In this document: one piece after another, positions 1 to 32,000 of the stretch
Numbering within the stretch: the stretch's first letter is position 1
How the letters are laid out: every line of letters starts with the position of its first letter
DNA from: Deltaproteobacteria bacterium
GTDB taxonomy: Bacteria; Myxococcota_A; UBA9160; SMWR01
Reading direction: 5' to 3'
Assembly: GCA_032128115.1 (NCBI GenBank)
Contig: JAQBHB010000090.1
Span: forward strand, 42,268-74,267
Length of the DNA: 32,000 nt
Program-made: the position numbers and the translations under genes
Notes under the pieces: model-generated
What the model saw: only the letters and a program-made list of their open reading frames with translations
What the model was told of the DNA's origin: nothing
Database searches by the model: none

Positions 1-1
1 C

Positions 2-1033
2 ACGCTGTTCAAGAACCTGCAGATGGATATCGGTGCTCCCCACCAGTTCATGGATTTCCAGTTCCGTCTCGACCGCCCGGATTACGGCGAGTTCTGGCTG
101 CCCCACTGCGGAGCCTTGCTGGACGTGGAACCGTTCGGCGAGAAGCGCGTGAAGCTCATGTGCCATGACATCGAGGACCCCACCTTCGATGCGACAGCAG
201 CCGCAACCCATCCGAACATGAAGATGCGGCCCATCCACCGCCCGCCGCGCGTGCCGGCGGGGCGTACGCCCGCCTGTCGCTGGTCGGTATTCATCAGCGA
301 CGATGCGGAGCCCTTCGAGCAGCACGCGAACCTCGAGATCGTGCGCAAGGCGAAGCTGGCCACGATTCCGATCCAGATTCCCGACGCCGATGCCGAACCC
401 GGAGGCTGGCGCGACTACTCGGGCCCGTTCGACCCCGGCTTCCAGCTGGAAGACCTGTCGCACCGGGCCCTGGTGATCGTGAACCAGGAGTTCGCGGTGC
501 AGAGCCACCTCTTGACCCGCGCCTTCATGCTGTGCGCAGCCCAGCGCCTGGACGACGCGGCAGCGGGCGAACTGGGTGCCTGCCAGTGGACGGGTATTGC
601 CGCCCTCACTGCCGAGCGCCTGAAGGCCAGGTTCTCGATCGGAGGCGACGACATCGAGGCGGTGGCCAAGATTTTCCAGATCCACCCCTGCTTCTTTCCG
701 CGCACCTATGTGGACTTCCGGGTGGAGATCACTGGAGACCAGAGTGCTCGCATCGCGATCCGCGATTGCCCCGCCCTCGACGAGGGGGACGCCTGCTCGT
801 GGTTCGCCGGGCTCTCGACCCGGGCGCACCCGGCCCTCGATGCCATCGCGGGGACCGTCAATCCGCGAACGCGTTGTCATCCGGTGTCGAACCCGGGAGG
901 CGCCCGACTCGCGTGGGACGTGGTGATCGACCCGGCAGCGGAACCCCGCGATCCGCCCCAGGAACTCGCGCTCGCCAGGATCAGCAAGGGCGCGGCTTTC
1001 CGCTTCGAGCAGAGGCGAACCCTGCGAGCCTGA
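2..1033 (+). CDS. conserved hypothetical protein, 5' end probably outside the window
   Basis: Track ORF 23..1033. The frame stays open back to position 2 (TLFKNLQ precedes the first Met). Codon usage is GC3-rich like the neighbours. Stop TGA 1031-1033 is followed directly by the SD and start of the next gene. I cannot assign a named family motif. Confidence 0.6.
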   Translation, partial: TLFKNLQMDIGAPHQFMDFQFRLDRPDYGEFWLPHCGALLDVEPFGEKRVKLMCHDIEDPTFDATAAATHPNMKMRPIHRPPRVPAGRTPACRWSVFISDDAEPFEQHANLEIVRKAKLATIPIQIPDADAEPGGWRDYSGPFDPGFQLEDLSHRALVIVNQEFAVQSHLLTRAFMLCAAQRLDDAAAGELGACQWTGIAALTAERLKARFSIGGDDIEAVAKIFQIHPCFFPRTYVDFRVEITGDQSARIAIRDCPALDEGDACSWFAGLSTRAHPALDAIAGTVNPRTRCHPVSNPGGARLAWDVVIDPAAEPRDPPQELALARISKGAAFRFEQRRTLRA

Positions 1034-1049
1034 CACCCGGGAGGTGACC

Positions 1050-1916
1050 ATGACGAGACGTGCGGGCTACATCGGGCTGGGAAACATCGGAAAGCCCATG
1101 GCGGGCTGCTGGATCGAGGCAGGCTTCGAGACGCTGGTCTACGACGTGGTGGACGCGCCCATGGCGGAGCTCGTCGAGCGCGGAGCCAAGGCCGCAAGCT
1201 CACCGCGCGCCGTGGGCGAGGCGGCCGACGTGATCGGCATCTGCGTGCGCGACGACGACGACGTGCGCGCGGTGCTGCTCGGCGAGGACGGCGTGTTGGC
1301 CGGTGCGGCCGAGGGCGCCGTGGTGATGATCCACAGCACCGTGCGACCGCAGACCGTGGTGGAGATGGCGCATGCGGGCTCCGAGCGCGGTGTGGACGTG
1401 ATCGACGCCGCCATCACCGGTGGCGACCAGCGGGCCGCGGTAGGCGACCTGGCCATCATGGCCGGAGGCGACCCGGCGGCGCTCGAGAAGGCGAGACCCA
1501 TTCTCGACGCTTGTGCCCGGTCCGGGGTCTTCCACTGTGGCGAGCTCGGCAACGGCATGAAGACCAAGCTCTGTATCAACCTGGTCACCTATCTACAGTG
1601 GCTGGCGGGCTACGAGGGCTTGCGCCTGGCCAAGGCTTCGGGGCTTCCGGTCGAAACCTTCGAGGAGGTCGGACAGGCGAACGGGCAGATCACGCCGCTG
1701 ATGGTGCGCTTTCTCATCATGCACAAGATGCCGGACGAAGCCCGCCGGTCCGATGCTGTGCAGAAGCTGGTTCGCGGCCACACGCTGGTGGCCGAAAAGG
1801 ACCTGAACCTGGCCCTCGAACTGGCGCGTGAGAACGGCATCTCCCTGCCGGGCGCGGGGCTCGTCTCCCAGCTCATGGCTCGAATCTACGGCCTCGAGGA
1901 TGAAGGCCGTCGCTGA
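1050..1916 (+). CDS. NAD(P)-dependent oxidoreductase, 3-hydroxyisobutyrate / 6-phosphogluconate dehydrogenase-like (beta-hydroxyacid dehydrogenase family)
   Basis: N-terminal Rossmann motif GYIGLGNIGKPMA. Length (~288 aa) and overall pattern (DAAITGG, GNGMKTKLCINL) are typical of the family. SD GGGAGG at 1038-1043 lies 6 nt before ATG 1050. The track start GTG 1044 is less likely. Confidence 0.85.
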   Translation: MTRRAGYIGLGNIGKPMAGCWIEAGFETLVYDVVDAPMAELVERGAKAASSPRAVGEAADVIGICVRDDDDVRAVLLGEDGVLAGAAEGAVVMIHSTVRPQTVVEMAHAGSERGVDVIDAAITGGDQRAAVGDLAIMAGGDPAALEKARPILDACARSGVFHCGELGNGMKTKLCINLVTYLQWLAGYEGLRLAKASGLPVETFEEVGQANGQITPLMVRFLIMHKMPDEARRSDAVQKLVRGHTLVAEKDLNLALELARENGISLPGAGLVSQLMARIYGLEDEGRR

Positions 1917-1941
1917 TCCCCGAATCTGAAAGGAGTGAGTG

Positions 1942-2337
1942 ATGGCCGATGACGACCGCTATCAACGTGGTGCGAAGATGCTGGAGAAGGTCTACGCGGG
2001 AGATGTGACTGCACCTCCCAAGGGCTCCATGGCGTTCTCGGATTTGATGCTCGAGAGCCTGTTCGCCGAGGTATGGACCCGGGAGGAGCTCTCGATCCGC
2101 GACCGGCGACTGATCCTGTTCGGCGTCATTGGCGCGCTTGGCGAGAAGGATACCTTCGCCATCCAGGCCAGGTCGGCGCTCAAGAACGGCGAGCTCACCC
2201 CGGATCAGTTGCGCGAAGTGCTGATCATGTTGGCCAACTACGCGGGCTACCCGCGCGCAGCCGGCCTGATCGGCGTAGTGGAGAAGCAGATCGCAGCGGT
2301 TGCCAAGGAGCAGAAGGGCGAAGGGGACGACTCCTAG
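1942..2337 (+). CDS. carboxymuconolactone decarboxylase (CMD/AhpD-like) family protein
   Basis: ~131 aa with the typical pattern DRYQRG...VWTREELSIRDRRLI...ANYAGYPRA. SD AAGGAG at 1930-1935 lies 6 nt before ATG 1942 (the track uses GTG 1939). Confidence 0.8.
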   Translation: MADDDRYQRGAKMLEKVYAGDVTAPPKGSMAFSDLMLESLFAEVWTREELSIRDRRLILFGVIGALGEKDTFAIQARSALKNGELTPDQLREVLIMLANYAGYPRAAGLIGVVEKQIAAVAKEQKGEGDDS

Positions 2338-3239
2338 AGGTGCTTGCCGAGGAACGCGATCATCCGCTCGATGGCGAGCCTTGCGGGCGGCAGCATCTCG
2401 AGTTGCGCATAGCCGTGGGGCATGAAGTCGTCGACGAAATGCTCGTGAGCGATGCGCGCCTTCGCGAGCGCGTTCGCCAGGTCCTCGGACTGGTTCATCA
2501 GCGGGTCCGCGCCGCCCACCACCAGATGGCAGGGTGGGAGCCGGTGGGCCGCGTGCAATGGGCTCACGCGCGGGTCGCGCACGAGGTCACCGCGCTCGCT
2601 GCCCAGGTAGGCGCTCAGCATCAGCTCGACCATCTTCGGGCCCAGGACCTGCAGGAGGCCGTCGGGTGCGGCGGGCGGTGACGCTTCGATCGAGACGGTG
2701 GCCATGTCGAAGACTCCGTAGATCAGCAGGGCGGCACGGGGACGCGCGGGATCGTCTGCCAGCGCAGCGGCCACGGCAGCCGAAAGATTTGCGCCCGCAC
2801 TGTCGCCGCCAACGGCCAGGCGAGAGGCATCGCCGTTCCAGCGCTGCGCCTCGCGGGCGGCCCAGCGCACCGCCTCCATGCAGTCTTCGAAGGGCGCCGG
2901 GAACGGGTGTTCGGGCGCCAGGCGATAATCCACGTTGATCACCAGGTAGCCGGCCTCGGCAAAGCGACTGGCGAGCTTGCGGTGACTGGTAGGGTTGCCG
3001 CAGATCCAACCGCCGCCGTGCAGGTAGACCAGTACCGGATGCGGGCCAGAGCCGCGGGGCTCGATCACGTCGGCCGTCAGGCCGTCGGCGATGGGCACTG
3101 CCGCGTGGAAGGCGCCCACCTCGGGCAGGTCGAGATTCAGGAACCCCGCAAAGCGGTCCACCAGCTGGCGCATGTCGTCCGCGGTCTCCGGCGGGGACTG
3201 GAGGATCTGGGCCAGGGATGCGAGGAGGTCCGATGTCAT
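2334..3239 (-). CDS. alpha/beta hydrolase, hormone-sensitive-lipase-type (family IV) esterase
   Basis: Oxyanion motif VYLHGGGW and nucleophile elbow GGDSAGANL, with a C-terminal HGY region. The track ORF extends to 3299. Met21 (start codon at 3237-3239) has an SD (GGAG, ~7 nt upstream on the minus strand), whereas the 3299 ATG has none and sits inside an 11-bp tandem repeat. The stop overlaps the CMD stop (CTAG at 2334-2337). Confidence 0.85.
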   Translation of the reverse strand: MTSDLLASLAQILQSPPETADDMRQLVDRFAGFLNLDLPEVGAFHAAVPIADGLTADVIEPRGSGPHPVLVYLHGGGWICGNPTSHRKLASRFAEAGYLVINVDYRLAPEHPFPAPFEDCMEAVRWAAREAQRWNGDASRLAVGGDSAGANLSAAVAAALADDPARPRAALLIYGVFDMATVSIEASPPAAPDGLLQVLGPKMVELMLSAYLGSERGDLVRDPRVSPLHAAHRLPPCHLVVGGADPLMNQSEDLANALAKARIAHEHFVDDFMPHGYAQLEMLPPARLAIERMIAFLGKHL

Positions 3240-3286
3240 GTCGTCGCTCCACTGGATGGACGAAGGGCCAGGCCAGCCCGTATTGT

Positions 3287-3319
3287 ATGAAATCGGCATG
3301 AAATCGGTATGAAATCAGG
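3287..3319. repeat. three tandem 11-bp direct repeats (ATGAAATCGGC / ATGAAATCGGT / ATGAAATCAGG) in the divergent esterase-GH3 intergenic region
   Basis: Read directly at 3287-3297, 3298-3308 and 3309-3319. This is an AT-rich island with one-helical-turn periodicity between two divergently transcribed genes. Confidence 0.8.
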
Positions 3320-3342
3320 CTCGCCTTCGAAGGACGTGGACC

Positions 3343-5430
3343 ATGGTGACCGTGATCGAGAAAGATGCCAGCCCGGAGGTGATCGAGGATCGGATCGATG
3401 AACTTCTCTCGGGGCTCACCCTCGAAGAGAAGGTCTCGATGCTCTCCGGCCACGGCTTTCTCGAACAGATCCAGAAAGATGGCGGGCGCTACGGCGCGCG
3501 CATGTATCACGTGGCTGCGGGCAACCAGCGACTCGGAATTCCGCCCCTGCTCTTCAACGACGGGCCGCGTGGCGTCAATATGGGGCACTCGACCTGCTTC
3601 CCCGTGCCCATGGCCCGGGGTGCCAGCTTCGACGTCGGGCTCGAGCGGCGCATCGGCGAGGCCATTGGCCGGGAGATGCGCGCCCGGGGCGGCAATCTCT
3701 TCGGTGGCGTCTGCATCAACCTGCTTCGACATCCGGCCTGGGGGCGGGCACAGGAGACCTACGGAGAAGACCCGTTCCTGCTGGGAGAGATGGGAGCGGC
3801 TCTCGTGACTGGTGTGCAGCAGCACGGCGTGGTTGCCACCGTGAAGCACTATGCCGCCAACAGCATGGAAAACGTGCGCTTCAAAGTAGACGTGACCCTC
3901 GACGAGCGCCCGCTTCGCGAAGTCTACCTGCCGCATTTCAAGCGCTGTGTGGACGCTGGCGTCGGCGCGGTGATGAGCGCCTACAATCAGGTGAACGGAG
4001 CCTACTGCGGCCACAGCGAAGCCCTGCTGACGAAGATCCTGAAGCATGAATGGGGTTTCGATGGCTTCGTCTACTCGGACTTCGTCCTGGGTTGCCGCGA
4101 CTGGAGCGCTTTTTCCGCAGGCCTGGACGTCGAGGCGCCCGACACGATCCACTTCGGCCCGCACCTGCGCTCGGCCATCGAGAGGGGGGAGGTCAGCCAG
4201 GCGAGGCTCGACGATGGCGCACGCCGGGTGCTGCGAAGCCTGTTTCGGCGGGTCGCGATGCCAGACTCCGAGAGCTATGGGCCGGAACTCGTGGCGTGCG
4301 ACGCGCATGTGGCACTCGCCAGGGAATCGGTGCAGAAGAGCATCGTGCTGCTTCGAAACGAGGGCGTGTTGCCCTGGGATGCCGCGACTTTCGACCGGGT
4401 GCTGGTCCTCGGGAAGCTGGCCGACGTTCCGAATCTCGGCGACCGTGGCTCGAGCGAGGTTTCACCCCCTTCGGCGGTGACGCCGCTGGCGGGATTGCGC
4501 GCCGCGCTCCCGGACGGCTGTGAGGTCGTTTACGACGCCGGGGAAGACCTGGCACGTGTGCGGGTTCTCGCCGCGACGGCGGACGCGGTCCTGGTGGTAG
4601 CAGGACTTAGCTACGAGGATGAGGGTGAGTTCATCCCAGGTGGACACGTGGGCGCCTCGGACGGGAAGGACCTGGGCGGCGATCGCCGTGAGCTCGGTCT
4701 CGGCCCGGAGCAGGAGGCCCTGATCCACGCCGCTGCCGAGGCGAACGCGAGCACCATCGTGGCGGTGATGGCGGGCTCTGCCGTCCTGATGGAGAGCTGG
4801 CGGGAGCGGGTTCCGGGCATCCTGATGCTGTGGTATCCGGGGATGGAGGGCGGCACGGGGCTCGCCGGCGTCCTGCTGGGGCAGGTGAACCCCTCGGGGC
4901 GCCTGCCATTCAGCGTTCCGCGGAGTGCCGACGACCTGCCCTTCTTCGATCGGGAAGCCGAGGCGATCACGTATGATCTGTGGCACGGATACACCAAGCT
5001 CGAGCGCGATGACGTCGAGCCGGCCTACCCGTTCGGCTTCGGCCTCTCGTATACGTGCTTCGCTTTTTCGAACCCGACCGTGGCTCTCGACGAAACCGGC
5101 GAAACACTGCGCGTGGAGGTCGAGGTCGCCAATACGGGGGCGCGTGCGGGAGAGACGGTGGTGCAGGTATACGCCGGTTGGGCCGAGTCCGCGGCGGACC
5201 AGCCCCGCAAGCGACTCTGCGGTTTCGGGCGCGTTCTGCTTTCTGCCGGGGAGACGCAGACGGTGAGCGTCGAGGTGGCTCTTCGGCAGCTGGCCTTCTT
5301 CGACGCGGGCCGTTGGCGGCTCGGGACGGGCGATTGGAGCATCTGGATCGGCGGCAGCAGCAGGGATGCCGACCTGGTTTCGACGACGATCGAGCTGACC
5401 GATCGCAGCTGGTCGATACGGGCTCGTTGA
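3343..5430 (+). CDS. glycoside hydrolase family 3 beta-glucosidase-like enzyme
   Basis: 695 aa. GH3 hallmarks are present: NDGPRGV, KHYAANSMEN, GFVYSDF (nucleophile Asp context), and a C-terminal fibronectin-like region (VQVYAG...RKRLCGFGRV). Confidence 0.9.
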   Translation: MVTVIEKDASPEVIEDRIDELLSGLTLEEKVSMLSGHGFLEQIQKDGGRYGARMYHVAAGNQRLGIPPLLFNDGPRGVNMGHSTCFPVPMARGASFDVGLERRIGEAIGREMRARGGNLFGGVCINLLRHPAWGRAQETYGEDPFLLGEMGAALVTGVQQHGVVATVKHYAANSMENVRFKVDVTLDERPLREVYLPHFKRCVDAGVGAVMSAYNQVNGAYCGHSEALLTKILKHEWGFDGFVYSDFVLGCRDWSAFSAGLDVEAPDTIHFGPHLRSAIERGEVSQARLDDGARRVLRSLFRRVAMPDSESYGPELVACDAHVALARESVQKSIVLLRNEGVLPWDAATFDRVLVLGKLADVPNLGDRGSSEVSPPSAVTPLAGLRAALPDGCEVVYDAGEDLARVRVLAATADAVLVVAGLSYEDEGEFIPGGHVGASDGKDLGGDRRELGLGPEQEALIHAAAEANASTIVAVMAGSAVLMESWRERVPGILMLWYPGMEGGTGLAGVLLGQVNPSGRLPFSVPRSADDLPFFDREAEAITYDLWHGYTKLERDDVEPAYPFGFGLSYTCFAFSNPTVALDETGETLRVEVEVANTGARAGETVVQVYAGWAESAADQPRKRLCGFGRVLLSAGETQTVSVEVALRQLAFFDAGRWRLGTGDWSIWIGGSSRDADLVSTTIELTDRSWSIRAR

Positions 5431-5443
5431 TACAGGAGAAGTC

Positions 5444-6565
5444 ATGCTCTCGAAACTGGACGACTACCCCATCCACCAGACCTCGGAGCCCGTGGCCCAC
5501 CCGGCATCCAGCGATCGGCACGTGTACGACCGCTACTGGTTCAACGGCTACCAGGACGACGGCGCCTTCTACTTCGGCATCGGCGCCGCACTCTATCCGA
5601 ACCTCGAGATCATGGATTGCGGCTTCTCGATCGTGATCGACGGTGAGCAGCACGCCTTCCACGCGTCGCGCCGGGCACCCCGCGAGCCCACGGATTTGTG
5701 CGTAGGCCCCTGGAAGCTCGAGATCCAGGAGCCCATGAAGCGGCTCAAGATCAGCCTGGACGACAACGAGACCGGAATCTCGGGGGAGCTGCAGTGGATT
5801 CCGCGCACGGCGAACGTGGAAGAAGGCCACCAGCTGATGCGCCGCCGCATCGGGCGCATGCAGGCCACGCGCTTCAACCAGTTTGGCCACTGGGAGGGAG
5901 AGATCCGCACCCACGGCCGCTCGGTCCGGATCGATCCCACGCGCGTCTACGGAACCAAGGACCGGAGCTGGGGCATCCGACCCGTCGGGGATCCGGCGCC
6001 CGTGGGCGCTCCGCCCGATCGAGTCGGAGGCATCTTCTTCCTGTGGGCGCCCCTTCATTGGGAGGATCGCTGCACACACATGGGGGTGTTCGAGGACGAG
6101 CACGGCGTTCCCTGGCACTTCGATGGGATGATCTGCCCCGTCTACGACCACCCGGATGAAATTCCCGGCACCGAGGACCCGGCGACCCGGTTCCTGAGTG
6201 CCGGGGAGCACCGCTTGAGCTTCGTTGCCGGCACCCGTCGAGCGAGCCGCGCGGAGATCACCCTCGTCGACATGGAGGGAAAACGCGAAGAGATCGAGCT
6301 CGAACCCGTGCTCTGCTTCCGGATGAAGGGCCTCGGCTATCTGCACCCGGAGTGGGGGCACGGCAGGTGGAAGGGAGAGCTCGCCATCGGCGGCGAGTCC
6401 TGGAAATGTGACCAGCTGGATGAGAACGCCTTCGAGAACGCCCACATCCAGCAGGTGATGATGGCGCGCAGCGGTGACAAGCGAGGGATCGGCGTGCTGG
6501 AGCAGCTACACCTTGGGCCTCACGCGCGCTACGGCTTCATGGAGTTCCTCGACCCGGCTCCGTAG
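5444..6565 (+). CDS. conserved hypothetical protein (unknown family)
   Basis: 373-aa ORF starting 13 nt after the GH3 stop and ending 25 nt before the P450 start. Coding-like composition and no low-complexity Arg/Pro bias. N-terminus LDDYPIHQTSEP...DRYWFNGY. Family not recognised. Confidence 0.65.
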   Translation: MLSKLDDYPIHQTSEPVAHPASSDRHVYDRYWFNGYQDDGAFYFGIGAALYPNLEIMDCGFSIVIDGEQHAFHASRRAPREPTDLCVGPWKLEIQEPMKRLKISLDDNETGISGELQWIPRTANVEEGHQLMRRRIGRMQATRFNQFGHWEGEIRTHGRSVRIDPTRVYGTKDRSWGIRPVGDPAPVGAPPDRVGGIFFLWAPLHWEDRCTHMGVFEDEHGVPWHFDGMICPVYDHPDEIPGTEDPATRFLSAGEHRLSFVAGTRRASRAEITLVDMEGKREEIELEPVLCFRMKGLGYLHPEWGHGRWKGELAIGGESWKCDQLDENAFENAHIQQVMMARSGDKRGIGVLEQLHLGPHARYGFMEFLDPAP

Positions 6566-6590
6566 CCGCAACCGAAAAGAGGCGACCCAC

Positions 6591-7784
6591 ATGATCTACG
6601 ACCCCTACTCCCGCGACATGCAGAATGATCCCTATCCCGCCTATCGGCACTTCCGGGACGAGGAGCCCTGCGCCTACAACCCCGACATGGATTTCTACGC
6701 GCTCTTCCGGTTCGAGGATGTCTGGCGGGCCACTCTCGATTGGGAGACCTACAGCTCGTCGCTGGGACCGCCCCTGGAGAACCGCGGGCAGATCCCGGGA
6801 GAGCTCATGTCCGTCATCGGGATGGACCCTCCCCGGCACGTCAAGATCCGGAACCTCGCGTCGCGGGGTTTCACGCCTCGTCGGATGGCTGCGCTCGAGG
6901 CCGACATCCGGGAGATCGCCAGGCACTACATGGAGCCGCTGCGCGACGCCGAGGGCTGTGACTTCCAGCAGGCCGTCTCCAGCAAGCTCCCCATGGACGT
7001 CATCAGCGCGCTACTCGGTATCCCCCCCAGCGAACGCGACGGCTACCGCAAGACCATCGATCGCAGCCTGGCCCGCGACCCCGACACCGGTGAGATGCAT
7101 TCGGACGGGATTGGGGGCATGCAGGACAGCCGGAACTTCCTCGTCGATCTGCTGGAGGTGCGACGCAAACACCCGAAGGACGATCTGATCTCGATCCTCG
7201 CCACCACCGAATACGAAGACGTGGACGGCGAGACGAAGCTCCTGCGAACGGAGGAGGTGGTTGCCTTCGTGGGCCTGTTGGCCGCGGCGGGCTTCGAGAC
7301 CACCACGAAGCTGCTGGGCAATTGCATGGTGTATCTGGGGCGACACCCGGAGCAGCGAACTCGCCTGTGGGCGGATCCGGATCTCTTCCCCACGGCGATC
7401 GAGGAGGTGCTGCGTTACGACGCCCCGTCGCAATTTCAGGGTCGTGTTGCGCTACGGGCCGTCACCGAACACGGTGTCACGATTCCGGAGGGAGCCCGGG
7501 TCGCCCTGGTCTCGGGAGCGGCGTGTCGGGACGAACGGGAATTCGACGAACCCGATCGCTTCGACATCACGCGCCAGCCGGAGCGGCAGATCTATTTCGG
7601 CCACGGCCACCACGTCTGCATCGGCAAGAGTCTCGCCCGACTCGAAACCCGCGTGGTGCTGGAAGAGGTTCGCGATCGCTTCCCCGACTACATCGTCGAC
7701 GAAGCTGGCCTCACCCGCACCTACCAGGCCCATGTGCGAGGCTTCGCCACGGTTCCCATCTCGTTCGAGAATTCACTGCCCTGA
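6591..7784 (+). CDS. cytochrome P450
   Basis: Heme-binding loop FGHGHHVCIGKSLA (FxxGxxxCxG), ExxR (EVLRYD) and I-helix-like LLAAGFETT. The start is moved to ATG 6591 (MIYDPYSRD), preceded by AAAAGAGG. The track's 6474 start would overlap the upstream gene. Confidence 0.92.
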   Translation: MIYDPYSRDMQNDPYPAYRHFRDEEPCAYNPDMDFYALFRFEDVWRATLDWETYSSSLGPPLENRGQIPGELMSVIGMDPPRHVKIRNLASRGFTPRRMAALEADIREIARHYMEPLRDAEGCDFQQAVSSKLPMDVISALLGIPPSERDGYRKTIDRSLARDPDTGEMHSDGIGGMQDSRNFLVDLLEVRRKHPKDDLISILATTEYEDVDGETKLLRTEEVVAFVGLLAAAGFETTTKLLGNCMVYLGRHPEQRTRLWADPDLFPTAIEEVLRYDAPSQFQGRVALRAVTEHGVTIPEGARVALVSGAACRDEREFDEPDRFDITRQPERQIYFGHGHHVCIGKSLARLETRVVLEEVRDRFPDYIVDEAGLTRTYQAHVRGFATVPISFENSLP

Positions 7785-7793
7785 CCTCGCCGA

Positions 7794-9149
7794 TCAGGAA
7801 AGCGCCTGGAGTTCCAGGGGAAGGCCGTCGCGGGGCTTCGAGATCGGTGCTTGCTGGACCGGCATGCGGTAGTCGTCGGGCACGCGCCAGCGGTAGCGAC
7901 GCACCAGGTGGTGCATGACCAGTCGCACCTGCGCCTCGCCAAAGCGCAGCCCGATGCACATGTGGGGTCCTCCTCCGAACGGAATCCAGCAGTGGCTGTG
8001 GCGCCCGTGCTCGGCTCGTTCCGGGGAGAAGCGCTCTGGATCCCAGCGGTCGGGATCGGGCCACCATGTTTCCATGTGGTGAGTGTGGATCGGGGATATC
8101 ACGACCATCACGCCCTCGGGAATCCGGTAACCGTCCCACTCGAACTCCCGGATCGAAGTCCGCGGGATCACGGGCAGCGGCGGATATCGACGCAGCGTTT
8201 CGCGCATGGCGAAAGTCAGGCTCGGCAGTGAGTCGAGATCGTCGAAAACCGGAGGCTCGGCGCCGAAGGCCACGCTCTCGGCGCGGATCCGATCCTGCCA
8301 GTCCGGGTTTCGTGCGAGTTCGTACATGAGCGAGGTGAGCGTGCTGGTGGTGGTGTCGTGCGCGGCCATCATCAAGAAGTTCATGTGGTCGAGAACGTCG
8401 GCATCGGAGAAGGCACGGCCCTCCTCATCGCGGGCCCGGCACAGCCGGCTGAAGATGTCGCCGCCGGCGTCGCCGCGCTTCTTCGCCAGCATGTTGCCCA
8501 GAAAGCCAAGCAGGAAGCGCCGGCCCTCGACGCCCCGGTGGTGCCTGCCGAATCCCGGAAAGCGCAGGCCCGGCATCGAGGCTGCCACCATGGCCTCGAA
8601 GGCTCCGTTCATGCTGGCCGCCGAGGGGCCGAGATCCACGCCCACGAAGATCGCGGCGGCCAGGTCGAGGGTCAGGCTCTTGAAGGCGTCGTAGGCCCGA
8701 AAGGAGGGCACGCCGGTCGGCCAGTCTGCGATGCCCTCGGCAATCGCCGGATTCATCTGGTCGATGTACTCCCGCAACACCGGCCGTTTAAAGGCCTCGT
8801 GCATGATCTTGCGGTGGTGCTTGTGCTCTTCGCCGTCGCGCAGGAGCAGCCCATTGGGGAAGATGGTCCCCATGATCGCCATCCACGGCTTTCGGGCCGA
8901 AAACGTCTGATCGCGGTCGAGCAGCACGAAGCGGTTGGCGTCGGGACCGAAGAGGTTCACGCTGGTGAAGCGGCCGCGCCCCTGTACCACGGTAGGGCCG
9001 TACTCGCGGAAATGGTCTTCGTTCATGGCGCGCATGTCGTAGCGGCTGACCTCGCCACGCAGAAACCGCCCGAGGGTTCTGGGAATCGGGGCCCGCGGGA
9101 TCGCCTCGAAGGGCTTTGCTGCGCGAGACGTACCCTGGATCACAGGCAT
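7794..9149 (-). CDS. cytochrome P450
   Basis: Heme-binding loop FGGGPHMCIGLRFG, ExxR (ETLRRYPP) and I-helix MMAAHDTTTS. Convergent with the previous P450, with a 9-nt gap between stops. Confidence 0.92.
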   Translation of the reverse strand: MPVIQGTSRAAKPFEAIPRAPIPRTLGRFLRGEVSRYDMRAMNEDHFREYGPTVVQGRGRFTSVNLFGPDANRFVLLDRDQTFSARKPWMAIMGTIFPNGLLLRDGEEHKHHRKIMHEAFKRPVLREYIDQMNPAIAEGIADWPTGVPSFRAYDAFKSLTLDLAAAIFVGVDLGPSAASMNGAFEAMVAASMPGLRFPGFGRHHRGVEGRRFLLGFLGNMLAKKRGDAGGDIFSRLCRARDEEGRAFSDADVLDHMNFLMMAAHDTTTSTLTSLMYELARNPDWQDRIRAESVAFGAEPPVFDDLDSLPSLTFAMRETLRRYPPLPVIPRTSIREFEWDGYRIPEGVMVVISPIHTHHMETWWPDPDRWDPERFSPERAEHGRHSHCWIPFGGGPHMCIGLRFGEAQVRLVMHHLVRRYRWRVPDDYRMPVQQAPISKPRDGLPLELQALS

Positions 9150-9317
9150 TTCGATGACCTTCCTGCGCCGGCCCTGTCGTCCTGTGAGGAACTACAGCGA
9201 GCCGCGCGACGGCTCCGAGCCAGGTTACGTCTTTCTGTGCACGGGGTCACCGGCGACACCCGTCGCGCCGGGGCTGAGGCTCCCGACGGTCAGCCCGCCT
9301 ATACTGCACCGCCGATC

Positions 9318-11450
9318 ATGCTGCGGAACTTCGGAGCGGCCCTGGCGGCGATCGCGGCGTTGACCTCCTGTGGGGGGGCTCCGCCTCCGCTGATCGCTGT
9401 CCATCGCCTGGTAAACGCCCCCTATCGGGATCCGGCTGGGAGCCGCCCGGAACACCTGATCACCCGCGTCCGCACCGCGTTCCTGCAAGCCCCCCCGTCC
9501 ACGGCCGGAATCCCCACCGCCACCATCGACGATGACACACGCACGGTGCTGGCGGCGCACCCGCGCGTGATGCTGCACTGGCCGAGGCTGCAGTTATCCG
9601 AGGGCGGCAATGTCGAGCTTGCGCTCTCGCTGGGCGACGGGTTCGCTGGCGCCACCCGGGCCACCGCTGTGCCGCATGTCTTCGACGCGGGAAGCTGGCA
9701 CGGTCTGCCACCCCTTCACCTGGAGATTCGACCCGACGGACCCACGCTCGCCCGCTTCCATGCGGCGGAATCCGACCTTCCGCGTCCCGTGAGGGTTGCC
9801 CTGGAGGTGCATCGAATCCCGGAAGTGGGTCGAACCAGCCATCGCACTGCGGAGCTGGAGATCCCATCGGAGAGCTTCCTCGACTTCGGGCTTGGCATCC
9901 TCGAGCCCGCCCGCGACCAGGGGGCCGTTCGCTTCCAGGTCTCGGTGTGCCGAGCCGACGCCTGCACTCCCGTGTTCGACGAATCCGTCGATCCGGGGGG
10001 CAGCGAGGCCGGATGGCGAGATCGCCGGGTATCCCTGGCCTCGCACAGCGGTCGCCGTTCCATCCGGTTTGAAACCGAGTACGCGGGCGGCGTGGACCGG
10101 GGATTCTCGCTCCCCGTGTGGGCCAACCCCACGATTCTGGCCCCGGACACCCGCGGCGATCTCGGCCCGAACGTCCTGCTGATCAGCCTCGACACTTTAC
10201 GCGCGGACCACCTGAGTCTGTACGGGTACGAGCGCGAGACTTCACCCTTCCTGCGCGACACCCTGGGACCCCGGAGCAGTGTCTTCGATGCCTACGTCTC
10301 GACCGCCACCACCACCGATCCCTCCCATATGACCATGTTCACCTCGCTGTCCCCCAGCGTGCATGGCGTGGCAGACAAACTCACACCGTTGCAGGTTCCC
10401 GTAATCACTCTCGCGGAGGTTTTGCGAGCCCGTGGCTATGCCACCGCCGCCTTCACCGAAAACGGTCCCCTCGCCCACGGCCGGGGATTCGAGCTCGGCT
10501 TCGAGGCGTACACCGAGAACCAGAGCCCGATCTTCCTCCTGCCCCCTGGGCAGGTGAAGCGCACGTTCGCGCAGGCACGGAACTGGCTCGAGAACCACGA
10601 CTCGCAGCGCTTCTTCCTGTTCCTCCACACCTTTCAGGTGCACTCTCCCTATGAGCCGCCGCCCGGATATCGTCAACTGTTTGACGGTGACGATTCATCA
10701 GCGCCGACGGGCGGACGGTCCACACGAAGCGCCCAGGAGCTCGTTTCCGACTACGATCGGGAGATCCGCTTCGTGGACGACGAGCTGCGCTCTCTTTTCG
10801 AGTGGCTCGATCGGCGCGACCTGACTGCCAACACCGTGTTGGTGATCACGTCGGACCACGGCGAACAGTTCCAGGAGCACGGGATCCAGGGACACAAGGC
10901 GCCGCCCTTCGAGGAGTTGACCGGGATCCCATTGCTCGTGCACGGGCCTGGCATCCCGGCGGGTCGCCGCATTGCGCAGCCGATCTCGCAACTCGACCTG
11001 ATGCCCAGCCTGCTCGAGCTGATCGGTGCGCCCGTCCCGGAGCAGGCCCGGGGCATTTCATTCGCGGGGCTGCTGGCGGAAGCAGAACCGGAACCCGGTG
11101 CACGCACCCGGCCCCTCTTCACGTCCGGGTGGGTACTGCCGAATGAATTCCAGGTGCCGTCGCTGGCGGTTCGCGTGAACGAGCGCAAGCTGATTCGCAC
11201 TCGCACGAGCGATGGCGTCGATCACTACTCTTACTTCGATCTGTCGAACGATCCGGGCGAGATGCGAAACCGATTCTCGGGACATCGAGCCGAGGCGGCG
11301 GATCTGATGGCGCTGCTGCGGGAGCACGAGCGCGACGCGAAAGCCAGCCGCGACGCGCTTCGCGCTGGAAATCTGCCCGGTGAGCCCACCCCTCCGGCCT
11401 TCGATCCGCAACGCGACGAGCAGCTGCGCGCTCTCGGCTACATCGAGTGA
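9318..11450 (+). CDS. lipoprotein, sulfatase / alkaline-phosphatase-superfamily hydrolase with an N-terminal unknown domain
   Basis: Start at ATG 9318 gives the signal peptide MLRNFGAALAAIAALTSC with lipobox L-T-S-C (Cys18, 9369-9371). The C-terminal half has the sulfatase fold pattern NVLLISLDTLRADHLS ... TTDPSHMTMFTSLSPSVHG ... VITSDHGE. The first 960 nt of track ORF 8358..11450 is antisense to the P450 and was rejected. Confidence 0.8.
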   Translation: MLRNFGAALAAIAALTSCGGAPPPLIAVHRLVNAPYRDPAGSRPEHLITRVRTAFLQAPPSTAGIPTATIDDDTRTVLAAHPRVMLHWPRLQLSEGGNVELALSLGDGFAGATRATAVPHVFDAGSWHGLPPLHLEIRPDGPTLARFHAAESDLPRPVRVALEVHRIPEVGRTSHRTAELEIPSESFLDFGLGILEPARDQGAVRFQVSVCRADACTPVFDESVDPGGSEAGWRDRRVSLASHSGRRSIRFETEYAGGVDRGFSLPVWANPTILAPDTRGDLGPNVLLISLDTLRADHLSLYGYERETSPFLRDTLGPRSSVFDAYVSTATTTDPSHMTMFTSLSPSVHGVADKLTPLQVPVITLAEVLRARGYATAAFTENGPLAHGRGFELGFEAYTENQSPIFLLPPGQVKRTFAQARNWLENHDSQRFFLFLHTFQVHSPYEPPPGYRQLFDGDDSSAPTGGRSTRSAQELVSDYDREIRFVDDELRSLFEWLDRRDLTANTVLVITSDHGEQFQEHGIQGHKAPPFEELTGIPLLVHGPGIPAGRRIAQPISQLDLMPSLLELIGAPVPEQARGISFAGLLAEAEPEPGARTRPLFTSGWVLPNEFQVPSLAVRVNERKLIRTRTSDGVDHYSYFDLSNDPGEMRNRFSGHRAEAADLMALLREHERDAKASRDALRAGNLPGEPTPPAFDPQRDEQLRALGYIE

Positions 11451-11591
11451 CTCGCCACCGAATCCGATCTGTTCAGCTTCTACGACGGATTCTCTAGCAA
11501 ATTCCACAGGTTGAAGATTTCCAGGTCCGGCCTCGGCATCCGGGTCCCGGGAGACGTGGAGTCGACTTCGCTCTTGGAGCGAGCGAAATTC

Positions 11592-11637
11592 CCGTGCCAG
11601 CCACAAAATCCGTGCCAGCCACAAAATGGGTGGCTGG
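11592..11637 (+). promoter_or_regulatory. perfect 18-bp tandem duplication (CCGTGCCAGCCACAAAAT x2) whose second copy forms an 8-bp inverted repeat (CCAGCCAC-N7-GTGGCTGG); candidate operator or leader structure
   Basis: Read directly: copies at 11592-11609 and 11610-11627, with inverted arms at 11615-11622 and 11630-11637. A second GC hairpin (GGCGGGG-N4-CCCCGCC) follows at 11643-11660. All of this lies 20-90 nt upstream of ATG 11681. Confidence 0.5.
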
Positions 11638-11680
11638 GGCAGGCGGGGCTCCCCCCGCCAGAATTTCGAGAAGAGTGGCC

Positions 11681-12712
11681 ATGACGAAGAAGATCCGACC
11701 TGGCTACCTCCTCCCGAGCGCCGCCTACACCATCAGTCCCAAGCAGATCCGGCTCTACGAGATGTTGGATCGGACGCCCTTGCCGGGTGATGTCGTATAC
11801 GGTCGTGTGACATCCATCGGCCAGCACGGCTCGCTGGAGAACAAGCAGGGGCGAATCCACCAGATCAACGACGGGGTGCGCGCGGTCTTCGTATTCGGGA
11901 ATCGTTACGCCCCGGATGCATTCGAGGGATTCGTTCCCGAGACGGCGGTGACCGAGGCCGACGTGCTCGCACGCTCAGGAATGATCGGTCAGGTTCGAGA
12001 GAAGAATATCCAGATGAAAGACCCGACCCGGGTGGAGATCCTCGGCTACGTCGTGGATAAAGCGGGGGCGCCGCTCAATACCATGGACTACTCCATCGCG
12101 CTCCCGAAGCATCCGCTCGACCCGCGGAAGCGGCGCGCCAAGATGATCCTCCACATCGGGACGAGCATGAATTCCGGAAAGAGCACGTCTGCCGTCGCTT
12201 GTTGCTGGGCTCTCGCGGCGATGGGGCACGGCGTTCGGGCGAGCAAGGTGACGGGAACGTCCAGTCTCAAGGACATCCTGCACATGCAGGACGCGGGCGC
12301 CGAGATCGTTTCCGACTTCTCGTACCTCGGCTACCCGTCGACCTACATGCTCGACTTCGACGTCGTCGTAGAGATCTTCAAGAAACTCGATGCAAAGATC
12401 GGAAACAATCCCCAGAAATTCTGGATCGTAGAGTTCGCCGACGGAATCCTCCAGCGCGAAACCTCCGCCTTGCTTCGAGACGAGTACGTCCGATCACGGA
12501 TTCACAAGCTCGTATTTTCTGCGTCTGACGTATTCGGAGCGATCGGAGGTCTCCGGATTCTTCGGGATGAGTTCGACCTCGAGCCCAATGCGATCTCGGG
12601 TCGCTGTACCTCATCCCCACTCATGATTCGAGAGCTCGAGGATCGAACGGCGATTCCGATCTACAACAACATGATCCGAAATCTGCGTCAGCTTGGCGAG
12701 CTGCTGTTGTGA
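11681..12712 (+). CDS. P-loop (Walker A) protein of unknown function, possibly distantly DUF1611-like
   Basis: Walker A-like GTSMNSGKST (12158-12187) in the middle of a 343-aa protein, with a beta-rich N-terminal region. The start is moved to ATG 11681 (MTKKIRPGY). The longer track start would translate the DNA tandem repeat. The stop overlaps the start of the next gene (GTGA). Confidence 0.65.
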   Translation: MTKKIRPGYLLPSAAYTISPKQIRLYEMLDRTPLPGDVVYGRVTSIGQHGSLENKQGRIHQINDGVRAVFVFGNRYAPDAFEGFVPETAVTEADVLARSGMIGQVREKNIQMKDPTRVEILGYVVDKAGAPLNTMDYSIALPKHPLDPRKRRAKMILHIGTSMNSGKSTSAVACCWALAAMGHGVRASKVTGTSSLKDILHMQDAGAEIVSDFSYLGYPSTYMLDFDVVVEIFKKLDAKIGNNPQKFWIVEFADGILQRETSALLRDEYVRSRIHKLVFSASDVFGAIGGLRILRDEFDLEPNAISGRCTSSPLMIRELEDRTAIPIYNNMIRNLRQLGELLL

Positions 12713-13665
12713 GCCGAAGCCCGGTCGTCGTGGCAGTGCACGGCGGGGCGGGTCGCCTGCCCTCATCGAAGACCCGGGCGCCGGAACGCAGGCGTTACGA
12801 TCACGGGATCGCGCGAGCTCTCCTCGCGGCCCAGCGGGTGTTGGTGTCCGGCGGGTCCGCGGTTCGAGCTGTGACGGCTGCAGTCGTCATTCTCGAAGAC
12901 GACGAGGCCTTCAACGCGGGCAGGGGCAGCGCCCTCTGTGAAGACGGGACGGTCGAACTCAGTGCGTCCGTGATGAACGGCAGGAATCTCGCCGCAGGCG
13001 CAATGGTGGGCCTGAAGCGGACCCGGAATCCCGTTCTGGCCGCCCGAGCGCTGATGAAACATACGCACGGTCTACTGTTCGGGGCGTGGGGCGACTCTTT
13101 TGCAGAGAGCGCTGGCCTGGAGATGGTTCCGCCTGCCTATTTCATGACCAGGGAACGTGAGAAGCAATGGCGGCGGCTCAAGAGCAAGGGAACCATCGCT
13201 TTGGACCACAGCAACGACGAGCCGGTCCACGGAACCGTGGGTGCCGTTGCGCTCGATCGCCGCGGCAATCTCGCGGCTGCCACGTCCACCGGTGGGCTCG
13301 TCAACCAGCTGAGAGGCAGGGTTGGCGACACTCCCGTGGTGGGATCGGGAACCTGGGCGAATGGCGTCTGTGCGGTGAGCGCGACGGGCACCGGAGATGC
13401 GTTTGCCCGCGTGGCATTCGGCAGGCGCGTTGCCGACCTGATCGAACTGGCAGGCTTGTCACCCGTTGAGGCGGCACAACAGACCTTGGATGACGTGCGC
13501 CGCATCAAGGGTCAGGGAGGCTGCATCCTCGTCAGTGCCGCGGGAGAGGTTGTTTGTCCCTTCATCAGCGCCCAGATGGTGCGGGGATGGGTGGTGGACG
13601 GCGGCCTCCCCACGGTGGCGATCCTGCCTGGAGAAGCCCTGGTGATATCCGAGAGCGTCGAATGA
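12709..13665 (+). CDS. isoaspartyl peptidase / L-asparaginase (Ntn-hydrolase, plant-type asparaginase family)
   Basis: N-terminus VVAVHGGAG, autoproteolytic/nucleophile site HGTVGAVALD, then ATSTGG and GDTPVVGSG. GTG start at 12709 overlaps the upstream stop TGA 12710-12712. Confidence 0.9.
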   Translation: MSRSPVVVAVHGGAGRLPSSKTRAPERRRYDHGIARALLAAQRVLVSGGSAVRAVTAAVVILEDDEAFNAGRGSALCEDGTVELSASVMNGRNLAAGAMVGLKRTRNPVLAARALMKHTHGLLFGAWGDSFAESAGLEMVPPAYFMTREREKQWRRLKSKGTIALDHSNDEPVHGTVGAVALDRRGNLAAATSTGGLVNQLRGRVGDTPVVGSGTWANGVCAVSATGTGDAFARVAFGRRVADLIELAGLSPVEAAQQTLDDVRRIKGQGGCILVSAAGEVVCPFISAQMVRGWVVDGGLPTVAILPGEALVISESVE

Positions 13666-13683
13666 TCGTCCAGGGCCGCGGGA

Positions 13684-15999
13684 TCACAGCGGGTCGCACA
13701 GCAGGACTTCCGTCACCCCGCCGGGCCGCTCCTCGTTGGACGACGCATCACACACATCGTCGTCGCTGCAGAAGTTCTTGATCGTTCCCGTGGGCGTCAG
13801 GAATTCGAGCAACTGATCGATCGAGGCGGGGATCGTGAATCGGAGTGCGTGCGGGTCGCAGACGCTGCTGGGAATCGTATTCGCAAGCGCCGGGATCACT
13901 GCATCGAAGGCCGGATCGAACACGTCGAAGGAGCCCGTGTCGTAGATCATCATCGCCGAGTCGAGGCCGCCCACCCCCTCCGGAACGTCGGGAATCTCGA
14001 CGAGCCCCTGAAGCAGCGAACCATCCAGGCTCGGGATGCCCAGCGACCGCGCCATGATTTCCGAGGCCTGGTTCGAGACCTGCTTGTCGAGCCAGGCCAC
14101 CGTCATCAGCATGTGCTTGGCGATCCCCGGCTGGCCGTCGTGATCGTCCAGGGGTGACTCGACGAGTCCGGTGACGTGGCGCACGGCGCTGGCGGGCTCC
14201 GAACTCACCCACTGTTCGTGCAGCAGACCCAGCCCCAGCGCTGTCTCCATGGGATCCGCCAGGCCCACGTTCGACAGCAGGCTCTCGAACGTGATGAACT
14301 GGGTCGAGCGTTGCAGGAGCAGCGAGAAGTTCATCGCAGGCACATCGATGTTGAAACGCTGGATGTCGTTCGTCAGGGCCGCGAGCCAGGTTCCCATGAT
14401 CCCGCCGAGGCTGACGCCGACGTAGAATTCCTGCTCGCCGGAGCCCGGGAACACGCCCGTACTGGAGCCGGTGCCCGGATCCGTCTGGAACTCGGCGAAG
14501 TCGTTCAGCAGGGTCCCCTTCATCAGATGCGTCAACACCAGGGTGTTGAGCATCCCCTGCTTGAGGCGAGCCGTGAAGGCCGGAAAGTTGTTCAGCTGGT
14601 GGTTGAAGAGCCCGATGATGCCCGCTCCGACCCAGTTGAAGTCGAAGCTCGAGAGGCCTCGGTAATCCGTGGCGCCCGCGATGTAGGGGAACGAATCGTC
14701 GGCGAACTCGTCCACGAGGCCAGCGGCGAGGGTGTCGACCATCCCCGCGCCATTTCCGAACAGGCCGTGTCCCAGGAGCAGCGGCCGAACGGTCACGCCC
14801 CCGTTGAAGACGCTGCAGGGGATCATGAAGTCTACGTTGGCGTCGATCGTTTCCTGGCCAATCGTGGTGTTCTGGATCGGATTGCCGTTGCCATCGACAT
14901 TCAGGAACGGAATGTGGCCGTCGTCCAGGGGTCCAGCGAGATAGTTGGGAACGTGGATCGTCAGCTTCAATCGGCGCCATACCTGGGTTCCGGGCACTGC
15001 GCAGTTGAAGACGTTCGCGGCGTTGAACGCCGCGTGGCTGGCCAGATCGATGTTGCTGGCCTGGAATGTCGCCGGGTTGGCTTCGATGTAGGTCAACACC
15101 TCGTCGCGCATGCTGAGGATCTGGTGGGTGAGCTGGTGTTCGCTCTGCACCACGAAGTCGAAGGCGAGAACCAGGTCGTCTCGCGGCACGCCATTCGCCG
15201 CAAGAATCTGGAAGATCTCCTCCATGTCTGCGCGCCGGCTCTCGAGCGCCGGGATCGTGCTGGGACGGGCGTCGCGAAGCGCCGCGAAGACGCCCTCGGG
15301 CTCGACGGGCGCCGCCACGGGATCCACCAGGTTGCGCATCGCGACGATGTAGCGATGGCCGGGCACGAGGCTCTTGCCCGGGCGCAGGAAGAGCACCTGT
15401 CGCTGGGGATTCCCGATCGCGCGTGCGTCGTTCTCGATGAAGTGGAGGATGCGCTCGCCGGTGTCGGCGTCGAGCAGCACCGAGGGGCTGTCGGTGTCCA
15501 GCGAGCGGTCGTCGTGGGTGCGCACGTTCTCATAGGGCGTCTGATTCAGCTGACCGCAGCAATCCGGGTCCAGCAACCGCGACGCGTCCGACGCCTCCAC
15601 GTCCACGCCGGCCGGGAAGTGCATGAGGATCTGCACGGTCGGGCTGAAGCCGTCGAGCTCGTTGAGGGGGTCCGGAACAAACGCCGGACCGTTCAGGACG
15701 GGCATGCCCACCTGGGGCAGCGCCACCTGCAGTGCGTTGCCGGGCCCGCCGCCCGCGGCCACCAGGAAGCGCGACGACGGATAGGGCAGGAGGCACTCCT
15801 CGTTGTTGAGGATCTCGCAAGCGTCCACGTCCTGGAGGTCGGCGATCTCGAAGACGACCCCATCGACGAGTTTGGGCCCCGTGGGGTTGTTGGGGTCGTC
15901 GATCTGGGCGGTGAGGATCCGAGGCCCGTCGACAGCGGGGATCGCGACCGTGCCGACGATGCCCCCGCCGGGGGCTTTATGCGATACCCATACTCGCAC
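13684..15999 (-). CDS. large (771 aa) putative alpha/beta-hydrolase-like protein (GxSxG), function unknown
   Basis: Long ORF with coding-like composition and a nucleophile-elbow-like motif YVGVSLGGIMG. Several Cys pairs (DACEILNNEECL, CDPHAL, CSDDDVCD, LLCDP) suggest an extracytoplasmic protein, but no signal peptide is visible at the called start. Confidence 0.6.
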   Translation of the reverse strand: MRVWVSHKAPGGGIVGTVAIPAVDGPRILTAQIDDPNNPTGPKLVDGVVFEIADLQDVDACEILNNEECLLPYPSSRFLVAAGGGPGNALQVALPQVGMPVLNGPAFVPDPLNELDGFSPTVQILMHFPAGVDVEASDASRLLDPDCCGQLNQTPYENVRTHDDRSLDTDSPSVLLDADTGERILHFIENDARAIGNPQRQVLFLRPGKSLVPGHRYIVAMRNLVDPVAAPVEPEGVFAALRDARPSTIPALESRRADMEEIFQILAANGVPRDDLVLAFDFVVQSEHQLTHQILSMRDEVLTYIEANPATFQASNIDLASHAAFNAANVFNCAVPGTQVWRRLKLTIHVPNYLAGPLDDGHIPFLNVDGNGNPIQNTTIGQETIDANVDFMIPCSVFNGGVTVRPLLLGHGLFGNGAGMVDTLAAGLVDEFADDSFPYIAGATDYRGLSSFDFNWVGAGIIGLFNHQLNNFPAFTARLKQGMLNTLVLTHLMKGTLLNDFAEFQTDPGTGSSTGVFPGSGEQEFYVGVSLGGIMGTWLAALTNDIQRFNIDVPAMNFSLLLQRSTQFITFESLLSNVGLADPMETALGLGLLHEQWVSSEPASAVRHVTGLVESPLDDHDGQPGIAKHMLMTVAWLDKQVSNQASEIMARSLGIPSLDGSLLQGLVEIPDVPEGVGGLDSAMMIYDTGSFDVFDPAFDAVIPALANTIPSSVCDPHALRFTIPASIDQLLEFLTPTGTIKNFCSDDDVCDASSNEERPGGVTEVLLCDPL

Positions 16000-16198
16000 C
16001 TCGAGCCAGAACGCAGCCTGAACCTCCTATGCCCGATTGGTGCTATCGCGCTCCCCCGGTGTCGCGTCGCGGCAAGGAGACCCGGGCTCGCCGCGGGTTT
16101 CTGCTTCAAGATCCGGCTGCTAGCGTATCATCTTGCGTGCAGTTCTTATACACTTCGGATGTTGCATCTGGTGGAGCTGCGCCTGACGGAGCCGAGCC

Positions 16199-17673
16199 AT
16201 GGCCTTCCTTGAAGACTTCGGACACGACGTCTTCATCAGCTACGCGCACATCGACAACCAGCCCGATCGCGAAGGCGAGCGCGGTTGGGTCGAGAGTTTC
16301 GAGCGGGCGCTCAAGCTGAGACTGCTCAAGCGTTTCGGGCGCGAGGTGGGGGTCTGGCGCGATCCCGAACTCGCTCGCTCCCAGCGCTTTGATCCGGTCA
16401 TCCAGGCCGCGGTCGAGGGCTCTGCGATCATGATCTCGCTGATCAGCGAGAGCTATCTGGCCTCGGACTACTGCCAGCAGGAAATGAGGTGGTTCGCCGC
16501 AAAGATGGCTGCGGAACCCGCGGGGGCCACGGTGGGCCACTACGTTCGGGTGTTTCCCGTGCTCCTCTACAACGTTCCACCCGGCGATTGGCCCGAAGCC
16601 TGCCGCGACACCTCCGGCTTCCGTTTCCACGACGCGGTTGAACGCGGTTTCGGAAAACCGCTGCACCCACAGCGCGACGACTTCACCGATCGACTCTGCG
16701 AGTTGGTGGAGGAGTTGCACACCGTGCTTACAACTCTCTCGAAGCGGACCGGCGATCTCGAAGCCCCCGCAGAGGAACCGCGGGCAGTATTCCTGGCGGA
16801 GGTGTCGGACGACTTGAGAAGAGACCGCCGCCATCTGGGCCTCGATCTCGAGAAACAGGGCATCGAGGTCGTCAGCGGCATCCTGCCCGCCGACGCACGA
16901 ACCCAGTACGAGGCGGCGGTGGTCAAGGCGCTGGGAAAGTCGAAGCTCTCGGTCCACCTGCTGGGCACCCTTGCCGGTCGACCACTGGACGAGTCAGATC
17001 CCGAGAGGACCTATCCGGTGGAGCAGATGCGGATCGGGCTCGAACACGCCCGTTCCCAGCTGGTGGTCCTGCCGCCGGAGTTCGAGCGAGAGGACATCCA
17101 GGAGCCCGGGTACGCGGACCTGATCAGCTCGTTGCAGGAACGGCAGCGAGAAGCCGAGCGGCTCGAGATCGTCCGGATGGGTCGCACCCAACTCGCCGAG
17201 GAGGTTCTGTCCAAGCTCAAGCGACTCGACGCGCAGGAGAAGGCAAAGCGAGTCGCTTCCGCGCCGAGCGGCGAGAGCAGAGCCTTCGTCGACTTGCACA
17301 TCAACGACCTGTCCTCGGCCGGGGATCTCGTTGGATATCTTCAGCGCAACGATCTCCCGGCCATCACGATTCCCTCGGGTGATCTCGACCCGGCGGCCGG
17401 ACTGTCCCTGTTCGAGGAGAATTTGACCAAGGCGCGTTTCTTCATCGTCGTCTTCGGGAGCGTCGCGCGCAGCTGGGTCGAGCAACGCCTGAACGAAGCA
17501 TTGAAACTCATCCTGAGCAATCGACTCAGTACGCGCGTCGGTGTCTATCTGGCACCCCCCCACAAATCGGCAGCGGAAGCGATGTTTCCCCCCTTCTTCC
17601 GGGTCATGAACAACACCGACCACTTCGACCCGAAGACCGTGGACGCACTGCTTCGAGAGCCGCCCGAGTCTCC

Positions 17674-17677
<4 letters not shown>
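16199..17677 (+). CDS. TIR-domain protein (N-terminal TIR, C-terminal ~350 aa with two further TIR/DUF4062-like alpha/beta modules)
   Basis: The N-terminus HDVFISYAHIDN ... AIMISLISESYLASDYCQQEMRWF matches the bacterial TIR pattern (FISY strand; S-x-x-Y-x-x-S-x-W/YC-x-x-E). The candidate catalytic Glu95 is at 16481-16483. SD GGAG lies 7 nt before the ATG. The stop overlaps the next start (ATGA, 17674-17677). Confidence 0.85.
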
Positions 17678-21534
<3,857 letters not shown>

Positions 21535-21542
21535 CGCTTGCG

Positions 21543-23708
21543 GTGTACGAGCCCAGACCCCTCGATACGGATCTCGCCGAGCTCGATCCCGAGTTGCACG
21601 CCCTGCTCGAGCGGCTGGCCGAACACCACCACGACCTCTGGGCCCGCGCGCAGATGCGCGAAGGCTGGCGCCACGGGGCCACACGCGACGAAGACCGCAA
21701 GCTCGACCCGCGCCTGATTCCGTACACGGAGCTGGCGGAGCCGGAAAAGCAGCGCGAACGCCGCGGAGCGCGGGAAGTCATCCACGCGATCCGGGCGCTC
21801 GGCCTCGAAATCCGTCGGCTCGTGCCCCACCCGGCTTCCGCCCGGATTCGCGACCGGGTGGCGGCGCCCGCCCCAGTGGCGCTGGGCGACGACGTTCCCG
21901 GCGTTCGCCAGCGGGTGGAGGAGCTTCTCCGCATGGGCGAGCCGCTCCTGGCCTACGAGGCGATCCAGGAGGCCATCGGGCGCTGGCCCGGGGATCTCCG
22001 CTTGCGCCAGCTTCGGGGACTCGCCCTGGCCCGCAGCGGGGCCGCCGATCGCGCGAACCAGGCGATGCGCGAGCTTCGCGAGGAAGGCCACGGCGACGGC
22101 GAGACGCTCGGCATCCTGGCTCGAACGCACAAGGACCTGGCACAGCGCGCGGCAGCGCCAGCGGATCGGGCGTTGCACCTGGAACAGGCCTACCTCGCCT
22201 ATCGGCAGGGCTACGACGCGGCACGCCGCCTGGACAACATCGGGGATGCGTATTTCACGGGCATCAACGCGGCCACGCTCAGCTTCGTCTCGGGTGAACC
22301 CGAACGAGCAAGAGGGCTCGCTCGCGAAGTGCGCGCGCTCTGCCAGCACCAGCTGGCGCTCAGCCCCGAGGACGCATCCTATTGGTTGTACGCGACGCTT
22401 GCCGAGGCCGCGCTCCTGTTGGGTGACCGTGGCGAGGCCGAAGATCAGTATGGCCGGGCCGCTGAGCGGGCGGGCGGGCGCTTCGCCGACCTGAGCACCA
22501 CTCGGCGCCAGGCGCGTTTCCTGCTGTCGGAGCGGGGCGAAGATCCCAGATGGGTCGAGGAGGTCCTCCAGGTCCCCCCGCTCGCCATGTTCACGGGACA
22601 CATGATCGATCGCCCCGGGCGAGAAAGCGCCCGCTTTCCACCCGAGCACGAAGACCGGGTCGCGCACGCGATCCGGGAGCGGATTCGACGGATGCGTCCC
22701 GCGGCCGGCTATGCCTCGGCCGCATGCGGGGGCGACCTCCTGTTTCTGGAGTCGATGCTCGCCGAGGGGCGCGAATTCCACGTGGTTCTGCCCTTCCCTC
22801 CCGACGAGTTTCTCCGCACCAGCGTCGACGTGATCCCGGGCGCCAGCTGGCGCCAGCGCTTCGACCGTGTACTGGCGGCCGCGGCCAGTGTGACCACGGC
22901 CAGCGACCACCACTCCTCGGACGATGTGTCGAACTTCGTCTACGCAAACCTGATCCTCACCGGCATGGCAGCGCTCCACGCGAGACGCCTCGATACGGAG
23001 CTCTTCGCCCTCACCGTATGGGACGGAGAACAAGGGGACGGCCTGGGCGGCACCGCATCGCTCCTGCAGCATTGGCAGTCGAGTGGCCACGCTGTCGAGC
23101 GGATCGATCCCGCCGCTCCGGATGCGGAGGTCACGAACCCCGCGCTCCCGAGCGCCGACGGAACACACGCGATCCCCGAGAATCTGATGGCGATGCTCTT
23201 CGCCGACGCCGTTGGCTACAGCGAGCTGCACTACGATCAGATCCCGCTCTTTGTCGAGCACTTCGTCTCGCCGATCGCAGAACTGATCGGTCGTAGCGCC
23301 ACCCCGCCCGTCCTCAAGGAAACCGCGGGAGACGGTTTCTACTTCGTGTTTCGAAACGTGCGCGACGCTGGGCTGTTCGCCCTGGCGCTCCGCGACCTCA
23401 TCTCACAGGTGGACTGGGAGGCCCGCGGGCTTCCCGCGACCCTGGGGCTTCGCACCGCGCTCCACTGTGGTCCGGTTCACAAGCTGGTCGACCCGATCAC
23501 GGGCGAACAGAAGTTCACCGGGCCCCACACGAGCCGCACCGCCCGCATCGAGCCGATTACGCCGCCGGGCCAGGTCTACGCGAGCCAGGCCTTTGCCGCG
23601 GTGGCCGCAGCGATCGGAGTCGAAGAGCTCGACTTCGAGTACGTGGGGCGCACCGACCTGGCGAAAAAATACGGCTCGCTCGCCCTCTACCACGTGCGGC
23701 GCGCCTGA
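21543..23708 (+). CDS. multidomain protein: RyR domain - TPR-like (MAP3K-TRAF-binding/DUF4071-like) region - Rossmann/SLOG-like region - class III adenylate/guanylate-type nucleotidyl cyclase domain
   Basis: RyR-like segment HALLERLAEHHHDLWARAQMREGW..G......K.DPRLIPYTELAEPEKQRER (about 21582-21812). Helical repeat region with GILARTHKDL...YFTGINAATLSF. Segment MFTGHMIDRPGRESARFP...ACGGDLLFLESMLAEGREFHVVLPF from 22587. Cyclase motifs LFADAVGYS (Asp 23205-23207), AGDGFYFVF (Asp 23331-23333) and GPHTSRTARIE. The start is uncertain. GTG 21543 is the first start after the upstream stop (8-nt gap). The track's 21252 start would overlap the WD40 gene by 283 nt. Confidence 0.8.
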   Translation: MYEPRPLDTDLAELDPELHALLERLAEHHHDLWARAQMREGWRHGATRDEDRKLDPRLIPYTELAEPEKQRERRGAREVIHAIRALGLEIRRLVPHPASARIRDRVAAPAPVALGDDVPGVRQRVEELLRMGEPLLAYEAIQEAIGRWPGDLRLRQLRGLALARSGAADRANQAMRELREEGHGDGETLGILARTHKDLAQRAAAPADRALHLEQAYLAYRQGYDAARRLDNIGDAYFTGINAATLSFVSGEPERARGLAREVRALCQHQLALSPEDASYWLYATLAEAALLLGDRGEAEDQYGRAAERAGGRFADLSTTRRQARFLLSERGEDPRWVEEVLQVPPLAMFTGHMIDRPGRESARFPPEHEDRVAHAIRERIRRMRPAAGYASAACGGDLLFLESMLAEGREFHVVLPFPPDEFLRTSVDVIPGASWRQRFDRVLAAAASVTTASDHHSSDDVSNFVYANLILTGMAALHARRLDTELFALTVWDGEQGDGLGGTASLLQHWQSSGHAVERIDPAAPDAEVTNPALPSADGTHAIPENLMAMLFADAVGYSELHYDQIPLFVEHFVSPIAELIGRSATPPVLKETAGDGFYFVFRNVRDAGLFALALRDLISQVDWEARGLPATLGLRTALHCGPVHKLVDPITGEQKFTGPHTSRTARIEPITPPGQVYASQAFAAVAAAIGVEELDFEYVGRTDLAKKYGSLALYHVRRA

Positions 23709-23812
23709 TTGGAACCCGCAAACGGGCGCCCCCGGGAGCGCTCGAACCTGCGACGTACCCCCGGAAACCCGCCCCGAGAAAATCCAACGCTCGCGCCCGA
23801 GGCCGAGTTCCC

Positions 23813-23923
23813 CTACGCCCGAATGCGCCGCCTCCCCAGAAGCAGGAGGAAACCAACGCCCACGACCAGCATGCTGAGCACATCCGGCTCGGGCAGGGGA
23901 ATGCAGTCGACATCGCAGCCATT
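23813..23923 (-). pseudogene. orphan PEP-CTERM sorting-signal remnant (3' end of a truncated gene)
   Basis: The minus-strand translation ends ...NGCDVDCIPLPEPDVLSMLVVGVGFLLLLGRRRIRA*. This is a PEP motif, a hydrophobic helix and an Arg cluster, the canonical PEP-CTERM tail. The upstream part of the same ORF is antisense to a transposase fragment and has no plausible start. Confidence 0.45.
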
Positions 23924-23992
23924 CGAGAGGGTCTCCTGCCCCTCGCACGGCTGATCGCCACAGCAGGCCAGAACGCGCGATGGCTGTCTCAA

Positions 23993-24133
23993 CCGGTGGC
24001 TCTTCGAGTCACTGCGCGAAGCACGAGAGACGTCGGAAGCATGGCTGCAGGAGTACAACGTGGAGCGACCGCATGGGTCGCTCGGAGGGCAAGTGCCCTC
24101 CAAGTTCTTCGAACAATGGGAAGAGCAGAATAG
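23993..24133 (+). mobile_element. C-terminal fragment of an rve/DDE (IS3/IS481-like) transposase; IS remnant
   Basis: The frame translation RWLFESLREARETSEAWLQEYNVERPHGSLGGQVPSKFFEQWERAE* matches the conserved tail of integrase-core transposases (..A...i..W...YN..RPH..LGG..P..F). No upstream catalytic domain is present, since an in-frame stop sits at 23951-23953. Confidence 0.7.
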
Positions 24134-24146
24134 GGAAGCAGCCTGA

Positions 24147-24386
24147 TGTTCAGGCGAAATCCCGAACCCAACGGCTGGTAGCGGTTCTTCGGGCTTGCCA
24201 AACACGCAGGGCGCGTTCTCCATCGACCTGGCCACCGGTAGGCTCCAGGTGGTAGAGCCCGCGGCCCTGGACTTCGAGACCACCCCCTCCTTCACCCTGA
24301 AGGTCTGGGCGTGCGACTCCGCGGAATCTGCCCACAGCGCCACGGCCACCATCACGATCGATGTCAGAAACGCCGATGAGTCCCCC
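24147..24386 (+). pseudogene. isolated cadherin-like repeat fragment
   Basis: The translation ...GAFSIDLATGRLQVVEPAALDFETTPSFTLKVWACDSAESAHSATATITIDVRNADESP follows the cadherin-domain pattern (F.ID..TG.L.V...LDFE....F.L.V.A.D......T..I.V.N..E.P). It has no start or signal peptide, begins right after the transposase remnant, and degenerates into non-coding-looking sequence after 24386. Confidence 0.55.
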
Positions 24387-24782
24387 GCAGATGAGACAAA
24401 AAAGAATCGGCGGAAGGAACTCGAGCGCAAGCTCCCGGTGTGGGGCCAGATCCCGCCTCGGCTCCTGTTTGACAGAACGCTTAACTATCGGACCCGGCGG
24501 AAACACAGCTTGTTCGTCCTATCCCCTGAATTTCACTGTCTTCACATTCGTTTTCCCTTCCGATGAAATATTGAACTTTCTAGACGTCGTTTGTACCCCG
24601 TCAGCAGAAGTCGGACCGGGGGTCTTCGGGCCGGCCTCGAAGAGGATCTCCACCTTGCGGACGCCGGCCTTGCGGGGTCCCGCCCCAGCCTTGCCCTCCG
24701 CCTCGCCGTCGGCTGGCCCTCCTTTTTTTTGACACTTAGGCTTGTTCGGAGCCACTTCCTTGTACAGGGGATCCGCGCGCCC

Positions 24783-24821
24783 GGAGAAAACTTCTTCCGA
24801 CAAATGGAAGGTCTTTTCTCC
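24783..24821. promoter_or_regulatory. imperfect palindrome (GGAGAAAA..CTTCC-N7-GGAAG..TTTTCTCC), candidate enhancer-binding-protein site (UAS)
   Basis: Outer arms are at 24783-24790 and 24814-24821, inner arms at 24794-24798 and 24806-24810. The centre lies ~97 nt upstream of the predicted sigma54 transcription start. Confidence 0.3.
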
Positions 24822-24872
24822 TCTCGGGCGCCGTTCGGTTCGCAACTCCCTGATTTTCCTACGTTCCGAATC

Positions 24873-24888
24873 TGGTACGGATATTGCT
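24873..24888 (+). promoter_or_regulatory. sigma54 (RpoN) -24/-12 promoter
   Basis: TGGTACGGATATTGCT matches TGGCAC-N5-TTGC with a single mismatch and correct spacing. It lies 121 nt upstream of the PEP-CTERM gene start. Predicted TSS is about 24899. Confidence 0.55.
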
Positions 24889-24901
24889 CCAGCCCGTGCC
24901 G

Positions 24902-24942
24902 GGAAGGGGAGCCGCCTCGCGCGGTTCTGCTTCCTTTTTTTT
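24902..24942 (+). terminator. intrinsic-terminator-like hairpin plus U8 in the leader of the PEP-CTERM gene
   Basis: GGAAG (24902-06) pairs with CTTCC (24930-34). GAGCCGC (24909-15) pairs with GCGGTTC (24921-27, one G-U). The loop is 5 nt, and TTTTTTTT follows immediately (24935-42). Confidence 0.45.
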
Positions 24943-25008
24943 GTGCTCGCTCCTGGGAAGGGCATTCGCGCGGGGGACCGACAGCGGTTCCCCGGGGACC
25001 CAGGAGGA

Positions 25009-25629
25009 ATGCCCGTGTCTGCTCTATCGAGGTTTCGCTCTATCGGCTCCCAGTGCCGTCGGCTTCCCAGGCTGGCTCCTCTGGTGGTATCGATCGCTAT
25101 CGTTGGCTTTGCCGCGGCCGCCGCAGCAACTCCGATGCTCGGTCCGGTGACGATGTTGTTCACCCACGCACAGGGAACGGGGACGATTGAGATCCTCGGA
25201 AGCAGCACCGGACCGCCGACCGACGGCATCCAGCTCGGCGGTATCACCGACGCCCAGGCTGTGACCCTCCTCTTCGAGGTCTTTGTGACCGGGGGCAACG
25301 AGCTGAAGACGCTCACCCTCGAGTACGACACGCAGGCGTCAACCGGCGTGGGAGTCGTCCCCGGTTCGGGCGTGGACTTCAAGTCGGCGGCTGCGAGCGG
25401 GGGAGGCTGGACCCTCTCGCCGAACAAGCTCAAGGAGGGCACGAGTGACATCTTCTTCGTGTCGTTCGCGAACAGTCTGGGCTCGGGAGACCTGAGCTTC
25501 GACATGAAGTTCAAGACAGGCACAGCGAACGTGAGCACAATGATCCAGAACCCGGAGCCGAGCACCGTACTGCTCCTGGGCCTGGGTCTGGTCGGACTGA
25601 CCGCTGCTCGCAGACGATCGCCGCGCTGA
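25009..25629 (+). CDS. PEP-CTERM sorting-domain protein (secreted/exosortase substrate)
   Basis: N-terminal signal-like region MPVSALSRFRS...LAPLVVSIAIVGFAAAAAATP. C-terminus QNPEPSTVLLLGLGLVGLTAARRRSPR* has PEP at 25552-25560, a TM helix and an Arg cluster. AGGAGG lies at 25002-25007. The start is either ATG 25009 or in-frame GTG 25015, which has better SD spacing. Confidence 0.85.
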   Translation: MPVSALSRFRSIGSQCRRLPRLAPLVVSIAIVGFAAAAAATPMLGPVTMLFTHAQGTGTIEILGSSTGPPTDGIQLGGITDAQAVTLLFEVFVTGGNELKTLTLEYDTQASTGVGVVPGSGVDFKSAAASGGGWTLSPNKLKEGTSDIFFVSFANSLGSGDLSFDMKFKTGTANVSTMIQNPEPSTVLLLGLGLVGLTAARRRSPR

Positions 25630-25740
25630 TGACGGCTCGCCCGGTTTGGTTCGTTCCACCGGGTCAGCCCAAAACACCACCAGCGCTACTTGGAGGGGTT
25701 CGAGATTCGCATCGTGATCGAAGGGCTCCGAGGCGAGCAC

Positions 25741-25805
25741 GAGCGCAGTTCAAAAAGCAAGGCCGAAGGCCGCGCAGCGAGCCGCAGGCGAGCGCAGTTC
25801 AAAAA
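25741..25805. repeat. 16-bp perfect direct repeat GAGCGCAGTTCAAAAA (25741-25756 and 25790-25805) in the convergent intergenic region
   Basis: Read directly. The flanks are also similar (AGGCGAGC before both copies). The second copy overlaps the amidase stop codon. The small stem GGCC-GAA-GGCC lies between the copies. Confidence 0.7.
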
Positions 25806-27202
25806 ACCGGCCAGTGGTCAGCCCACGGGCGCTCGCGCTCGAAGGCGTGGGCTGCCTGCAACACCAGGTCGTCCCGGTGTCGCGGTCCCACGATCTGGAG
25901 TCCCACGGGAAGCCCCGCCCTGGAGAAGCCCGCGCGCACGCTGGCCGCCGGGTGCCACGAAAGGTTGAAGGGCATGGTCAATCCGCCCACGCTTCCCCAC
26001 GGCTGCTTCATGCCTTCTACCTCCGTCGGGAACGGCCCCCCTGCCGGGGGCGGGTCGTAGGGAACGGTGGGCGTGAGCAGCAGATCGTAATCGTCGAAGA
26101 CTGCGGCACACCAGCGGTTGAGCTGCTCGCGGCGGCGACGGTACTCGCCCCAGCGCACGGGCGTCATGCGCGCTCCGGTCTTCACGCCCTTGATGAAGGC
26201 GCGGCCGAAATCGGACTCGCGGTCCGGCAGCAGCGGTGACAGTTCCGACATCAGCTCGAAGGCACCCACGAGACCCCAGTCGCGGTAGGGCTCGACGGGG
26301 CCGCCCTCGATGTCCTCGAGGGTTCCCAGCTTCCCGAATACCCGTGAAGCTTCGTATACCACTTCGGCCACGTCGCTTTGCACGTGGGCATAGCCCAGGT
26401 CGGGCGAGAAACCGATGCGCAGGGCCGGGGGCAGGGCGCCGAGCACATCCCGATAGGAATGGCCCGGGTGGGGCAGCGAGTTGGGATCGAGGGGGTGGGC
26501 GCCGACCACGGCGTCCAGCTGGAGCGCCGCATCCTCCACCGTGCGTGTCAGGGGTCCGTACACCGACACGTCTTCCATGGCCCAGAGTTGCCGGCCTTCG
26601 TGGGGAACCCGTCCGTAGCTCACCTTGAGGCCGAAGCATCCGGTAAAGCTCGCGGGGATACGGATCGATCCGCCGCCGTCGCTGGCGGTGGCCAGGGGAA
26701 TCACGCCGCCGGCGATGGCGGCCGAGGAGCCGCCGCTGGATCCTCCGGGCGTGCGTTTCAGGTCCCAGGGGTTGCGCGTGGGACCGAACAACAGGTTCTT
26801 GGTGATGGCGGTGTAGCCGAATTCCGGCGCGTTGGTCTTGCCCACCACGATGGCGCCGGCCCCCTTGAGACGCTCTACCTGAACCGAGTCGCGCAGGGGT
26901 CGGTGGTCCCGGAAGGGAATCGAGCCCTGGCTGGTCACCAGCGGCGCCGCGTCCTCCAGATCCTTCACACCGAAGGGGACCCCCTCGAGCAGGCGCGCCT
27001 CACGCCGGGCGATGCGCGCCTCGGCCGCGCGGGCGTCCGACATCAGGGCGTCCCGGTCTCGGAGTGCGACGAATGCGTTGAGCTTCGGGTGGGTCGCTTC
27101 GATGCGGTCGAGCACCGTCTCCATCAGTTCGACTGGGGACAGCTTCGCGGTGGCGAGGAGTCGGGCGATCTCGGTGAGAGGGCGCTGGAGTAGATCCGTC
27201 AT
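25799..27202 (-). CDS. amidase (amidase-signature family, GatA-like)
   Basis: AS-family signature [14 protein letters not shown], catalytic Lys context GVPFGVKDL, 467 aa. SD GGAGG lies just upstream of the ATG on the minus strand. Confidence 0.92.
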
Positions 27203-27400
27203 GGTCCTCCGAGGGGGGGTGCTTCGGGCCGTGGCCGAGGGTCACCCATGCCACTGTGTTTGCCTCCGGGGCGGGGGAAAAGTCAATCACTCGAACGGGT
27301 TCGATCGCAGGGCCTCCGCGGGCGTCGCACCCGCCGCCCGCTGCGGCCCTGGGAAAGTGCCGATTTCGGGGGTCTCAGGCCCAGAAAAGGCTCATATCGT

Positions 27401-27430
27401 TTGGAACCCCACGCCGAAAATGCCTATGAT
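27401..27430 (+). promoter_or_regulatory. sigma70-like promoter candidate (TTGGAA-18 nt-TATGAT)
   Basis: -35 TTGGAA at 27401-27406, an 18-nt spacer, and -10 TATGAT at 27425-27430. It lies ~60 nt upstream of the histone-fold gene start. This is a pattern match only. Confidence 0.35.
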
Positions 27431-27492
27431 GCGCCGGTCCTGTCCATGCCGTATGTCGCGACATGGGGGGAAGCAAGGATGGGAGAATTCAA

Positions 27493-27693
27493 ATGGCAGC
27501 GAAAAAGAAGAAGGCAGGGTCGACTGGTGACCTCATCATTTCCAAGTCGCGCACCAAGGCGGCCGTCAAGAAGTGCAACGTGGGTTCGGAGTTCTACGGA
27601 GCGCTCGACAAGGCCACCCGGGCCCTGATCGCGGACGCCGAGCGGCGCGCGCTGGGCAACAAGCGGAAGACGCTCAAGGCGAACGACCTCTAA
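27493..27693 (+). CDS. small bacterial histone-fold protein (DUF1931 / Bdellovibrio Bd0055-like) with a Lys-rich N-terminal tail
   Basis: The 66-aa sequence MAAKKKKAGSTGDLIISKSRTKAAVKKCNVGSEFYGALDKATRALIADAERRALGNKRKTLKANDL follows the singlet bacterial histone pattern as I recall it (..SK.K..+K....+S.E....L.KA...L.......A...RKT+.A.D+). GGGAGA lies 6 nt before ATG 27493. A strong terminator follows. Confidence 0.6.
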   Translation: MAAKKKKAGSTGDLIISKSRTKAAVKKCNVGSEFYGALDKATRALIADAERRALGNKRKTLKANDL

Positions 27694-27720
27694 TCGTCGT
27701 TTGCGCGGTTCGATCGAGAA

Positions 27721-27755
27721 GGCCCGCCGGGATCACCGGCGGGCCTCTTTCTTTT
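27721..27755 (+). terminator. Rho-independent terminator
   Basis: A perfect 10-bp GC stem, GGCCCGCCGG (27721-30) with CCGGCGGGCC (27736-45), has a 5-nt loop GATCA and is followed by TCTTTCTTTT. It lies between two convergent genes. Confidence 0.8.
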
Positions 27756-27803
27756 GCGCTCACGTCTTGCCGTCACGCAAGGGCGGAGCGGGCTGGCAGC
27801 GGG

Positions 27804-28943
27804 TCAGGTCGGTCGGGCCGCCTGCGGATCGAGATTGGCACCCACACGAAAGAGGGTCTCCAGGGGAATGCGCCGCACCGCTTCCACCGCATCGATCGCG
27901 TTCGCGCCCGAGATGAAGGCGAGACCCTCGCTCGCGAAGTGCGCGGCCTTCTCGATCGCATGGGGCAACGACTCGGCATCCGACAGGGACATGCGGTCGG
28001 CGACTGCCAGCTTGTTGGCGAGGGCCACGAACGCGAAAAACGCGGCGTTCCGCTCGCGCTCCTCCAGTTGCGCCAGGGTCCGGAAGACCAGCGGGGCGTC
28101 GTCGCTTTCGGCGGGAAGCCCCGGAATCCACACCGGGAGACGCCAGGCATCCATGTCGAGGGCGTTTTCGCCCTCGGGAATCCGTAGTCGCTCCTCCGGC
28201 GACATGTAGCGGTAGACCCGCATGGCCTCGTCCCAGGGCGGGAAGCCCAGGTCTTCGAGCCGACCCGTACGCCAGCGAAAGGCCCACTCCTCGCATTCGC
28301 TGTCCAGCTCCCAGATCGCGCCCTGCATCATTCGGAAGTACGTCCAGTAGTCCTGCTGGAACAGCTGCCGCATGAGGCTCACGATGGCCGAGATGTCGTC
28401 GTCCTTGCGGCGGGCGGAGAAGTAGAACTGACCCTCCAGGGTCTGGCCGCCGTCGGGCGGCTCCCAGTCGTCACTGTTGGGTTTGAGCTCCACGTCGATA
28501 CGCTGACGCAGGTAGAGCACCACCAGCTCGGGATCGAGCGCCTGCACGGAGCGCAGGAAGGAGTCGTCGGAGGTCTCGGCCAGTGCGTCGAGCCAGGAAT
28601 CCAGGGCCGCCCGATCCGGCAGCGCCCCCTGCCAGGCATCCAGGTCGACACAAGCCACGACCTGATCGGGTGTCGCATACTCGAGGATCCAGGGCGCGTC
28701 GTGGATGCCCACGGCCTTGACCGTGAAGCACAATTCGGCCTCGGGCATGCGCGGAATCACCGCTTCGGGCTCGGGCATCAGGTCGAGCAGGGCCGAGCGC
28801 TGCGACACCGCGGTCTCGCAGACCAGCGCCACCTGCGCATCGAGCGAGAGCGCGGCAACAGCTTTGCCCGCCGCCGCCCGATCGCTGCGTGCCAGGCGGA
28901 GCAGGCCACGGGCCTCGAGGGTGGGCGCGGGAGGGTTGGCCAT
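27804..28943 (-). CDS. conserved hypothetical protein (acidic, helical; family not recognised)
   Basis: 379-aa ORF with balanced, coding-like composition (..DAWQGALPDRAALDSWLDALAE.., ..QDYWTYFRMMQGAIWELDSECEEWAFRWRTGRLEDLGFPPWDEAM..). The competing ORFs at this locus are Arg/Pro/Gly-rich artefacts. Confidence 0.65.
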   Translation of the reverse strand: MANPPAPTLEARGLLRLARSDRAAAGKAVAALSLDAQVALVCETAVSQRSALLDLMPEPEAVIPRMPEAELCFTVKAVGIHDAPWILEYATPDQVVACVDLDAWQGALPDRAALDSWLDALAETSDDSFLRSVQALDPELVVLYLRQRIDVELKPNSDDWEPPDGGQTLEGQFYFSARRKDDDISAIVSLMRQLFQQDYWTYFRMMQGAIWELDSECEEWAFRWRTGRLEDLGFPPWDEAMRVYRYMSPEERLRIPEGENALDMDAWRLPVWIPGLPAESDDAPLVFRTLAQLEERERNAAFFAFVALANKLAVADRMSLSDAESLPHAIEKAAHFASEGLAFISGANAIDAVEAVRRIPLETLFRVGANLDPQAARPT

Positions 28944-28974
28944 TGCCAGAGGATAGCAATGCGCCGCGGTCCCG

Positions 28975-30480
28975 ATGAGCGGTGTACCATCGGGCGCTCT
29001 CGAGGAGGCGGCGTTGGCCTGGCGGGCCTGGGTATTCGCGGTGGGGCTGGCGGTGGGTTGGCTCGCGTGGGAGGGCGTCTCCGACGCGGACGGTCACCGC
29101 ATGGCGCCCGGGTTCTGCGCCCTCGCGGGTGGCGCCCTGTTGTGTGCCGTGGCCTCGTTGATCGCACGCCTCCGGGACGACGAGCCCGCGCGCGGGACCC
29201 ACCTGGCGGCTGGGGCGAGTGCCGGCCTCGTGGCGCTTCCGGCCCTGGCCGCAACGCGTCTGGGCGCGGCGCCCAGCGCCGGTGTCTGGCTGGTCGTCGT
29301 AACGGTTCTGCTGGCCCTGGCGTGGCTGCGCGCAGCGCGCGCGGATGGACCGTCCGGCGGATTCGCGCGCCAGCTGCGTTCCGCCTGTCTCGGCCTGGGC
29401 CTCGGCGGGGTCGGGGTGCTGGCCGCCTCCACTGCCCTCGCCTCCCTGGCGCGGATTCCCTACGAGGCCCGGGGCGAGCGTGCGGCGGCGATCTTCGACC
29501 TGGATGCCACCATCGCGACGCGTGCGATTCCGCGCTGCGCGGACGAGCCCTCCCGGGTCCAGATCCTGTTGGACCGGGGCTCGCGTCCCCGCTTCGGGAA
29601 TGACGGGCGCTGGCTGTGGTTCGACGCTCGGGTCGATGGCCGGCGACAGATCCACCGACTCGACACGGAATCCGGTCAGGCGGTGTGCTGGACTTGTGAC
29701 GAGCCCGGCAACAACCTGCGCCCTGCGCCGGCGGATCGGGGCTCGGGGGTGGCCTTCGAGACCGACCGCCACGGCGCTCCCTGGGACACCGAGATCCACA
29801 TGGCCGACGGGCGCGGCGATGTTCCCAGGAGCGTCTCGCGCCGACTCACCTACAGCGCGGGCCCCGACGATCACGCCCTCTTGCGGCACGGGGTGCTGGT
29901 GTGGTCTCGGCGCGAGAGCGCGGGCTACGAAGTGGCCTCGGCCGGTGTCCGAAGCGGCCACGGAAGTCTCGGGCTTGGCGACGTGAGCGTGCTCTCCGCC
30001 GGAGGCATGGGCTGGACGGCCCCGCTCGAGTGGTCTCCCGACGGGCGCTCGCTGGTGTTGGCGCGGGGCAATCCGTTTCGTCCGCGGGTCGCCCGGGCCA
30101 TCGACCCCGCCACGGGAGTGGAAACCCTGCTGGGCGAAGATGTGGCTCCGGGAGGCGCGTCGTTCAATGCCGACGGCGGCTGGGTGGTGGTGGCGAGTTC
30201 GCGCCGCACTCGATTGGCGGGATTGCTCCCGGCGCAGCTGGGGTTCCTGCTGGCACCGTTGGCGGCGGCGGTCGAGCGCGACGGCTCCCTGCTGCGCGGC
30301 ACCGGAATCCGCATGGGGGAACCCTGGGCCGCAGGCGCGCCTCTGGTGCTGGCTGACCTGGCGGTGTGGGGCGCGCCCACCGGCATCGCCCTGAGCCCGG
30401 ACGGGAATCACGTGATCCTGGGGCAGCGGAGCGCTGCCGGCGACGAGCGTCTGGTGCGACTGGATCTCGACTGCCGCTGA
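28975..30480 (+). CDS. membrane protein with N-terminal TM helices and a C-terminal TolB/PD40-like beta-propeller region
   Basis: About four hydrophobic helices in the first 180 aa (WVFAVGLAVGWLAW, FCALAGGALLCAVASLI, VWLVVVTVLLALAWL, LGLGLGGVGVLAASTALASL). These are followed by repeated PD40-like strands (EWSPDGRSLVLAR, FNADGGWVVVASS, ALSPDGNHVILGQ). Confidence 0.6.
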   Translation: MSGVPSGALEEAALAWRAWVFAVGLAVGWLAWEGVSDADGHRMAPGFCALAGGALLCAVASLIARLRDDEPARGTHLAAGASAGLVALPALAATRLGAAPSAGVWLVVVTVLLALAWLRAARADGPSGGFARQLRSACLGLGLGGVGVLAASTALASLARIPYEARGERAAAIFDLDATIATRAIPRCADEPSRVQILLDRGSRPRFGNDGRWLWFDARVDGRRQIHRLDTESGQAVCWTCDEPGNNLRPAPADRGSGVAFETDRHGAPWDTEIHMADGRGDVPRSVSRRLTYSAGPDDHALLRHGVLVWSRRESAGYEVASAGVRSGHGSLGLGDVSVLSAGGMGWTAPLEWSPDGRSLVLARGNPFRPRVARAIDPATGVETLLGEDVAPGGASFNADGGWVVVASSRRTRLAGLLPAQLGFLLAPLAAAVERDGSLLRGTGIRMGEPWAAGAPLVLADLAVWGAPTGIALSPDGNHVILGQRSAAGDERLVRLDLDCR

Positions 30481-30510
30481 AGCGCGGCTGCGTCGGGTAT
30501 TCTCGCGGGC

Positions 30511-31131
30511 GTGCCGTCCCTGGATCAGATCCGCCGGGGCCTGTCCCAACACCGGCCCGTCACGCTCGACCCGGAACAGACCCGGCGCGCCGCCGTGGCG
30601 ATGCTTCTGCGCCCCGCCTCGCGTGTCGGCGGCGGAGCTCAGGAGCTGCTTTTCATCGAGCGGGCGCGCCGGGAGGGCGATCCCTGGTCGGGGCACATGG
30701 CCCTGCCCGGCGGCCGCGTCGACGCGGGAGACGAGACGTCGCGCCGCGCCGCCGAGCGCGAGACCCTGGAAGAGGTGGGGCTGACTCTGGACGGCGCGGA
30801 GCGCCTGGGCCGCCTGGACGACATGCAGGGCCACCGGGTCTCGGGCGTTCCGGGCATGGTGGTTTCGGCCTTCGTGTATCACGTGGTCGAGCCGGGTCCC
30901 ATCGTTACCAACCACGAGGTGCAGGACGCCTTCTGGTTTCCGGTGAAGGGGCTGCTCGAACCCGAGCGCCACGTGGACTATCCGCTGCTGCAGATCGGTG
31001 GCCAGAGGTTTCCCGGAATCCAGGTGGGCGACCCCGACCGCCAGGTGGTCTGGGGGCTCACGTATCGCTTCCTCGAGATCTTCTTCGAGATCGTGGGCCA
31101 TCCGCTTCCCAATCGTTGGCGCGGACGCTAA
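30511..31131 (+). CDS. NUDIX hydrolase, CoA pyrophosphatase-like
   Basis: NUDIX box GGRVDAGDETSRRAAERETLEEVGL (G-x5-E-x7-REUxEExGU), with the upstream AAVAMLLRP...LLFIERA pattern typical of the CoA-pyrophosphatase subgroup. GTG start. Confidence 0.85.
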   Translation: MPSLDQIRRGLSQHRPVTLDPEQTRRAAVAMLLRPASRVGGGAQELLFIERARREGDPWSGHMALPGGRVDAGDETSRRAAERETLEEVGLTLDGAERLGRLDDMQGHRVSGVPGMVVSAFVYHVVEPGPIVTNHEVQDAFWFPVKGLLEPERHVDYPLLQIGGQRFPGIQVGDPDRQVVWGLTYRFLEIFFEIVGHPLPNRWRGR

Positions 31132-31160
31132 CGGTCGGCGGGGACGCCAACGGCGCGGTC

Positions 31161-31697
31161 TCAGGCGGGCATCAGCGAAACATCGATCACCAGGCGATCC
31201 GCCTCCGCCTCGAGCGCCTCGCGCAGTTCCCGATGGTCCAGGTTGTCGGGCACCTCGGCCGCGATCCGCAGCTCGTAGTCGGGCGAGCCGCCCGGGCCCG
31301 GCCGGCTGCGGGTAGAGAGATCGGCGATGTTCACGCCGTGCGCGGCGAGCACGCCGCACAGGGAGGTCACGATCCCCGCGCGGTCTTCGCCGACGGCCTC
31401 GATCCGGAACAGCCGGGTTCCCGGCGCGGGAACCGGCGGGCGCGGCTCGCCCTCCAGACCCCGCAACAGGATCGTGAGCCCGTAGTCGCGCTCCAGGCGC
31501 TTGGCTCCCACCGCGATCTGGGTGTCCACCTGGGGTTTCGCCGATGAGCACAGCAGGATCACGGCGAAGTCACTCCCGAGGATGCTCATTCGCGAGTCCT
31601 CGAGATTGGCGTCCGCGTCGAAAATCAGCTGGGTCAGCTCGGCCACGAGGCCGGGACGGTCGCGGCCGATGGCCGAGAGGATGAACCAGCGTTTCAT
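31161..31697 (-). CDS. tandem ACT-domain protein, glycine-cleavage-system regulator GcvR-like
   Basis: 178 aa with two ACT-like modules (FILSAIGRDRPGLVAELTQLIFDADANLEDS and FRIEAVGEDRAGIVTSLCGVLAAHGVNIADL). Confidence 0.75.
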   Translation of the reverse strand: MKRWFILSAIGRDRPGLVAELTQLIFDADANLEDSRMSILGSDFAVILLCSSAKPQVDTQIAVGAKRLERDYGLTILLRGLEGEPRPPVPAPGTRLFRIEAVGEDRAGIVTSLCGVLAAHGVNIADLSTRSRPGPGGSPDYELRIAAEVPDNLDHRELREALEAEADRLVIDVSLMPA

Positions 31698-31711
31698 GGC
31701 CCCATTCTACG

Positions 31712-31945
31712 TCAATTCGGGGGGGCTTCGTCGCTGGCTTCGAATCCGACGCAGGTCACGACCGGCAGGGGGGGGTACCGCAGGAAGGAGGGATCTCCCT
31801 CCGCCCGTCGGCAGCGCCAGAAGACACTGTCCCGGGCGCTGCGTTGGGCCGTGGCGTGGCGGCATCCACCACACAGTCCCGCTGCGTTTCCGGCCGGTGT
31901 TTGGCGCTCCGCCGCCATCAGTGTCAGTCTAGTATCGGGACCCAT
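31712..31945 (-). CDS. small Cys-rich hypothetical protein (possible zinc-ribbon-like)
   Basis: 77-aa ORF ending 14 nt upstream of the ACT gene on the same strand. Four Cys residues sit in a C-x2-C ... C ... C arrangement (CGGCRHA...FWRCRR...VVTCVGFE). Weak evidence only. Confidence 0.35.
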   Translation of the reverse strand: MGPDTRLTLMAAERQTPAGNAAGLCGGCRHATAQRSARDSVFWRCRRAEGDPSFLRYPPLPVVTCVGFEASDEAPPN

Positions 31946-32000
31946 GGGACGCCTCGGAAGCTTCTTCTCGCGACTCGAGCGGGTGCTCGAGCTCGGCGAG

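What the first reader, a model, noticed from the sequence alone, without database searches (positions are those of the whole stretch)
21543..23708. Unusual cyclase protein: RyR domain + MAP3K-TRAF-binding-like TPR + possible SLOG-like module + class III cyclase with an Asn-to-Ser change in the catalytic loop
Seen: (a) an N-terminal RyR-type repeat (..LAEHHHDLWARAQMREGWRHG....KLDPRLIPYTELAEPEKQRERRGAREVI..). (b) A helical array containing GILARTHKDL...YRQGY...YFTGINAATLSF, which resembles the ASK1-type TRAF-binding/DUF4071 TPR region. (c) From 22587, MFTGHMIDRPGRESARFP...GYASAACGGDLLFLESMLAEGREFHVVLPF, which has the look of a Rossmannoid nucleotide-binding (SLOG-like) module. (d) A cyclase domain with both metal-binding Asp present (FADAVG, AGDGF). 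The transition-state loop reads GPHTSRTARIE where the canonical form is G..VN.A.R.E, so Ser (23532-23534) replaces the usual Asn while the Arg is kept. Inference: the domain may be active with altered chemistry or substrate (compare the pyrimidine cyclases of Pycsar), or it may be regulatory. The start codon is uncertain, with no ATG until well inside the RyR domain. GTG 21543 is the best candidate, and ATG 21432 would overlap the WD40 gene by ~100 nt.
Basis: partly seen in the sequence, partly recalled or inferred. Interest (0 to 1): 0.7.

Follow-up and report, generated by a model that had tools for sequence, protein, structure and literature searches.

The report
TIR-linked TPR-S/SLOG nucleotide cyclase gene
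This gene encodes a four-part signalling enzyme (RyR domain, a TPR sensor of the kind that reads TIR-made signals, a DprA/LOG-like nucleotide-binding fold and a class III nucleotide cyclase) sitting in one operon with a TIR protein and a STAND-WD40 sensor, which suggests an untested bacterial relay from an NAD-derived immune signal to a cyclic-nucleotide output.

Summary
ORF 21543-23708 (+) encodes RyR (Pfam E 6e-25), TPR-S (E 4e-17, weak MAP3K_TRAF_bd), a Rossmannoid domain and a class III cyclase domain. The Rossmannoid domain has no sequence hit, but its AF2 model (pLDDT 91) best matches DprA, ShosA, MCP and LOG, the SLOG superfamily. The cyclase domain matches PDB cyclases by profile (E 2e-9) and Rv1900c by Foldseek (E 3e-12, TM about 0.7).

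Ser664 does occupy the canonical Asn position, but this is a family trait. Among 247 relatives the position is S in 162 and N in 42. Both metal Asp, the Arg and the Lys are nearly invariant, so the domain is probably active. The base-specifying pair is non-canonical (E/K) and variable, so the substrate cannot be predicted. There is no PycC signal.

The gene is third in a tightly packed operon, TIR -> nSTAND1-WD40 -> this gene. Of 80 species loci, 30 have a TIR gene nearby and 22 an nSTAND1 gene. nSTAND1 fusions also exist. TPR-S is the same Pfam domain as in ThsI, the cADPR-responsive effector of type VIII Thoeris.

Best reading: a TIR-signal-gated cyclase, untested experimentally. It is a new variant of a known kind. 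GTG 21543 is the supported start.

The parts
16199..17677 (+). TIR protein gene (492 aa). It has an N-terminal TIR_2 domain with the catalytic-type Glu95 (16481-16483) and a C-terminal DUF4062-like region. Its stop overlaps the next gene's ATG (ATGA).
   Evidence: Pfam TIR_2 E 8e-13. PADLOC ThsB1 E 2e-7. Homologues carry PF13271 plus PF13676. Junction sequence.
17674..21534 (+). nSTAND1 NTPase with about 15 WD40 repeats (1286 aa). Walker A GSSGCGKS lies at 17818-17841 and Walker B LLLLDQFEE at 18094-18120.
   Evidence: Pfam nSTAND1 E 1.2e-84 over aa 10-427; WD40 E 2e-133 with 15 stretches. Coordinates.
21543..23708 (+). Target ORF of 721 aa, starting at GTG 21543, 8 nt after the stop codon of the WD40 gene. 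The public gene call uses GTG 21504 (734 aa).
   Evidence: In one search, most of the 38 RyR-bearing homologues begin M-x-Y-x-P-x-P-(L/I)-DTS at exactly this position.
21546..21815 (+). RyR repeat domain (aa 2-91).
   Evidence: PF02026 E 5.8e-25. PDB RyR repeats and bacterial RyR-like proteins 3nrt and 6uag.
21954..22283 (+). TPR-S sensor repeats (aa 138-247). The wider helical array spans about aa 100-340, i.e. about 21840-22562. It holds the signature ETLGILARTHKD ... YRQGY ... YFTGINAAT.
   Evidence: PF20308 E 4.4e-17; PF13281 E 1.7e-4. The same Pfam pair is found in ThsI of type VIII Thoeris.
22581..23108 (+). SLOG-superfamily-like Rossmannoid domain (aa 347-522). Family-conserved motifs are FTGHMIDRPGR..RFP, SAACGxD..LE, YANL and WDG..GDGxGGT.
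   Evidence: AF2 pLDDT 90.7. Foldseek top hits DprA, ShosA, MCP and LOG. Conservation. No sequence-level hit.
23178..23702 (+). Class III nucleotidyl cyclase domain (aa 546-720). Key residues: metal Asp D555 (23205-23207) and D597 (23331-23333); E593 (23319-23321) and K657 (23511-23513) at the base-specifying positions; S664 (23532-23534) at the canonical Asn; R668 (23544-23546); K708 (23664-23666).
   Evidence: Profile against PDB. AF2 and Foldseek. Residue census. Coordinates.

Best explanation
The ORF encodes a signal-gated class III nucleotidyl cyclase. It is the third gene of an operon, TIR -> nSTAND1-WD40 -> RyR/TPR-S/SLOG-like/cyclase.

Shown:
- the four domains;
- intact metal-binding Asp, Arg and Lys in the cyclase;
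- tight operon packing;
- recurrent linkage of this protein family to TIR and nSTAND1 genes across phyla;
- the TPR belongs to Pfam TPR-S, the same domain present in ThsI, the effector of the experimentally verified, cADPR-dependent type VIII Thoeris system.

Inferred:
- the STAND-WD40 protein detects an invader-derived or stress cue and switches on the TIR protein;
- the TIR converts NAD+ into an ADP-ribose-derived nucleotide, cADPR-like by analogy;
- this ligand is bound by the TPR-S array, possibly together with the adjacent SLOG-like pocket;
- binding re-orients or assembles the obligate cyclase dimer and turns on conversion of an NTP into a cyclic NMP.

The output would be either a second-tier messenger or drainage of the nucleotide pool. 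In some relatives the neighbouring genes encode cNMP-binding proteins that could read such a messenger.

The Ser at the Asn position is a normal state for this family and does not imply loss of activity. The substrate cannot be read from the sequence.
For: Domains.

Catalytic residue census in 247 relatives: D in 244, D in 242, R in 233, K in 224.

Operon:
- TIR stop and nSTAND1 start overlap (ATGA);
- an 8-nt gap precedes GTG 21543;
- the same trio occurs in L091, where the TIR is 68% identical.

Linkage among 80 species-representative loci:
- TIR within 4 kb in 30, nSTAND1 within 6 kb in 22, both in 18;
- gene order and orientation vary, and the TIR architectures are diverse: TIR+DUF4062-like, TIR-TM-WD40, TIR-TM-TPR, ThsB_TIR, SIR2_2+TIR.

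Fusion evidence: P0193 is nSTAND1+TPR-S+SLOG-like+cyclase. P0199 combines a STAND NTPase with this module.

TIR features: the catalytic-type Glu is present and PADLOC gives a ThsB hit.

TPR-S link to TIR signalling:
- the Yersinia type VIII Thoeris TIR from Table S2 of Yirmiya et al. (bioRxiv 10.64898/2025.12.03.692087) maps to locus L086;
- the adjacent 417-aa effector there has PF20308 at E 2.4e-17 and PF13281 at E 1e-5;
- that paper shows cADPR activates this effector and proposes the TPR as the receptor.

cNMP output: Pfam-confirmed cNMP_binding neighbours lie within 4 kb in 14 of 80 loci. They include a 2x cNMP_binding + patatin protein.
Against: The link is facultative. 50 of 80 family loci have no TIR nearby. 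The TIR-nSTAND1 pair occurs without the cyclase gene in 5 of 6 TIR-seeded contexts. The cyclase may therefore be an add-on or an independent neighbour.

No cNMP-binding protein is encoded in this window, so no reader of the output is visible here.

Pairwise similarity between this protein and ThsI is not significant. The relation rests on a shared Pfam profile.

It is unknown whether TPR-S or the SLOG-like domain binds the ligand.

Foldseek TM scores for the SLOG-like domain are modest, about 0.4.

The surroundings are not an obvious defence island: sulfatase, asparaginase, amidase.

Nothing here has been tested biochemically.
Confidence: 0.45

Rival explanations
1. The protein is an ordinary physiological signalling cyclase. 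The TPR-S/SLOG module senses an endogenous metabolite or nucleotide, and the N-terminal RyR, GAF or other module adds a second input. The TIR-nSTAND1 pair next door is a separate two-gene conflict system that happens to sit, or tends to insert, beside it.
For: 50 of 80 loci lack a TIR. The N-terminal modules are typical of sensory cyclases; P0133 has GAF. cNMP-binding and Crp-like neighbours occur mostly in TIR-less loci. TIR-nSTAND1 pairs exist without the cyclase gene.
Against: TIR adjacency in 38% of loci, across Acidobacteriota, Verrucomicrobiota, Proteobacteria, Cyanobacteria and Gemmatimonadota, is far above what scattered TIR genes would give. This comparison is my own estimate of background, not a computed value. 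The adjacency holds with shuffled gene order and with unrelated TIR architectures. nSTAND1 is fused directly to the module in P0193. TPR-S is tied to TIR signalling in a validated system. Operon packing in the window is tight.
Confidence: 0.25
2. The flow is reversed, as in Pycsar. The cyclase protein is the sensor and signal generator, and its cyclic nucleotide activates the TIR protein as an NAD+-depleting effector.
For: Pycsar systems pair a class III-type cyclase with TIR effectors. The base-specifying residues are non-canonical.
Against: The window TIR protein shows no cNMP-binding domain; only TIR_2 and a weak DUF4062 hit are found. The other partner TIR proteins scanned show none either. 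The cyclase protein gives no match to any PADLOC model. No PycC structure is among the top 50 structural neighbours. The partner TIR proteins carry their own sensor-type repeats (WD40, TPR) or pair with a STAND sensor, as signal generators or STAND-driven effectors do.
Confidence: 0.1
3. The cyclase domain is catalytically inert. It serves as a dimerisation or nucleotide-binding scaffold, and the real activity lies in the SLOG-like domain, for example LOG-type nucleotide hydrolysis or processing of the TIR product.
For: The canonical Asn is replaced. The substrate-specifying pair is variable. PF00211 does not score this sequence. The SLOG-like domain has many invariant polar residues, including D, S, D and E, with H, R, R, E, C, E, S, R, Y, N and D nearly invariant. 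LOG-type members of the SLOG superfamily are enzymes (my own knowledge).
Against: Both metal Asp, the Arg and the triphosphate-binding Lys are kept in more than 97% of aligned members. The motif RIEPITPPGQVYAS is almost invariant. Asn and Ser alternate freely at the position in question. cNMP-binding neighbours occur in some loci.
Confidence: 0.1

Closest known systems
Type VIII Thoeris (ThsB TIR + ThsI effector; Yirmiya et al. 2025 bioRxiv 10.64898/2025.12.03.692087)
   Same: A TIR gene sits next to a gene whose product carries Pfam TPR-S (PF20308) with a weak MAP3K_TRAF_bd signal. ThsI scores 2.4e-17 and this protein 4.4e-17. The motifs ET.G..(A/G)...K and Y..G.N.A are shared. TPR-S is fused to a nucleotide-handling Rossmannoid domain in both.
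   Different: ThsI is 417 aa, with an N-terminal 'CMP hydrolase' domain before the TPR-S and no cyclase. Here the order is RyR, TPR-S, SLOG-like, class III cyclase. A STAND-WD40 gene lies between the TIR gene and this gene. The TIR here is a 492-aa TIR+DUF4062-like protein, not a 137-aa ThsB. Pairwise similarity is not significant. No phage-defence test exists.
Type I Thoeris ThsA (SIR2-SLOG)
   Same: The effector joins a SLOG-type nucleotide sensor to an enzymatic output and is encoded beside a TIR signal generator (for the published mechanism).
   Different: The output here is a cyclase, not a SIR2 NADase. The SLOG-like domain resembles DprA, ShosA and LOG in Foldseek, and ThsA is not among the top 50 hits. 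An additional TPR-S domain is present.
Class III adenylate/guanylate cyclases (e.g. Rv1900c, CyaB, Ma1120, sGC, GC-A)
   Same: Same fold (TM 0.65-0.77). Same two metal Asp, transition-state Arg and triphosphate Lys.
   Different: Ser replaces the Asn. The specificity pair is E/K, not K/D or E/C. The loop GPHTSRTARIEPITPPGQVYAS is family-specific and nearly invariant. The regulatory module TPR-S plus SLOG-like is not described for any characterised cyclase in the literature I could search.
Pycsar PycC pyrimidine cyclases
   Same: A class III-type cyclase in a conflict-system context, with non-purine-type pocket residues possible.
   Different: The protein matches no PADLOC model. PycC is not among the top structural neighbours. 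There is no adjacent cNMP-binding TIR or TM effector in the window.
ASK1/MAP3K5 N-terminal regulatory region (MAP3K_TRAF_bd, PF13281)
   Same: The TPR array matches profile positions 178-316 of PF13281. Many homologues pass that model.
   Different: The score in this protein is below the gathering threshold. There is no kinase and no PH domain. The bacterial context is TIR and STAND.
Split STAND-TIR conflict systems (nSTAND1 of Kaur et al. 2021, eLife 10:e70394)
   Same: The neighbouring pair TIR -> nSTAND1 (+WD40 or other repeats) recurs as a unit in 6 of 6 TIR-seeded contexts. nSTAND1 is the clade named in that paper.
   Different: That literature, as far as I could read it, does not describe a third TPR-S/SLOG/cyclase component.

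Membership tests
Class III nucleotidyl cyclase (cyclase homology domain) | Cyclase homology fold (beta-alpha-beta-beta-alpha-beta) | tested here: met
   AF2 pLDDT 89.9. Foldseek to Rv1900c, CyaB, GC-A, Ma1120 and CyaC at E about 1e-12 to 1e-11, TM 0.65-0.77.
Class III nucleotidyl cyclase (cyclase homology domain) | Sequence match to the family model | tested here: inconclusive
   PF00211 does not hit this sequence at E<=1. It is recorded for many homologues. The family profile hits PDB cyclases at E 1.7e-9.
Class III nucleotidyl cyclase (cyclase homology domain) | Two metal-binding Asp | tested here: met
   D555 and D597 align to the canonical Asp. They are kept in 244 and 242 of 247 relatives.
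Class III nucleotidyl cyclase (cyclase homology domain) | Transition-state Asn and Arg | tested here: not met
   The Arg is kept (R668; 233 of 235 non-gap). The Asn position is Ser664. Across the family it is S 162, N 42, V 14, T 9.
Class III nucleotidyl cyclase (cyclase homology domain) | Canonical base-specifying pair (K/D for ATP, E/C for GTP) | tested here: not met
   The pair is E593/K657. In the family, position 1 is N, E or Q and position 2 is highly variable.
Class III nucleotidyl cyclase (cyclase homology domain) | cNMP synthesis | not testable with these tools
   Needs an enzyme assay.
TPR-S (PF20308) | Score above the Pfam gathering threshold | tested here: met
   63 bits against 27.6, E 4.4e-17, aa 138-247.
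TPR-S (PF20308) | Genomic association with a TIR gene | tested here: met
   A TIR gene lies in the same operon. A TIR lies within 4 kb in 30 of 80 family loci.
TPR-S (PF20308) | Binding of an NAD+-derived ligand | not testable with these tools
   This is a published prediction, with indirect support for ThsI.
RyR domain (PF02026) | Score above the Pfam gathering threshold | tested here: met
   87.8 bits against 27.4. phmmer to RyR repeats.
MAP3K_TRAF_bd (PF13281) | Score above the Pfam gathering threshold | tested here: not met
   21.2 bits against 24.1. Close homologues do carry it.
SLOG superfamily (SMF/DprA-LOG) | Rossmannoid fold closest to DprA/LOG-type structures | tested here: met
   The top Foldseek hits are DprA (8 chains), ShosA, MCP and LOG, with prob up to 1.0 and E from 4e-6. 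TM is only about 0.4.
SLOG superfamily (SMF/DprA-LOG) | Sequence-profile match to a described SLOG family | tested here: not met
   No Pfam or PDB sequence hit for 24 members or for the family profile.
SLOG superfamily (SMF/DprA-LOG) | Glycine-rich ligand loops after the core strands | tested here: inconclusive
   SAACGxD and GDGxGGT are conserved at the expected places. Their equivalence to the DprA/LOG motifs rests on my reading, not on an alignment test.
Thoeris-type TIR signalling system | TIR signal generator with a catalytic Glu, encoded with an effector | tested here: met
   TIR_2 E 8e-13, Glu95 in the C-x-x-E context, PADLOC ThsB 2e-7.
Thoeris-type TIR signalling system | Effector carries a domain known to receive TIR signals | tested here: met
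   TPR-S is shared with ThsI of verified type VIII Thoeris. A SLOG-like domain is also present.
Thoeris-type TIR signalling system | Anti-phage defence and signal-dependent effector activation | not testable with these tools
   No experiment is available. PADLOC does not recognise the cyclase protein.
Pycsar | Match to a PADLOC defence-system model | tested here: not met
   The cyclase protein matches no PADLOC family at E<=0.01.
Pycsar | Adjacent effector with a cNMP-binding domain | tested here: not met
   None is present in the window. Such proteins are present near 14 of 80 relatives.

The most novel reading that the evidence does not exclude
The operon is a two-tier second-messenger cascade in bacterial immunity. 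A STAND-WD40 sensor fires a TIR enzyme. The TIR's cADPR-type product is read by a TPR-S/SLOG receptor and converted by the fused class III cyclase into a cyclic mononucleotide signal, or into an NTP drain. The N-terminal RyR repeat may also take part in sensing the ADP-ribose-derived ligand. That would give a prokaryotic precedent for the long-debated link between cADPR and ryanodine-receptor domains.
Probability: 0.2. Interest if true: 0.8.

Novelty: new variant of a known kind. Interest (0 to 1): 0.6.

Why it matters
TIR-based signalling (Thoeris) and cyclic-mononucleotide signalling (Pycsar, cAMP/cGMP) are treated as separate branches of bacterial immunity. A protein that joins a TIR-signal sensor domain to a nucleotide cyclase would be a direct coupling of the two. 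It is encoded with a TIR and a STAND sensor in several phyla.

The protein family is large. It is present in 512 of about 185,000 species genomes, and the mid-domain profile hits 5,508 clusters at 50% identity. I found no experimental study of it.

It also offers:
- a clean system to find what TPR-S binds, which bears on the homologous region of human ASK1;
- a way to learn what a Ser-for-Asn class III cyclase with an E/K pocket makes;
- a possible function for bacterial RyR domains.

Tried and rejected
- Pfam and NCBIfam on the whole protein gave nothing for the mid domain or the cyclase.
- A 24-sequence profile of the mid domain found nothing in PDB sequences or Pfam. Only structure prediction resolved it.
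- PADLOC gave no hit for the cyclase protein.
- tblastn of the TPR region against PLSDB plasmids found nothing.
- BLASTP of this protein against ThsI was not significant.
- The promoter and terminator scan of 15800-24300 was uninformative.
- My first literature search on 'TPR-S/nSTAND' returned only noise.
- Two papers are not in the held library: Burroughs & Aravind 2020, which according to Yirmiya et al. predicted this TPR domain's role in TIR signalling, and Burroughs et al. 2015. I therefore could not check whether they already list a TPR-S+cyclase architecture.
- Two neighbour clusters (27 and 25 loci) turned out to be driven by generic WD40 and TPR repeats and were discounted.
- The long antisense ORFs across the WD40 gene (for example 17839-21684 minus strand, 1281 aa) are high-GC and repeat artefacts, not genes.
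- I considered and rejected the idea that Ser664 marks a private loss of function.
- I considered and rejected ATG 21432 and GTG 21504 as starts.
Full report
**The observation**

The frame 21252-23708 (+) is open. Translated from GTG 21543 it gives a 721-aa protein.

- Pfam finds RyR (PF02026) over aa 2-91 at E 5.8e-25.
- Pfam finds TPR-S (PF20308) over aa 138-247 at E 4.4e-17.
- MAP3K_TRAF_bd (PF13281) scores just below its threshold (E 1.7e-4, 21.2 bits against 24.1).
- phmmer against PDB sequences returns only ryanodine-receptor repeats and bacterial RyR-like proteins.
- Neither Pfam nor NCBIfam scores the C-terminal half.
- The protein has more than 744 relatives in the 5.8-billion-protein collection. 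Many carry PF00211 and PF13281 in addition.

**Cyclase domain**

A 24-sequence profile of aa 531-721 hits class III cyclases in the PDB: 3mr7 at E 1.7e-9, sGC beta 3et6 at 7e-8, then GC-A, Rv1264, Cya2 and others. Those alignments place the residues as follows:

- D555 and D597 fall on the two metal Asp.
- R668 falls on the transition-state Arg.
- K708 falls on the triphosphate-binding Lys.
- S664 (23532-23534) falls on the canonical Asn.
- E593 and K657 fall on the two base-specifying positions.

The AF2 model has pLDDT 89.9. It superposes on Rv1900c, CyaB, GC-A, Ma1120, CyaC, Cya2 and RhGC with TM 0.65-0.77 and E about 1e-12 to 1e-11. No PycC appears in the top 50.

A census of 247 relatives shows the following:

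- Metal Asp: 244 and 242 of 247.
- Arg: 233.
- Lys: 224.
- Asn position: S 162, N 42, V 14, T 9.
- First specifier: N 121, E 88, Q 21.
- Second specifier: scattered (N, L, T, K, M, D).

Ser-for-Asn is therefore the family norm, exchangeable with Asn, in a domain that keeps its catalytic core. I read it as an active cyclase with unknown substrate. The protein matches no PADLOC model.

**Middle domain**

The segment aa 340-530 has strongly conserved motifs: FTGHMIDRPGR..RFP, SAACGxD..LE, YANL and WDG..GDGxGGT. It has no sequence-level relative in Pfam or the PDB.

- Its AF2 model is confident (pLDDT 90.7, pTM 0.89) and shows an alternating beta/alpha Rossmannoid layout.
- Foldseek against the PDB puts DprA (5mll, 3uqz, 4ljk) first, at E 4e-6 to 4e-5 and prob 1.0.
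- ShosA (8zva), the Moco carrier protein and LOG follow.
- All of these belong to the SLOG superfamily. TM scores are only about 0.4, so I call the domain SLOG-like rather than a member of any named SLOG family.
- A profile of this domain finds 5,508 clusters at 50% identity (1,119 below 1e-30) among 1.84 billion representatives.
- It is found in 512 of the GTDB species genomes, in Verrucomicrobiota, Acidobacteriota, Gamma- and Betaproteobacteria, Cyanobacteria, Gemmatimonadota and others.

**Start codon**

Most of the 38 RyR-bearing homologues begin M-x-Y-x-P-x-P-(L/I)-DTS exactly where GTG 21543 would start this protein. The RyR model also begins at residue 2. GTG 21543 lies 8 nt after the stop of the upstream gene. 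The public gene call of 734 aa uses GTG 21504. ATG 21432 would overlap the upstream gene by 103 nt.

**Context**

- The upstream gene (17674-21534) is an nSTAND1 NTPase with about 15 WD40 repeats.
- Before it lies a 492-aa TIR protein (16199-17677). Its stop overlaps the nSTAND1 start (ATGA).
- The TIR protein has TIR_2 at E 8e-13, a PADLOC ThsB hit, a Glu in the catalytic C-x-x-E context and a DUF4062-like C-terminal part.

In 80 species-representative loci of the cyclase family:

- a TIR gene lies within 4 kb in 30;
- an nSTAND1 gene lies within 6 kb in 22;
- both are present in 18.

Gene orders and orientations differ between loci. The TIR architectures are unrelated to one another: TIR-TM-WD40, TIR-TM-TPR, ThsB_TIR with a large C-terminal domain, and SIR2_2+TIR. 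Fusion proteins exist: P0193 is nSTAND1+TPR-S+SLOG-like+cyclase, P0199 has a STAND NTPase with the module, and P0133 has GAF in place of RyR.

The reciprocal test starts from the TIR protein.

- Its homologues are followed directly by an nSTAND1 gene in 6 of 6 contexts read.
- The cyclase gene follows only in the closest one, L091, where the TIR is 68% identical.
- TIR-nSTAND1 is therefore a core pair, and the cyclase gene is a facultative third component.
- The cyclase gene also exists on its own in many genomes.

In 14 of 80 loci a cNMP-binding-domain protein lies within 4 kb. These loci are mostly TIR-less and belong to the clade with Glu at the first specifier. The neighbours include a TPR+cNMP_binding protein and a 2x cNMP_binding+patatin protein. 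This fits real cNMP production by the family.

**Link to known biology**

Yirmiya et al. (bioRxiv 10.64898/2025.12.03.692087) verified type VIII Thoeris. A TIR makes canonical cADPR on infection. The effector ThsI ('CMP hydrolase and TPR') is activated by cADPR. The authors propose the TPR as the receptor and cite Burroughs & Aravind 2020 for the earlier prediction.

I took the Yersinia TIR sequence from their Table S1, found it in the protein collection and read its locus.

- The adjacent 417-aa effector carries PF20308 TPR-S (aa 207-317, E 2.4e-17) and PF13281 (E 1e-5).
- It shares the motifs ET.G...K and Y..G.N.A with the protein here.
- Pairwise BLAST between the two is not significant, so the relation is at family-profile level.
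- Neither the main text nor the held supplements of that paper list a cyclase effector.
- My other literature searches found no study of this architecture.
- I could not read Burroughs & Aravind 2020, so prior computational mention cannot be excluded.

**Mechanism**

Shown:
- the domain composition;
- the intact catalytic core;
- the operon packing;
- the recurrent but facultative TIR/nSTAND1 linkage;
- the shared TPR-S with a cADPR-responsive effector.

Inferred:
- the STAND-WD40 sensor activates the TIR;
- the TIR product, an ADP-ribose derivative, binds TPR-S and/or the SLOG-like pocket;
- the obligate-dimer cyclase is switched on and makes a cyclic nucleotide, or drains an NTP.

I give this about 0.45. 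The rivals are:
- an independent physiological cyclase (0.25);
- a Pycsar-like reverse flow (0.1);
- an inert cyclase with an enzymatic SLOG-like domain (0.1).

**Verdict**

The finding is real and its domain calls are correct. The highlighted Asn-to-Ser change is ordinary for the family. The more interesting point is the predicted coupling of TIR signalling to a nucleotide cyclase. This is a new variant of known Thoeris-type systems and is untested.

Noticed in passing
window 16199-21534; loci L087-L092: The TIR(+DUF4062-like) gene followed directly by an nSTAND1 NTPase gene is a conserved two-gene unit. The nSTAND1 gene carries WD40 repeats, NHL-type repeats or none, and the stop and start often overlap. 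The unit occurs without any cyclase gene in 5 of 6 TIR-seeded contexts.
   Followed up: partly
L010, L015, L024, L025, L031 (about 9160-9760, minus strand); L040:5981-7021; L042:72-1079; L028:5974-8184: cNMP-binding-domain proteins lie next to the cyclase gene in 14 of 80 relatives, mostly the TIR-less clade with Glu at the first specifier. They include small stand-alone proteins, a TPR+cNMP_binding protein and a 2x cNMP_binding+patatin protein.
   Followed up: partly
proteins P0193, P0199, P0133: Variant architectures of the same TPR-S/SLOG-like/cyclase core exist. One has nSTAND1 fused at the N-terminus. One has a second cyclase plus a STAND NTPase at the N-terminus. One has GAF in place of RyR.
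   Followed up: no
window 21504 vs 21543: The public gene call (734 aa) starts at GTG 21504, which overlaps the WD40 gene by 31 nt. Homologue N-termini favour GTG 21543.
   Followed up: yes
window 17839-21684 (minus) and other ORFs of 150-390 aa across 19000-21300: Long ORFs antisense to, or out of frame with, the WD40 repeat gene appear here. They are typical of high-GC repetitive coding sequence and are not genes.
   Followed up: partly
window 24742-25629 (+); 24001-25000: A 295-aa ORF carries a PEP-CTERM sorting signal (E 3.7e-6). It lies in a stretch where GC falls to 0.60 against about 0.65-0.72 around it. The region 23709-24740 downstream of the cyclase gene has no convincing gene.
   Followed up: no
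window 13684-15999 (minus) and 11594-12712 (+): Two sizeable ORFs upstream of the TIR gene have no Pfam match at all. The first is 771 aa as listed and 637 aa in the public call. The second is 372 aa.
   Followed up: no
L091:2235-5789 (minus): In the closest sister operon, a second unrelated cyclase-STAND protein lies 2 kb upstream of the TIR gene. It combines zinc ribbons, Guanylate_cyc, AAA_16 and TPR.
   Followed up: no
L090:11589-14948 (minus): In Sphaerotilus microaerophilus the TIR-nSTAND1 pair is followed by a convergent 1119-aa TIR-WD40 protein.
   Followed up: no
L086:2743-4414: The Yersinia enterocolitica type VIII Thoeris pair (ThsI+ThsB) sits between MobA/MobL, TraD and a Y1 transposase gene. 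This places it on a mobile element.
   Followed up: no
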